Virus record (IMG/VR): IMGVR_UViG_3300023199_000204
Span: 248,001-312,000 of that record
Strand: one strand, 5' to 3'
DNA: 64,000 bases
Of this stretch, positions 1-64,000 are shown one piece after another (position 1 is the first letter of the stretch; every line of letters begins with the position of its first letter). The position numbers and the translations under genes were made by a program. Under the pieces are notes generated by a model. That model did no database searches and had not been told where the DNA came from. It worked only from the letters and a program-made list of their open reading frames with translations.

Positions 1-140
1 ACTCTTAGAGCATTTGTAATGATGTGGTGTCATTTAACTCCTGAATGGTTTGATGAGGAACCTAATCCAAAAAATGGTTCTATCAGACTCATTGAAAATG
101 GAATTGATAAAGAATATATCTGGAATAGAGGAGTAAAATA

Positions 141-446
141 ATGGTAAAATTTAAACCACCTGGTTATTTAAATGGTGCCCCAAATTATGTAGTTAATAAG
201 CCTAAATTCACTTGCCCATTAAGTTCAGGTATTGCTTGGCACTGGGGTTTAACATATCTTTCTTGTCCAGTTAATTCTGATCAAAGGGATATGATGGCTT
301 GTAAAACCTGTCCTTTAAAAAGTGATAATAAAGAGCCTAAAGATGAATACAAGGTAGTTCCAAAGAAAAGAAAAAATAAAGAAGTAGAAGTTATTCCAGT
401 TATTAAAAGAACTTACCATTCACATAAGGAGAAAGGAAATGAATAA
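141..446 (+). CDS. hypothetical protein, Cys-containing, Lys-rich C-terminus
   Basis: 101-aa ORF whose end overlaps the start of the next ORF; no recognisable family. Confidence 0.55.
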   Translation: MVKFKPPGYLNGAPNYVVNKPKFTCPLSSGIAWHWGLTYLSCPVNSDQRDMMACKTCPLKSDNKEPKDEYKVVPKKRKNKEVEVIPVIKRTYHSHKEKGNE

Positions 447-687
447 TAATTTAGATAATGTTAGTAGCGGTGATGTAGTTAAATTTATTACTAAAGTAAA
501 TAAATCTGGTCACGATGAGAACACTCAAGAAGTTATCTTGAAAGTGACTGAAGTTGATCACGATAAAGATTTAGTTAAAGGTATCAATGCTATGAGGGCA
601 TTAGATTTGAATGAAGATAGAAAACCATTTAGATCATATAAAATATCAAATATAGTTAAACATTCTATTTGGAAACTAATAGGATAA
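439..687 (+). CDS. hypothetical small beta-barrel protein (possibly WYL/SH3-like)
   Basis: 82 aa, RBS AAGGA; C-terminal FRSYKISNI loosely resembles the WYL RxFRxDRI strand. Confidence 0.45.
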   Translation: MNNNLDNVSSGDVVKFITKVNKSGHDENTQEVILKVTEVDHDKDLVKGINAMRALDLNEDRKPFRSYKISNIVKHSIWKLIG

Positions 688-710
688 ATCTATCAATTAA
701 TCTATATTAA
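686..710 (+). promoter_or_regulatory. putative phage promoter motif AAATCTATCAATTAA-NN-TATATTA
   Basis: Intergenic, upstream of thioredoxin; 22/25 identical to 13955-13979. Confidence 0.5.
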
Positions 711-736
711 TTAATATTTCGCGTTGAGGAGAGCTG

Positions 737-1009
737 ATGAGTGAAAAAAACCTAGTATTATTAAAGTTTTATGCGGACTGGTGCGGACCTTGTAAGGCAA
801 TGACACCAGTAGTTAAAGCAGTATTAGAAGGATTTCCTAATATAAAATTAGTAGAAGTTGATATTGAGAAGAAAAATGATATGGTTTCACAGTATTCTAT
901 AAGATCAATTCCTACTTTAGTTTTATTAAGTGATGATAACGAAAAAGAAAGAGTGATTGGTGCATTATCAGCCGAAGAATTAAAGGAATTTCTATCTGCA
1001 AACTCATAA
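737..1009 (+). CDS. trxA: thioredoxin
   Basis: FYADWCGPCK active site and SIPTLVL cis-Pro motif. Confidence 0.95.
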   Translation: MSEKNLVLLKFYADWCGPCKAMTPVVKAVLEGFPNIKLVEVDIEKKNDMVSQYSIRSIPTLVLLSDDNEKERVIGALSAEELKEFLSANS

Positions 1010-1027
1010 ACTTAGGGAGTTTAAATA

Positions 1028-2809
1028 ATGATAAAAATGTCAAAAGACGAGGTTTTGTCTTCAATAAAATTAGAAGATAAATCTAGTCTTTATTCTTCTT
1101 ATGTTAAGAAGAATAATCCAAAATTATTTAATTCGGCAATAAAGCATTTTAAATCTTGGAGAAATGCTATTACGGCAGCAGGAATTAATTATACAGATGT
1201 AAGTAAAAGAGTTTCTTGGAACAAAGACAATGTAATTAAAAAATTACAAAGCCTTCCTAAAGAGGAACTTGTAGATAAAATTTTAAGAAAAGAGAATTCT
1301 GGTTTATACACAGCGTGTATTAGACTTTTTGGTTCAAGGAAAGCTGCTTTAATGGCAGCAGGAATAGATTATGAAGAAACACTATTAAGTATTCCGTGGA
1401 CAAAAGAAAGAGTTATAAGTGATATACAAATGTATCATATTAATGGAGTTCCATTAAAATATAAATTTATTAATACTTATAATAAAAAGTTTAGACAACA
1501 AGCTGAAAAGTTTTTTGGTTCTTGGGGCGATGCCGTAAAGGCAGCGGGAATAGATTATGATTCTATTAAGAACAATAAAGATTGGAATAAACCTTTTCTT
1601 TCAGATGATGGAAAGCTTTATAATTCAAAAATAGAAGGACTTATTGCTAATGAATTACATTCTTTAAAGACATTAGATAAAATTACAGAGTATTCTTCTA
1701 GCGAAAATTTAACTCAAGATAAAACCTTATGTTGCGATTTTTTGGTTGTGTTAAATAATTCTGCCAAACTTTATTTGGAACTTGACACTCCTTCTAAAAA
1801 TCAAGATCTTATAAATGACAAAATTAAATTTTATGAAAAGACTAATTATTTATTTCATAAAATTTCAACACATAGGAACCTATCAAATATTATAGATAGA
1901 TATACAACTTGGTTTAGCATTCCTCTCGTCAACACTTTAATAACGTCTCACAAAAATCCAGATGGAGATGCTCTAGCATCTATAAAAGCAGTTTATAATC
2001 ATTTGAAATCTAATGATAAAGATTGTTGTGTAAAAATTTATGGCGAACTTCCTAAGAATTTAGATTGGGTTTTAGATGGAGTAGAGTTAGTTAAAAAAAT
2101 TCCGGATTGGGTTGAAAATATTGTTGTTTTAGATTGTGCTCCTACTAAAGATAGATTGGGATGGGACCTTCCTACCAATATTCCAATTTTTAATATTGAT
2201 CATCATATGATAAGAGAAGAGGAAAATGATCCTGACAACAATATACACGTTATTAAAGGTTGTAGTACTTGTAGTTTATTATATAGTAGATTTGGTATAA
2301 ATGATGATATTTTAGCATTGGGTGTATATACTGATACTTTATTTACAAAAAGTATATTTGAAGTATTACATTTTATTTTGGATTCTAAAATAGAAGAAGA
2401 GGTTGTTAGTAATTACATTGCTAAGGTAAATAGCAATCCAGATAAAAAGGTATGGGATATATTATCTAATATTAAAACTCATAGGTGTAGAAATGGATTT
2501 TTAATAGCAGAATATGATGGATTTGCTTCACCAGATGTTATAGAATCTATAATTCAGATTTTATTTAAATTAAGTGAATCAGTTTGTTTTATCTATGGAA
2601 AACATAAAAAAGTAAAGTTAAGAACATCAAATGACAATATAGATTTATCTGAAATTGCTTCTAAATATAAAGGTGGCGGGCACCCGTTTGCCTCGGTATG
2701 TACTATATCTGGAAAAGTATCAGAATTTAAATCTATAATTAAATCAATGGATGTACCTAAAATATTAATTAGTGAAGACGGTTATGGAGAAGATAATCTA
2801 AATGAATAA
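1028..2809 (+). CDS. fusion: three homing-endonuclease-associated repeats + PD-(D/E)xK-like domain + DHH/DHHA1 phosphoesterase (NrnA-like)
   Basis: Three FxSWxxAxxAAGIxY-type repeats; SKIEGLIA..CDFL..LELD; then SHKNPDGDALAS, VVLDC, IDHH, TDT and GGGHPFAS. Confidence 0.8.
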   Translation: MIKMSKDEVLSSIKLEDKSSLYSSYVKKNNPKLFNSAIKHFKSWRNAITAAGINYTDVSKRVSWNKDNVIKKLQSLPKEELVDKILRKENSGLYTACIRLFGSRKAALMAAGIDYEETLLSIPWTKERVISDIQMYHINGVPLKYKFINTYNKKFRQQAEKFFGSWGDAVKAAGIDYDSIKNNKDWNKPFLSDDGKLYNSKIEGLIANELHSLKTLDKITEYSSSENLTQDKTLCCDFLVVLNNSAKLYLELDTPSKNQDLINDKIKFYEKTNYLFHKISTHRNLSNIIDRYTTWFSIPLVNTLITSHKNPDGDALASIKAVYNHLKSNDKDCCVKIYGELPKNLDWVLDGVELVKKIPDWVENIVVLDCAPTKDRLGWDLPTNIPIFNIDHHMIREEENDPDNNIHVIKGCSTCSLLYSRFGINDDILALGVYTDTLFTKSIFEVLHFILDSKIEEEVVSNYIAKVNSNPDKKVWDILSNIKTHRCRNGFLIAEYDGFASPDVIESIIQILFKLSESVCFIYGKHKKVKLRTSNDNIDLSEIASKYKGGGHPFASVCTISGKVSEFKSIIKSMDVPKILISEDGYGEDNLNE

Positions 2810-3467
2810 CTTATTACAAAGAAGTTTTTCTTCAGGATTAAAGCCACTTGGTGTTCCTCTAGGGATCCATTGGTCAGCAATATTATTACCATTTTTATTT
2901 ATCTTTCAATATGGATTGATAGGTATTCCATTGTATCTGATACTTTTAGCCTCGCTGTTGTTTCACGAATACTCTCACGTTTTTGCCGCTCAAAAAAGAG
3001 GTCATTATGTAGGAGGAGTTAGTGTATTAGCAATTGGTGCGTCAGCTATGATTAATATGAAAGGTTTTGTTAATCCAAAGGATGAGCTTATAATTGCTGC
3101 GGCAGGACCTATTGGTTCTTTTATATTAGCATTAATACTATTACCAATATATTTTGTATATTCAAATATAACATTAATAATGTTTGCTTATACTATAAAT
3201 GTAGTATTATTTCTATTCAATTTACTTCCATTATACCCAATGGATGGGGGGCGGATACTTAACTCATTATTAGGATTTATTTTTAAACAAAAAACCGCTC
3301 TTGAAATTTCTGTCATATTTTCCAATATATTATCATTAATTGGGGCGGGAATATGTTTATATTATAAACAATATTGGGTAGCAATGATCTTAGGAATAAT
3401 ATTCTTATTTGCTAGGCAGCAAAGGAGTGCTATAATAAAGAATATTAAGGAATCAGAAAGTGTATAG
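2802..3467 (+). CDS. site-2 protease, M50 family membrane metalloprotease
   Basis: HEYSH, AAAGP and FNLLPLYPMDGGR motifs; hydrophobic segments. Confidence 0.92.
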   Translation: MNNLLQRSFSSGLKPLGVPLGIHWSAILLPFLFIFQYGLIGIPLYLILLASLLFHEYSHVFAAQKRGHYVGGVSVLAIGASAMINMKGFVNPKDELIIAAAGPIGSFILALILLPIYFVYSNITLIMFAYTINVVLFLFNLLPLYPMDGGRILNSLLGFIFKQKTALEISVIFSNILSLIGAGICLYYKQYWVAMILGIIFLFARQQRSAIIKNIKESESV

Positions 3468-3550
3468 ATATTTTCCTCGGCTGCTGTTATTAGTTACTTA
3501 CCAGGAAATTTCACTTTGTCAATCTTTTTTTTTCAAAAAAAAAATGAGTT

Positions 3551-4327
3551 ATGAAACAAGATGATATAAAAAAAATTGAAGTTGTTGAGTCTTCTATCAA
3601 GGTAAAGACCGAAACCATAAGAAATCTTTATGAAAGTCATAAAGATAAGCTACCAGAATTTTCTTTCATAAGAAACATCTATGAAGAAATAGGAGAGTTA
3701 GATGATACTATTTTTATAAATGATTTCATATGGTGTGGGGAAAATAGTTTAAAATATTTTCCAATATTTACTAATATACTTAAAGAAATTTCTGAGCAAT
3801 ACGGAACTCATTGTAAATTGATATTGATTTTAAATGAGAATAAAGAAAAAAAAATAGCTTTTTGGAGTGGATTATATAGAAATGATCATAATGGATATTG
3901 TTTTCCTGAGCAGAATTTAGTTATGAATTTTAATGTATTTGAGTCAAATACAGGTAGTTTAATACCTATGGAATTTAATGACCTTCCTTTTATTCCAAAA
4001 AGAGTATTTACTGTCGCAGGTAATAAGAGAGAAAATCCTCCCTATAAGTGGAGAGGTAATCACTCAAGTATAAAAAATAAGCAGGTGATAGTTTGTATAA
4101 AAGGTGAAATGTTATTTTGTATATCAGATGAATGGAGAGTTCAAAATTCTTATTTTTTAAAAGAAGGGGAGTGGATACACTGCCCTAATTTAAAATGGGT
4201 AAAGTATAGGTTTTTAAAAAATAATACTATTATGTTGTCCTTATGCTCTCATTCTTATAATGAAGATGATTACTTAAATAATATAAGTGATTTTATAGAT
4301 TATCATAAAAAGATAAGAAATGAATAA
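3551..4327 (+). CDS. protein with C-terminal FdtA/QdtA (WxcM-like) cupin, sugar 3,4-ketoisomerase family
   Basis: LPFIPKRVF..WRGNHS..QVIVCIKG..LSLCSHSYNEDDY pattern. Confidence 0.7.
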   Translation: MKQDDIKKIEVVESSIKVKTETIRNLYESHKDKLPEFSFIRNIYEEIGELDDTIFINDFIWCGENSLKYFPIFTNILKEISEQYGTHCKLILILNENKEKKIAFWSGLYRNDHNGYCFPEQNLVMNFNVFESNTGSLIPMEFNDLPFIPKRVFTVAGNKRENPPYKWRGNHSSIKNKQVIVCIKGEMLFCISDEWRVQNSYFLKEGEWIHCPNLKWVKYRFLKNNTIMLSLCSHSYNEDDYLNNISDFIDYHKKIRNE

Positions 4328-4610
4328 GTGTAAATTATGTGAAAGAAAATCAGATAAATTAAACGAACATCATCTAATTCCAAAAAGTAGAGGTGGAAAG
4401 GAAACTATACTAATATGTGTAGATTGTCATAGGCAAATACACGCTTTATTCGACAATAAGATGCTAGAGACTTCTTTAAATACTATAAAGGCATTGAAAG
4501 AAGATGAGCAGATTGTTAAGTATCTAAAGTGGGTTAAGAAAAAACCTGTGAGGGTGGTACATAAAGCAAAAAGGTCTAACAAAACAAAGAAAAGAGATAG
4601 GCGAGGATAA
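4320..4610 (+). CDS. small HNH endonuclease
   Basis: CKLCER..HHLIPKSRGG..ICVDCHRQIH. Confidence 0.85.
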   Translation: MNKCKLCERKSDKLNEHHLIPKSRGGKETILICVDCHRQIHALFDNKMLETSLNTIKALKEDEQIVKYLKWVKKKPVRVVHKAKRSNKTKKRDRRG

Positions 4611-4621
4611 AAAAAGTAATT

Positions 4622-4951
4622 TTGGTTATGATGATTTTAATGGGCTCTGTTAGTATATCTTATGCTCAAAAAATTGATTTAAATAAAATATGTAAGAAAA
4701 CTAACAAAAAGCTTATTATATCTAAAGCGGGAATGTTTTTAAAAATAGAGCTTTTAAAATGTATTCCAGGCGACATTGTTGCTGCTAGAACTAATGTTCC
4801 ACTAGATATTAAAACTCTACAATTGGTAGATAGAATAACTAAAAAGTGGGCGAAACATAATAAAATTAAAAAGTTAAGTATGACCTATCTAACTACCACT
4901 AAAGTAGAAAAAAAAGATAATAATATACATTATTTATACCAACTTAGTTAA
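4622..4951 (+). CDS. hypothetical secreted protein
   Basis: Signal-peptide-like N-terminus ending SYA-Q. Confidence 0.5.
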   Translation: MVMMILMGSVSISYAQKIDLNKICKKTNKKLIISKAGMFLKIELLKCIPGDIVAARTNVPLDIKTLQLVDRITKKWAKHNKIKKLSMTYLTTTKVEKKDNNIHYLYQLS

Positions 4952-5041
4952 AAAAACAAAACATAAGATATATTATATTTAATTACTACTAATAATTTAG
5001 CATACTCATCGAAATGATATACAAAATTATGGAGGTGTGAT

Positions 5042-5149
5042 ATGGCATTTGTATTAGGTCTTTTACTAGGAGCTGTAGTTAGTCCTCCACTTTACCTATT
5101 AGGAAAGTGGGGCTACGGAAAATTGAAAGAGAAATTTTCAAAGGAATAA
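5042..5149 (+). CDS. small membrane peptide MAFVLGLLLGAVVSPPLYLLGKWGYGKLKEKFSKE
   Basis: Strong RBS GGAGGTG; 35-codon ORF below the ORF-track cutoff. Confidence 0.65.
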   Translation: MAFVLGLLLGAVVSPPLYLLGKWGYGKLKEKFSKE

Positions 5150-5156
5150 TAAAGAT

Positions 5157-5181
5157 GGGGCTTTAGCCCCTATTTAATTTT
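5157..5181 (+). terminator. hairpin GGGGC-TTTA-GCCCC followed by T-rich run
   Basis: 5-bp GC stem directly after a stop codon. Confidence 0.5.
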
Positions 5182-5190
5182 GAGGTTTAA

Positions 5191-5469
5191 ATGAAATTTG
5201 AAGAAGAAATATCCCAAGTTATAGATGACTTAATAAATCCAGCGTTAAGCGCACACGGCGGGTTTATTGAGCTTGAATACATAGATGGGTATGATGTTTA
5301 TATAAGAATGGGTGGTGGTTGCCAAGGTTGTGCTGCTTCTAAATATACTTTAAAATCTGGTATAGAAACTCTATTAAGAGAAGAAGTAGATGGGATCAAT
5401 TCTATAATAGATGTTACTGATCACGAAGCAGGACTTAGTCCCTATTACTTTAAATTTGAAGAGGAATAA
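5191..5469 (+). CDS. NifU-like C-terminal domain Fe-S carrier (NfuA-like)
   Basis: INPALSAHGG..MGGGCQGCAAS..TLKSGIE. Confidence 0.9.
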   Translation: MKFEEEISQVIDDLINPALSAHGGFIELEYIDGYDVYIRMGGGCQGCAASKYTLKSGIETLLREEVDGINSIIDVTDHEAGLSPYYFKFEEE

Positions 5470-5699
5470 TGAAGATATTTTTTGATTGGAAACTCGTTGC
5501 TCCCATCTTAACTGCCGCGAGTACCGCAGTTATTGGAGGAATAAAACTTCTTCAATGGGAGAAAGAACAGAAGCAGAAAAGAAAACAATGGGAGTTTGAA
5601 CAGAAAAGAAAATTTGATCAGTGGAAAACTGAATTTGAAAATAAGAATAGACAGTGGGAAAAAGACTTTGAAATTAAAATCAATAAACTCAAATCATAA
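5469..5699 (+). CDS. hypothetical membrane-anchored coiled protein
   Basis: N-terminal TM segment then QW(E/K)xxFE repeats. Confidence 0.5.
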   Translation: MKIFFDWKLVAPILTAASTAVIGGIKLLQWEKEQKQKRKQWEFEQKRKFDQWKTEFENKNRQWEKDFEIKINKLKS

Positions 5700-5835
5700 T
5701 CCTAAAAAAACTAGAAGTTGTATTTATTGTCCATTTCCAGTTATAAAAGGAAAATTAATTTGTCATTGGTGTTTTAGTGAATTTATACTAGAGATAAAAT
5801 ATAATTTAATATGGGAAAGAAAATGGAGAAAATAG

Positions 5836-6831
5836 ATGATTGCTACTATTACTAAAGTAGATATGGTTGTGGATTTGGATCACGGAGATTGCGGAAAAGG
5901 AAAGATAAGTCACTGTTTGCTTTCCGAAAAAAAATATAATTATGTTTGTAAAGCTTCTGGTGGGAACAATGCTGGTCATACTATCTATCATAATAATGAG
6001 AAGTTTATAACCCATTATTCTCCGTCTGGAGTATTTAAGAATATTAATTCAGTAATATGTTCAGGATGTGTTGTACATCCTGAATCGTTTTTAGAGGAAG
6101 TTGGAAATTTAGTTTCACGAGGAATTCCTGCTGATAAGTTATTGAAAATTGCTTATAATGCTCATTTAGTAACTGATGAACATATAAAAGAAGATGTTGA
6201 AAATAATGTAGTTGGCAGTACTGGCAAAGGAATAGCACCAGCTTATAGAGATAAATATAATAGAACTGGACACCGAGTAGAAAAGTCTAAGCTTCTTCAA
6301 CCATTTTTATTTGATCCTATTATCTTACACAAGGCATCTAGAATTTTAGTTGAGGGTTCTCAAGGAATGTGGTTGTGTCCTGATCACGGAGATTACCCTT
6401 ATGTTACATCTAGTCCTCCTACTTCTTCTTACGCTCTACATTCTTTGGGCATGGCTCCAAGGAACGTAGGAGAGGTAATAGGAGTGTGTAAGCCATATTC
6501 AACATATGTTGGAACAAAAGATTTTCAACCAGATGGCAACATATATAAACAAATTCAAGATGTTGGAAAAGAATTTGGAGCCACGACTGGTCGTATGAGA
6601 CAAGTTCGAGAACTAAATCTATTAAAATTATATAAAGCAGCTCAAATTAATGGAGTAGATTATATAGTAATAAACAAGATGGATGTGTTAAGAGAAGTCA
6701 ATTATTGGAAATTATTAATAGACAAGGATAAACTTATTGACCGAAAAAATGAAGATAGTTTTAAAGAATACATAGTACAGTATATGAACAAATTTGAAAT
6801 AAAATTCTCATATAGTCCTAATAAGATATGA
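5836..6831 (+). CDS. purA: adenylosuccinate synthetase (short form)
   Basis: GDCGKGK P-loop with catalytic Asp, GGNNAGHT, VGSTGKGIAPAY, EGSQG, YPYVTSS, EFGATTGRMR. Confidence 0.92.
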   Translation: MIATITKVDMVVDLDHGDCGKGKISHCLLSEKKYNYVCKASGGNNAGHTIYHNNEKFITHYSPSGVFKNINSVICSGCVVHPESFLEEVGNLVSRGIPADKLLKIAYNAHLVTDEHIKEDVENNVVGSTGKGIAPAYRDKYNRTGHRVEKSKLLQPFLFDPIILHKASRILVEGSQGMWLCPDHGDYPYVTSSPPTSSYALHSLGMAPRNVGEVIGVCKPYSTYVGTKDFQPDGNIYKQIQDVGKEFGATTGRMRQVRELNLLKLYKAAQINGVDYIVINKMDVLREVNYWKLLIDKDKLIDRKNEDSFKEYIVQYMNKFEIKFSYSPNKI

Positions 6832-6834
6832 TCT

Positions 6835-6880
6835 ATACGTGCGTGCGTGAATTTTGATTTTTCGGCATCGACGATTTTAT
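6835..6880. repeat. degenerate intergenic repeat copy 1 (TACGTGCGTGA...TCGACGATTTTA)
   Basis: Similar to 43995-44036. Confidence 0.55.
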
Positions 6881-6940
6881 GTCCTGTTGAAGTTTTAAAA
6901 TGTCGACATAATTCTTATAAAATAATAATGGTTAAAAGAT

Positions 6941-7582
6941 ATGGGAAAATTCAAAGGTCCTGACTGGGCTCGTAATATAGGGGGAGCAGTCTCTGCCAAT
7001 AAGCAAAGAAAGGAGGCTATCCGTAAATATTATGAAAATCCTAATATATGTTTCAATTGTTTAAAAACAATTGAAGTGGGATCAAATAAAGTAAAAAACG
7101 TTAGACAAAAGAAATTTTGTAATAATTCTTGTTCAGCTTCATTTAATAACAAATATAGAAAAGTTAATAAATGGGCAAAAAAGAAATTATGTAAATATTG
7201 TGAAAAAGAAACCCCAACTAAAGATTCAACAACTTGTGTGGATTACAATCCAAATAAAATAGATTGGACAGTTATAACAATAAAAGAACTTAAGGAAAGA
7301 TATAATTCTAAACCTAAGTTTTACTTTCAAGGGAGAATAAGGTTATTATCAAGAAATGTTTATAAAAATTCAGGACTGCCAAATTATTGTGTAAATTGTA
7401 AATATGAATTACAATATGATGTTTGTCACATTAAATCAATTAAAGATTTTTCAGAAGAAGCTAGAATTTCCGAAGTTAATAATATTAATAATTTAATTGC
7501 ATTATGTAAAAGATGCCATTGGGAATTTGATAATGGTTATTTAAAATTGGAAAAAATTACGGGAAGAGTGTCGGAAGATTAA
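6941..7582 (+). CDS. HNH endonuclease with Zn-ribbons (putative homing endonuclease)
   Basis: CxxC pairs; CVNC..DVCHIK..NNINNLIALCKRCHWEFD; abuts tRNA-like elements. Confidence 0.85.
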   Translation: MGKFKGPDWARNIGGAVSANKQRKEAIRKYYENPNICFNCLKTIEVGSNKVKNVRQKKFCNNSCSASFNNKYRKVNKWAKKKLCKYCEKETPTKDSTTCVDYNPNKIDWTVITIKELKERYNSKPKFYFQGRIRLLSRNVYKNSGLPNYCVNCKYELQYDVCHIKSIKDFSEEARISEVNNINNLIALCKRCHWEFDNGYLKLEKITGRVSED

Positions 7583-7659
7583 GCTTGAATAAGTTTAATC
7601 GTCTTGGACAGGCATCATAAGCTTGGCTTTCACAGGTTTGATTTCCGCCCCCGTTATTT

Positions 7660-7759
7660 GGAGCAGTAAAAGAGTTAGTAGAACAGCTCGGAACGAGAAA
7701 CGAAAGCTCAGCCTTCTTAGGAAGTGTGGAAAATGTAGGTTCGAGTCCTACCTGCTCCG
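7660..7759 (+). ncRNA. tRNA-like RNA with perfect acceptor and T arms but non-canonical interior
   Basis: GGAGCAG/CTGCTCC stem, GTAGG-TTCGAGT-CCTAC T arm, no 7-nt anticodon loop recognisable. Confidence 0.6.
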
Positions 7760-8252
7760 CAAAGGACAAGGGAATCATAGAGGAGGCTTCTATGAAACAT
7801 TTAAATCAAGAAAAAATGAAAGTTGTTAGTTTAGAAACTAATGGTAAGAACAAAGAAGTTATTTCTAAAGAGCGAGACTTTGGTGCCCGAATAGGGGCTA
7901 TTATATCTTATGTAGATTGGAAACCTATATCAAAATTAGTCAATAGAATGTTAGGAAAAATAAATGGCATTACAAAATCCAAGTCATAAATTATACGAAG
8001 AAATGTATAATAAAAAAGAGCATATAAAAAACTATGCTAAGTCAATATCAAGATATTTTGGATTAGGATTTTCTTTATATGGCATATTAGATAATCCTAA
8101 TAGACTTGTATATGATTTAGATTTACATTTAACGGCTTTAAGTGAAGAAAAAGTTCTATTCATAGTAGATTTAATATCTGAAAAATTAGGAGATTTTCTA
8201 GCCTCCCCAGACAAAGAGGCAGAAAAGAAATAAAAAAGAGAAATATAAAAGT

Positions 8253-8324
8253 AGGGCACGCTCGGGGTAAGCTGGCTGGTCTCCAAAACCGACTGAATGC
8301 TGGGTTCGAGTCCCAGGTGCCCTG
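8253..8324 (+). tRNA. tRNA-Trp(CCA)
   Basis: AGGGCAC/GTGCCCT, loop CT-CCA-AA, TTCGAGT T loop; D arm irregular. Confidence 0.8.
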
Positions 8325-9766
8325 AAAAGGAATGTTAGAATGCTTATAAAAACACTGTTTAAAGATCCACATCAATTTGTTTTAAATATATTAAGAGATC
8401 ATAATTTTAAAGAAATGGATAAAAGTGATGCTCATAGCTACCAAAATTTTAAATGTTGTAGATCATTTAAAAAAAATAATATAATCGTTAAAATATGTGA
8501 TGCTGTTAAAGAACTTTCTATATTGGCAGTGGCAGAGGGCAAATGTAGTGAGTATGTTTCTTACTTTAATAGGAACTTTTATTCAAACGTAAAGCAGTTA
8601 ATAAATAAATATGAAAATTTTTAATATAAACTCTAACGCCTCTATTTTAGGATATAATAAAGCGGTGTCTATCGCAAAACAATACGGATTTTATTTGTCT
8701 TCTAAGACATTGTGTTGTAATACTTTCGTTAATATTTATACTTATGAAATAGTTAAAATCTGCGAAGGTTTTGTCGAAGCATTCTTTATAAATCCTAGAA
8801 ATGATCAATATTATCTCGATGATAAAGATTCATTTAAATCTTTTGAAGAAGAACTTAAAAAAAGAGGATTTGTAAATGAAAGTTAGTTCGCTTAATACAT
8901 CTTCTTTTTATCCATCTATAACATCTAATGGTATAAAAAATACTAGAAGACTATTAACTAGCTTTGGTTTTAAAAGAAATGAATACGTATTAATGGTAAG
9001 TGGTGAAGAGTGGGAGTATAACTATCGCGGCCTGAGAAAATTTGCGTTTCTATATTATAATCCTCTTATAGAATTGAAAATTATGAAGCGTACATTCTAC
9101 ATTATGAAATTTGAAGAAAGATTAAATCTTGTTAAGTATTTAAGAGAAAGTTATGTTTAGATATTCAAATAAAGAACTTAAGTCTTTAATTGAAACAGAA
9201 GGGTTTTGGAAAATAATTGGTCTAATAGATATAGATACAATATCTAATAATAAAGTTAAGAAACTTATTTTAAAAATGAAAAAGCTTGAAAATAATATTT
9301 ATAGAAAACTGAATGAAAATTAAAAAAATAGAAGCAGATAAGCAAATTATAATAGATGTTAGAAAAAAATTATTAAGTCTTGGTTTAAAGAGAATTAAAA
9401 ATTCCCCCAGCGAGCCTCCTTTTTCAAAAGAAATATGGGAAGGTGGAATTTATCTTTATAAAGATCCACCAGATCTTCTGGTATTTGAAGCTCTATTTTA
9501 TAGAATTAATATACCAGAAGAACTACAACAAGCTTATATTCATTTAGAAAAGGTGTTTAAATAATGAAAATTTATATTGTTAAAGATATAATAAAAATAT
9601 ATGGAAAATCATTTAATACAATTAAAAATTTCACTAGTAAAAAAATGGAAAATTTATAAAGGAACTCTTAAATTAATATGACATTTAGAATTGGAGATAT
9701 ATATCGAACAGAATCTATTCCAAGATATATTGTCGTCTCTTCAGAGTTCTGTTTAATATAGAATAT

Positions 9767-10153
9767 ATGAACGAATCTATCGCACCATTTGAAATCAATA
9801 AGCCACGCTGGAGATTTGATCATTGGCACGCAAATTATGAAGTTTCGATAAATAGATATTTATATACTGTTAAAGATTTTGATAAAAGAAGAGAACTTAA
9901 AATAAAAGCAAAGGAACTTCTTGGTGAAAGATTATATCTTTATCACTTTGACAATAATTTTTATAAACAGAGTGTTAAATATGAAAAATTTGCTTTGGAA
10001 TTTAATTCCAAATTTAATAATCTTAAAATAGATTATAATATTATATCAGAAGAATATGAAGTAAAAAGAAAGTTTTCATTGAAGAATGAAGATGAAGTAA
10101 ATGTTTTTTCAGACTATCTGTCTGAATTTGGTGTAATAGAAGAGGCAGAATAA
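9767..10153 (+). CDS. hypothetical protein, YLxEFG paralog family member 1
   Basis: C-terminal DYLSEFGVIEE shared with 12245 and 12603. Confidence 0.65.
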   Translation: MNESIAPFEINKPRWRFDHWHANYEVSINRYLYTVKDFDKRRELKIKAKELLGERLYLYHFDNNFYKQSVKYEKFALEFNSKFNNLKIDYNIISEEYEVKRKFSLKNEDEVNVFSDYLSEFGVIEEAE

Positions 10154-10366
10154 AAGGAAGTAAGTATGGAATTATCACCATTAGAGCTAGTATTTTTAGT
10201 ACCTCTTATTGTTGCGGTGGGTTGGTTCATAGTAACTAATTTATTTATGGGAGGTTTCGCAGATTACAAAACAAGGAGTACATCATTTTATCGAAGAGGC
10301 TTAGGAGGCAGTATTAGAAGGACTCCTGCTCCTGTTAATGGAGGATAGAATAAAAATATTCATATT

Positions 10367-10753
10367 ATGACAAAAGAAGAACTAGCAAATAAGTATTTAG
10401 AATTAATGGAATTTAAAAACAATATGACAGTTAATTTAATTAATATGCTCCTTGTAATTCACGAAGGCAATTTAAGCTCTGAAGGTGCGGAGAAAATAAT
10501 TAAGTTAGCTAATATTGATTCTTTGGTAAATAGATTTAAGAATCACGTATTAGAGACTTTTACAGAGGAAGAAATAGAAAAATTAGTAAAATTTTCTGAG
10601 GACCCTTTGTATAAAAAAGTAATTTCAAATGAGTATCTTGAATCATTACAAAAACTTTCTGTAGATTGGTGGATTAATCAATACTCAGGATTAAATGATG
10701 AAGTAAATAAGATCTTAATGGAAGAAAGGAGCAACAAAATATGTTTGAATTAG
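10367..10753 (+). CDS. hypothetical helical protein (DUF2059-like)
   Basis: ETFTEEEIEKLVKFSEDPLYKK resembles the DUF2059 motif. Confidence 0.5.
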   Translation: MTKEELANKYLELMEFKNNMTVNLINMLLVIHEGNLSSEGAEKIIKLANIDSLVNRFKNHVLETFTEEEIEKLVKFSEDPLYKKVISNEYLESLQKLSVDWWINQYSGLNDEVNKILMEERSNKICLN

Positions 10754-11284
10754 TTGTAGGAACGGGGCTACTTGCTGCAGGATGGTTTGCCAGAAAGTAT
10801 TTCTCTGAAAAGAAAAAACGCAGATAATGTTTCCTCATACTATATTCTTATCGGAAGATAGAAATGTTGATGATGATATAGATCTCATTTTTAATATTGT
10901 GAATAACTTGGTAAAGGCAGAGCAATGGGACACGATTAGTGATTATTTTCAAGCTATAGTTGAAAAAGATTATTACAAACAAACTCAAACTCACGGTGCT
11001 CAATTGATGGCTTTTTTGGCAACAACAAGAATGTTTAAAAAAGAAATAGGTCATTGGAGAAAAGTTATGAAGAAGAAAGTAAAAAAGCTTTTTAAAAAAG
11101 AAAATAAAAATATAACAGAAAAGATTGTTGAAGAAATATAATGCCCATTGTTGAAAATCAGCCAGTAGGTCAATGTGAAATTTGTGATAAATTGTGGCTA
11201 TATGAAACCTTTTCTGAAAAATGCGAAGTGTGTATGGGAGTATTTTGTAAAACACATCTTAAAAAGAGGAAGATACTATAACGA

Positions 11285-11932
11285 ATGAGGAAAAATATGA
11301 AGCTGGTTTTAGGGTCGCGGAATCCAGGTAAATTGGTAGAGCTTAAAGAACTCTTCAATATTGAGGGATTAGAATTGGTTCCCATAACTGATTTTAATGT
11401 TCCAGACGTTGAGGAAACAGGCTCAACATTTGCTTCTAATGCTGTATTAAAGGCAAGATATGCTGCTGTTAAAACAGGGATTCCTGCTATTGCTGATGAT
11501 TCTGGTATGGAAATATATGTTCTAAACGATTTTCCAGGAATATATTCAGCAAGATGTGCTGGTGAAGACGCAACTGATGAAGAAAAAAAGAATTTTATTT
11601 TGGAAAAAATGAAAGGCATTCAAGACAGGAAAGCACGATTTGTGTGTGTGATGGCGTATTGTGAACCTGACAATAATATTCCAACTTATTTTACTGGAAC
11701 TGTAGAAGGAGAAATTCTAACTTTTGCTTTAGGGAAATCAAAGCCAAATCTTCAATATGATAGTATTTTTTATTATGAGCCCGCTAAGCAATCATTTGCT
11801 ATGATGCCAGAAGATGAAAAAAATAAAGTTAGTCATAGAAGCAGAGCGTCAAAAAGTATGAGAAAGTTTCTTGAAGAGAAAATTAAATCTAAATTTAGGA
11901 GAGAATACTCCATTATTAATGAAGAGGGCTAA
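11285..11932 (+). CDS. rdgB: RdgB/HAM1 non-canonical purine NTP pyrophosphatase (ITPase)
   Basis: GSRNPGK, EETGSTFASNAVLKA, ADDSG, PGIYSAR, KNKVSHRSRA. Confidence 0.93.
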   Translation: MRKNMKLVLGSRNPGKLVELKELFNIEGLELVPITDFNVPDVEETGSTFASNAVLKARYAAVKTGIPAIADDSGMEIYVLNDFPGIYSARCAGEDATDEEKKNFILEKMKGIQDRKARFVCVMAYCEPDNNIPTYFTGTVEGEILTFALGKSKPNLQYDSIFYYEPAKQSFAMMPEDEKNKVSHRSRASKSMRKFLEEKIKSKFRREYSIINEEG

Positions 11933-12244
11933 ATGGATATTATATCAGATATTGTTGTGTGTTATTAATCATTAGCAGTACTAGCTAATATTATTAGTTT
12001 TTTTTGGATGGACTGGTGGTGATGTTTCTAACCAAGCTTTAGCAAAAATATTTTTGGGGACCTTGTGTCCATTAGTAGGTTTGTATTTTGTTTGGAAAGT
12101 AGCATTTTCAGAATGATATATGTATTAGGAACTATATTCTTTTTACTTTTTATAGTTATGATAATAGCTTTAATTAAGCTAAGTATTGATTAATATGAAA
12201 TATAATGAAAGATTTAATTTCACAGGGCATATACTAAATTTTAA

Positions 12245-12637
12245 TTGTTTTTTTCTACGCAAAAAAAAGAAAAAAAAATGGAAGGAATGGACAGATATAA
12301 TCAGGTTTATTCTTCTTTTTTTAAGAAGGATGAATACATAATTTTTTCAGCTTATTGCTCAAACTACAAGTATTTAGCTATTAAATGTGATGAAGAACTT
12401 ACTAAAATTAGTGAAGAAGAAGTTAGTTGTAATAAATGTAAAAAATTTTATCACATATATGATAGATTGCTAACCGCTCGTAATAATTATAAAAATGTTA
12501 AAATAATTTATGATAAAAATAAGGAAAGATATACTTTAAGACTTTCCTATAAGGCTAAGGATTTTGATAGAATTGAAGTTCTTCTAGATTATTTAAAGGA
12601 GTTTGGGGCAATTGAAGAAAAAAAATCCAACTCATAA
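12245..12637 (+). CDS. hypothetical protein, YLxEFG paralog family member 2
   Basis: VSCNKC and DYLKEFGAIEE; true start probably the ATG at 12278. Confidence 0.6.
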   Translation: MFFSTQKKEKKMEGMDRYNQVYSSFFKKDEYIIFSAYCSNYKYLAIKCDEELTKISEEEVSCNKCKKFYHIYDRLLTARNNYKNVKIIYDKNKERYTLRLSYKAKDFDRIEVLLDYLKEFGAIEEKKSNS

Positions 12638-12995
12638 AGAGTTTGTAAAGAAAATTAAGGATGTTCATCTCCTTAATAGAACAAGGAAATTTCAAGCGAA
12701 CTGGCGATATCCACAGAATTGTAAATATAAAACATTTTGTAATAAGAAATATCTTGTCCCAAATTCATCTTTAAGCACACAGGATGTCGACAAAGTCACT
12801 TGTAAAGACTGTCTTAAATATATAGATAAGTTTAATTTTGTGGAAGAAATAATTAAAAATTATAAAAATGTTCGCTTTGATAATAAGAAGGGAGATGAAT
12901 ATAGTATTATTGTTAAATGTAAATTTAAAAATATGGAAAATGTTAGAGTATTTGTAGATTATCTGTCTGATTTCGGAGTGTTAGAAGTAAAGTAA
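12603..12995 (+). CDS. hypothetical protein, YLxEFG paralog family member 3
   Basis: VTCKDC and DYLSDFGVLEV. Confidence 0.6.
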   Translation: MGQLKKKNPTHKEFVKKIKDVHLLNRTRKFQANWRYPQNCKYKTFCNKKYLVPNSSLSTQDVDKVTCKDCLKYIDKFNFVEEIIKNYKNVRFDNKKGDEYSIIVKCKFKNMENVRVFVDYLSDFGVLEVK

Positions 12996-13001
12996 ATATT
13001 A

Positions 13002-13076
13002 CTGGGCGTGTTCTAGTCTGGCTAAGATTCCTCATTTGGAATGAGGAGATCGTAGGTTCAAATCCTGCCGCCCAGA
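13002..13076 (+). tRNA. tRNA-Pro(UGG)
   Basis: CTGGGCG/CGCCCAG, CCTCA-TTTGGAA-TGAGG. Confidence 0.92.
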
Positions 13077-13110
13077 TTAAAGTAGCTTGTTTAACAAGTA
13101 GAGGTTAGTT

Positions 13111-13500
13111 ATGAAAACATTGGTAGTTAATGTTCGCGACAAAAACTATGATGTATATATTGGTAGAGAAGGCCGAGGCGAAACAGGTTACTTTGGTAAT
13201 CCTGTAATAAGAGGTAAGGTCTGCACAGTGTGTGGAAATGTACATCCCAATAGAGGCAGCACGCTGCCTTGTTATGAGAAATACGCACGCGAGCGACTAT
13301 CTGATGATGCTGATTTTTGTTCTGCCGTACGCAAACTTAGGGGCAGAGCGCTCGGATGTTTTTGTGCGGGTAACAAGGTTCTAACAAAAGACGACCACCC
13401 TCACTGTTGCCATGGTCAGGTATTAGCAGAATTAGCCGAGGAGCTAGAGGCTGCTGTAGAAAAGTTTGTAGAACTTGGTGGACTTGATGAAACACCTTAA
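13111..13500 (+). CDS. DUF4326-like protein
   Basis: VVNV..YDVYIGR..YFGNP..LRGRALGCFC..CHGQVL. Confidence 0.75.
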   Translation: MKTLVVNVRDKNYDVYIGREGRGETGYFGNPVIRGKVCTVCGNVHPNRGSTLPCYEKYARERLSDDADFCSAVRKLRGRALGCFCAGNKVLTKDDHPHCCHGQVLAELAEELEAAVEKFVELGGLDETP

Positions 13501-13954
13501 GGAGATTATATGGAAAAAGTAGAACTAGACCTACCAAAGCTGGTTGAAGCTGATGATTATCACGAATTTAAATGGCTAGAAAAACATCTTCAAAAGTTAA
13601 ATAAAGAATTATATGTTGAAGAATTGACTCCATATTATGAAACAATAGACTATATAGCTATCATCTATTATAAAAACAAAGATGCTAAATATCATCAGTT
13701 AAAAGCAAGTGTTGAAATGGAAGTTAATAGTGGATAAATTTATTTTAAAAAATTTGAAAGAAATTAAAAGATCTTTAATAAAGGACCAAGAATTTACTAT
13801 AAAAGTATCCGAAGAAGCAATTCACCTAATAGATGAAATTTTAAAAAATAAGGCATTGTTCAAAAGACAAACAAGAAAATTGCTAAATAGACTTGAAAAA
13901 TTAGATAATTGTGTAGATATTGGAGAAATGATATATTATCAAGATTATAGTTAA

Positions 13955-13979
13955 AAATCTATCAATTAAATTATATTAG
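13955..13979 (+). promoter_or_regulatory. putative phage promoter in front of leader 1
   Basis: 22/25 identical to 686-710. Confidence 0.5.
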
Positions 13980-13986
13980 GATTACT

Positions 13987-14082
13987 ATGATTGTTTTTAA
14001 TCTAAACCTATCAAATTTAGAACACGCCCATAGCGAAGAGCACGGACTCTCTTCAGCGGCAGGGAGAGGTGTAACTATTTAA
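13987..14082 (+). CDS. leader peptide 1 (MIVFNLNLSNLEHAHSEEHGLSSAAGRGVTI)
   Basis: 31-codon ORF after AGGA, immediately upstream of alternative hairpins and a terminator. Confidence 0.65.
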   Translation: MIVFNLNLSNLEHAHSEEHGLSSAAGRGVTI

Positions 14083-14084
14083 TA

Positions 14085-14140
14085 GGTCTGGGATTATAAT
14101 ATTTTACGAAGCCTGGGCCATTTGGTCTGGGCTTTTTTTA
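14085..14140 (+). terminator. attenuator 1: intrinsic terminator 14109-14139 with competing antiterminator segment 14085-14092
   Basis: AAGCCTGGGCC-ATTT-GGTCTGGGCTT plus T7; GGTCTGGG occurs both upstream and as the terminator 3' strand. Confidence 0.75.
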
Positions 14141-14158
14141 TTATGAGAAAGAGGCTAA

Positions 14159-14620
14159 ATGAATAAATTAAGTACCGCTACCAAAATGGATGAAGTTATG
14201 ATAAAACTCCTTGACGGCATAACTTTTGAAGGAACAGATATAACGAACGATCAATATAAAAATTTACTCAAATACTATGAATATGATTTAGATCATTCAG
14301 ATACTATGTCTAAACTGTCTGCTAAATTGACAGATGAAAAATATGAAAAAGAATGTAGCGAATGGGAAGAAGAAGAAGCAAGTAATAATATATATTATAA
14401 TGTTCCTAAACAAAAAAAACCTGATATAGAGAATATTTTAAAAGAAACAAAAAGGTTTTATGAGGCAGGAAATATAAAAAATATAATGAGAGAGGCGAGT
14501 CACGACGGACGTAGAATTATGGCTTTCATATCAAAGTTTCTTGAAAAAGGAGAAGACCCTGTTAAATTAATAGCAGAGTGTATGAGTCAAGTGGGATTTG
14601 ATGTTCAGTTAGAAGAGTAA
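14159..14620 (+). CDS. hypothetical protein
   Basis: 153-aa ORF with RBS GAGG, first gene after attenuator 1. Confidence 0.6.
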   Translation: MNKLSTATKMDEVMIKLLDGITFEGTDITNDQYKNLLKYYEYDLDHSDTMSKLSAKLTDEKYEKECSEWEEEEASNNIYYNVPKQKKPDIENILKETKRFYEAGNIKNIMREASHDGRRIMAFISKFLEKGEDPVKLIAECMSQVGFDVQLEE

Positions 14621-14627
14621 ATTAAAA

Positions 14628-14702
14628 GCTCCTGAGAGCCATTAGGAAGGCTATCAGATTTCCAATCTGACTATCGTGCGGGTTCGAATCCCGTCAGGAG
14701 CT
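14628..14702 (+). tRNA. tRNA-Gly(UCC)
   Basis: GCTCCTG/CAGGAGC, TCAGA-TTTCCAA-TCTGA. Confidence 0.88.
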
Positions 14703-14706
14703 TTAT

Positions 14707-14778
14707 GGTGGATATGGTGTAATGGTAGCACAAAACACTGTGAATGTTTAGGAGAGGGTTCGTATCCCTCTATCCACC
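14707..14778 (+). tRNA. tRNA-His(GUG) with encoded G-1
   Basis: G+GTGGATA/TATCCAC+C, AAACA-CTGTGAA-TGTTT. Confidence 0.9.
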
Positions 14779-14829
14779 CTCGTTGAAGTCCCTTTGACTA
14801 TAAACGTAAGGAGTGACGACCTTACATTT

Positions 14830-14903
14830 GCGACTGTAGCTCAATTTGGTAGAGCACTACATTGCCAATGTAGAGGTTGTGGGTTCAAGTCCCATCAGTT
14901 GCT
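14830..14903 (+). tRNA. tRNA-Gly(GCC)
   Basis: GCGACTG/CAGTTGC, CTACA-TTGCCAA-TGTAG. Confidence 0.92.
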
Positions 14904-14967
14904 TAAAGTTGTGAGTTTGAACACAGGCTCTTTACCCTTAAAATCCTAAGGGGCTCATAACTTTTTT

Positions 14968-15057
14968 GGGAGAGTGGCAGAGTCTGGCTTATTGCGTTGG
15001 TTTTGAAAATCAAAGAGTACTGAAAGGTCTCCGGGGGTTCAGATCCCTCCTCTTCCG
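14968..15057 (+). tRNA. tRNA-Ser(UGA)
   Basis: GGGAGAG/CTCTTCC, TTGGT-TTTGAAA-ATCAA, long variable arm. Confidence 0.85.
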
Positions 15058-15062
15058 TTTAT

Positions 15063-15136
15063 GCGGGTGTAACTTAATTTGGTAGAGTGTGAGATTTCCA
15101 ATCTTAAGATTGCGAGTTCGAGTCTCGTCTCCCGCT
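15063..15136 (+). tRNA. tRNA-Gly(UCC), second copy
   Basis: GCGGGTG/CTCCCGC (one mismatch), TGAGA-TTTCCAA-TCTTA. Confidence 0.82.
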
Positions 15137-16782
15137 TTTAATAAGGAGGAAGCTAATGGCAGATATAGAGTGTTCAAAATGGTCTGGTTTTTATAATGTT
15201 CCCGAAGGAAGGTGGGATACTAATCATCCTAAATGGGAAAAATATTATGGTGGTAAATCAACGAATGTTAATTCTCCAGATTATGATCCAAAGTATTCTG
15301 ACGAAACAGGAGCTTCTTGGTTGAGACGTTTTAAACAGAGGATAAAATGAATCGAAAAGGACATAAAAGGTTAGATGTTAAAGTAAGAACTGGTGGTAAT
15401 GGACTATGGTCAAGGGTAGCAAAAGAAGTAATTATTACTAAAATAGAATGGGAAATGTCTGACATTTTAGATGAAACTTATGTGAAACTATATCTTGATC
15501 CCGAAACTTGGAATCAAAAAGAAGATGGTTTAATTTATACAGATGATACTTTTGAAGCAAATATGCGAAATATATTATGTAATATGAAATGTGAAAGAAA
15601 ACTTATTGATTTGCCTTGGGAGAAACTTTCATATACTGAACAAGGAATGCAGGGAGGACATAAATTTTGTTGTCCAGATGACTGTAATTCTTGTCCCATA
15701 TATGTAAGTATGATATTAGGATCTTGGTAGGAGAGCAAATGAAGCTTAAAGAAAGGCCACAAGAGCCGACAGAAAAAATAGTATATGAAAAACTTAAGAA
15801 GAATATATATTCATACTACGAATATGTTAAAAAAAGAAGACCTTGAAGATGATGAAGAATTTGCCATAGAAGATTGGAATGATGACGATGACCGCCTAAT
15901 TGGCGGATGGGTCACAAGAAATGTTAGTGTATCTTTACAAGATATTGTTGATTTCTTTATAGAAAGAAACATAGATCTCAATGAAGTTTATCCATATTAT
16001 GAAGAAGAAGTTAGAGTAGATGATGCTTTTATGCTAGGATATGCTGAGCCATTTTTTCATTATACGAAAGAAGAAGCTGATGAAGATTTTGAAAAAAGAG
16101 TTAAGCAATATAAGAAAGATTTAAAAAACTATAAGAAATGGTATAATGAAAATAAAGAAGAAATAAAAGCAGAAAAGGCAAGGATAAGAGAGGAAAAGAA
16201 AAGATTAAAAGAAGAAGAAAAGCAGAATAAAAAATTAGAAAAGTTAAAGAAAAAAAAAATAAATTATAAAAGAGCTTATGGAGTTAGAAAAATAGTATGT
16301 CAAATCACTGGGATCCTTTAAAGGATATTACAATCTTTGCGTTTGAATTATCTCAAAATTCACAAGTAATGAATTTGCTAACTGATAAAGGAATTATTAA
16401 AATTCACGCTGACGGGGACTGATGTGCTTTTGCGTGGATAGAAGAATTCTCCACACCAGCACTGGGGTTCCCAGCCAAAATAATTGAAATGAAAGAGGGA
16501 ACTTATTTTGCTGGAATTAATGAAGATTATGAAGTAACTGATGTTTGTTTTTATAACTTGGAAACTGACAGAGGAACTTTCGCGATGGAATTGAGAGTAT
16601 CTCATAACGGTTATTATGGAGGCTCCCTATGTATATTAGAGGCTCCAAAAGATAATGGTTATAAAGATCTTACAGAAGAAGACAAAGTATTAATTGATGG
16701 TATGTGGTCAAAGCAAATATCTGATGAAGAATTTAATGATTTGTTGAAAAGAACAGATTGGAAAATAAAGGATAAAGAAAGT

Positions 16783-17045
16783 GAAAATAACGGAAGATGA
16801 AGCTTGGGGAAATTTTAGAAGGTAAAGATTTAATAGTAAAACAATATGAGTATGTGAGAAGATAGAGTGTTTTATTTTCAATAGTTTTTAAAAGAGATGA
16901 TAAGTTTTATAGTTTTGCTTGGGATCAGTCAGCAATTAAATATCAAGATGGACAGGAGCAATTACATATTGATCATGAAGGAATGATAGGTTGTAGAGAA
17001 GTGGAACCATATGAAAAAACTATGTATAGAGTTAAAAAATGAATT
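16783..17045 (+). pseudogene. disrupted hypothetical ORF (frameshift plus in-frame TAG at 16863)
   Basis: Reads MKITEDEAW/EILEGKDLIVKQYEYVRR*SVYFSIVFKRDDKFY. Confidence 0.45.
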
Positions 17046-17049
17046 AAAC

Positions 17050-17123
17050 GGTCCCATAGTCTAATGGTTTATGATTTCGCTCTTTCAAAGCGAAGGTGTT
17101 GGGTTCAATTCCCACTGGGATCA
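17050..17123 (+). tRNA. tRNA-Glu(UUC)
   Basis: GGTCCCA/TGGGATC, TCGCT-CTTTCAA-AGCGA. Confidence 0.9.
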
Positions 17124-17309
17124 AAGGAAAATATTAAAGTTAAAGAAAAAAAAGAAGCAATAAAATTAAGAAAAAAAAAGGAAAATCCGTTAATTATATA
17201 TCTAAAAAATTAAAAGTAGGAAAAGGAAGCGTATCTACTTGGTGTAGAGATATTATTTTAACTGAAGAACAAAAAAGAAATCTATTAAAAAATAGTAATA
17301 AATAAAAAA

Positions 17310-17383
17310 GGCCCTATCGTCTAATTGGTTTAGGATACGGCGTTCTCAATGCTGAGATCGGAGTTCAAATCTCCGTAGGGTTA
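17310..17383 (+). tRNA. tRNA-Glu(CUC)
   Basis: GGCCCTA/TAGGGTT, CGGCG-TTCTCAA-TGCTG. Confidence 0.88.
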
Positions 17384-18361
17384 ATAAGGAAATACAATGT
17401 TTTTTAATTTCTTGAATAAATTGTTTAGAAAGACTAGTCCCAATGTTAAAAAGTGTGGTATTTATTTATGTGATTATGAAATACCAAATACTTTTAATAG
17501 AAATTACTGTGATTTTCATAGGGAAAATGGATTTAATGGGGAGCCACTAGTATGTTCAGTATGTAATAAATGTGCGAGGATTAATTCAAATGGAACCAAT
17601 TATTGCGATCTCTGCTATTCATTAAAGAATAAAGAGGAAATAGTTAAAACAATTGTTAAATTATGGAATCAAAACATTAAAAACATATCATCTTGGGAAG
17701 ATATGGCGAGGATGGCAGTAGAAGAGTTTAGTTGAAAGGATTTAAATTAAATGTACAGAACTAATGCTTTTAAAAATGATGACAAGTCTATTGAGGATTT
17801 TATTAGGAGGGCCCTAAGGACAAATTTTAATCGCTGGGAAAGAATAGATATTCAACCAATTGGCTCATTCTTTCATCATAAAGTTTTTACACTATCTAAA
17901 ACAGAAGAGGATTCAAAAGTAAATATTTTAAGTTTTGTGTTTAGAAAATATTATACAAGACCTGGATATAAAATAATAATGTTATTGGGGGAAAGAAAGA
18001 ACCTTACTATATTTATAGAGATAAGAGAAGTAAAAATAGATTTGAAATTCCAAAGAAATTACATAAACAGATAATATCTTTTTATAATGATTTTATTAAT
18101 TGGGCTGATGAACAAAAAGAAATGAAAAGATTAAAAGAATTTGAAAAGCTATATGAGAAAATATAAGGAAATAATGAAAATTAAAGATGAATTTGATTTA
18201 GCTAGAGTTATTCATGATATTTTGATGGAAGATTATATTATTTGGAACACGTTTAATTTGGTGAGTAGCAAAGGTAAAGAAATATATTTAGATAAAGATG
18301 ATGTAGAGTATGTAATTACGATAAATAAAAATGTTGTTTCAAAAGTATAATGTGGAGTTAA

Positions 18362-19114
18362 ATGTCTAAAAAGAGAGAAGATATAGATAAAAAGAAAGAT
18401 ATAATAATTTCTATGCTTAAATCAGGAATTTCTAAGGCAGAAGTCTGTAGATATCTTAAGTGTAAATATATAACTCTAAAATCTAGATTGGATAAATGGG
18501 GATGTAACATAAAAAATACGCATAGAAAAAGTTTCCCGAGACTCAATAATAGAAAACACGTATCTGAATATTTACATCACGACAGTAATATTAATTCTTT
18601 TAAGCTCAAAAAAAAATTATGGCAGGATGGTTATAAAGCAAAATTTTGTGAAGAGTGTGGAATATATAAATGGCGTGGAAAACCAGCACCTTTAGAGTTA
18701 GATCATACTGATGGTTACAAATTTAATAATTGTATAGAAAATTTAAAGATTCTGTGTGCAAACTGTCACGCTAAAAAATCAACTAATGGTGGGAAAAATA
18801 AAGGTACTTATAAAATTAGCTCCGTCTCTCAATTGGCAGAAGAAACGCGCTTAGACCGCGTACGGTGTGAGTTCGAATATCACCGGAGCTATAATAAAAA
18901 ATCTAAAAATAAATGTATTGATTGTAAAAAAGAAATAAAAAAAACTAGTAAAAGGTGTAAGAAATGCTTTTCTCTCAGTTCAAGAAAAATAGAATGGCCT
19001 CCTGTAGAAAAAATACTAGAAATACTAAAAGAGGAAAATTATACAAAGCTTGCTAAAAGATTAGGAGTGACTGATAACGCAATTAGAAACTATTTAAAAA
19101 GAAACAATAAATAG
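18362..19114 (+). CDS. HTH-HNH endonuclease reading through an embedded tRNA into a Zn-ribbon/HTH tail
   Basis: N-terminal HTH; CEEC..LELDHTDG..NN..ENLKILCANCH; C-terminal CIDC..CKKC and HTH. Confidence 0.8.
   Translation: MSKKREDIDKKKDIIISMLKSGISKAEVCRYLKCKYITLKSRLDKWGCNIKNTHRKSFPRLNNRKHVSEYLHHDSNINSFKLKKKLWQDGYKAKFCEECGIYKWRGKPAPLELDHTDGYKFNNCIENLKILCANCHAKKSTNGGKNKGTYKISSVSQLAEETRLDRVRCEFEYHRSYNKKSKNKCIDCKKEIKKTSKRCKKCFSLSSRKIEWPPVEKILEILKEENYTKLAKRLGVTDNAIRNYLKRNNK
18818..18891 (+). tRNA. tRNA with UAG (Leu) anticodon, class I body, inside the HNH ORF
   Basis: AGCTCCG/CGGAGCT, ACGCG-CTTAGAC-CGCGT, GTGAG-TTCGAAT-ATCAC; no long variable arm. Confidence 0.65.
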
Positions 19115-19481
19115 ATGGAACCAACTATAAAAAGTGGAACAGAGCTAAAAGAACAAGTTTAAAATGCTAGTATTATGATTACATAACATATTTTAAGGAA
19201 AAAAAATGAAAGTTTATGTTTTAAAATGGGAAGATAATAGAAATAATAATTGGAATAAATTTAACTTATTTGAAACAAGAAAGTCAGCCAATGAAAAGGT
19301 TAGGGAATATCTTACAAATATTTATATAGAAGAGGAAATGGAAGGCTTTGACACAAATAGTCCAACGGAAGAGAAATTAAGAAAGAAGGCATCAAAAATA
19401 TCCTTAAAAGAATTAAGTAAGAAAGTTGGATGTTTATGTTATTATGAAATCATTAGAACAGAAGTCGAAAAATAGGAGAGA

Positions 19482-19881
19482 AATGGGAACTAGATCGATT
19501 ACCATTGTTAAAGAAAAAGAACTTAAAAGTAAGAATAATTATTTAGTAATGTATAGACAAATGGATGGTCATCCTGAAACTCACGGCTACGAGCTTGCCA
19601 GCTTTTTAAATGGAATGAAGATAGTAAATGGAATTCCATATGGAGAGGACACTTCTCAAATCGCCAATGGAATGGATTGTTTGGCAGCTCAGATAGTTGC
19701 TTATTTTAAAGACGGTCCTGGTAGTATATATTTATGTCCCTCAAATGAGTTACAACACGAGTGTTTTGATTATTATGTTTATTTAAACAAGGGCAACAAA
19801 ATAATGATTAAGTGTATGAGTGGAGACGAAACATTGTTTAAAGGCACGCCAAAACAATATTTAAAATGGGTAAATAAATAA
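19482..19881 (+). CDS. conserved-looking phage hypothetical protein (MGTRS..YRQxDGxP motif)
   Basis: RBS AGGAGAG before the ATG; the ORF-track start at 19426 is probably too early. Confidence 0.55.
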
Positions 19882-20090
19882 TGATAGAAGCTCTTTTTGT
19901 CGTAGAAGGTTCGCAGGCTTATAATGCTGGTGTTAGGAAAGGTGATAAAATACTTGCCTTTAATGATGTTGTTGTTAAGTCTTTAATAGATTATATAAGA
20001 GCGAAGAGAAATTCAGGCGAATATGAAACCATTCTCGTTAGTAGGTATGGAGAACAAAAGTATTTTAGATGGAAAAAGAATAGAGGGTAG
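19881..20090 (+). CDS. stand-alone PDZ-like domain protein
   Basis: VVEGSQAYNAGVRKGDKILAFND. Confidence 0.7.
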   Translation: MIEALFVVEGSQAYNAGVRKGDKILAFNDVVVKSLIDYIRAKRNSGEYETILVSRYGEQKYFRWKKNRG

Positions 20091-20171
20091 GCATATGTTG
20101 GTTTGATGCGACCGCCTGCTAAGCGGTTGGCTCCGTGATGGAGTCCGCGAGTTCGATTCTCGTGCCCTCTG
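20082..20171 (+). tRNA. tRNA-Ser(GCU)
   Basis: AGAGGGT/GCCCTCT, ACCGC-CTGCTAA-GCGGT, long variable arm. Confidence 0.87.
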
Positions 20172-20206
20172 CTTAAAGGAGAAAGAATGAGATTTTGAAT
20201 ATCTTG

Positions 20207-20296
20207 GGAAGATAGGTAGATATGGTTTGCTACGTCAGTTTGGAAAACTGATCTGTCTTGTAAAAGACAGTGCGGGTTCGAATCCCGTGTCTTCCG
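20207..20296 (+). tRNA. tRNA-Ser(GGA)
   Basis: GGAAGAT/GTCTTCC, TCAGT-TTGGAAA-ACTGA, long variable arm. Confidence 0.9.
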
Positions 20297-20964
20297 TTGT
20301 TTAAAAGGAGAGACTTATGTTTAGAAAGTTTAGAAGCATAGTTTTGATATTTTTTATTCCATTCGTTCTGATTTTTGAAGGATTACGAAAAGTTTTAAAA
20401 CATTTGAGAAGATTTCTTTCTTTACTTGGACACGAAAGAATAATTAGTCATTATAAAAGAAGCAAGTTTAATCCATATGAAGAAGCCAATAAGATGGGAT
20501 ATTATATATGCTTAGATCCTTATGAAGCAGAAAAATATATAACAATTCCATTACCAAATCCTAGTAGTATTAATGATGTTAAATCATATTGGGCTAAAAG
20601 TTTTATAGATTATCCAAAAGAAAGAGCACCTAAGGGCAAACAATGGAAACTTTTTACTGGAAAAAATGAAGGTGTTAATTTTGCTGATGGAATGCCAGAA
20701 TGGAGATTAGTTGATGAAAGTAATTAATTCAGGATATTTAAAATATATTCAAAACTTTTATAATTATTTGTCTAAAATAAGGGCAAAAAGTGTAGATGTT
20801 AGTGGATCAGTTTATAAAGAAATTCGAAATCATTTAGTTGATGTTTTTAATCCCTGTTCTTCATTATCGATAATCAGAAAACATTCGGACCCTACACGCA
20901 TTTTTGTTGGTCATTTAATTTTAGAAAATAATGAGGCCGCGGAGTTTTATGTTAAAAGGAAAAA

Positions 20965-22131
20965 ATGAAATATATAATATTAAGTGATCTTCATTTAGGG
21001 CACAAAGGGATCCAGAATAATGGATTTGTATCTTTACTTTCTAATATTCCAGAGGGTGCGGATGGATATGGCAAGAGTAAGTTAGACAGTTTTTCTACAG
21101 CCATAAAAGATTTTTGTGGAGAAGATAAAGCAGTTTTGATTTTAAATGGTGATTTATTAGAGCTTTCATTAGCGACAATGAGAGATGCTCTTGACAGCTT
21201 TTTAGATGTGATTGCTACAATAAAAGACAATGTAAGTAAAATAATATTAATTGTTGGAAATCACGATCATCATATTTGGTCTTTACATTCAGAGTATAGC
21301 AGGTCATTAAATCATTTACTTTCTGGAGATTTGCCAGCAGTGGGGACGGCTTATAGGACAACGATATTTGCTGAGAAAGCACATCTTTTAGATCCGCTTA
21401 TTAAAAAACAAATTGACGAAAACATTGACTTTAAAGTATCATATCCTTCTTTACGGCTCCATTTAAATAATGGAGATGAACCAGTTTATTGTTATATTAC
21501 ACACGGTCATTTATTGAGTGGATTATATAATTTAACTTCAAGAATACTAAAACCTTTTGCTATTGGTAGAGAAACAGAATATACAATTGCCGAAGTTAAT
21601 TCTGCCTTAATTGAGTTTATGTATTGGTCAGCAGGAGAAATGGGCGATGGGATGGGAGTTGATGGGATCCTTGAGGCAATGTACACGGACTTAGAAAAGG
21701 GAAAGAGTTCTAAAATGAAGGAACTTCTTGTTAATTTATCTAATACATTGTTTCCAGATGGAGTTTTATCGTTTGTCCCAGATGTTTTGGAAAGAAAAAT
21801 ATTTAGTTGGCTAGCAGAAAAGATGTCCAAGAAACTATCAAAGGATAGAGATAAGCCCATATCCTCAGTTGATAGATACGCTTCTTTGGAAGATACTAGA
21901 AATTACGTTAATGATTGGACTAACAATGTTGTTGATTTATCACCTCCATATAAAAGAATGATTTTTGTTTCTGGTCATACGCATCGTGCTGACGAGTTTA
22001 ATATTAATGAAACTGTTAAATATTATAACACTGGATCGTGGTTATTAGAGCCAGCCCATCCTGAACCAGAGTCAAGACTCCTTTTTATAGAGGACGGAGA
22101 AGAACTGAAAATTGAGTTTAAGGTAATATAA
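20965..22131 (+). CDS. calcineurin-like metallophosphoesterase
   Basis: SDLHLG, NGDLLE, GNHDH, THGH, GHTH, NTGSW. Confidence 0.9.
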   Translation: MKYIILSDLHLGHKGIQNNGFVSLLSNIPEGADGYGKSKLDSFSTAIKDFCGEDKAVLILNGDLLELSLATMRDALDSFLDVIATIKDNVSKIILIVGNHDHHIWSLHSEYSRSLNHLLSGDLPAVGTAYRTTIFAEKAHLLDPLIKKQIDENIDFKVSYPSLRLHLNNGDEPVYCYITHGHLLSGLYNLTSRILKPFAIGRETEYTIAEVNSALIEFMYWSAGEMGDGMGVDGILEAMYTDLEKGKSSKMKELLVNLSNTLFPDGVLSFVPDVLERKIFSWLAEKMSKKLSKDRDKPISSVDRYASLEDTRNYVNDWTNNVVDLSPPYKRMIFVSGHTHRADEFNINETVKYYNTGSWLLEPAHPEPESRLLFIEDGEELKIEFKVI

Positions 22132-22904
22132 AATGAACAACTTTGATTATAAAAAAGCGTTTGAGTGGATATTAAAGCACGGAGCATATATTAAACTTCC
22201 CTATAAAGAAGAACTTGATGACTGGTATAGAGAGATTGGATGTCCAACTTTAGGAATAATAAATGGAAAATATACTGTTAGATCTATTAGAAATATGTAT
22301 GGAAAGAATTTTGATTCATTGAAAGAGGCATTAGAAGAGTTTATTCCTAATTGTGATAATATAGGTGCTATACAATGCTATACTGAAAATGAGTTAGGGA
22401 TTAACTCTGAAGAAAATTGGGATGAAATGGTAGAGGCAATTAAAAAAGAAAAAGAAAAAAGAGATGCTAACAAAAGCAGAAATGATGATTGTTAGGAAAT
22501 ATAATATTGGAGTAATATGGGACACTGGTGCTACGAAATAGTAGATAATTATAATGCTTTAATAGCAAGGTGCGAAGATATATTTTGGTTTTGGTTGAGC
22601 AAAAAAATGTATCTTGATATAGATGAAAAAGATTATTATTGTGCTCATATAAATATTTCTTTTGATAAAAATAATGATTTAATCAAATGTGAGTATAAAG
22701 GAAAAAGATGGGAGTTCCCATCATCTTATATAGATAATGATAAATGGATGACTGAATTAGAATTTCAAATAAAAGAAGAAAATATTGAAGAACAAATTGT
22801 AAATATTAAAAATCGCTTTGCTAATGAAAATGAAGAAAAGAAACTTTATTTAAAATTAAAAGAGAAATATGAATGATAGATATAAGAAAGTAAATAACAA
22901 AATA

Positions 22905-22977
22905 GGGGATGTAGTTTAGTTGGGAAAACCTCTGATTTGCGATCAGAAGAGCGTCGGTTCGAGTCCGACCATCTCCA
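22905..22977 (+). tRNA. tRNA-Ala(UGC)
   Basis: GGGGATG/CATCTCC with G3:U70, TCTGA-TTTGCGA-TCAGA. Confidence 0.9.
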
Positions 22978-23008
22978 ATAATTTCAAATTTATTAGGAGG
23001 ATAGGAAT

Positions 23009-23325
23009 ATGCGAAAAGCAAAAAGAAAAGTTTTTTAAAAATATCTGGAAAGACGACAGACGGAAAGTTAGTATATAGTGGTCTTTATGAACTTAGGAAT
23101 ACTTACGGAATTCCATTAGATATAAGTATTCCATTTATTCACGATAATGATGGAATTCCAGACTGGTTTAATATATATGAAGAGGCTTTAAAATATAACC
23201 TTCCATATGATAGATTAAGAAATAATTTAAGTGTTATAATAGTTGATCTATATAGTGAAGACATATGTAATTCAATATTATTTAAACTTGATAAAGTTAA
23301 TGAAATTGGATTAGTTAAAATAAAA
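23009..23325 (+). pseudogene. frameshifted small ORF with AlaRS-like LRNTYGIPLD motif between two tRNA-Ala genes
   Basis: ATG 23009 with RBS AGGAGG is out of frame with the open frame from about 23032 (FLKISGKTTDGKLVYSGLYELRNTYGIPLDISIP...). Confidence 0.5.
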
Positions 23326-23399
23326 GGGGCTGTAGCTCAATTGGGAGATCAACTCTCTGGCAGAGAGAAGGTTTGTGAGTTCGAGTCTCATCAGCTCCA
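23326..23399 (+). tRNA. tRNA-Ala(GGC)
   Basis: GGGGCTG/CAGCTCC with G3:U70, loop CT-GGC-AG. Confidence 0.82.
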
Positions 23400-25405
23400 A
23401 AAGGACGATTATGGATAAAGAAGAACTTAATAAAAAAAGAGAAAATTTAATGCTAGAAATTAGAGCTATGGAAAAGGAAATAGCATTACTTGCTTGTTAT
23501 TTTTACGATAGCCTTTCTAAAAAAGAAGCTAGAAAAAGACCAGAGCTAAAATATCTTTTATGGCAACAAGTAGATGACTTCCAAAGTACTTTAAAAGAAA
23601 TGGAAAAGCTCGATGACATAACATCTAAAAGGATACTTAATGAAAGTTTTAAACACTAATCAAAATACTCCCTTTAACCTTCTCCAAAGGGGAGTTGTAA
23701 AATATCTAGGAAAATTCCCACCACCTGAAAATATAAAAAAAGACAGATATAAAGCCATTTGTTTGTGGAGATACGGACTTGAACTTCAATATGTTGCTAT
23801 TAGAAAAAATGAAAATAATCCTAAATTATGGGTAGTAACCGTTGCCTCTAGAAAAAAAGATTTGGAAAAAGCAATATTTTGGGGACCAATGACACCAGAA
23901 CAAATTGTTGATATTCTTGGCGACACGATTAAAGTTCAAGAAAATTCAACAACTCAAGTTTTATCGATGCTTAAATAAGGAGATTTTTATGGGCGTTTTG
24001 TCTTGTGAAAGAAGAGGCTGTGATAATGTAATGTGTGATCATATAGTTACAGTTTCTCCTAAAGAATATTATCACACAGAAAGCAGATATATGAGCCGAT
24101 ATATTTGTGATGAATGTCTTTCATTATTTCTTGATATTAAGAATCAATTAAGTGCTAATGCTACGGAAGAAGAAGTGTGTATAGCGATAGACAACTTCTT
24201 TGATAATGGTAATTACATTTCTGGTGGAACTGGAAGCAATGTTTTTGCTGAAATTGTTAAAGTAACGAGGAGTTAAAAAGTAGGTAGTTTTATTAAAAAG
24301 GTGATTACAATGAACTTTGATATTAAAGATGAGTTTTATTTTAAAGAAGAACCAGATGAGTTATATAAAGTTGTTGGCTTTTGTTCCTTTCTATCTGGCG
24401 AAGAGGCAGGAGTATATGTAATATATAAATGTATTAATTCTCACGTTTTAAATAAAATTAATGAAACCTTCCGCGAAGAGTATAAAACCTTAGAGTATAA
24501 GGTAATCAAACTGTGAATAAAATATATATAATTACCAGCCTCTCTTTAAAAAAATCAAGAGAAGAGGCAGAGCATTTGTGCCCTCAAGGCTGGCACTATA
24601 ATCTTGAGGACGCTATAAAGTTAGTAGAGGAGCTTGATAGCGAGGCAGGATGGTTTTCTCATATTGTTATAGAAGAGTTAAAGGAGGGCTTGAATCTACA
24701 ATCTTTTACTGGTAAAGATGAAGTTTGGTTTGAGTTTTGTGAGGGAGAGGAATTTAAGAAGAAAAAAGTTGTGCGACCAGAGGAATTGAAAATGTATAAT
24801 CTTCACGGAATTCATGGGCTATATGGCCCAAGTATAAAGGAAAGGAAAAAAAATGGATCATAATTGTACTGGAGAAGATTGTATATTTTGTCCACGAACG
24901 GATGAAGAAATTAAAAATATTTCAGAAAAAATAAAAGAAAGGGAAGAAGAAAGAAAGAAAGAGATTGAAAAATTCAATATAGAGATTGAAGAGAAAGCAG
25001 TTGCCGACGCCAAAGAATTATTTATAAAATATTGTTTTTCAGCAAAAAATGTTGAAGTTTTGTATTTTCCAAAAAGCATTACTCCTCACCTTCGTGTTGG
25101 CGGTCATAGCACTTCTTATAATGCTGGGCTCAATATTATAACAAAAATAAATGTTCATTCCCATAATACTGGAATTAATTTAATTAAATTTAATGGATTT
25201 GTTAATATAGTATCTGGTGATATGTTTTATGCTCATTTTAATAAATCAAAAATTGAGTACAAGAAAGACATTTATCTTTGGAAAGATAAACCATATAAAA
25301 AGCAATATATTATTGAAATAGATTTCAAAGCAGAAGAGACTGCTTTTCAAATAGATAAAATTAATGATTATAAACAAACAATAGCAACCTACAAAACTTT
25401 ATAAT

Positions 25406-25852
25406 ATGGAAGAAAAAGTAAAAATTATTTGGGGGAAGTCAAAACATCTATCTCTAAAGAAAAAAAAGAAATTAGAAGAAGTAAAAAAGATGTTTGTAAT
25501 ATGGAAAGAGACTTTATGTCTTCATCCAGATGATGAGATTCATATTAAATATGTTGGAAAGAAAAAATTTAAGATGCGAGTTAATTATAAATTGGCTGAA
25601 TATAAAAGATATATTTTAGAAGTTTCTAAGTCTTGCTTAAAAGATAAGAGAGATTTTAAAAGAGAAGCTGATGTTATTCACGAGACAGTTCATATAGTAA
25701 TATATCCATATACTGAGTTAGCAGAAAATTTTACTGAGATGGTAAAGGGAGAGAAGGGGGAGATTTTAAAAGAACTTCTTGTGAAGGCTGAAGAAAGTGT
25801 GGTTTCTAGGCTAGAATTAGCATTGGCAAGAATGGTAGGAATTCAAATTTAA
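25406..25852 (+). CDS. hypothetical protein with HExxH motif
   Basis: VIHETVH. Confidence 0.5.
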   Translation: MEEKVKIIWGKSKHLSLKKKKKLEEVKKMFVIWKETLCLHPDDEIHIKYVGKKKFKMRVNYKLAEYKRYILEVSKSCLKDKRDFKREADVIHETVHIVIYPYTELAENFTEMVKGEKGEILKELLVKAEESVVSRLELALARMVGIQI

Positions 25853-25853
25853 A

Positions 25854-26942
25854 ATGAAACTTAAAAAATCTGGTCTCCCTGAAATTTACAAAAACATAAT
25901 AAAAGAGAAAAATTTCATATACTTGTTGGTATTTTTATTTATGTTTGGCGGTATTATATTTAAAATACCAATAATAGCGGGTTGGTTTGGATTTATATTG
26001 GCAAGTTATTCTGTCGTTTCCAATGATAGTATTCAAACAATAGGCACATTCTTAGCGTCTAACAGGAGTAAAAATTGGATTATATTATGGGTATATATAG
26101 GATTAATATTTTTATTAACAACAACCTATAGTTGGTTAATATATTCTGGAGATGTTTCATATGGGAGACTTGCTTCAAAAGGGTTTGAGAATAGTCCAAC
26201 TAGTTTTAATTACTTACAAGTTGTAGCTCCATTATTTTTGCTTATATTAACTAAACTTAAAATGCCAGTATCAACTACTTTTTTAATACTAAGTAGTTTT
26301 GCGACTACTGGAAGTAGCATAGGTAAAATTCTATTTAAAAGTGTTTCAGGTTATTTTCTAGCATTTTCAGTTGCGTTAATTATCTGGCTCTTTATTCACT
26401 CCTATATTAAAAAGGCTATAAAAAAAAAGAAAAAAGCAAGTTCTGTGTGGAGAATATTTCAATGGCTCACTTCTGGAACGTTGTGGTCAATTTGGCTGAT
26501 GCAAGATGCGGCAAATATTGCGGTATACCTACCTAGAGAAATGAGTTTATTAACATTCGGTTTGTTTTGCTCTATAATAATAGCAGGTCTTGGAATTTTG
26601 ATGTATTATAGAGGTGGGAAAATTCAAACCATAATTCTTGAAAAGAGTTATGTTGAGGATGTTAGACCAGCAACTATAATAGATGTTATATATTCAGGAA
26701 TTCTTTTTTATTTTAAAATGATTAACAAAATACCATTAAGTACTACTTGGGTTTTTGTTGGATTTTTAGGTGGAAGGGAATTAGCAATTAATATTATGTC
26801 CAAAGAAAAAAAGAGAAATTATAAAAAAGTTGGTAGGATGTTGGCGAGAGATATAACATATTTAATTATAGGATTGCTAGTGTCCTTAATACTTTCAATA
26901 TCAATAAATCCTATAATTAGAAAATCCATACTAGGATTTTAG
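25854..26942 (+). CDS. multi-pass membrane protein, PiT/PHO4-like transporter
   Basis: About 10 TM segments; duplicated NDxxxxIG / QDAANIA and PVSTT / PLSTT motifs. Confidence 0.6.
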   Translation: MKLKKSGLPEIYKNIIKEKNFIYLLVFLFMFGGIIFKIPIIAGWFGFILASYSVVSNDSIQTIGTFLASNRSKNWIILWVYIGLIFLLTTTYSWLIYSGDVSYGRLASKGFENSPTSFNYLQVVAPLFLLILTKLKMPVSTTFLILSSFATTGSSIGKILFKSVSGYFLAFSVALIIWLFIHSYIKKAIKKKKKASSVWRIFQWLTSGTLWSIWLMQDAANIAVYLPREMSLLTFGLFCSIIIAGLGILMYYRGGKIQTIILEKSYVEDVRPATIIDVIYSGILFYFKMINKIPLSTTWVFVGFLGGRELAINIMSKEKKRNYKKVGRMLARDITYLIIGLLVSLILSISINPIIRKSILGF

Positions 26943-26950
26943 GAGAAGCT

Positions 26951-27241
26951 GTGTCGCGAATATTAATGATTTTAGGAATTATTACGCTAGCTACAGCGTG
27001 TGGGTTTTTTGGTCAGATTGAAAAAGTAAGTATTAAAAATAAGGTAGGAGTGGAATTTAGAAATGTTTCTACTACTGATAGTAATGAAAGATATAGTTTA
27101 GGAACAGGAATCGATATAAAATCAACAACTGGATACGGAGCAAACATCTTTTATAGATTTAGAGACACAAATTGGAGTGTTTTTGAACAAGAGCACGGGG
27201 TGTTTTTTGGATTTAATGTTCCTTTGTATAAGAAAAAGTAG
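26951..27241 (+). CDS. putative lipoprotein with beta-strand character
   Basis: LATA-C lipobox; alternating aromatic residues. Confidence 0.5.
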   Translation: MSRILMILGIITLATACGFFGQIEKVSIKNKVGVEFRNVSTTDSNERYSLGTGIDIKSTTGYGANIFYRFRDTNWSVFEQEHGVFFGFNVPLYKKK

Positions 27242-28844
27242 GTAATTAAATGAAGAAAGCTTCAGGATTATATGATGTTAATACAATTATTAATATATCA
27301 TCAGAAAATTTAATGAATGACGGATTTGAAGAGTGGGTGCCCTCTCGCCCAATTGGAACATTTGGTTTCTTGTCGAGATGTAAAAAAGCTTGGATGGTTT
27401 TTACAGGGAAGGCAGATGCTCTTATATGGCCTAAAGGACAGTGATGAGAAAGATTAATAAAGTTTGCGGTAGCATTTTAAAACAGTTAGAAATACCAGAT
27501 AATCTTGAATATTGTTGTGAATTTATAGAGCAACAACTTAATTATGATTGTAAGCAGCACGGTTCGGGATGTCCAGATATAGGAATTAGATTAACAAAGA
27601 ATATTGAATTAATGCTTATAGCACCAAATGCTGAGTATATATGTAATTATTGTCCAAGTTGTGGAAAAAAATGGTCTAAGGAGAGATAATGTTTTATGAT
27701 TTTAGGCAGAATAATTCTGGAGGTTCTTTTAAAGTAACTGATAGTGTTGGACATTATGTAATAATAGAAGCTGATAATGCTCAAGAAGCTAACGAAAAAG
27801 CAGAGCAAGTGGGCATATATTTTGATGGTTGTTCAACTGGAAAAGATTGTAATTGTTGTGGAGACAGATGGTATCCACAATGGGATTCCGATGGTAGTGA
27901 AGAACCATCCATTTATGGAGAAAATATAGAAGAATATAAGAATTCAATAAGATATTCTGTTTCAGATGAAGAAGTAATTTTTGTTTACTATAAAGGCGGA
28001 CACTCTAAAAAAATAGTCATTGATGTTAAATCAGAAAAATAAAAGACCGAAAAGGCTTTAAGAGATGAGGCAGATAAAACTTGGGCAGCTTTTGCTGGGA
28101 TAAGCTATTGTTATAAAAATCCTGAAAGAATGTATCAAGCTGATTTTTACGATAAATATTATGATGAGTCAGGCAATAGAAGTATTGAGAAAAAAGGACT
28201 TGTAGTTAATAATGATTATAATTATCTCACATTTTCTTCTGATAATAAAGAAGAAGTGGAAGATTTTATAAAAGGGTATAGAACATATGCTGAGGCAGTT
28301 AGAGAGGCTATAATTAATTTATCAGATTTGAACAGAGATGAGTTCAGTAGCAAGGGAGAGAAAGCTTTAAAGGATATGCTTTTGAATGCACTGAAAAATG
28401 TAATGTCGACATATTCATAATATAAAAACTAAGAGCTGGTATGAAAAGATACAATATAAAAAAACAATTAGCTTACTATGAAATTTCATTTTTAAACAAC
28501 AAGAATCTTAATGATTTGATAAATGAATTCAATTCATTAAAAAAGAAGTTCGGAAGAAAATGGAATCTTTCAATCAAGTTGGAAGACTCTTATGATAGTT
28601 ATGAGTCCGAGCCTTCATATAATAGCTTTTGCGTTTATGGTGAAAGATTAGAAACTATAAAAGAAGCAAAGAAGAGAATTAAAGAGGAAGAGGAATATAA
28701 AGCTTTAAGAAAAGAGCAAGCAAGGGCTCGGGCAAAGGAAAGAATAAAGGCTGAAAAGGAAACTTATTTAAGACTTAGGAAAAAATTTGAAAAAAAAAAT
28801 CTTAATTTATATTAATAATAATATATTAGGACAGGAATATAATT

Positions 28845-28931
28845 ATGTCTATATTTAATTTACGCTTGAAATTAAAATCTATCCAAATTACTGATCAAGT
28901 TGATCAGAAGGATAGATGTGTGCGCCAATAT
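28845..28931 (+). CDS. leader peptide 2 (MSIFNLRLKLKSIQITDQVDQKDRCVRQ)
   Basis: 28-codon ORF after TATATTAGGACAGGA; shares MxxFNLxL start with leader 1. Confidence 0.65.
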
Positions 28932-28950
28932 AATACCACAAATATTGGAG

Positions 28951-29029
28951 GCTCAAGCGTATAAGACATTAATATTATTAGATGTTTTATCAAGCCGCTT
29001 GGGTCAAAAGCCCTGGCGGCTTTTTTATT
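28951..29029 (+). terminator. attenuator 2: intrinsic terminator 28992-29026 with competing antiterminator 28951-28960/28996-29005
   Basis: AAGCCGC...GCGGCTT plus T run; GGCTCAAGCG pairs over 10 bp with CGCTTGGGTC. Confidence 0.78.
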
Positions 29030-29101
29030 GACGTGCTCCTTGGGACTGAGGGTTAGGCTCTGCAAAAGCTTGAATTTGGGGTTCAACTCCCCAGCACGTC
29101 T
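29030..29101 (+). tRNA. tRNA-Cys(GCA)
   Basis: GACGTGC/GCACGTC, AGGCT-CTGCAAA-AGCTT. Confidence 0.88.
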
Positions 29102-29115
29102 TGGAAATAAAATAA

Positions 29116-29248
29116 GGATGCGTTGAGCAGTGCGGTGAGCTTGGCGGGCTGTGGGGATTGATTAAATGGTAATTTTAATGAGTTCGATTCTCACATTCCC
29201 AAAACCCCGTGGTCTTCGGGCTTGTAGGTTCGATTCCTACCGCATCCA
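29116..29248 (+). tRNA. tRNA-Tyr(GUA) interrupted in the anticodon by a ~50-nt tRNA-like insert
   Basis: GGATGCG/CGCATCC-A, long variable arm with TTCG loop; removing 29153-29202 gives GCGGG-CTGTAAC-CCCGT. Confidence 0.75.
29153..29202 (+). ncRNA. nested minimal tRNA-like element (acceptor + one hairpin + T arm, no anticodon arm)
   Basis: (T)GGGGAT/ATTCCC(A); ATTAA..TTAAT hairpin; TGAG-TTCGATT-CTCA. Confidence 0.7.
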
Positions 29249-29599
29249 ATAGGAGAAAGAAAATTAATTTAGGAAGCATTTTAGATGACTATAATAAATT
29301 TTATAGTAGGATATTAAGTTATTTTAATATAAATTATTTAAGTGGAGATATATCAGACTCCAGAGAGTATTACTGGTTTAATGATTATGATTCACTTTAT
29401 TTCTTTTCAAAAAAAACCAAAATATAAAACTGTATATGAAAAAGGACCAGAATATAAAAGTACGATAAGTTCTTATCACGGAGTAGGCGTAGTAAATGGT
29501 GGAGATTTGACACTTGTTCAAGTTATTGATGACTGCGGAGGTGGTGATATAGCTATGATTCTCGATAATAAAAAGAAAATAACAGATGAGAAAATTATA

Positions 29600-29985
29600 G
29601 AATTAGTTGAAGAATTTTAGGTAGAGAGGATGATAAAAGGATTTCGTGAATATGGCTACAATACGGAAATAAAAAATATAAAAGAGGTGGTTTTTGAAGA
29701 TTTTAAGGTAAGGGAAGAGGACAGGGAAGGTGTTAATATATTATTTGCTGTATATAGACACCCACCTTATTGAAGGATATGCTCTCGTTTTCTTTGAAAA
29801 AAATGGGAAGTTATATGAGGTTCAAAGCTCTCACTGTTCTTGTAGGGGACTTGAGGAGCAGTGGTCCCCATAAGAAACTAACTATGAGACTGTAAAATTT
29901 AGAATTAAGGGCAATAGCTATTGGGGTTGGGATGAATATTCAAATGATATTCTTAAGATTTTAAAAGAAAGGTTTGGTATTATGA
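29600..29985 (+). pseudogene. disrupted hypothetical ORF (..GKLYEVQSSHCSCRGLEEQWSP*ET..)
   Basis: Frameshift near 29770 and in-frame TAA at 29871; boundaries approximate. Confidence 0.4.
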
Positions 29986-30280
29986 AACAAAAAGATTGGA
30001 CGCTTGAGCAAGAGTATTTTAGTTGGAAAAGATGGGATCAATGTGATACACTATCAGTAATTTTTTACGAGGTTCAGTTTAAGAAAAGCTTTGGCGTGTT
30101 TAGTAAAGGAGAGGAATTCGGAAGCATTATGCTTTCTTATAAAGATGGAATTATTGAAGCTTATTAAAAAGATGGAGAAGAAGTTTTAAAGACTCAAAAA
30201 TTTAGATTACAACCATTTATGGAACAATAATCAACATCATTTGTTTTCTAGGATATAGTGATTTAATTTAATAGGAAAAA

Positions 30281-30352
30281 TCCGGGTTAGTGAAATGGCA
30301 TCATCGCACGGCTGTTAACCGTGAATTAGAGGTTCGAGTCCTCTACCCGGAG
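30281..30352 (+). tRNA. tRNA-Asn(GUU)
   Basis: TCCGGGT/ACCCGGA, CACGG-CTGTTAA-CCGTG. Confidence 0.92.
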
Positions 30353-31048
30353 ATAAGGAGAAAGGAATGTCTAATAAATAAAAAAGAAGTTCTAGAGGTG
30401 TTAGAAAGGTATGAAGAGATTAAAAGTGAAATTAAAGGAACATTCTTAATTTATGCTAAATATTGTGGTATTTAAGTTTCAGAAATAGTTCATATTGAGG
30501 TAAACGAAAGTGAGGTTGAAGTAGAATACACTGAGCCAGGCGGATGTAGCTGTTGCTATACTAGTAGATACTCTACTTTTCCTATTAGTTATTTATGGGA
30601 AGAGAATTGGATTGAAAAGCTAAAAGCTAAGCATCAAGTGGAATTAGCCGAAAAAATTAAAAAGAAAGAAGAGGAAAAAGAAAGAAGAGAAAGAGAGCAA
30701 CTAGAGCTGGATAAAAAGCTTTATAAAAGATTAAAAGAAAAATTCGGCTAAAATAATCTTAGAGGCAGATTCCACTGGGTGAGTTAATAAGGAAAGTAAA
30801 ATAATGAATTTCGCAAAATGGTTTAGAGAACAGCAAAAAGACGCTAAGGCTGTAATTAATTTAACAAAACTTGATGTCAGAGATGAGCCTTGTCTTACCC
30901 TAAAGGGCAATAATAAATATAAAGTTTTGATAACACAAAATACATTTATTTCGAATGTATGTGGAATTTTCGTTGAAGATGTAAATTATGTATTAATGGA
31001 GGCACAAAATGAAGAAACGAAAACGTAAATAAAAATCAGGCAAACTAT

Positions 31049-31195
31049 GCCTCCGTGGTGTTAATGGCTTAGCACACTGGATTTTGCGAAAGACATTTGG
31101 TATGTAGATGTTAGAGGCAACTCTTTGGTCTAAGTGAGTTCGATTCTCACCTTTCGCGTAATCCATGAAGTGTGGGTTCGAATCCTACCGGGGCT
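31049..31195 (+). tRNA. tRNA-Lys(UUU) interrupted in the anticodon by a 73-nt tRNA-like insert
   Basis: GCCTCCG..GTGT/GCAC D arm; removing 31086-31158 gives CTGGA-TTTTTAA-TCCAT; T arm GTGGG-TTCGAAT-CCTAC; 3' acceptor G-run one base short. Confidence 0.72.
31086..31158 (+). ncRNA. nested tRNA-like element without a canonical anticodon loop
   Basis: Perfect GCGAAAG/CTTTCGC+G, D-like ATTT/AGAT, perfect GTGAG-TTCGATT-CTCAC. Confidence 0.8.
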
Positions 31196-32114
31196 ATAAA
31201 ATAGATTAGATAAGAGGATTTAGTTAATATTTATTATTAAAAGGAAAGGAAAAAATGAAAAGTAAAATTTTATCAGTTGTATTGTCAGTTTGTTTGTTAA
31301 TTGGAACGGTATTTGCGACTTCTGCCTGTGGAGACGACTTAGTTGTTAATGGAAAAAACATATAAAACCAAAGGTATTTTTACTCAAGATGAAAAAGACC
31401 CTTGTATTAAATATAGTTTAATTGCTGGAAATGTTGCTTGGGCAATTATATTTTTTGGAACAGCAGTTGCTCCAGTTTATTTTTTTGGATTTTCTTTATG
31501 GGAGCCAGCGAGAGTTAAGTCAGAATGCGAAAAGAAATAAAGTCTCCAAAAATAGGAATGGGAGCAACCATTCAACTTTGGTCAGATAGAATTGCTGGAA
31601 CAATCGTGAGAATTACAAAAACTAAAAAGACAATCTTTATTCAAGAAGATGCGGCATCAAGAATTGATAGAAACGGAATAAGTGAAAGCCAAAGATATGA
31701 ATATACTCCAAATTCTAAAGGAAATGTATATCGTGCTTCTTTAAGAAAATATGGAAGGTTTAGAGTATCAAAAACCAATGAATTAGTTAGTATTAGAGTA
31801 AGACGCAAGTTTTACGATTATTTTTTTTAAGGACATTATGGGAAGATTAAAAGTAGCTAGTTATATTGAAGAGTGGTTGAAATTAGAATGCCCACACTGT
31901 GAAGAGTCAAATTGGCTTCAATCATCATTTGGAGACATATTAGACCCTGATGTTGATGCGATTAGATGCCTATCCTGTAAAGAGTTGTTTCTTGTTTGTG
32001 AAAGAGAGGAATGGGAGAGTGAAGATAATTTATACATAGAAGATGGAGTGACTGATCCGTCTGAAATAAAAGAGTTAGATTTTTATAATGAAGAGATTTG
32101 GAATGATTAAATAA

Positions 32115-32187
32115 GGGTTTGTGGTGTCAATGTAGCATATTCGCCTCTTAAGCGAAAAGGTGATGGGTTCAAGTCCCTCCGAGCCTA
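32115..32187 (+). tRNA. tRNA-Lys(CUU)
   Basis: GGGTTTG/CGAGCCT, TTCGC-CTCTTAA-GCGAA. Confidence 0.85.
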
Positions 32188-32859
32188 CAATAATTGAAAG
32201 GAGAAAAATGAAAGATTTGAAAGACTATTCAATCGAAGATTTACAAAAAGAAATTAATAGAAGGGAAAAGTTAAGTAGTGTTCCAGAATTGATTGAAAAT
32301 CCTGATTTTTCCAATGCGATAAGGGAAGCAGAAGAAATCATCAACTCAGTGTTGGTAAATGATGGGCGTCCTGGGAAGGATTATAAAAATGGTATTTTCT
32401 CAGAAATAATGAAGGCATTATATGGACCAAGCTTTTTTTTGAATGGTGGAACAGTAATGTGAGGCATTAATGTTTGGAGTTAAAAGTGTTTCAGCATTAG
32501 TTCTTAACGAACTCATCCAAACTCAAGATGAGTATGTAAGAAAAAAAGCTTTGTCAAGGATACACAAAAGCATTAAGAGGCTTAAAAATATATTTGATGA
32601 ACTTGAAGGTATAAAAAACAGAAATGTATTTGATGATCTTTATTTTTCAACATAGGAGGCTATACTTGATAAAGTATTAGATGATAAGTGTATTCCATAT
32701 AAGGTAGCATCATATATTCATACAACATTAACTTCTTATATTAGAAGTAGAAGAAGAGAGATATATCTTAAAAATTATTTTGTTAAGAAGAAAAGGGGTA
32801 GGAAGAGATTAATAAACAAGACCAAAAAACATTTGGAAGAATATGAAAGTTATATAAAT

Positions 32860-32933
32860 TCAGCTGTCTTCTAACTGGATAAGATCCCTGGCTTTGAACT
32901 AGGGCAATGTGGGTTCGAATCCCATTATTCCCG
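32860..32933 (+). pseudogene. tRNA-Gln(UUG) body with non-complementary acceptor strands
   Basis: Good D, anticodon (CCTGG-CTTTGAA-CTAGG) and T arms, but TCAGCTG vs TATTCCC. Confidence 0.6.
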
Positions 32934-33005
32934 TCACAGGAAGCTCAAAGTCGCGAGCAGCTCACTTACGGGCGAGGTTGATGGTTTAGCGCCCATCCCT
33001 GTCAC
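32934..33005 (+). pseudogene. degenerate tRNA (Val UAC-like)
   Basis: TCACAGG/CCTGTCA, GCTC/GAGC D stem, broken anticodon stem and T loop. Confidence 0.45.
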
Positions 33006-33008
33006 TCT

Positions 33009-33092
33009 GCCCCTATGACGGAATTGGTGAGACGTGCGCGATTCAAAATCCCGTGCCCTAGAGGTGTGTAGGTTCGAATCCTACTAGGGGTA
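33009..33092 (+). tRNA. tRNA-Leu(CAA)
   Basis: GCCCCTA/TAGGGGT, loop TT-CAA-AA, long variable arm. Confidence 0.85.
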
Positions 33093-34410
33093 TAAAAAAG
33101 AAAGGAGAAAAATGAGACTTACGAAAAAAGATAGATTTATAGTTTCCTGCGAAAATCCCTGTTTTGAGTTCTCAGACACAGAGATAAAAGAATCATATGA
33201 AAAAGCCAAAGGACATTATTGGAGGGATGATGAACAAGAAGAGTATGTTTCTGTTTGTCCAGTTGGGAGGGCAGAAAAATTTGAGTATTTCTCATCATCT
33301 GATGAATTAAATGACTTAAAGTTTAGAAAGCAAGTAAGAAAAGCAGCCTCTTTATGGTCAATGGGAGAATATAATAAAGCTAATAAAATATTTGAAACTT
33401 CATTTAATTTACATTACAACAGTGAGTAAAAACATTATGAAGTTGTTAATAGAGACCTTGCTGATGCTATGATATAAAATGGTTTGGAAATAATATTGTT
33501 AGAATATTTGGTGCCCAGAACAGAAAGGATTTATTTATAATGAGAATGAAAAAGAGAGACGCATATAGAAGGCATATTGAAAAAATGATTAATTAAATTG
33601 AAAATAAATCTCACGGCTTAAAAGATGTAAATTATGGGAATAGATTATTTATGGAAATAGATGGACGTTTCATTATTGCTTGGATCAATAAATTTTACGA
33701 CATTAAAGGAAATAATGGTAAAGAAGACTAGCGAAGGAATGTTATAAATTAAAGAGAGGAAAAAATGAGTGTATGGCATAGAGCTTATTTATATTTAGGA
33801 TGGCATTTAAATTATAAGGAAGAATATGAACTTGTTAAATATTTAAGAAAAAGATCTTATGAACTTTATGATAATCAGGAAGAAGTTAAATTAGACTGTG
33901 TTGATGATTGTATGTGTGCTCGCTATTTTGTTATAGGTAAAAAAATACAAATGGTCGCTAGTGAAGATGAGAACAAGTTTTTTAATGTCGAATTACCTAA
34001 AGAAAAAGACTATAGTGAAGTGGTAGAGATATTAAAAGAAAAATATGAAGTAGATTTAGGAAGACCGGAATTATTTATGTTTTCTCACGGAGATTAAAAT
34101 GACTAGTAAAGAAAGTAAAAATCCTAAACCTAAAGCTAAAGCTAAAATTATTGCTTATTATGATTGGTATAAGGTAGCAGAATATATTTGTGATAAATAT
34201 GAGGACGTTAGTTATGATGATTTAGAGAATTATAGAATTGAACTTCACGATATTAATTCGGCCGGAAATGGCGTAATGGCTAAGGTAGATGATTATTATT
34301 TTAAATTTGAAGAAAATGAAAATAATCGCAGAGTTATTAAACATATACTTGATGAATTTAGTAAAGAAGAAAATAGAAAAGTTATGGTTAAAATAGAATG
34401 GTAGAACAAA

Positions 34411-34483
34411 CGGTCCATAGTTTAATTGGTTAAAACAAGGTCCTGATAAGACTTAGCCGAAAGTTCGAATCTTTCTGGACCGA
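34411..34483 (+). tRNA. tRNA-Ile(GAU)
   Basis: CGGTCCA/TGGACCG, AGGTC-CTGATAA-GACTT. Confidence 0.9.
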
Positions 34484-34914
34484 TAGGAGAGTATATGGTT
34501 TTAAGAAAATATGTTGTAGTAAGTGAAATGCTTACAAGAACGGAATGGGTAGAGTATCCCGTAGCGGGCTATGAAGAATGTTATCATATCTATAATGTTG
34601 TTGAGGCAGAAAGTCACGCAAAAGCAAAATGGAAAGTTTGGAAAAACTCTGATGATTATAAAAAATATGGTGGATATGATATAAGAGATATGCCGAAATT
34701 TTCTATAAAATTATATAAAGAAGAGTTTAATGATTAAATAATCAAGAAATGGTTCTGATTTGAAAGTTGAACTGAAGGCTGATTGAAAGGATTAAATAAC
34801 ATCGCATTGGGCTGACCAAAAAACGCAGCTGGGTTAAAGCTCCCGGCAGGTTTAATCTAAGTAGATGTTAGTATGAAAGATTAGTAGATGTTCCGAGTAT
34901 TGATTATTAAAGAC

Positions 34915-35001
34915 ATTCCGATAGTTTAATGGCAAAAACGCCCGCACCCAGCACAATGCGATTTGAAGCGGGAGATGTTGGTTCGAGTCCGACAGAGTTT
35001 G
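34915..35001 (+). pseudogene. tRNA pseudogene with a 22-nt anticodon loop
   Basis: D arm, CCCGC/GCGGG stem and T arm intact; acceptor unpaired; 15 extra loop nt. Confidence 0.55.
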
Positions 35002-35005
35002 TTGA

Positions 35006-35078
35006 ACACTGATAGCATAACGGTTAATGCCCTCGCCTGATGAGTGAGCGAATGTAGGTTCAAATCCTACTCAGTGTA
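35006..35078 (+). tRNA. tRNA-Ile(GAU), second copy, G37
   Basis: ACACTGA/TCAGTGT, CTCGC-CTGATGA-GTGAG. Confidence 0.85.
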
Positions 35079-36475
35079 TAATAAAGAGAGGTTGTAATAA
35101 TAATATTTAAAGCGGTAGTTAACGCAACTAAACAGGTTGAAGACATTTGGAAATGTAAAGTTATAAAAACTTTTATTGTCCAAAAAGGAGATATATTTGT
35201 TATTTATAGTGAAACCGATGATGGAATTACGATGATGAATTATAGCTCCGTTTATAATGGAGAAATTACAAATGACATCTGTTTTAATTAGTGATCTAGA
35301 ATATTTTAATATAAATGATTCTAAAAAATCAATAGAAATTTTAAAAAGAAATAATATTCCAAAGTTAAAAGAAAGTGATATAAAGTTCGATTTCAGTGTA
35401 GGACATAGAGATGGTCCAGCAACAGGCATCTGCTCTGCTAATGGAAAAAAATGTTGGTTCGAAAGAGTAAACGAAGGCTATGTTAAATACAATGATGGTG
35501 AATTCATATTAAGATTATATGTTATTGTTCCAATTTCAGATAAAGAATATCAAAAAGAATTGGAAATTCATAATATTTTTAAGAAGAACGTAGGAAAGCA
35601 CACAACTTATAAGTCAGACGGGAAAACACGATACAAAGTAGATGGCATTTTAGTTTCGTTAATAAAAACTTTGCTTGGAAGAAAAAGAAGTAAATATTAT
35701 AATAATCCAGAGGTTAGGAAGTTTCAGCAAGAAGTAAATTATGACCATCGAGCAATAATTGGTTGGTGGATTGAAGAGGTCCCGTATTATAGGTGGTTAA
35801 AATGATTTTTAAAAAAAATTGAAACTAAAAAAAAGCGAAAGAAAATATATTTAATATTTTAAAAAGTTATAATGAAAAGCTCTGGAAGAACTATGATTAT
35901 GATATATCAGTTAATAAGGATAAAAAAGAAATAAGAATAATAGTTAGTTGTATATATAGATTAGGAAATTTTGTATCTTTTGAGCTACTTTCGAGATTTT
36001 CAGATATGTTTAATACCAAGAAAATTAAACTAATTGATGCGAATTATACATTAGGATGTGAAAGTTGTGATTATGGGTCAAGTGATGAAATAACTATTTT
36101 AATAGAGGGAGCAGAAGTTTAAATGAAATACATAATATTAATAATTTTAGCTTTATTGATTGCTGATGCTGGAACGTATTATTTAAGTACGGAAAGAAAA
36201 CAAGTGAGCCTTTCTTATATTAGCATTTATAAACTTTATTCTAAAATTAGAAACATAAATCCCAGTAAATGGAAAGAAGAGAAGTTTCTAGAATACAGCG
36301 TAAGTATCAAGTCTCATACAATAAGGTTAGGAAAATATAAATTATATTTTGATGGTTCAATAATAAGGACCAGTTTGCTTCAAACATTTATGTTTGGCTC
36401 CTTATATAATGATATTGAAGATCATTACAATCCTGGAAAAATAAATGTTAAAAAATCAATGAAAAAAGTTCTGGA

Positions 36476-36742
36476 ATGAAAAAATATTTTGTTTATATAG
36501 TTAGGTCATCAAAGGATAAATTATATACTGGAATAGCGATTGATGTAGAGGATAGGATTAAGACACATAATAAGGGAAAAGGTTCAAAAGCTTTAAGGGG
36601 GCAATTACCAGTAAAACTTTGTTGGGAATATGGACCAATTGATAAATCACAAGCAATGAAGATTGAAACAGCAATTAAAAGGCTGCCTCAGTTTGTGAAA
36701 GATGCTATTGTAGGAGGCAAGAAAGTTTATGGCAACTGTTAG
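36476..36742 (+). CDS. GIY-YIG nuclease (UPF0213-like)
   Basis: YFVYIVRS..LYTGIA..RIKTHN.GKGSKA. Confidence 0.85.
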   Translation: MKKYFVYIVRSSKDKLYTGIAIDVEDRIKTHNKGKGSKALRGQLPVKLCWEYGPIDKSQAMKIETAIKRLPQFVKDAIVGGKKVYGNC

Positions 36743-37119
36743 AATGGAAGCAACCAGAGTTTATTATTTAACTGAAATATGGTTAAAAGAATATAAATAA
36801 GGCATTAATTCCCAATACAATCAGCATATCGATAATATTATAAAATTAAAAAATTCATCAAAAATACGTCGTTTATTTAAACTTACTAATTGGAACAGAA
36901 ACCGTGCCATTTCTTATCTAGATAAAAAAAACTATGTTTAGTGATTATAAAGATTATCTTCATTATAGATATAAAAATTATTTATGGATAGATATAAAAG
37001 AATTACATAGAACATCTTATAAATTAAAATCACAAGATATAATTGATGTTCCTATAAAGCTAGTAAATGAAATTCTTAATTTAGAAGAAAGCAATAATAA
37101 TGATAGTATATATAGATAA

Positions 37120-37191
37120 TCTCCTGTAGCTCAGAGGTAGAGCGGTCGCCTGTTAAGTGAATGGTCGCAAGTTCGAATCTTGCCGGGAGAG
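37120..37191 (+). tRNA. tRNA-Asn(GUU), second copy
   Basis: TCTCCTG/CGGGAGA, loop CT-GTT-AA. Confidence 0.82.
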
Positions 37192-37600
37192 CTTAAATGA
37201 AAGGAGAAATAAAACGTATAAAGTAGATAGTTTTAAAATTACGGTTAATACAAAAAAAGCTATTGAGTTCATTGGAGAAAAACAGAGAAGAACATTTAAA
37301 AGAGTATCAGGAGCTTCAAGAACTTTTTCTTAAAAAAGTTTTATCTGAGTTTAAAAAGAGGAGTAAGATAATCTTAAAAACAACGCCACAGAGCATTAAT
37401 AATGATGAGTTGTTAAGATTTAATAATATAATTATTCCTAGGTCTTATATAAAAGAATATGATGACGTAATATCTATGCTTGAATTTACTTTACAAGAAT
37501 CAGTGGAAATAACTGGTGAGCAATATAAATCTTGGATAAAGAATGAATGGAATTGGATGAGCACTTTTAAGAATACTTTGGAAAGTTATAAGGCAGTAAG

Positions 37601-38020
37601 ATGAAAACTAATGTTAATCTATATATTAAGTGTATGAGAACTGGAAAAGTTCTGGGCGTGACAAAAGGTGTTGGAACAAATAATTGGAATTTACCTGGCG
37701 GAAAGCTTGAAGAAAACGAAGACTTTATAAGTGGAGCTTTTAGAGAAGTTAAAGAAGAAACGGGAGTTGATTTTAACCGACCAAGCGTAGGTTATACTTG
37801 GGATCCCATTCCTTTTATATCTCTTTGTAAGGCTCAGGATGATGGTGATGTTGAGTATGTTTTAGTATTTTGGGGGATACTATGTGATTCGAAATTCTTT
37901 GAGCCGATGTCCTCATCAGAGGGCGATGCTGCTTGAATTGATAAAGAACTACTGCTTGATGGTAGGTTTAAAGAAGTAAATAAACTTGTTATTGAACATT
38001 TTAAAGGATTTGTAAGTTAA
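37601..38020 (+). CDS. Nudix hydrolase with in-frame TGA at 37934
   Basis: Nudix box GGKLEENEDFISGAFREVKEETG; frame stays open after the TGA (EGDAA*IDKELL...) to TAA 38020. Confidence 0.75.
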
Positions 38021-38439
38021 TGAATAATCCATATAAGAGTGAACTTGAGGCGGCACATAATAGAATTCAAGCTCTTGAAAAAGAGCTTAATTTTAAAAAA
38101 AATAAAGCCCCTTTAAAAACAAAGAAAAAGATAACAATGAGCAAGAAAACAATTTCCTTTCTAAAAAGAAACTACAAGATTATGATTTTTTGTTTTGCCG
38201 CACTATCTGTTTTTTTATGTTTTACTTTTGGAAATTCCAGAGCAAAAATTGAAAGTTGTTATACAAACCTTACGCATGAAAGTTGCTCAAAAATATGTGA
38301 AAGGAATGGGAAAACAAAATTAATCGGCGGAGAGTGGACGATAAAAAATCTTTCGGCAAACTGTTTTTGTTATTATGAAGACGGATCTTTTAAGAAAAAA
38401 AAAATAACTTGGATTAATAAAAAACTATGTAATAAATAA

Positions 38440-38514
38440 GCTAGTGTAGCTTAGTTTGGCAAAAGCACCTCGGTGGTATTGAGGAAATTAGGAGTTCGAG
38501 TCTCCTCGCTAGCT
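38440..38514 (+). tRNA. tRNA-Thr(GGU) with atypical loop GT-GGT-AT
   Basis: GCTAGTG/CGCTAGC, CCTCG/TGAGG stem. Confidence 0.75.
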
Positions 38515-38551
38515 CTAGCTAATTCATAATTTTAAAAGGAAGGAAGATAAT

Positions 38552-38995
38552 ATGAAGTGTATAAAACACCCTCATTATACTGTATCTAGAAAGCCGACAT
38601 CTGGGTGTGAAGATTGTTTAAGAATTTTTATACAAACAAAAACCGCATTTAAAAATGACGTTAATTCCCTTTTAGACAAAATAGATTTGTCTAACACAGA
38701 AACAGCTAAATGCTTAGATGTTTCGCCTCAAACTTTGAAAAGATGGAAAGAAGGAAAAAGCATGCCTTCAGAAAGATTTAGAGATGATATTCTTTTTTAT
38801 TTAGAACGAGTGTCCCAAGGGAATTATAACAAAACTTTAAAAGAGCATTTGGCTAAAATCGAAGAAGATAAAAAAGCTGAAGAAGATAAAGTTAAAAGAA
38901 AAGAAATGATAAACTATTTTTCTGTTTGGAAAGAGGGAGAGCTTGTTTCAAAAGACGATCTTATTGAGAACCTTTTAGAAGAAAGAATAGATTAA
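38552..38995 (+). CDS. Cro/C1-type HTH protein with N-terminal Cys/His cluster
   Basis: LSNTETAKCLDVSPQTLKRWKEGKSMP. Confidence 0.7.
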   Translation: MKCIKHPHYTVSRKPTSGCEDCLRIFIQTKTAFKNDVNSLLDKIDLSNTETAKCLDVSPQTLKRWKEGKSMPSERFRDDILFYLERVSQGNYNKTLKEHLAKIEEDKKAEEDKVKRKEMINYFSVWKEGELVSKDDLIENLLEERID

Positions 38996-39033
38996 AGGAG
39001 ATATTAATGTGGAAACTTATTGTAAGATGGGGA

Positions 39034-39068
39034 ACTTCTTCTAGTTAAGTTATTTAACTAGAGGAGGT
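39034..39068 (+). promoter_or_regulatory. 15-bp hairpin that sequesters the GAGGAGG RBS of the next ORF
   Basis: ACTTCTTCTAGTTAA-GTTAT-TTAACTAGAGGAGGT; GTG start at 39074. Confidence 0.55.
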
Positions 39069-39703
39069 TTCAAGTGTATGAGATTAAAAAATCTGGAAAG
39101 TTTTATGTTCTTGATCGTAATAATAAACACACTGAGTTTATAAGTTATGAAGAACTACTTAAATGGTTAAGGAGGTTTAAACTACATTGTTTTCATTTAC
39201 CTAACTTTTTCCGTAAGAATGGTATTGGAAAAATTGATCGCGTTGGTAATAATTGGAATAATATTTGTATATTGCCTCAAAGAAAAGGAACTGGATGGAA
39301 AAAGTATAGTTTTTTTACAGAGAGGCACCCCCGTTGATTATATTGTTTTTGACGAATATTATCGGGTAATTAATACTGATGTCTTAATAAAAGATTTAGA
39401 AAATCTACCCGAGCCTAAATATTATTATAGAAAATGGAAATTTAAAAATAATAAAAATTGGCCAGGTTTTAGAAATGGTCCAGTTCCTTATACTGGGGTT
39501 AAAAGATTTAGATTTAGCTCTTATTATAAAAGTCCTAGAACTACATCAGAAAGAAGATATGTATATGCTCATCCTGAATATGTAAGACCAAAAAGAGGGA
39601 TTAGAGCATTACCAAATGACTGGGATGACATACCAAAAGGGCGTCGCTCTCGTGGGTGGAAAGAACAGTCTAAAAAGAAAAGGCAGTGGATGAAATAATC
39701 ATC

Positions 39704-39776
39704 GCCCCTATGGTGTAACTGGATAGCATCTATCGCTACGAACGATAAGGTTTGGGTTCGAGTCCTAATAGGGGTT
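39704..39776 (+). tRNA. tRNA-Arg(ACG)
   Basis: GCCCCTA/TAGGGGT, TATCG-CTACGAA-CGATA. Confidence 0.9.
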
Positions 39777-40634
39777 TTTTAAAAGGAGAAAGATATGAAA
39801 AAGTATATTCTTGGAGAAATGTGGCTTGATGAAAATCTTGGTATAAGATATATTTAGGAACCGTTTAACTCTACTTATCTAGAAGTTATTACAATAAGTA
39901 AAAAAGGAAAAGCCAAGGTTAGAAAGATAGTTCCTGATATGGCTTTAATATTACAAAATTTTGTTTCTCAAGCGAATGAGTTATTAAGAAAACATCAACT
40001 TTTTGAAAAGTCTTGTGAAGCTTTAGATGAAATAAAAGGTTTAAGACACCCTAAAAATGAAGAAGAAATAACTGAAGAACAACTGAAGTTTATAAAGTTA
40101 ATGACTGGTTCAGAGCTACCAGAGGCTGATTTATAATGCCAACTAAAGGAATGTATCAGGTGTGGTGGTGTGGCAGAGGGGAAGAATATTTTGATAGAGA
40201 GTTCAATAATTTTGAATCTGCCATACAATACATAAGATCAGAATGGGGCTATGGGGCTATCCACAGAAACTAATTCTGCCAGATGGGACTAATTATTCTT
40301 TTGACGAACCAGAATTTAATAATTATGTCGTTTTAAGTCTCTTTTCTTTAAAAGATGAAATATTAATTAATCCCAATACTAGGCAAGTTTATGTAATTAA
40401 TATAATTAATAAAGATAAAAGAGTATGGAAATATTTAAGAAACGCTAATAGAATTACTAATATTAGAGAGCGTATGGATGACTATATGAAAAATGTTAAT
40501 GCTAATGAAATTGTTGATCTTCTTTTAGATTATGATATGTTAGAACCAATTAGTTGTGGAATATCTTCTGGCGTAGAGGATATGAGGTTTACCCAAAGTG
40601 GAAGAAGAAAGAGAGGAGATTAAAAATAAATAAC

Positions 40635-40717
40635 GCATCCCGTTCCAGACGCCTGTCTTCTAAATAGGTTCCTTAATAGTTTGGGGGAGGTAAGAGGTTC
40701 GAGTCCTCCGGGGTGTT
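40635..40717 (+). tRNA. atypical tRNA-Arg(UCU): no D arm, long variable arm, 8/4 fold
   Basis: GCATCCCG/CGGGGTGT, CCTGT-CTTCTAA-ATAGG, 8-bp V stem, GAGG-TTCGAGT-CCTC. Confidence 0.62.
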
Positions 40718-42241
40718 TAAAAAAGAGAAAGATATGTCAATGAGAATTAAGCAACATAAGTTATTCATAGAGACTAAAAAAAAGAATTGAGGCTGGCTAC
40801 GATCTTCAAACAGAGGCAATGGTTTTGTCGGATAGGCTTATGGATATTGGAGATCCAGACAGAAGGGGAGAGTTTATAAAACACTCCATAATTATAGAAA
40901 CCTCTAATTCAAAACCTAGATTAAGAAAGTTAAAAAGAAAGGGAGAACAAATTTGGAAAACAAATGCTAAAAAGTGGTTTAATCTTCCTTTGAAAATAGA
41001 TTCTAATAAAGTAAAAGCACAAGGAAAGGTTTATACTAGTATAGATTGTCTTTTAATGTATGAATATGAAGTTGGAAAATCTGGAGTTCCGTTTTACCCA
41101 AATAAAGGCGATCCAGATAAACATTTAATGTTTATTGCTAATCAGAGATCTAATTGGAGAGCTTTAACTAATACTAGTAATTACTATACCTCCTTTCACG
41201 AAGAGTATATTTATATATTTATGAAAAGTGGTTTGGTAAATAAAATAATCTATACTCCTAAATTAAAAAAAACGGTAAATAAAATTCTAATAAAAGAGCC
41301 ACTATATACAGAAGAAAGGAAAATTTACATTAAAGATAATGGGCATTAATTATGTCACCAAATCCAGAAGTATATAAAAAATTTGAAGTTTTAAGGCATT
41401 ACGAAGACTTTATCGTTTCCCTCTTATATATTAAGAGGGATATTAGGAATGGGTTTAATTTAGGTAGAAAGAAAGAAGTAAAAAAAAGAAATAATTGTTT
41501 TAAATAAAAAGGATTTTTTTATATAAAAAGAAAATGTTCTGGAAGGAATTATTTTCAAAAATTGATAGTTATAATATTCCTTATAAAGACAGAAAAGAGA
41601 TTATAAAAAGAATAAGACAAGAAAGGTATTATCTTAAACTACCCCGTCCTGAAAATTGGGAACAGAGATATGGAAAAATAATAAGTTGGTGGGCAAAATG
41701 GGTAATAAGAAAAAAAATATAGATGATCCTTGTGTAAGCAACTACCGACTTGCGAGAGTTAATGATAAACACTGGGTTAAAAGATATTATTTACAACAGG
41801 ATAGGAGCTGTTGTGGAGTCTTTGATGTTAGGAAAATAGGACCAGATTTGCGTGTATATCTTATTGGATGTAATTATGGGCACTAATGGAGTAGGTAATG
41901 AATATAGAAGATTTAATAAAATTAATTGGGAAAGCATATGATTCATATTTTAACTTAGTTGTTAATTAATCTCAAGATAAATATTTGGCAAAAAGTTATT
42001 GTGAATGTTTCATTCTGCAAAATATAGATTAAAAATATATTTTGCCAAAAAAAGTATTCTTTGTTTTATAAAGAAGCGAGAAGAGGAGAGAAAATAAAAT
42101 GTTTATCAGAGTTGGATTCTTGCTTATATTCAGTTTTAAAATGCTTTAGAAAGTCAAGTGAAGAGGCATTTAAAATTATAAAATTGATTAAGAAATATTA
42201 TGAAAAGTTATATAAACATAAATTAAATTATAAAGGAGAGA

Positions 42242-43239
42242 ATGTTAGTGTCTAAAATATTACTAAAGTTTATAGATCTATTTTGTGGAATCGGAGCATT
42301 TCATCAAGCAATTATTAATCTCAAGAATAAATCTATAATTAAAGATTATAAATGCATTCTATCTTGTGATATAGATAAAGATGCAAAGGAAACTTATCAA
42401 AAAAACTTTGATACAGATTTATTTATAAATGATGTTAAAGATGTATCAGACATTAATAATACTTATAGCTTATTATGTGCAGGATTTCCTTGTCAACCGT
42501 TTAGTATTTCAGGAAATAAACGGGGTTTTAATGATGAGAGAGCAGGTCTATTTTTTAAAGTTGTTGATATTGTAAAAAAAACTAATCCTAATTTTATAAT
42601 AATAGAAAACTCGCCTCGTTTAATTAGGAATAGTAGTTATTTCTCAGTCATACAAAATGAATTAGATAATGCTGGATATAATGTTAATGCTGAGATTATT
42701 AATTCTAATAAATTCGCAACTCCTAAAAAAAAGAATCAAAGGTTATATAGTTGCTATCAATAAAAATATTAATATTAATTATATATTTTCCTAAAGGGGA
42801 GGAACATAATTTATCAGTCCATGATATATTAGATTCTTCAGTTCAGAAACACTTAATCGAAAAAAGATATGAAATAATATGGAATAAAACTGTTAATGAA
42901 AACAAAAAATACGGACCTATTAGAATAGGATATGTTTTAAAGAGAAGACAAGGAGAACGCATTTATAGTGTTGACGGGCATTCAATAACCTTAACTGCTT
43001 CGGGAGGAGGCCCTGGTAGAAGTACTGGATTATATTGTGTAGATAAAAGTAAAAACATTATTAGAAGATTATCAGTTAATGAATGTAGGAAATTATCAGG
43101 CTTTAATAATGATTTTATTGTTAATAAAAATAAAAGAGTTGCTTATAAACAATTTGGAAATACTATTGTAGTTCCTGTAGTAGAAGCTATTATAAAAAAT
43201 TTAGTTTTACAGACAAAAGAAGAGAATTGGAGTGACTAG
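42242..43239 (+). pseudogene. dcm: C5 cytosine DNA methyltransferase split by frameshift(s)
   Basis: DLFCGIG, AGFPCQPFS and IENS in the first ORF; RRLSVNECRKLSGF and YKQFGNTIVVPVV in the second; break at an A-tract near 42724. Confidence 0.85.
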
Positions 43240-43988
43240 GTCTGGTGCGGTTAAAGGAAATCTCAAAGAGAGAGCAGTATTAACTGTCCTTAAAGAACAC
43301 ATTAAATACACCGAATTTCACTCAATTTTTGGTATTAGAGTTTGTATAAATTGTTACGATAACATCACTTTCTCCCACCTTTCAAGAAAAAAAAACAGAT
43401 TTTATAGTAGTTTTTCCTAAATGTGAGAATTGCATTAGAGAAAAAAATATATTAAATATACAGCATAAATTTGGTGCAGGCAATTCAGTAGCTAGATGTA
43501 AACAAATTAAGTTTTTAACTTTACTTAATTTAGATGACAATAAATCATATATAATTAAAAAGTTTTTTGGTACAAAAAATACAAAAGGAACTGGCATTTC
43601 TGTCACAGAAAGAGAGGTATTTAAGAATAATATTAAAAATAATATACAAGGTGTTATTAAATTTTTTCTTTTTGGAAATGAAGAAGATTATATTCCTAAT
43701 ATTTTGTTAAAGCAAAATAAAAATAAGATTGATGTTTATTATAATTACAATATTATATTGAATAATATTAACAGCACTGCTTTTGATATTAATATCAAAA
43801 CCAATACTATAAATATTTCAATTAACAGATTTAAAGCATTATCTTTTCAAAGAAAAGGCGGGGGAAAGAAGGAGAAAAATCCGCAAGATATTCAATGCAA
43901 AATACTTAAAAGTTTTTATGATTTATTAAATGAATTAACATATAAAAATACTGTTAATTTAAATGAATTGTCTTTTAAAGTATTTTAA
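43232..43988 (+). pseudogene. fragmented ORF downstream of the MTase, possibly a decayed partner endonuclease
   Basis: Several short consecutive frames over extremely AT-rich sequence; position only. Confidence 0.3.
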
Positions 43989-43994
43989 TTACAC

Positions 43995-44036
43995 ATACGT
44001 GCGTGAAATTTAATTTCATCGTCTCGACGATTTTAG
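43995..44036. repeat. degenerate intergenic repeat copy 2
   Basis: ATACGTGCGTGAAATTTAATTTCATCGTCTCGACGATTTTA; see 6835. Confidence 0.55.
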
Positions 44037-44500
44037 GGAGAGAAGGAATGGCGAGATTTAAATCAGCTTATGGAGAGTTAAAACTTACTTGGAACTGTAG
44101 AAAGTGTAAAATAACTCATACAACAGATGATTTATTTATAGAGTGTAAGCGAGAATCATATGCTTTAAATGAAGACCAAAGGGAGCATCATTTTTTAATG
44201 TTGTGTTCAAAATGTAATAAATTTTATAATGTAGAGGTTATTTAATGGATGAAAATAAATTAAATTTAATGAAGCGAATTAAATATTCAATAAGCAAAAC
44301 TTGTTCTATGTGTAAATGGGCAACATTTTAAAACCATAAAGAATTTGGAAGTTGTTATAAACAAAGTTATAGGCATAAAAAACATAATGATATTCTTAGT
44401 ATGACCATTCATAAGAGTGGAATATGTGATAAATTTGAGTTTTCACATAAGGATTTTTATAAACTTGGAGATTACATTCCTTTTTTGAAAGGAGCGATTA

Positions 44501-44944
44501 ATGAACCCACAAGCTATTAGATTATATCACGTTGGCTACCATAACAAACCAGGACAGATATACAGGTTTTATACTATAAGGCTAAAATGGGATGATGGTG
44601 GGAGAATGGATTTTCCAAGTGAGGAGCACGCAAATGCTTACTTAGAAGGAAGACCAGCAAATTTTGTAAGTAATATTAAATTATCATCAAAAGTCCCTGT
44701 TAAAAAGGAAGAGGTTATTGCTGAAGCAACAGAATTTAATGTTATGTTAAATTCCTATGGAGTAAATAAAGTTCCTGTAATCAAGGTTGTGAGAGAAATA
44801 ACTTCTCTTGGTCTCAGAGATGCGAAGAATCTCGTTGAGTCTGCCCCTGTTGCGATACAGGAGGGTTTAGAGAAAGAGCAAGCCGAAAAGACAGCAAGGA
44901 AGTTAAAAGAGCTTGGAGCGGAAGTGGAAGTGGTTTCAGCTTAA
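44501..44944 (+). CDS. ribosomal protein bL12 C-terminal domain fused to an unrelated N-terminal domain
   Basis: [44 protein letters not shown]. Confidence 0.88.
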
Positions 44945-44949
44945 AAATA

Positions 44950-44969
44950 TAGCACCTAATGGTGCTATA
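44950..44969 (+). terminator. hairpin TATAGCACC-TAAT-GGTGCTATA
   Basis: Perfect 9-bp stem between the bL12-domain gene and tRNA-Val; no T-tail, may be a processing signal. Confidence 0.35.
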
Positions 44970-45040
44970 GATGAGTAACTCAGTGGAAGAGTGGGTGTTT
45001 TACGAGCACTTGGTCGGGGGTTCAAATCCCTCCTCATCCA
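44969..45040 (+). tRNA. tRNA-Val(UAC)
   Basis: AGATGAG/CTCATCC (1:72 mismatch), GGTGT-TTTACGA-GCACT. Confidence 0.8.
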
Positions 45041-45532
45041 AATAGGATCTCTAACTATGAGAAATATTAAGCAAAAAACTGAATTGATGGAAAAAGAAAA
45101 AAGTATTTTAAATAGTTATATAAAAGTTCTGCTTAAAACAAGTAGGTCTTTTACTAAACTTGTATATAATTGGGCAAATAAAAATAAGATTAATAAACAT
45201 GACAAATAATTATTCGTGGGGGAATGAAACAAAATCTATAGTTGATTAAATAATTTTACAATATGGTGAATGATGTCTTTAAAAGAAATAAAATATTATG
45301 GCTTAATGTGTGATTTGTGTGGTAAAATAGAAAAAATAGAGAATTATGCTGGAACCATAGGTGTAAAGCTTCCTTCAAATTGGGCAAAAATAAGTTATAA
45401 TCTGCCTCAGAAGGGAAGGTTTAGGGCGGCATTTACTATTCATAAGTGTCCAACCTGTGAGAGAGAGAAGCCATCAGACGCCGAAATCCTAATTCCAGAG
45501 GACGCAATAAACATTAATAAAGAAGTATATTA

Positions 45533-45859
45533 ATGAAATATCATATAAAAGCAACAATAGAATTATTTAATAAAAGACCAATATTTAGCGGACTAAGATC
45601 TCAGTTTTATTATATGGGTAGGGACTGGGATTGTGTTATTTCTTTTGAAGATGAAAAACTTTTTAGTAAAGAATTAAATGATGTCTATTTAACACTGCTA
45701 AGTCCCGATTTACAAAAAGATAATATAAAAGTTGGAATGCCGTTTTTATTAAGAGAAGGAGCCAGAGTTATTGCTTTTGGTTCAGTTTTAGAAATTAATG
45801 AAGAAACTTTTTCAGAAGGAATGAATATAAAAATTGTTAATAAAGAAAGAATGATTTAA
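45533..45859 (+). CDS. stand-alone EF-Tu domain III-like protein
   Basis: RPIFSGLRSQFYY..VGMPFLLREGARVIAFGSVLEI parallels EF-Tu HTPFF.GYRPQFY..GLRFAIREGGRTVGAGVV. Confidence 0.75.
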   Translation: MKYHIKATIELFNKRPIFSGLRSQFYYMGRDWDCVISFEDEKLFSKELNDVYLTLLSPDLQKDNIKVGMPFLLREGARVIAFGSVLEINEETFSEGMNIKIVNKERMI

Positions 45860-46076
45860 ACTCTTGTTAGATTTGAATATCTTGATATAGATGAATATGC
45901 TTATTTTTTAATTCCCGGATGGGATAGAAACATTCAGCTTTCTATTTCATTAAAGGAACTTCCATTTGAATTATCCAGAGAATTAGTGGAATAATTAAAT
46001 GAGGGCAATCCTTATAGGTGTTTCGTTGAAACAAATATTGGTGCCGAGTCAAAGTTTAAATTGAGATTCCAAAATT

Positions 46077-46161
46077 GGAAACTTGGCTGAATGGTATAGC
46101 GTCGGTTTCGAAAGCCGTAGCTGGAGTAACATCCGTGAAGGTTCGAATCCTTCAGTTTCCG
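46077..46161 (+). tRNA. tRNA-Ser(CGA)
   Basis: GGAAACT/AGTTTCC, loop TT-CGA-AA, long variable arm. Confidence 0.85.
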
Positions 46162-47941
46162 TTTGAAAGGATTTTCTCTTGTTAATAAAGAATTTTTTAT
46201 AAGAAATATTTATAATTCTAATTTTATTATGTTGGTAGAATCATTATATAAATGTTTCCCAACAATAGGAGGCAATAGATATGTACTTTTAAGTATTAGG
46301 GAAAATACAAAAGCATTATTATTTCCTGCTAATTACAAAGGAGAAACAACCTCTTTTAAAAGTTTAATTCCTAAGACTATTGAAGAAAAAAAATAACGTG
46401 GCTCGTTGTGTATTTGAAAAATTAAAATACTCAATCTCACATTATGAAAAATATATTAATTACATTGGTGAAGAAAAATGTAATAATTGTTTTACTAGGG
46501 ATGGGTTGGCATTAGAACCAAGATTATGTGAAAAAATACATAAATTCTGTAATTGTTGTTATGGGTGTAGAAACTATTGTTTAAACTCTTGAGAGGGGGT
46601 AGTATGAAAGTAGCAATTATTTCGTTTTTAGCATTGTTTGGATATATATTTTTTATTGAAGTTAGCTTATTAACTTTTAGACTATGGTACCCAAAAAGAA
46701 AATATGAAAAGCATTTAAGCGATTTTAGAAGAACTAATTCTCATTCTAATATATATACATTATCTATAATATGGCCTGTTATAATTATAGGTTGGATAGC
46801 AAGAATGTTTTATTTACTTCCAGCAAAACTTGCTAATTTTTGCTTCCTTAAAGTAAAAACAATAAAAGAACCTTCATTTCAAAAAAAATCTGTTAAAAGA
46901 AAGCGAGATGATCAGAAAAAACAATATGAATATTAAATTAAAAGTTAAACAACAAACACAAGTAAGATTAAGTGAAGAACAACTTCTCGAAGCTATAGTG
47001 TCATATATAGATGAAGCTCATTGTGGAAAATTAGCAAGTGCCTTAGGAAGTGGCAAAGTTATGATGGATTTTGATCCTGAGACAAGTGAATTTGTTTTAA
47101 TTTTAGATGGAATTTTAGATGATGAACCGGAGTATCATTTTCAATAATGAAAAAAATAATGAATGAGCTTAGAAAGCTTAGAGAAGACCAATTAAAGCTA
47201 GAAGAAAAGATAAGAGAAAAAACTGAAGAGACATTTAAATTAGGAGTAGATTCTCTATTTGAGGAAAATTCAAAACTAGAAAGTTTTTCTTGGATTCAAA
47301 CAGATATTGACCTTGAAGAAGAATTTTTGATTAAAGATTTTTGTGTTAATTATCATAAAATAAAAAAGTTGGCATATGAGTTTGAACAAGAAGACTTAAT
47401 AGAAATAGTTGAAGATATATCGTTTTCTTATTTAATTCAGAAGTTTTCCTATATGTTAAAAGAGAAAACTCCAATAGAGGAAATTATTGAAAATTGTTAT
47501 TTGGAAGAAACTCCAAATGAGTTTATAGAGTTATGTTATGAGGCAGCCATTTTGTTTCCAAGAATAAACAAATTTTTTACTTCTTTTGAAAAAGAAGATT
47601 ATAGGTTTATTTTTGGAGAAAATTTAAAAGTCTCTGTTTTTCGAAATAAAATTGATATAGAAGAACTTTCAGAAGATTATGAAAACTATGGAATATACTA
47701 ATATGAATAATTTTTTTAAAGAACTCGTTGATAATCAGAAAGAAAATGTTGAAGAAGTTAATTATGATGAAATCTATAATGAAATAGATTCGTTATTAGA
47801 TGAATGGTTAAATGATAATGATGAGGTGGGTGATAGGGTTTTTGAGCTAATAGAGAAACTTAAACCTACTCCCACTCCTTCTAAAAATATGGAAAATATT
47901 AAAATGGATATTGTTCCAATTAAACTATTATAGGAAACATA

Positions 47942-48419
47942 ATGGATAAAGAACTATTGTTGCTTTTAAATGAACACATGATGAAAGAATTTGATGCCTA
48001 TTTTCAATACTTAGCAACGGCATCCTTTTTTGAAAAGAAAGAGTGGCTTCGCACATTGGGCAAGGGTTCAAGCTGAAGAAGAAAGGGCTCACGCAATGAA
48101 AATATATGAGCATTTAATCGAAAGAGATTTAATACCTAACTTTTCAAATATAACTATTCCTCAGCTTGATTTTAACGGACCAGAAGATGCGTTTGCCTCG
48201 GCTTATAACGATGAAGTAAATCTTACAAGGAACGTTCAAAACTTAGCTGAGATATCTTTATCTTATAAAGATTACGCAGCATTTGATTTAATGACTTGGT
48301 TCGCCAAAGAGCAAATTGAAGAAGAAGATATGCTAGATAATATAACCACTAGGATTACTATGGCTGGGAATAATATATCAGCAATGTTATTCTTGGATCA
48401 AGAACTAGGAAAAAGATAA
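47942..48419 (+). pseudogene. non-heme ferritin with a frameshift near 48035
   Basis: MDKELLLLLNEHMMKEFDAYFQYLA..FFE then SGFAHW..QAEEERAHAMK..WFAKEQIEEE. Confidence 0.8.
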
Positions 48420-48420
48420 G

Positions 48421-48900
48421 TTGAACATATTTATTTTAGACAATGATTTAAAAAAATGTGTTGAATATTATGTAGATAAGCATTGTGTGAAAATGATATT
48501 AGAACATACTCAAATTTTATGTAGCGTTCATCACATATCTGGTTCTAAATTAGAAATACCATATAGGAAAACACATCAACATCATCCAGTTGTTAAATGG
48601 GCAACAAAAAGCCTAAGTAATTATAATTGGTTAATTAAGCTGACAGAAAGCCTTTGTAAAGAATATTCTTATAGATATGACAAAATTCATAAATGTGAAA
48701 AAGTTTTAAAATGGGCAAAAGAAAATACGCCAAATATTCCTGAGTTAGGATTAACTCCATTTGCCCAAGCAATGCCTGATGATTGTAAAAATGAGAACAC
48801 GGTGGTTGCTTATCGCAACTATTATAGAAAGCATAAGAGGCATCTTTTTGCTTGGAAAAGGAGAGAGCCTCCTTACTGGATAAAGGATGAAGAGAATTGA
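48421..48900 (+). CDS. pyrimidine dimer DNA glycosylase / endonuclease V-like
   Basis: MNIFILD..DKHCVKMILE..THQHHPVVKWA..TPFAQAMPD..AYRNYY. Confidence 0.75.
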   Translation: MNIFILDNDLKKCVEYYVDKHCVKMILEHTQILCSVHHISGSKLEIPYRKTHQHHPVVKWATKSLSNYNWLIKLTESLCKEYSYRYDKIHKCEKVLKWAKENTPNIPELGLTPFAQAMPDDCKNENTVVAYRNYYRKHKRHLFAWKRREPPYWIKDEEN

Positions 48901-49459
48901 TTTTGAAAAACTCACATATATAGCTAAAAATAATGGTTTAAAAGCAATAGTTTCTCACGATTATTGGATTGAGCCACTTGAATATTATGGACACGTCGCT
49001 TTATTCTACAATAATAATGAAGTTGGAAGGTTTTGTTATGAGGATAGAGGTGAGTCTAAAACTGGAATAAGATTATTTTCTATTCATAGTGATCTTGATC
49101 ACGAACATAACGGAAAGGGTTGGGGCCTTCTAGGATATTTATTATTGTTAGAACAACTACAAAAAAAGTTTCCAAAATCCTATGTTGGTCCAAGCGAAGA
49201 GTTTGGTTCATATACTTCTCCAAGTGCTGCGAAAGTATGGGAAATTATCATAAAGAGCAAAATACTTAGGACTTCTATGTTAAGTCCAGTAATAGGGAAA
49301 GTAAATAAAGTAAGAGTTTTTAAATACATAGGACCCAAGATATTAGGAAATGTAATAGGCAAGTTTAAGGGGGTCCATAGTTTAGGGGAAGAACGCTGCT
49401 TTGACGTAGCAGAAGTCGAAGGTTTAAATCCTTCTGGACCTATAAGGAGGGAAATATGA
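48887..49459 (+). CDS. hypothetical protein (possible GNAT-like), 3' end overlaps tRNA-Val
   Basis: IHSDLDHEHNGKGWGLLGY resembles an acetyl-CoA-binding motif. Confidence 0.4.
   Translation: MKRIDFEKLTYIAKNNGLKAIVSHDYWIEPLEYYGHVALFYNNNEVGRFCYEDRGESKTGIRLFSIHSDLDHEHNGKGWGLLGYLLLLEQLQKKFPKSYVGPSEEFGSYTSPSAAKVWEIIIKSKILRTSMLSPVIGKVNKVRVFKYIGPKILGNVIGKFKGVHSLGEERCFDVAEVEGLNPSGPIRREI
49371..49442 (+). tRNA. tRNA-Val(GAC)
   Basis: GGGTCCA/TGGACCT, CTGCT-TTGACGT-AGCAG. Confidence 0.8.
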
Positions 49460-50762
49460 AAACAAATTGGTGGGAAAGCATTAAGTTTAAGGTCTTAATG
49501 TTTATTATATATATAAAGTATAAATTAAAAAGTAAAGAATGACAATATTAAAAAAAATGATTAATTACATAAAGTCAGTTTTTAACAGAAATAAATATCC
49601 AGAACTTAGAACTATATCTAAAGAAGAAGCTGAAATAGTTTGTGAGCATATTAATAATGACACAGAAACAAAAAAGGCTTGGAAAACTATAATGCTTTCT
49701 TTATTTGGAGATAGAATGCCTCATTCATATAAATATAATATATGGTATGGTTTTGAATTACCAAAAGTTATAACTCACGAGTTTTTAAACAATCTTTTAT
49801 ATAAAGTTAATAATGATGAAGATATGCCGAGGCATCAAAAAGTATTTGTTACCAAAATAATTAATAAGATGTTAGAGCACAATATTGATTACCCAATAAA
49901 AAAATATAATACTGATACTGAAGAGTTAATGAATAAGTTGGAAAGTTTCATCACTGAAATTTCTTCCAGTTGTAAAAGGGAGTAGTTTTTTGGACCCAAA
50001 AGATTTTAAAGAATTTTTTAACAAGAATTTAACAAAAATTTTGGAAACAGATAATCATTTAAAAGTTGAGGAAGGTATAATTAAAAACTGGGCTTCTGGA
50101 GAATGGGCTCCAATGTCTCCATATTGTAGGGAATATTTTGTAAATGAATTTTCTAAACTTCTTAATTTTAAGAAAAATAATAAAGTTTCTTTTTCAAAAA
50201 AGAAAAAAACATCAGAGATAGATAAATTAGTTAAGTCAATTTTACAGGAGGTTGGTGTTGGATAGAAGGTTAAGAAGACACTTAATTTCAGAAAAAAGAA
50301 GAATATTAAAACCATATATTTGTTGGACAGAATGGTGTATGGATTGGGATTGTAGGCATATTGAAACCTTATGGTTCTATTAGCATTAAATAAAGCAAGA
50401 TATAATGGTGACTTCGTAATTGATGATGAGGGTAATCGCAAACGCATAGATCTTTATTTAGGAATTTATAGATCAAGTTTATAATCCTATCAAATTATAT
50501 TTATATTTAGTAGGGGGACTTAGATGAAAATATCAAATTATTTACTTTTAATATGTTTGCCATTAGCCATATTATTTCTTTCAATATATATGTCAGACAT
50601 CTATGATGTGGTTTGCGATAGACAAACAAAGGGAATTATTAAGTTTTTTCAAAGAATTGGAGATTATTGCCAAAACTATATAGCAATTATAGTTTCTGTT
50701 TTAATAATATTAAGTGGTCTATTGAAGTTAGTGGAATTTTGTTTACAATAAAAAGGTAATAT

Positions 50763-51197
50763 ATGTATAAGTATAAATTTCCTATTGGGGATTGGTCAAA
50801 AGATGGTCACGAAAAATGTGAATGGTTTTTGGTTCACGGTCTAAAGCCTGTTGAAGAAGTTAGAGAAGCTCATTATGAGGCAGAGAAACTATTGGGATTT
50901 TCTATTGGTGACATATGTGGTCAATATGAGGAAAATTATATTACTAAAGAGTATTTAGAAAAATTAAATGAATTGAGAATCTATCTTCCTGAAATAGATG
51001 TAGAAGAATATTCTAAGCGTTTTTGTCCAAACGCAGAAGAGTTGCTACATATATAGCTTAATATCCTTAATAAAGTTGATGAAAGTTTAGAATTATCTTT
51101 ACTTCCAAAGGAAGAGGATTACCCAACAATCAATTTTTATGGTTTTGATGAGAAGGAACGACATCTAAGAACTCCTGGGTATGGTTTATTTTATTAA
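50763..51197 (+). pseudogene. hypothetical ORF with in-frame TAG at 51054
   Basis: AEELLHI*LNILNKVDESL...PGYGLFY continues in frame. Confidence 0.5.
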
Positions 51198-51271
51198 GCC
51201 TCGGTGGTGTAATCGGTTTAGCATTCGAGTTTCATAAGCTTGAGGTCTGAGTTCAAATCTCAGCTGAGGTA
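51198..51271 (+). tRNA. tRNA with CAU anticodon (elongator Met or Ile2)
   Basis: GCCTCGG/CTGAGGT, CGAGT-TTCATAA-GCTTG. Confidence 0.85.
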
Positions 51272-51906
51272 TATATATAGGAGAAGAAATGCCAAGACTT
51301 AAGGATTGGGGAATAAGACAAGGATATTTGGTAGACATTGTTTACGGAATAATAAGACTTTCTGGAATTGTTTATGATCATCATAGGTTAGAAGATGGAA
51401 AGGACATAATTACATCTTCGTTAATGACTCTTGATTTAAAAAACAGAAAAGCTACAACAAAATCTGGAAGTGAATATATTCTTGAAGGAGACCCAGATCC
51501 TGAGTATATACAGTTTTTAAAAGACAAAGGCTTATGGGATAAATATAAAGATGAAATTTATCCCCCAACACTAGGACTTAATTAAAAATAATGATTATAA
51601 AAAAATAGAAAGTAATATACCTTCCTATTGGAAAATAGGATATTCAAGAGCATTTAATAATTTGTATATAAAAAGCGAATATTATAATAATAGGATTGAT
51701 AGGTTTGGAACTCTTTATTTAAATGAGAAAGATTTGATAAGAGAGAATGGACCTATTAATATTGGAAACTTAGCAGTTCCTTTAAGACCCTTACATAACG
51801 CTCACAAAATAGTATTTATTAGCAAAGACAATGAAGAATTTATTTTAAAAGATAGAACAAATACTCAAGAAGTATCTTCAAGATATTTTAGATAAAGGAA
51901 AAGAAA

Positions 51907-53214
51907 ATGTCAGTAATAGCAATGGAAGTAATGGAGGCGTTTGATCATCCAAATGCTGATTCATTAAGAGTTTATAAATTTATAGCACCAGGGCAAGCAT
52001 CAAAAGAGCGTCCACTTCAAATAGTTGCGAATCTTGAAAATGTGTATGAGGTTGGCGATGTCGTTGCTGTTGCGTTGGTTGGAACTGTTTTAAAAGATGA
52101 AACCACTATCAAAAAAGTAAATCTTCGTGGAGAGTCTTCATACGGAATGGCTTTGGGAAAAGTCGATGCCAAGGTCGGCGAAAATCTTTCTGATAAATAT
52201 GAGGCAGAAGAGATAAAACCTTCAATGGCAGGATTTATTAAATGGCCGAGCATTTCAGGTTTTCATAATATTAGAAAATCATTAGAGAAAATAAAAGAAT
52301 ATGAGGGAGGTGCTTTTACTTATCCAAAACTTGATTACAAATGTAAAGTGAAATTACACGGAACGAATTCGGGTGTTCATTTACATTCTGATGGAACATT
52401 TGCTGTTCAAAGTCGTTCAAGAATATTAACTCCTGAGCACGATAATTTGGGGTTTTATAGATGGACGCAGGATAGGAAAAATCATTTTGAAAAGTGGGCA
52501 AAATCTGCCGGTAGAAATTTAACCGTATTCGGAGAATTTTGTGGAGAGGGAATTCAAAAAGGCGTTGCTGTATCCAAGATAGAGAGGAAGATATTTGTTG
52601 TTTTCGCAGTCCAAGTTGATGAAAATACACTAATAACCGATCCAGAAGAAATCAATGGTTATGTTTTGGAACACGAAGATATAAAAGTTTTACCTTGGTA
52701 TGATGCTAATTTCTTCATTGATTATTCAAATACTGATTTGTTAAGGGCTGTTATTAAGGATATAAATGCTGAGGTAGATAAAGTAGAAAAAGAAGACCCT
52801 TGGGTAAAAGAAGTTTTTGGAGTGAGTGGTATAGGCGAAGGGTTAGTTTTTTATCCTTATAAAGAATATGATAGGGATAGAATATCTTTATTAATGTTTA
52901 AAGCGAAAGGAGAGAAGCATCAGGTTGCTGTTCAAAATAAGCCAGTCCAACTAGATCCAGAAGTATTAAATTCAATTAATGAGTTCTCTGATAAATTCAT
53001 TACAGAGGCAAGACTTGAACAAGGAGTTGCTGAAGGTTGTGATGGCAAGTTGGAAATGAAAATGATGGGTAAGTTTATTAAATGGATTATGTCTGATGTT
53101 AATAAAGAATCAAAAGACGAATTGGAAGCTTCGGGACTTAAATGGAAACAAGTAGGAAAAGAAGTTTCAAGTCGAGCCAGAAATTGGTATAAACAAAAGG
53201 TGGAAGAAATATAA
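51907..53214 (+). CDS. Rnl2-type ATP-dependent RNA ligase with N-terminal tRNA-binding OB-fold
   Basis: N-terminal HPNADSL..VGDVVAVALVG..LRGESSYGM (PheT/Trbp111-like); KLHGTN motif I, FGEF, GEGLV, FKAK, ITEARL. Confidence 0.85.
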   Translation: MSVIAMEVMEAFDHPNADSLRVYKFIAPGQASKERPLQIVANLENVYEVGDVVAVALVGTVLKDETTIKKVNLRGESSYGMALGKVDAKVGENLSDKYEAEEIKPSMAGFIKWPSISGFHNIRKSLEKIKEYEGGAFTYPKLDYKCKVKLHGTNSGVHLHSDGTFAVQSRSRILTPEHDNLGFYRWTQDRKNHFEKWAKSAGRNLTVFGEFCGEGIQKGVAVSKIERKIFVVFAVQVDENTLITDPEEINGYVLEHEDIKVLPWYDANFFIDYSNTDLLRAVIKDINAEVDKVEKEDPWVKEVFGVSGIGEGLVFYPYKEYDRDRISLLMFKAKGEKHQVAVQNKPVQLDPEVLNSINEFSDKFITEARLEQGVAEGCDGKLEMKMMGKFIKWIMSDVNKESKDELEASGLKWKQVGKEVSSRARNWYKQKVEEI

Positions 53215-53543
53215 TGGGCACTTTATAAATGATAATTAATTCCATTAACTCATTAAAAATATTACCAAAAAGTATATTTGCAATTGTTGACGAGATAGGA
53301 AAATTAAGTGAAATTGGACTTTATCAAAGCCAAGCATATTTTGAAAGATTAATATATGAGAAGCTTGACGGCTTAAGCTATTATTATAATTTTACATTTA
53401 ATCCTCATTTTAATATTTTTGATAGAATAATTATTTGTGTTGATGAATATAAAAACAAGTGGAAAATTGATTTTAGGAATTTATTTAATGTTAAAGCCAG
53501 AATGTGTTGATTGAAAAAATAAAGGGAAATAATATTTTCCTAT

Positions 53544-53616
53544 GCCAGCGTAGCTCAATGGTAGTAGCAACGGTTTTGTAAACCGTAGGTTGTAGGTTCA
53601 AGTCCTATCGCTGGCT
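53544..53616 (+). tRNA. tRNA-Thr(UGU)
   Basis: GCCAGCG/CGCTGGC, ACGGT-TTTGTAA-ACCGT. Confidence 0.93.
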
Positions 53617-53919
53617 TTTATGAAAGGAGGTTCCTATATGGTAAGTATGAAAATAGAATATCCTATTAATAAGCCAAGTGAATTTGGAATAACAGGAAAT
53701 GTAAAAAAAAGGAGTGGGCGACAGTTATAGGAGAATATTTGAGAACTCAGATAGGAAAAGGAAAAGATATTTCAAAACCAAATACAGATAGTGATTTGTA
53801 TGTAATTGATATTAACTTAGATCTAAGCTATGATACTTTTTATTGTAAAAGCAATTGTGGAAATTTAGGTCTTGAAACAGGTATTTTGTTAGATGTTATT
53901 CAAAGAATTGAGAAATAAT

Positions 53920-53966
53920 AAGGAGCGAATGGCTTGGATAAAAGCCACGCTCCTTTTGTTTTTTAT
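53920..53966 (+). terminator. intrinsic terminator at the end of the tRNA region
   Basis: AAGGAGCG-AA-TGGC...GCCA-CGCTCCTT followed by TTGTTTTTT. Confidence 0.7.
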
Positions 53967-54032
53967 AACTATCATAATTGCTGTCGTTACGGCAATAATA
54001 GTTCATATAATTATTAACTGAAAGGAAATAAA

Positions 54033-54542
54033 ATGAAAAAAGTATTATGTTTAATTGTTGTAACCGTTTTCTTATCAGCCTGTGGTTTACCTTCTGGAAC
54101 AGTCCATGTCCTCAGTGGAGATGACGAATATATTACAGATCACGGAATGTATGTTTTAGTTGAAAATGTTAATAGACCAAGTAAAAGTACAGTCGAAAAT
54201 TGGACAAATGAAGCTTTTATGTTTTGGTGGAAGTTATATCCTAAGCTTGGAAGATGTATGATAAATAGAATATATATCGTTAATGCTCATTTTTGGGATC
54301 AAAATTATATTCCATATGAAGGAACAGCTGTCGGAAATGGAAAGGTTGCTGGGCTATCATATGGAAATAATATAGATATATCATATAGTTATACTCTTGA
54401 AGATCCTTATTTAAAGGTAAGAGGTGTTTTTATACACGAATTATCTCATCAGTTGCTAACTTGTTATAAAAACAGACTTCCTCCTGAAGACGACCATTCT
54501 TTAATGAAGCGAACAGGAATGGATGAATTCACTGAATGGTAG
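54033..54542 (+). CDS. lipoprotein with HExxH zincin motif
   Basis: FLSA-C lipobox; FIHELSH. Confidence 0.6.
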   Translation: MKKVLCLIVVTVFLSACGLPSGTVHVLSGDDEYITDHGMYVLVENVNRPSKSTVENWTNEAFMFWWKLYPKLGRCMINRIYIVNAHFWDQNYIPYEGTAVGNGKVAGLSYGNNIDISYSYTLEDPYLKVRGVFIHELSHQLLTCYKNRLPPEDDHSLMKRTGMDEFTEW

Positions 54543-54626
54543 TAATTCATTTTCACCGATGTTATTAAAATACTAATATTATTTCATATATATATCTATG
54601 ATAATTAGAAGCTCTGGAGATTAAAT

Positions 54627-55295
54627 ATGTCTAATAAATTAGTATCAATTCTCATCATATCAAGAGGTAGATTTAATAGCTTACTAAAAGCCTTAGACTC
54701 TATTATAAAGAAATCTAAAGATATAAGTAGAGTAGAAGTAATATTAAGATTTGATGAAGATGATAAAGAATCACTAGATAGGATAGACGAGCTACCTAAA
54801 GATAAGGTTGATATTAATGTAATAGTGGGAAAAAGATACTTTTACGAGTTTCTTCATAAATATGTAAATGAAGCCTGTGAGGAAACAAAAGGTGAATTTA
54901 TACTTTGGTTTAATGATGATTGCGTTATAGAAACTCAGAATTGGGATGATATAGTAGCAGAGTATAGAGGAAGAATAGTTTGTTTATATCCAAATAATAA
55001 AGGAACTGGCTCTGGTAATATATTTCCATTAATAAGTAGGAAAGTATATGAAATTCTTGGACATTTCGCAAAGTCACAACAAGTAGATTCTTGGCAGTTT
55101 ATTGTTGGGAGTAGAGCAGGGATTGAAGTTAAAAGGGATGATTTAATATTTATTCATAATCGCAAACAGGCTTATGTTTCAGATGAAGATAGAAATGCTG
55201 TTTTAAAAAGAACGCGAACTGTTTGGAAAAAATCAGACAAATTAATTACTGAGGATGCCGATAAAATAAAAGAATATGTTAAAAATAACAAATAA
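54627..55295 (+). CDS. glycosyltransferase family 2
   Basis: VSILIISRGR..EVILRFDEDD..NEAC..FILWFNDD. Confidence 0.8.
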   Translation: MSNKLVSILIISRGRFNSLLKALDSIIKKSKDISRVEVILRFDEDDKESLDRIDELPKDKVDINVIVGKRYFYEFLHKYVNEACEETKGEFILWFNDDCVIETQNWDDIVAEYRGRIVCLYPNNKGTGSGNIFPLISRKVYEILGHFAKSQQVDSWQFIVGSRAGIEVKRDDLIFIHNRKQAYVSDEDRNAVLKRTRTVWKKSDKLITEDADKIKEYVKNNK

Positions 55296-56151
55296 TTTTA
55301 CATACTTAGTATTAGGTTCGGAAGGTCAGATAGGAAATCCTCTTGTTAATTGGATAAAGAGGCAAGGGGATACTGTTATAGAACACGACATTAAGCGAAC
55401 AGATTTGGAAGATATAAGGTTGCTTCCTCCTAATAGTGAGAGAAAAGAGCATCTTTTAAGGAATAATATTAAAAATTGTGATTTTATATTTTTTTTAGCT
55501 TGGGATGTTGGAGGAAGTAAATATTTATCAAATGCTGAAAAGTCTTATGATTTAGTTAATAATAATATACTGATTATGAAATCAGTATTTTCCCTCCTTA
55601 AAGAATATAATAAACCTTTTATATTTACTTCAAGTCAAATGTCAAATATGATACATTCCACTTATGGCAACACAAAGCTAATAGGCGAAAAATATACTAG
55701 AGCACTAAATGGTCTTTCTGTTAAGTTGTGGAATGTATATGGTTATGAGAAGGTAGATAAAAAATCTCACGTTATAACTGACTTTATTAATATGGCGTTG
55801 GAAGACAATCACATTAATATGAGAACTGATGGTTCAGAAGAAAGGCAATTTCTATATGTAGAAGATTGTTGTAATGCCCTTTACACTTTAAGTAAATCAT
55901 ATAATAAAATATCTAGAGAACAAGATTATCATATCTCAAGTGGCGAGTGGCTTTCTATAGAAAAAATAGCATCAATAATAAGTAATTTAACTAACTCAAA
56001 ATATACAAAAGGTTCGTATGTAGATAATGTTCAGATGAATATGAAACTAGAACCAAATGACTCTATGAAGAATATTTGGAATCCTAAATATAATATAAAA
56101 GAGGGGATTGAAATTCTTATAAAAAAAATTAAATTGGAGCTTAATAAATGA
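55276..56151 (+). CDS. NAD-dependent epimerase/dehydratase
   Basis: GSEGQIG Rossmann motif, FTSS, YGNTK, NVYG, RQFLYVED. Confidence 0.88.
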   Translation: MLKITNNFTYLVLGSEGQIGNPLVNWIKRQGDTVIEHDIKRTDLEDIRLLPPNSERKEHLLRNNIKNCDFIFFLAWDVGGSKYLSNAEKSYDLVNNNILIMKSVFSLLKEYNKPFIFTSSQMSNMIHSTYGNTKLIGEKYTRALNGLSVKLWNVYGYEKVDKKSHVITDFINMALEDNHINMRTDGSEERQFLYVEDCCNALYTLSKSYNKISREQDYHISSGEWLSIEKIASIISNLTNSKYTKGSYVDNVQMNMKLEPNDSMKNIWNPKYNIKEGIEILIKKIKLELNK

Positions 56152-56444
56152 AAATTTACGTTGATATAGATGAAACAATTTGTGATACACCGGGCGATAG
56201 GGATTACACCAAGTCAATTCCTATTGAAAAAAGAATAGAAAAAATAAACAAATTGTATGATTCGGGACACACGATAATCTACTGGACAGCTCGTGGAACA
56301 AAGTCTGGAATTAACTGGCGAGAAATAACAGAAAAACAATTAAATGATTGGGGAGCTAGGCATCATAAACTTAAAATGTGGAAACCAGATTATGATGTTT
56401 TTATATGTGATAAGGCAATAAATTCAAATGACTTCTTTAAATAA
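56148..56444 (+). CDS. small HAD-family phosphatase (capsule-biosynthesis type)
   Basis: VDIDETIC, IIYWTARG, KPDYDVFICDKA. Confidence 0.8.
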   Translation: MKIYVDIDETICDTPGDRDYTKSIPIEKRIEKINKLYDSGHTIIYWTARGTKSGINWREITEKQLNDWGARHHKLKMWKPDYDVFICDKAINSNDFFK

Positions 56445-56928
56445 AATTATTACAATATTAATTATAACTTTATTTGTTTTGATTCTTTTCAAATCAAGTT
56501 CTGCTCATAAGGTTGATATTCCTCATTATAGATATAAGCATAAAACGGAAGCGATCATTGTAAATCCTTCCATTTTTAATGCTAAGTTGAAAGTAAAATG
56601 TGATTGGAATGGTAAGAGGTGGCTAAGAGTAAAAGTTTTTCCTCTGAAAAGAAAAAGTAGTGTTTCAATATCAGTTCCAAATGGTTCTAGATGTGTGGTT
56701 ATTCCCTCTTTATGGTAAAGGAAGAATTTATGAACAAAATTTATTTATCAATGAAATCTGAAGTTCCGAATATTTCGGACAAAGAAGCGATGTTTTGGGC
56801 AAAGTTTATTAGGCTAGTTCCCACTCTTGATAAGGCAGACTCAGAATTTCTTTATGCGACAATGGCTTTATTAGTTGAAGAATTTTCTGAAAAATATAAT
56901 AAGCCAATAAACCATTAAATAAATTAAG

Positions 56929-57363
56929 ATGTGTGTGACAATATATACAGACGCTGGTTGTAAAAATAAAAAATCAACTTGGGCAATTTGGTCTCGTTGT
57001 GAAGAAGGAAGAATAGTAGAAAGTGGCTCGTGCCTAAAATATATTATGTCTGCTAATGCTGCTGAAATATATGCTATTTATAAAGGAATTCAATTAGTAA
57101 CGAGAAAGTGGAATGATTTAGAAGGAATAGATATTCGGACTAATTCGAAGCACGCAATAAGCAGACTTAAATTTGGCATAAGTTATACTGGAAATTTCAC
57201 TGTTTTTGAAAAGCGAGCAAGAGAGAATTTATATAAGTTTCTTGATAAAAAGAATATTAAATTAAAGATGAGATGGGTCAAAGGACATCAAGGTAATAAT
57301 TCAACACCTGCTTGGTTGAATAATAAATGTGATGAATTGACTAAAAAAGCAAGAGGTGAGTAA
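56929..57363 (+). CDS. RNase H type I-like
   Basis: YTDAG, NAAEIYAI, WVKGH, NNKCDEL; third acidic residue appears as N (RTNSK). Confidence 0.75.
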   Translation: MCVTIYTDAGCKNKKSTWAIWSRCEEGRIVESGSCLKYIMSANAAEIYAIYKGIQLVTRKWNDLEGIDIRTNSKHAISRLKFGISYTGNFTVFEKRARENLYKFLDKKNIKLKMRWVKGHQGNNSTPAWLNNKCDELTKKARGE

Positions 57364-58050
57364 ATGCTATCAATATGTATAGCGTCAAAAAATCGCTCTA
57401 GGTTAAAAACAAGAGATGGACTTAAACTAGAGCCTTTAATTAATTGTATTAAATCAATTAAGAAATCACTAAAGTTTTTTTATGAAGATGTAGAGATAAT
57501 AATAGCCGATTATAGCACTGATGATAAACCTCAAGAGTGGATAAGTGAAATCTTGGAAGACACGCCACATAAAGTAATTAGTGTTTCTGGCGAGTTCTCA
57601 AGAGGGGAGGCAAGAAACATTGCTTTTAGGCATTCTTCTGGAGAGTTTATATTTTTCTTAGATGCCGATATGATAATATATTCTTGTTTTATTTTAAGAA
57701 AATGTGTTGAAATATCTAAACAAGATATTTCAAATTTAGGAACAGCATATTTTCCAATATGTTATTCTTATTATAATCACCAGAAAAAAGATGGTTGGTG
57801 GCGAACGACTGGCTTTGGCAATGTAGCAATGTCAAGAAAGTTAATGAATAAGGTTGGAGAGTGGCAAGAGAAAAAAACTTGGGGCGGAGAAGACGATGAA
57901 ATGTATATGAGGGTTTCAAGAGTTGCTCCAGTTGTTAGAGAAAAAGTTAGTCAGTTTTATCACCAGTGGCATCCATATGAAAGTGAGGATATTAAAACTT
58001 CCTGGTATGATTATTTATTAAATAAGGTTAAACGTGGATTTAAATTATAA
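57364..58050 (+). CDS. glycosyltransferase family 2
   Basis: EIIIADYSTDD, FSRGEARN, FFLDADM, WGGEDDE, HQWH. Confidence 0.82.
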   Translation: MLSICIASKNRSRLKTRDGLKLEPLINCIKSIKKSLKFFYEDVEIIIADYSTDDKPQEWISEILEDTPHKVISVSGEFSRGEARNIAFRHSSGEFIFFLDADMIIYSCFILRKCVEISKQDISNLGTAYFPICYSYYNHQKKDGWWRTTGFGNVAMSRKLMNKVGEWQEKKTWGGEDDEMYMRVSRVAPVVREKVSQFYHQWHPYESEDIKTSWYDYLLNKVKRGFKL

Positions 58051-58714
58051 TATACAACTTAGAAATTCTAATGTAAATCAATCTATAGAAAACAAATTAG
58101 AAGATTTGCGTTATTTTTTAGATAAAAATCTAATGAAGATGTCGTTAATTAGTAGGCTTCCAATTAATGGATTAGTGTTTGAAGAAATATTACATAATTC
58201 TTTCCTAAAAATAGGATTAGAAAGTAATTGGGTTCCAAACTCTCACAAACCTGGTGCCGATATAACAGTGAAAAATTTCATTAATGATATGGACCCTATA
58301 TCTGTTAAAGGTGGGCTTCTTAAAAATAATTATATTCAAATATCTTCTCATAGATTAACGAAACATTCAACTCTTTTAGATAAATTAAATTTTATAAATA
58401 ACTGTTCAAATACATATAACTATTATGTGTTTAATGTTAGAGACTATAATAAAGAAAAAGAAGAAATAAGGAAATATAGAACATTTTTAGTTCCTTCTAA
58501 TTTTATAGATTTAAGCAATTTTGTTTGGTTTGAGACAGATAAATGTTGGAAAACTAGAGAAAGGGTAGAAGATAGAACTTATTTGAGAATTAATAAAAAT
58601 ATGTCTCACCAATATTGGATGTATATTGATTATGAAGCATTTCTAAATAACAGCAATATTGAACAAATAGGTGGTATTACGCTACCAATATCTATGTTGG
58701 GAATTGAAGGATGA
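58034..58714 (+). CDS. hypothetical protein, candidate restriction endonuclease
   Basis: FEEIL..HKPGADI..ISVKGG (PD-(D/E)xK-like spacing); overlaps the MTase start. Confidence 0.5.
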   Translation: MDLNYNIQLRNSNVNQSIENKLEDLRYFLDKNLMKMSLISRLPINGLVFEEILHNSFLKIGLESNWVPNSHKPGADITVKNFINDMDPISVKGGLLKNNYIQISSHRLTKHSTLLDKLNFINNCSNTYNYYVFNVRDYNKEKEEIRKYRTFLVPSNFIDLSNFVWFETDKCWKTRERVEDRTYLRINKNMSHQYWMYIDYEAFLNNSNIEQIGGITLPISMLGIEG

Positions 58715-59562
58715 ACCGAACCTATTTGGTTGATGTTCTTGAGGGTCTTGGCAAGATTGAAAATGATTCGATAGATATAATACTAGCAGATCCACCTTAT
58801 AATATTGGAAAGAATTTTGGAACTAATAAAACAAATATTCCAATTAAAGATTATATGGTTTGGTGTAATAGTTGGATTAATGAATGTTATAGAGTATTAA
58901 AACCAACAGGATCTATGTTTATATACGGATTTAGTGAAACACTAGCACATATTTCTTCTTCTATAAATTATGAACATAGGTGGCTAGTTTGGTACTATAC
59001 TAACAAAACCTCTCCAAGGTTAAAGTTTTGGCAACGAAGCCACGAATCAATTTTGTGTGTTTGGAAAGATTCTAAAAGTAGAATATTCAATGTTGATGAT
59101 GTTAGAATTCCTTATACTAATAACTTTATAAAAAATGCTGCTGGAAAGATAAGACAAGCCTCAGTGGGTAGGTTCTCAAAAGGAAGTAAGAAAACAATAT
59201 ACAAGGCTCATAGCAAGGGAGCTTTGCCAAGAGATGTGATTAAAATATCGGCGTTAGCTGGCGGAGCCGGTAGAGCTGAGAGATGGAAGTATTGTAAGTC
59301 TCATAATGAGGTGTTTTTTAATAGAGAACACTCTAATTGTGATGTAATAAAACATCCTACGCAAAAACCATTAGCTTTATCTTTAAGATTATTAAAGTCC
59401 TGTAAGCCTGATTTTGGAGGAGTAGTTTTAATTCCATTTTCTGGCTCTGGAGCAGAGGCATTAGCAGCCAAAAAACTAAATATGAATTTTATAGGATTTG
59501 ATATAAATTCTGATTATGTTAAAATGGCAAATAAAATTCTAGAAAAGGATTTAAATGAATAA
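58711..59562 (+). CDS. N6-adenine/N4-cytosine DNA methyltransferase (beta class)
   Basis: ADPPYNIG, HESIL, HPTQKP, LIPFSGSG. Confidence 0.9.
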   Translation: MNRTYLVDVLEGLGKIENDSIDIILADPPYNIGKNFGTNKTNIPIKDYMVWCNSWINECYRVLKPTGSMFIYGFSETLAHISSSINYEHRWLVWYYTNKTSPRLKFWQRSHESILCVWKDSKSRIFNVDDVRIPYTNNFIKNAAGKIRQASVGRFSKGSKKTIYKAHSKGALPRDVIKISALAGGAGRAERWKYCKSHNEVFFNREHSNCDVIKHPTQKPLALSLRLLKSCKPDFGGVVLIPFSGSGAEALAAKKLNMNFIGFDINSDYVKMANKILEKDLNE

Positions 59563-60138
59563 AATTCTAGGGTTGGGAAAAATATTATTAATAACTATCC
59601 TAATATTTTTAGGTATGTTTTCTTTTGGGGCAAGTATAATCATACCAGAGCTAAGTATCTTTAAAAGAATGTTGTTTGGCTCAGTATCATTAATATGTTT
59701 AATATTGACAACTTTATATTTTCTTCTTTTAGAAAACTCAAAATTTATGATAGATAATCAAAAGAACCTAAATACTAGAATTTTAATGGACTTAAACTCT
59801 GTCTCTAAAAATTATAATAAGCTTTTAAAAAGAAAAATGGGATTTGGGCAGGGAGATTTATTTTCAAAAGATATAGAAATAATGTCTATGTTAAGAGAAG
59901 GAATAGTAGAAGAGCCTTCTTTAAAAGTTATAGAAGAATTTTTAAAAGAAATAAAACATTCCGATACATTATTTTTAATTCGTATCGATCATTATAATGG
60001 GCTATGGTGGTTAAGGGTGTGTGGTCAGTCAATTACTCTAAATCAAGCACTTGCTGTTATGGAACTTATAAGTAATAGAATAATTTTAATGTCAGATATA
60101 GATGGCTCTCTTATAGAAAAAAAGGAGATTATATTAAA

Positions 60139-60933
60139 TTGAATCATGTAGTTTTAGCAAGGATAGATGAACAATCTGAAGAAGAATTTTTAATAGCTTC
60201 TAAGATAATACCTATTTACGCAAATAGAAATAATATTCCCAATGGAAGTGTAGTTATGGGAAGATACAGTGTTTTACCGTTTTATAATGGTCAATATGAA
60301 TCTATGCTAAAAAACGGTAGTATTTTAATAAATACTCCAAAACAACACGAAATTGTTTCTAATATGGAGCTTTGGCTTAAGTTTCCTGAGTTGAGAAGTG
60401 TTTCTCCAAAGACTTGGTTTGATAAAAGTGAGGTTCCTAATGATGGTCCATTTGTAGTAAAGGGTAATACTAATTCTAGAAAGCACGAATGGAACACTAA
60501 AATGTTTGCGAAGAGCAGAGATGACTTAGATAGAATATTAAGCAACTTACAAAAAGATACTTTAATATATAATCAAGGCATTTTATTTAGAGAATATGTA
60601 AAGTTAGAAAAAATAGCAGAAGCTCCTAATGAGTTGCCCATTTCAAACGAATGGCGGTTTTTTTATTGGGAAGATAAAAGGGTTGCGACGGGATTTTATT
60701 GGAGCAAATATGCTAATGGCGAGTTTTCTGGGCAAATGGATTATAATGGAATAAAATTTGCTGATAAAATTGCTTCAGTTGTTGCCAACTTTTGTAAGTT
60801 CTTTGTAGTAGATATAGCCAAAACAGAAGAAGGTGATTGGATTTTAATTGAGATAGGAGATGCCCAAATGGCGGGCTTATCAGCCATAGATAAAGAGTTA
60901 TTTTATACTTCTTTGTCAAATTTTTTTATTTGA
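60139..60933 (+). CDS. ATP-grasp domain protein (R2K/DUF4343-like)
   Basis: PFVVKG..SRKHEW..REYV..NEWRFF..FFVVDIA..ILIEIGDAQMAG. Confidence 0.75.
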   Translation: MNHVVLARIDEQSEEEFLIASKIIPIYANRNNIPNGSVVMGRYSVLPFYNGQYESMLKNGSILINTPKQHEIVSNMELWLKFPELRSVSPKTWFDKSEVPNDGPFVVKGNTNSRKHEWNTKMFAKSRDDLDRILSNLQKDTLIYNQGILFREYVKLEKIAEAPNELPISNEWRFFYWEDKRVATGFYWSKYANGEFSGQMDYNGIKFADKIASVVANFCKFFVVDIAKTEEGDWILIEIGDAQMAGLSAIDKELFYTSLSNFFI

Positions 60934-60940
60934 GGAAAAT

Positions 60941-61477
60941 ATGATTGGAGTTCCTATTGGATTACTGGTAGCAAATACCACAGAATGGATGTTTCATAAA
61001 TTTGTATTACACGAACTAGGTAAGGCTAAGAATAGTTTTTGGAGGTTTCATTGGAAACCACATCACAATTCTTCTCGAAGAAACAATTTTATAGATGCTG
61101 ATTATGAAAAGTCAGCATTTGAATCAATTGTTGAATGGAATGCTCAAGGAAAAGAGCTGGCGGCACTATTTGTGGCAGCGGTAATCCATATGCCTTTATT
61201 ACCTTTAACTCCTTTTTATACCTTGACTATTTGGTATTGTGTGTTAAATTATTATAGAAAGCACAAAAAATCTCATTTATTCCCTAAATGGGCTAAGAAG
61301 GAGCTATACTGGCATTGGCTTCACCATATGGGAAAAGACCAAAACAAAAACTGGGGAGTAACGCATCCGTTTTTTGATTTCGTAATGGGAACATCAACAA
61401 TGAATCCTCCAGACAGAGTAAGTAAATTAGCATTAAATATAAATAAATTATATAATAAGGTTAGGAAAATACTATGA
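60941..61477 (+). CDS. sterol desaturase / fatty acid hydroxylase family
   Basis: EWMFHKFVLH, HWKPHH, HWLHHM, NWGVT. Confidence 0.8.
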   Translation: MIGVPIGLLVANTTEWMFHKFVLHELGKAKNSFWRFHWKPHHNSSRRNNFIDADYEKSAFESIVEWNAQGKELAALFVAAVIHMPLLPLTPFYTLTIWYCVLNYYRKHKKSHLFPKWAKKELYWHWLHHMGKDQNKNWGVTHPFFDFVMGTSTMNPPDRVSKLALNINKLYNKVRKIL

Positions 61478-61941
61478 ATATAATTATCACCAATTTAAGC
61501 AAAGCGGGCAAACTGCTTTTAAATGATTGTATAGATCAGAATATCACTCATATAGTGTCTTTAGGAGGACCTAATGATTCTCCTCCTCTCGCTTATAATG
61601 CTCATCCCGCCAAGAAGATAAGGCTTGAGTTCGATGACGTTGTTTTTGATGGTAATGATTATATTGCTCCAAAAGAAGAGCACGTAAGGAAGTTAATTGA
61701 TAAAAAGAAAATGCTTATTCATTGCTATGCTGGAATAAGCAGATCAACTGCGGCAGCATTAATCTTTATGTCGTTGTTTCACGATTTACAAACTTGTAAA
61801 GATAAATTGCTTGAATTAACTCCTTGGGCTCAACCAAATAAAACAATGATAGGATTTGCTGATAAGATATTAGAACATAATGGCAAGTTTTTGGAACTTA
61901 GGGAAGAAATTTATGATTTAACTAAGGACTACGAATGGTAA
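61474..61941 (+). CDS. protein-tyrosine / dual-specificity phosphatase family
   Basis: IHCYAGISRSTA (CX5R). Confidence 0.88.
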   Translation: MNIIITNLSKAGKLLLNDCIDQNITHIVSLGGPNDSPPLAYNAHPAKKIRLEFDDVVFDGNDYIAPKEEHVRKLIDKKKMLIHCYAGISRSTAAALIFMSLFHDLQTCKDKLLELTPWAQPNKTMIGFADKILEHNGKFLELREEIYDLTKDYEW

Positions 61942-62396
61942 AAAGAATATTTATAGGAATGGATAGTAGTTGTAATTATGAAAGAAATAGGATATTACAA
62001 TTTCTAAGTAGTGATATAATGCTATCAAATTATTCTTTTGAAGAAGTATCTGGTGATAATTATATAGAAGTGGCGGATGAGGTTTGTTCAAAAGTCAGAA
62101 TAAATGGAAGTTATGGAATTTTGATATGCGAATCAGGTTCTGGCTCTGCTATGGTGGCAAACAAAAAAGTTGGGATACGGGCAGCGGTCTGTAATGATTC
62201 TTGTAGTGCTTCTCTTGTAAAGTCTCATAATGATGCTAATGTAATATGTTTAGGAGCCAAAATAATAGGAATGGATGTGCTTAAGGCGGCGATTTCCACA
62301 TTTATATTAACTCCTTTTGATAAGAAATATTTAGAAAACGTTAATAAGATTAAAGTGATTGAAAACACTGAAATTGAAAGTTGGGGTAGGAAATAA
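61935..62396 (+). CDS. rpiB: RpiB/LacA/LacB sugar-phosphate isomerase family
   Basis: GILICESGSG..ANK..GIRAA..HNDANVICLG; some catalytic positions divergent. Confidence 0.8.
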   Translation: MVKRIFIGMDSSCNYERNRILQFLSSDIMLSNYSFEEVSGDNYIEVADEVCSKVRINGSYGILICESGSGSAMVANKKVGIRAAVCNDSCSASLVKSHNDANVICLGAKIIGMDVLKAAISTFILTPFDKKYLENVNKIKVIENTEIESWGRK

Positions 62397-62398
62397 TT

Positions 62399-62986
62399 GT
62401 GAATTATGAAAATCTTAAAGAATTAAGAAGAAGAACTCTTGCTCCGTATATTAAATGTAAATCTGCTTTGATTGACTCTAATGGTGATATAGAGAAAGCA
62501 ATAAAATTGCTTCTTGAGCAAGGGTTTAAAAAACAGCGGAGACTTTTGGGCAACCCAACTGATAGTGGAATTGTTCACGCATATGTTCATCCTGGAGACA
62601 AAATAGGTGTTTTGGTTGAGCTAAAGTGTCAAACTGATTTTGTTGCTAGAACGGAAGAATTTAGAACTTTCGCTCACGAACTTTCTCTACAAGTCGCTTC
62701 AATGAAACCTAAATATATTTCAAGAGATGATGTTCTTCAAGAAGATATTGATAAGGAAAAAGAACTGCTTTTAAAAAATATGAAAAGAAAGAAGATGCCT
62801 GATGAAGATATAAAGAAGGCTTTGCCTTCTGCTATAGAAAGATGGTATGCTGAAATTTGCTTATTGGAACAACCTTATATTAAAAACAGCATAAAGTCAG
62901 TTAAAGATGTTCTTGCCGAATTAATTAATAAAGTGGGAGAGAATTGTAGAATATCTAAATTTTCAAGATGGGAAATAGGTGAATAA
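62399..62986 (+). CDS. tsf: translation elongation factor Ts (short form)
   Basis: LKELRRRT..CKSAL..GDIEKAI, GIVHAYVH, LVELKCQTDFVAR, LLEQPYIK, SKFSRWEIGE. Confidence 0.9.
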   Translation: MNYENLKELRRRTLAPYIKCKSALIDSNGDIEKAIKLLLEQGFKKQRRLLGNPTDSGIVHAYVHPGDKIGVLVELKCQTDFVARTEEFRTFAHELSLQVASMKPKYISRDDVLQEDIDKEKELLLKNMKRKKMPDEDIKKALPSAIERWYAEICLLEQPYIKNSIKSVKDVLAELINKVGENCRISKFSRWEIGE

Positions 62987-63085
62987 ATGAATGATCCTTC
63001 TAATTATCGGGACTGGGCTTATTATATCATAATGATATTATTGATTTTTACAATAGTGTCATTTTGTTCAATATAGGAAATTAAT

Positions 63086-63532
63086 ATGAGTTATGCTGAA
63101 ACAACCGAAATAATAATGCCTGGAGATACAAATCATTATGGAACGGCTTTTGGTGGGAAGATAATGGAATTAATTGATAAAATCGCTGCCATTGCTTCTT
63201 ATAGGTTTGCTAGAAATTGTGTGACTGCTTCAATAGATAGTTTGGAATTTAAACATCCTATTCAATTAGGTGATATAATTACATTAAAAGCTCACGTTAA
63301 TAAGTCTTGGAAAACTTCTATGGAAGTGGGTGTTAAAGTTATTTGTCATAGCAAGAAAACTGGGGAGGAATTTAAAGCTTGTAGAGCATTTCTAACATTT
63401 GTAGCAGTTGATGAAAATGGAAAGAGAAGAGAGATAGAGAATGAAATTAAACCAGAGACAGCACGAAATTGGAGGTGGTTTAATGAAGCAGAAGAAAGAA
63501 GAGAGTTGCGTTTAAAAGCGAGGAAGAAATGA
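63086..63532 (+). CDS. acyl-CoA thioesterase (hotdog fold)
   Basis: MPGDTNHYGTAFGGKIM..VTASID..TSMEVGV..FLTFVAVD. Confidence 0.9.
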   Translation: MSYAETTEIIMPGDTNHYGTAFGGKIMELIDKIAAIASYRFARNCVTASIDSLEFKHPIQLGDIITLKAHVNKSWKTSMEVGVKVICHSKKTGEEFKACRAFLTFVAVDENGKRREIENEIKPETARNWRWFNEAEERRELRLKARKK

Positions 63533-63693
63533 TTTGTAAGTATATATTTTCTTTAATAAAAAAACATTATATCTTTTATTAAGGAATTTTTAAATGAGGG
63601 AAAAGATAGTTTAAACGATGATGTTAATATGTATGATCCATTTGATGATGAATGTTTATATGATTTAAATGACTATCATTAATAAGTAAATAC

Positions 63694-64000
63694 GGGGACG
63701 AAATGGATTCGACAGAGGCGACAAAGATAAATAAAGCAAGTAAGGGAATGTCTATTTTCTCTTTGAAAAATATAGGCAAAAATAAGTAACGAAAATTACG
63801 CACTTGCTGCCTAATTAGGTAGCACATCTGAAGTTTTCTCTCACTCGTGACGGAACTTCAAGATGTCAAATGAACGAGGTAATAATTATTCTTTTAGCGA
63901 TTGGGAATAATTATGAAATTTTAATTGCTTCGTAATTTAGTAGCTTGTTTATGGGCGACTTTATTATTAAATTAAATCATAAACTAAACTTGTAGATGTC
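63694..64000 (+). ncRNA. ssrA: tmRNA, 3' end truncated by the window
   Basis: 5' GGGGACGAAATGGATTCGACAG; internal tag ORF 63776-63814 reading AKISNENYALAA*. Confidence 0.9.

What the first reader, a model, noticed from the sequence alone, without database searches (positions are those of the whole stretch)
51907..53214. Rnl2-type RNA ligase carrying its own tRNA-binding OB domain: candidate splicing/repair ligase
Seen: an N-terminal PheT/Trbp111-like OB fold joined to a KxHGxN nucleotidyltransferase, located between the last two tRNA genes. Established: Rnl2 enzymes join 3'-OH to 5'-P in nicked duplex-like RNA, and phage ligases repair nuclease-cut tRNAs. No obvious polynucleotide kinase occurs in the window, which fits substrates that need no end-healing, such as RNase P/RNase Z products. 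The metallophosphoesterase at 20965 could heal cyclic-phosphate ends. Inference: this enzyme joins the halves of the nested Lys and Tyr tRNAs and/or repairs cleaved tRNAs.
Basis: partly seen in the sequence, partly recalled or inferred. Interest (0 to 1): 0.7.

Follow-up and report, generated by a model that had tools for sequence, protein, structure and literature searches.

The report
Phage RNA ligase with tRNA-end-binding domain
A huge phage encodes an intact RNA-joining enzyme fused to a domain that normally grips tRNA ends; it is a real, uncharacterised variant of known RNA ligases, but comparison across genomes gives no support for the idea that it splices the phage's two intron-bearing tRNAs.

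Summary
ORF 51907-53214 (+, 435 aa) encodes three parts: an N-terminal Trbp111/PheRS-beta-B2-type OB fold (PF01588), an Rnl2-like nucleotidyltransferase with all catalytic motifs (K149-L-H-G-T-N), and an Rnl2-like helical C domain. It lies between tRNA-Met and tRNA-Thr in a 316-kb, 32% GC huge phage. The two "nested" tRNAs are also real: Tyr at 29116-29248 and Lys at 31048-31197. Each carries a tRNA-like intron between anticodon positions 35 and 36.

The architecture is not unique. More than 1,700 homologues exist, mostly in cyanobacteria and Myxococcota, plus four related huge phages. An N-terminal OB joined to a ligase core is the defining layout of the characterised Rnl5 family (DraRnl/NgrRnl), where the OB assists adenylylation. 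This protein scores below the curated cut-offs for both Rnl2 and Rnl5, so it is an unnamed hybrid family.

The splicing link is unsupported:
- Five of eight phages with such introns lack this ligase type.
- A complete relative has the ligase but no intron.
- No nested tRNA was confirmed in 40 ligase-bearing bacterial genomes.
- Ligases are near-universal in these phages anyway.

The most likely role is sealing 3'-OH/5'-P breaks in tRNA. Splicing remains possible (about 0.2).

The parts
51907..53214 (+). Complete ligase ORF, 435 aa including the stop codon
   Evidence: It aligns from residue 1 to the end with homologues of 425-450 aa.
51894..51900 (+). Shine-Dalgarno-like AAAGGAA upstream of the ATG
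   Evidence: Read directly from the sequence.
51907..52194 (+). N-terminal OB fold (aa 1-96) of Trbp111/PheRS-beta-B2 type (PF01588)
   Evidence: Pfam E 4.7e-8. PDB sequence hits to PheRS beta residues 45-122. Structural match to tRNA-binding protein 3bu2 at Z 13.7, rmsd 1.5 A, and to the PheRS-beta B2 domain at 39-40% identity.
52195..52227 (+). Flexible linker (aa 97-107; pLDDT below 50 at aa 103-106)
   Evidence: AlphaFold2 model.
52228..52926 (+). Nucleotidyltransferase domain (aa 108-340) with motifs I, III, IIIa, IV and V
   Evidence: T4 Rnl2 Z 16.5 and T. brucei REL1 Z 15.6. Motif alignment. Invariant K149, G152, N154, E210, E311, K332 and K334, and nearly invariant F233.
52351..52353 (+). 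Codon of K149, the predicted AMP-accepting lysine of motif I
   Evidence: Aligns to the Lys of EKIHGTN in T4 Rnl2. Invariant in the family.
52927..53211 (+). C-terminal helical domain (aa 341-435), Rnl2-C-like
   Evidence: The HMM alignment runs on to T4 Rnl2 residue 297-301. PF18043 T4_Rnl2_C hits the orthologues from G001 and G002. Helices at aa 357-434 in the model.
51198..51271 (+). Flanking tRNA-Met (context only)
53544..53616 (+). Flanking tRNA-Thr(UGU) (context only)
29116..29248 (+). Intron-bearing tRNA-Tyr(GUA). The intron is 29153-29202 (50 nt, tRNA-like, no anticodon arm). Proposed substrate; the link to the ligase is unproven.
   Evidence: Alignment to the intron-less Tyr tRNAs of G002 and G003 places the insert between positions 35 and 36. 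The 3' half is 85% identical to the Aeromonas phage tRNA-Tyr.
31049..31197 (+). Intron-bearing tRNA-Lys(UUU). The intron is 31086-31158 (73 nt, tRNA-like, with a GCAA hairpin in place of the anticodon arm). Proposed substrate; the link to the ligase is unproven.
   Evidence: Removing the inner element plus its discriminator base gives Lys(ttt) with loop TTTTTAA.

Best explanation
The ORF encodes an active ATP-dependent RNA ligase that joins 3'-OH to 5'-PO4 ends. It belongs to an unnamed family that combines a PheRS-beta-B2/Trbp111-type OB fold, an Rnl2-like nucleotidyltransferase and an Rnl2-like C domain.

Shown: the gene is intact, all catalytic motifs are present, the three-domain fold is predicted with confidence, orthologues occur in related huge phages, and there are more than 1,700 mostly bacterial homologues.

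Inferred mechanism: K149 is adenylylated by ATP, AMP is passed to a 5'-phosphate, and the neighbouring 3'-OH attacks to seal the break. The C domain helps recognise the break, as it does in T4 Rnl2. The N-terminal OB does one or both of two things. It may hold the single-stranded 3' CCA tail of a tRNA, as shown for Trbp111, and so direct the enzyme to tRNAs. It may also help the adenylylation step, as the N-terminal OB of Rnl5 enzymes does.

In this phage the enzyme most likely keeps tRNAs whole by resealing breaks made by host nucleases. The phage carries about 35 tRNAs, a tmRNA, a second small ligase and a Pnk-like kinase. Joining the exons of the two intron-bearing tRNAs would be a special case of the same chemistry. 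That role is possible but not indicated by the comparative data.
For: Domains and motifs. Fold: pLDDT 89.9. NgrRnl aligns over the OB and the ligase core (Foldseek E 3e-13; Z about 15 over residues 1-339). T4 Rnl2 matches the core at Z 16.5. The OB matches tRNA-binding proteins at Z 13.7. The family is conserved: 1,783 hits, the best at 50% identity with both Pfam domains, and 111 matching stretches in the species-representative genomes, the 80 listed being mostly cyanobacteria and Myxococcota. Orthologues occur in phages G001-G004. G001-G003 share capsid, sheath and many core genes with this one. The motif LRGxxSxGM, with R74, S78 and M81 invariant or nearly so, corresponds to residues that hold the terminal C75 and A76 in Trbp111 and Arc1p (PMC11286949). 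Role of the Rnl5 OB: PMC7261155 and PMC1807946. Phage context of tRNAs plus ligases as a repair kit: PMC7824862. Pnk-like kinase and second ligase in the genome.
Against: No biochemical data exist for any member of the family. In Rnl5 enzymes the N-terminal OB has a catalytic role and the known substrates are nicked duplexes, not tRNAs. The PheRS B2 domain itself is not known to hold tRNA. The match of the CA-pocket residues was made by motif alignment, not by a tool. Bacterial homologues stand alone without repair partners in the three neighbourhoods examined. No 3'-phosphatase for end-healing was identified. The complex prediction with a tRNA was not run by the tool.
Confidence: 0.55

Rival explanations
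1. Splicing ligase. Host RNase P cuts at the 5' end of the tRNA-like intron and a second nuclease cuts after it. This leaves a 3'-OH on the 5' exon and a 5'-phosphate on the 3' exon. The ligase then joins them to make functional tRNA-Tyr and tRNA-Lys.
For: Both intron-bearing tRNAs are real, and ARAGORN finds no other Tyr or Lys(UUU) gene in the genome. The inner elements have acceptor and T arms but no anticodon arm, so they look like processing handles. For the Lys tRNA, a cut before the inner element plus a cut after its discriminator gives exactly a 7-nt UUUUUAA loop. No RtcB was found in the nine phages with such introns that were searched, and no EndA in the five searched, so an ATP-dependent ligase fits. 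All six complete genomes with such introns, and this phage, carry at least one PF09414 ligase. Six of eight carry one with an N-terminal OB, either PF01588 or PF21189. The genome has only two candidate ligases.
Against: Five of eight intron-bearing genomes lack this ligase type, and G020 (84% complete) shows no ligase of any of three families. G003 (100% complete) and G001 have the ligase and no such intron. Intron-free complete relatives carry ligases at a similar rate: three of four have PF09414 and the fourth has RtcB. In 40 bacterial genomes with the ligase, matches to the two-T-loop pattern are no more frequent than the control, and none of the 12 inspected has paired T stems. The tail between the inner acceptor stem and the 3' exon is 1, 2 or 5 nt, so a cut after the discriminator does not give a 7-nt loop in most cases. 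No RNA data were available.
Confidence: 0.2
2. Rnl5-like general nick-sealing ligase with no tRNA specificity. The OB serves only the adenylylation step, and the enzyme seals RNA strands in duplexes, such as RNA:DNA hybrids or structured RNAs, during replication or after damage.
For: The best whole-chain structural match is NgrRnl, covering the OB and the core. TIGR02306 (DraRnl) aligns across the OB-core junction, aa 47-258. The Rnl5 OB was originally recognised as PheRS-B2-like and acts on the ATP gamma-phosphate. OB-less and OB-bearing relatives are intermixed in the tree, which suggests the OB is an accessory rather than a specificity switch. In G001-G003 the gene is not next to tRNA genes.
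Against: Unlike the Rnl5 OB (PF21189), this OB scores above the Pfam cut-off for the tRNA-binding family and is 39-40% identical to the PheRS B2 domain. It keeps the S/M/R pocket residues. The protein also keeps an Rnl2-type C domain that could by itself serve nick recognition.
Confidence: 0.2
3. Inactive or decaying gene, or a chance ORF.
For: None found.
Against: A 435-aa open frame in a 32% GC genome. It aligns full-length at 42-50% identity to many homologues, and every catalytic residue is kept.
Confidence: 0.02

Closest known systems
Rnl5 family (Deinococcus radiodurans DraRnl, Naegleria gruberi NgrRnl; TIGR02306; OB = PF21189)
   Same: An N-terminal OB fold, originally recognised as PheRS-beta-B2-like, is followed by the nucleotidyltransferase. 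NgrRnl is the best whole-chain structural match. The ATP-dependent 3'-OH/5'-PO4 chemistry is the same.
   Different: Rnl5 enzymes end soon after motif V and have no C domain; this protein has about 95 further helical residues. Its OB matches PF01588, not PF21189. It scores 30 bits against the TIGR02306 cut-off of 151.
Rnl2 family (T4 Rnl2; kinetoplastid REL1; TIGR02307)
   Same: The closest core domain (Z 16.5, 22-24% identity). Motifs I, III, IV and V align, and the C-terminal helical domain aligns in part.
   Different: Rnl2 has no N-terminal domain. This protein scores 21.7 bits against a cut-off of 197. T4_Rnl2_C is detected in the G001 and G002 orthologues but not in the window protein itself.
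Trbp111 / EMAPII / Arc1p / PheRS-beta B2 OB fold (PF01588)
   Same: The same fold at rmsd 1.5-2.4 A, 32-40% identity, with HPNAD and LRGxxSxGM motifs. Trbp111 binds only the 3'-terminal CA of tRNA (PMC11286949).
   Different: Here the fold is fused to a ligase rather than free-standing or attached to an aminoacyl-tRNA synthetase. Binding was not tested.
T4 Pnkp plus Rnl1 tRNA repair pathway
   Same: A phage-encoded ligase together with a Pnk-like kinase in a tRNA-rich phage.
   Different: The ligase family is different (no PF09511 in this genome). The kinase is a 160-aa P-loop domain without a recognised phosphatase. No anticodon nuclease of the host is known.
'Enigmatic' tRNA introns of Lak megaphages (Devoto et al. 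2019, PMC6784885)
   Same: Phage tRNAs, including Tyr(GTA), are interrupted by short introns, and one of those introns 'may itself encode a tRNA'.
   Different: That paper proposed no splicing enzymes and does not mention an RNA ligase. The phages here are a different, environmental clade.

Membership tests
Covalent nucleotidyltransferase / ATP-dependent RNA ligase superfamily (PF09414) | Motif I KxxGxN lysine plus motifs III, IIIa, IV and V | tested here: met
   PF09414 at 51 bits against a cut-off of 27. K149, E210, E311, K332 and K334 are invariant and F233 is nearly invariant; motifs I, III, IV and V align to T4 Rnl2.
Rnl2 family (T4 Rnl2) | Curated whole-protein model TIGR02307 | tested here: not met
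   21.7 bits against a cut-off of 197.15.
Rnl2 family (T4 Rnl2) | Rnl2-specific all-helical C-terminal domain | tested here: inconclusive
   The HMM alignment reaches T4 Rnl2 residue 297-301. PF18043 hits the G001 and G002 orthologues (E 7.5e-4 and 5e-6) but not the window protein at E<=1. The structural aligners matched only the core.
Rnl2 family (T4 Rnl2) | The nucleotidyltransferase is the N-terminal domain, with no preceding module | tested here: not met
   About 107 residues of OB fold and linker precede the core.
Rnl5 family (DraRnl/NgrRnl) | N-terminal OB fold linked to a C-terminal nucleotidyltransferase | tested here: met
   NgrRnl aligns over model residues 1-339, Z about 15. Foldseek E 3e-13.
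Rnl5 family (DraRnl/NgrRnl) | No domain after the nucleotidyltransferase | tested here: not met
   Residues 341-435 form a helical domain.
Rnl5 family (DraRnl/NgrRnl) | Curated model TIGR02306 and OB model PF21189 | tested here: not met
   30 bits against a cut-off of 151.15. No PF21189 match in this genome.
tRNA-binding OB domain (PF01588) | Pfam gathering score and fold | tested here: met
   33.5 bits against 27. Z 12-14 with rmsd 1.5-2.4 A to 3bu2 and the PheRS B2 domain.
tRNA-binding OB domain (PF01588) | Binding of the tRNA 3'-terminal CA through the S/M/R(F) pocket | not testable with these tools
   S78 and R74 are invariant and M81 nearly invariant. Equivalence to Trbp111 S82/M85/F78 was inferred by motif alignment from PMC11286949. 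The complex prediction was not run.
tRNA-splicing ligase (functional class) | Intron-bearing tRNAs in the same genome | tested here: met
   Two such tRNAs, at 29116-29248 and 31049-31197.
tRNA-splicing ligase (functional class) | Co-occurrence of the ligase with such introns across genomes | tested here: not met
   2 of 8 intron-bearing phages have this type. G003 has it without an intron. No nested tRNA was confirmed in 40 ligase-bearing bacteria.
tRNA-splicing ligase (functional class) | Spliced product and exon ends of matching chemistry in vivo | not testable with these tools
   No RNA run was listed.
Phage Pnkp-plus-ligase tRNA repair system | Polynucleotide 5'-kinase and 3'-phosphatase encoded alongside | tested here: inconclusive
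   An AAA_33 kinase matches phrog 'polynucleotide kinase' at 7e-11, 4.1 kb before the window. No phosphatase was recognised. The phosphoesterase at 20965 is only weakly typed.

The most novel reading that the evidence does not exclude
Huge phages run a protein-dependent tRNA splicing pathway not known in bacteria. tRNA-like introns sit between anticodon positions 35 and 36 of tRNAs such as Lys, Tyr and Asn. Host RNase P and a second nuclease cut them out, and the exons are rejoined by phage ligases that carry an N-terminal OB fold: this PF01588 type here and in G002, and the Rnl5 type in others. Production of these tRNAs would then depend on a phage enzyme.
Probability: 0.2. Interest if true: 0.85.

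Novelty: new variant of a known kind. Interest (0 to 1): 0.5.

Why it matters
Six families of ATP-dependent RNA ligase have been characterised, each defined by the module attached to the catalytic core. This protein represents a widespread, untested combination: the N-terminal OB of the Rnl5 layout, in its tRNA-end-binding PF01588 form, together with the core and C domain of Rnl2. It occurs in cyanobacteria, Myxococcota and a clade of huge phages. A simple set of assays could show whether an OB that grips the tRNA CCA tail retargets a nick-sealing ligase to tRNAs. The enzyme is also one of only two candidates in this phage for joining the exons of tRNA-like introns. The processing of such introns has been unexplained since they were first seen in Lak megaphages in 2019. 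The present data neither establish nor exclude that role.

Tried and rejected
- Transcript evidence: no RNA run was listed for the intron region. The second showed only identical DNA contigs in three samples.
- Complex prediction of the ligase with a tRNA was not run by the tool, so it counts as no evidence.
- A single-sequence search of viral contigs found nothing; a profile search was needed.
- blastn of the two nested tRNAs against GenBank phages gave only a partial Tyr 3'-half match, or nothing.
- ARAGORN in -io mode produced long chimeric 'introns' spanning whole tRNA arrays. These were rejected as artefacts.
- Archaeal-type splicing was considered. No EndA was found in five intron-bearing phages. 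RtcB was found only in G034 among the ten phage genomes searched.
- A terminase Pfam search to find relatives failed, so the major head protein was used instead.
- Promoter and terminator scans around the gene were at chance level.
- The ligase tree did not resolve whether the window protein groups with the other phage copies or with bacterial ones. It gave no reliable direction of transfer.
- Gene neighbourhoods of three bacterial homologues showed no conserved partner.
- The second G010 and G006 matches to the T-loop-pair pattern were tRNAs with long variable regions, not nested tRNAs. The G034 match was an odd RNA with three T-loops beside a tRNA with a hairpin in its anticodon loop, left unresolved.
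Full report
**Setting.** The window is bases 248001-312000 of a single 316,473-bp viral contig with 32% GC. It carries a major head protein and a tail sheath. ARAGORN finds 32 tRNAs in the genome, and a tmRNA lies at the window's end. It shares head, sheath and dozens of other genes at 30-72% identity with three other huge-phage contigs, G001-G003, of 266-459 kb. It is therefore a member of a clade of huge tailed phages.

**The observation.** ORF 51907-53214 (+) is open for 435 codons and is preceded by AAAGGAA.
- Pfam finds PF01588 tRNA_bind at aa 7-87 (E 4.7e-8) and PF09414 RNA_ligase at aa 146-332 (E 2.4e-13), both above the curated cut-offs. phrog_548 'RNA ligase' covers aa 110-433.
- Sequence searches of solved structures hit the B2 domain of PheRS beta with aa 3-93 and T4 Rnl2 with aa 143-401.
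- The alignment to T4 Rnl2 pairs KVKLHGTN with EKIHGTN (motif I, lysine 149), FGEFCG with FGEFAG (motif III), GEGLV with AEGYV (motif IV) and FKAKG with IKCKN (motif V). These residues are invariant in 27 homologues.
- An AlphaFold2 model (mean pLDDT 89.9) shows a beta-barrel at aa 1-96, a disordered linker, a mixed core at aa 108-340 and a helical domain to aa 435.

The position 'between the last two tRNAs' is true for the window but carries little weight. The tRNA island spans 40 kb with genes scattered through it, and in G001-G003 the orthologue is not beside tRNAs.

**What kind of ligase.** Foldseek ranks Naegleria gruberi RNA ligase first (E 3e-13, about 380 columns) and full-length T4 Rnl2 next (E 6e-11).
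- The second aligner gives T4 Rnl2 Z 16.5 for the core alone. NgrRnl scores Z about 15 over residues 1-339, which covers the OB and the core.
- The OB alone scores Z 12-14 against tRNA-binding protein 3bu2 and PheRS B2, with rmsd 1.5-2.4 A and up to 40% identity.
- NgrRnl and DraRnl define the Rnl5 family. Its hallmark is an N-terminal OB fold, first recognised as PheRS-B2-like, joined to the ligase core with no C domain (PMC1807946; PMC7261155).
- In NgrRnl the OB contacts the ATP gamma-phosphate, and deleting it cripples adenylylation.
- The window protein has this layout and, in addition, a C-terminal helical domain. That domain aligns in part to the Rnl2 C domain, and PF18043 hits two orthologues.
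- The protein is far below NCBI's cut-offs for both Rnl5 (30 against 151 bits) and Rnl2 (21.7 against 197).

I therefore file it as an unnamed hybrid family within the Rnl2/Rnl5 superfamily, not as a member of either.

**Distribution.** The big protein search returned 1,783 hits. The best 120 are 45-51% identical over the full length, and nearly all carry both Pfam domains. Those that are named come from cyanobacteria, Myxococcota or 'Deltaproteobacteria'.
- In one genome per species, 111 stretches encode a relative, and the 80 listed show the same taxa.
- Three bacterial neighbourhoods show no conserved partner.
- In viral contigs, five carry the full-length form (G001-G004 and one 43-kb contig). 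About 75 carry an OB-less form starting near residue 105, as do most GenBank phages.
- In a tree, the five other phage copies form a clade (98/96 support). The window protein's place is unresolved, and OB-less forms are intermixed, so the OB behaves as a movable accessory.

**What the OB might do.** A 2024 co-crystal study showed that the PF01588 fold of Trbp111 binds tRNA only through its single-stranded 3'-terminal CA. It uses S82, M85, R75 and F78, and Arc1p uses S278, M281 and R274 (PMC11286949). The family motif here is LRGxxSxGM, with R74 and S78 invariant and M81 nearly so. By motif alignment these match that pocket; this is my inference, not a tool result. The OB may thus anchor the CCA tail of a tRNA, may assist adenylylation as in Rnl5, or may do both.

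**The nested tRNAs.** A scan for two paired T-arms less than 70 nt apart finds exactly two places in the genome. These are the same two that ARAGORN reports with introns.
- Aligned to the intron-less Tyr tRNAs of G002 and G003, the first (29116-29248) is a type-II tRNA. It carries a 50-nt insert between CTGT and AAC, that is, between positions 35 and 36 of a GUA anticodon. Its 3' half is 85% identical to an Aeromonas phage tRNA-Tyr.
- The second (31049-31197) has a 73-nt insert. Removing the inner element and its discriminator base gives tRNA-Lys(UUU) with loop TTTTTAA, again split between positions 35 and 36.
- Both inserts have an acceptor stem and a T arm (GAGTTCGATTCTCAC in both) but no anticodon arm; the longer one has a GCAA-capped hairpin instead.
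- ARAGORN finds no other Tyr or Lys(UUU) gene in the genome. A plain Lys(CUU) lies at 32115-32187.

Such introns are not new. Lak megaphages were reported in 2019 to have 'enigmatic' tRNA introns, one of which 'may itself encode a tRNA' (PMC6784885). A pattern search of viral contigs found 15 matches, and 14 are true examples of the same design, mostly in contigs of 130-450 kb. The inner helix covaries among them.

**Testing the splicing link.** The chemical argument is sound as established knowledge. RNase P leaves a 3'-OH upstream, and metal-dependent nucleases leave a 5'-phosphate downstream. No EndA was found in the five intron-bearing phages searched, and no RtcB in the nine searched. Three lines of evidence nevertheless fail to tie the introns to this ligase.
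1. Among eight phage genomes with such introns, only G000 and G002 have the PF01588 type. G007, G010, G014 and G017 have an Rnl5-type ligase (PF21189 plus PF09414). G006 has an OB-less form and an Rnl1. G020 (84% complete) shows none of three ligase families.
2. Intron-free complete relatives carry ligases just as often. G003 has the PF01588 type, G032 an Rnl5 type, G021 another PF09414 ligase and G034 an RtcB. N-terminal-OB ligases thus occur in 6 of 8 genomes with introns and 2 of 4 without, which is no signal at these numbers.
3. In 40 bacterial genomes that encode the ligase, the two-T-loop pattern matches no more often than its reversed control, and none of the 12 inspected matches has paired T stems.

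In addition, the tail between the inner acceptor stem and the 3' exon is 1 nt (Lys), 2 nt (Tyr, G020) or 5 nt (the common class). The 'RNase P plus RNase Z' scheme therefore gives a proper loop only for the Lys tRNA. The family as a whole cannot be a dedicated intron ligase. In this phage it may still do the job, since some enzyme must and only two candidates are encoded.

**Other claims.**
- Whether the window itself holds a polynucleotide kinase was not tested for the whole window. A 160-aa AAA_33 kinase that matches a phage 'polynucleotide kinase' family lies 4.1 kb upstream of the window.
- The ORF at 20965 is a calcineurin-like phosphoesterase with weak SbcD-like similarity. A role in healing cyclic phosphate ends is conjecture.

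**Verdict.** The gene is real and almost certainly encodes an active 3'-OH/5'-P RNA ligase of an uncharacterised hybrid family.
- tRNA-directed break sealing is the best reading (0.55).
- Exon joining of the tRNA-like introns is about 0.2.
- A purely Rnl5-like nick sealer without tRNA targeting is about 0.2.

It is a new variant of a known kind and of moderate interest. The interest would be high if the splicing role were shown.

Noticed in passing
window 29116-29248 and 31049-31197; also L146-L160, G002:C1:161483-161605(-), G020:C1:~56000-56150: tRNA-like introns of 44-73 nt sit inside the anticodon (between positions 35 and 36) of phage tRNAs. They form a recurrent family in huge-phage contigs, with a covarying inner helix. 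Several members have type-II (Ser-like) bodies yet would read GUU by the same junction rule, and the 3' cut site is not explained.
   Followed up: partly
window 32115-32187 (+): A tRNA found only by the Rfam model (41.7 bits), with loop CUCUUAA, which reads as Lys(CUU). ARAGORN misses it. A weaker tRNA-like match lies at 32865-32927.
   Followed up: partly
window 63694-64000 (+): A phage-encoded tmRNA (82 bits), cut off by the end of the window.
   Followed up: no
G000:C1:219295-219903 (outside the window; L004:1432-2043): A second, minimal PF09414 ligase of 203 aa (core only). It is conserved in G002 and G003 at 35-38% identity, and is the only other ligase candidate in this genome.
   Followed up: partly
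G000:C1:243399-243881 (4.1 kb before the window; L177:1489-1971): A 160-aa AAA_33 P-loop kinase matching phage 'polynucleotide kinase' and 'RNA ligase'-associated families. It is a possible 5'-end healing enzyme.
   Followed up: partly
G002:C1:148687-148760 and G003:C1:451588-451662: Relatives carry suppressor-type tRNAs (anticodons CUA and UUA), which hints at stop-codon recoding in the clade.
   Followed up: no
G034:C1:40536-40640 (-), L266: An odd RNA with three T-loops next to a tRNA that has a 27-nt hairpin in its anticodon loop. G034 is the only genome of the ten searched that has RtcB.
   Followed up: no
G007:C1:118260-118835 and 120090-120449: The OB-less ligase homologue is split into two pieces about 1.2 kb apart, so an insertion (intron, intein or homing endonuclease) is likely.
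   Followed up: no
whole contig G000: The completeness estimate is given as 18% for a 316-kb contig whose relatives are 266-459 kb. The estimate looks unreliable, or the genome is unusual.
   Followed up: no
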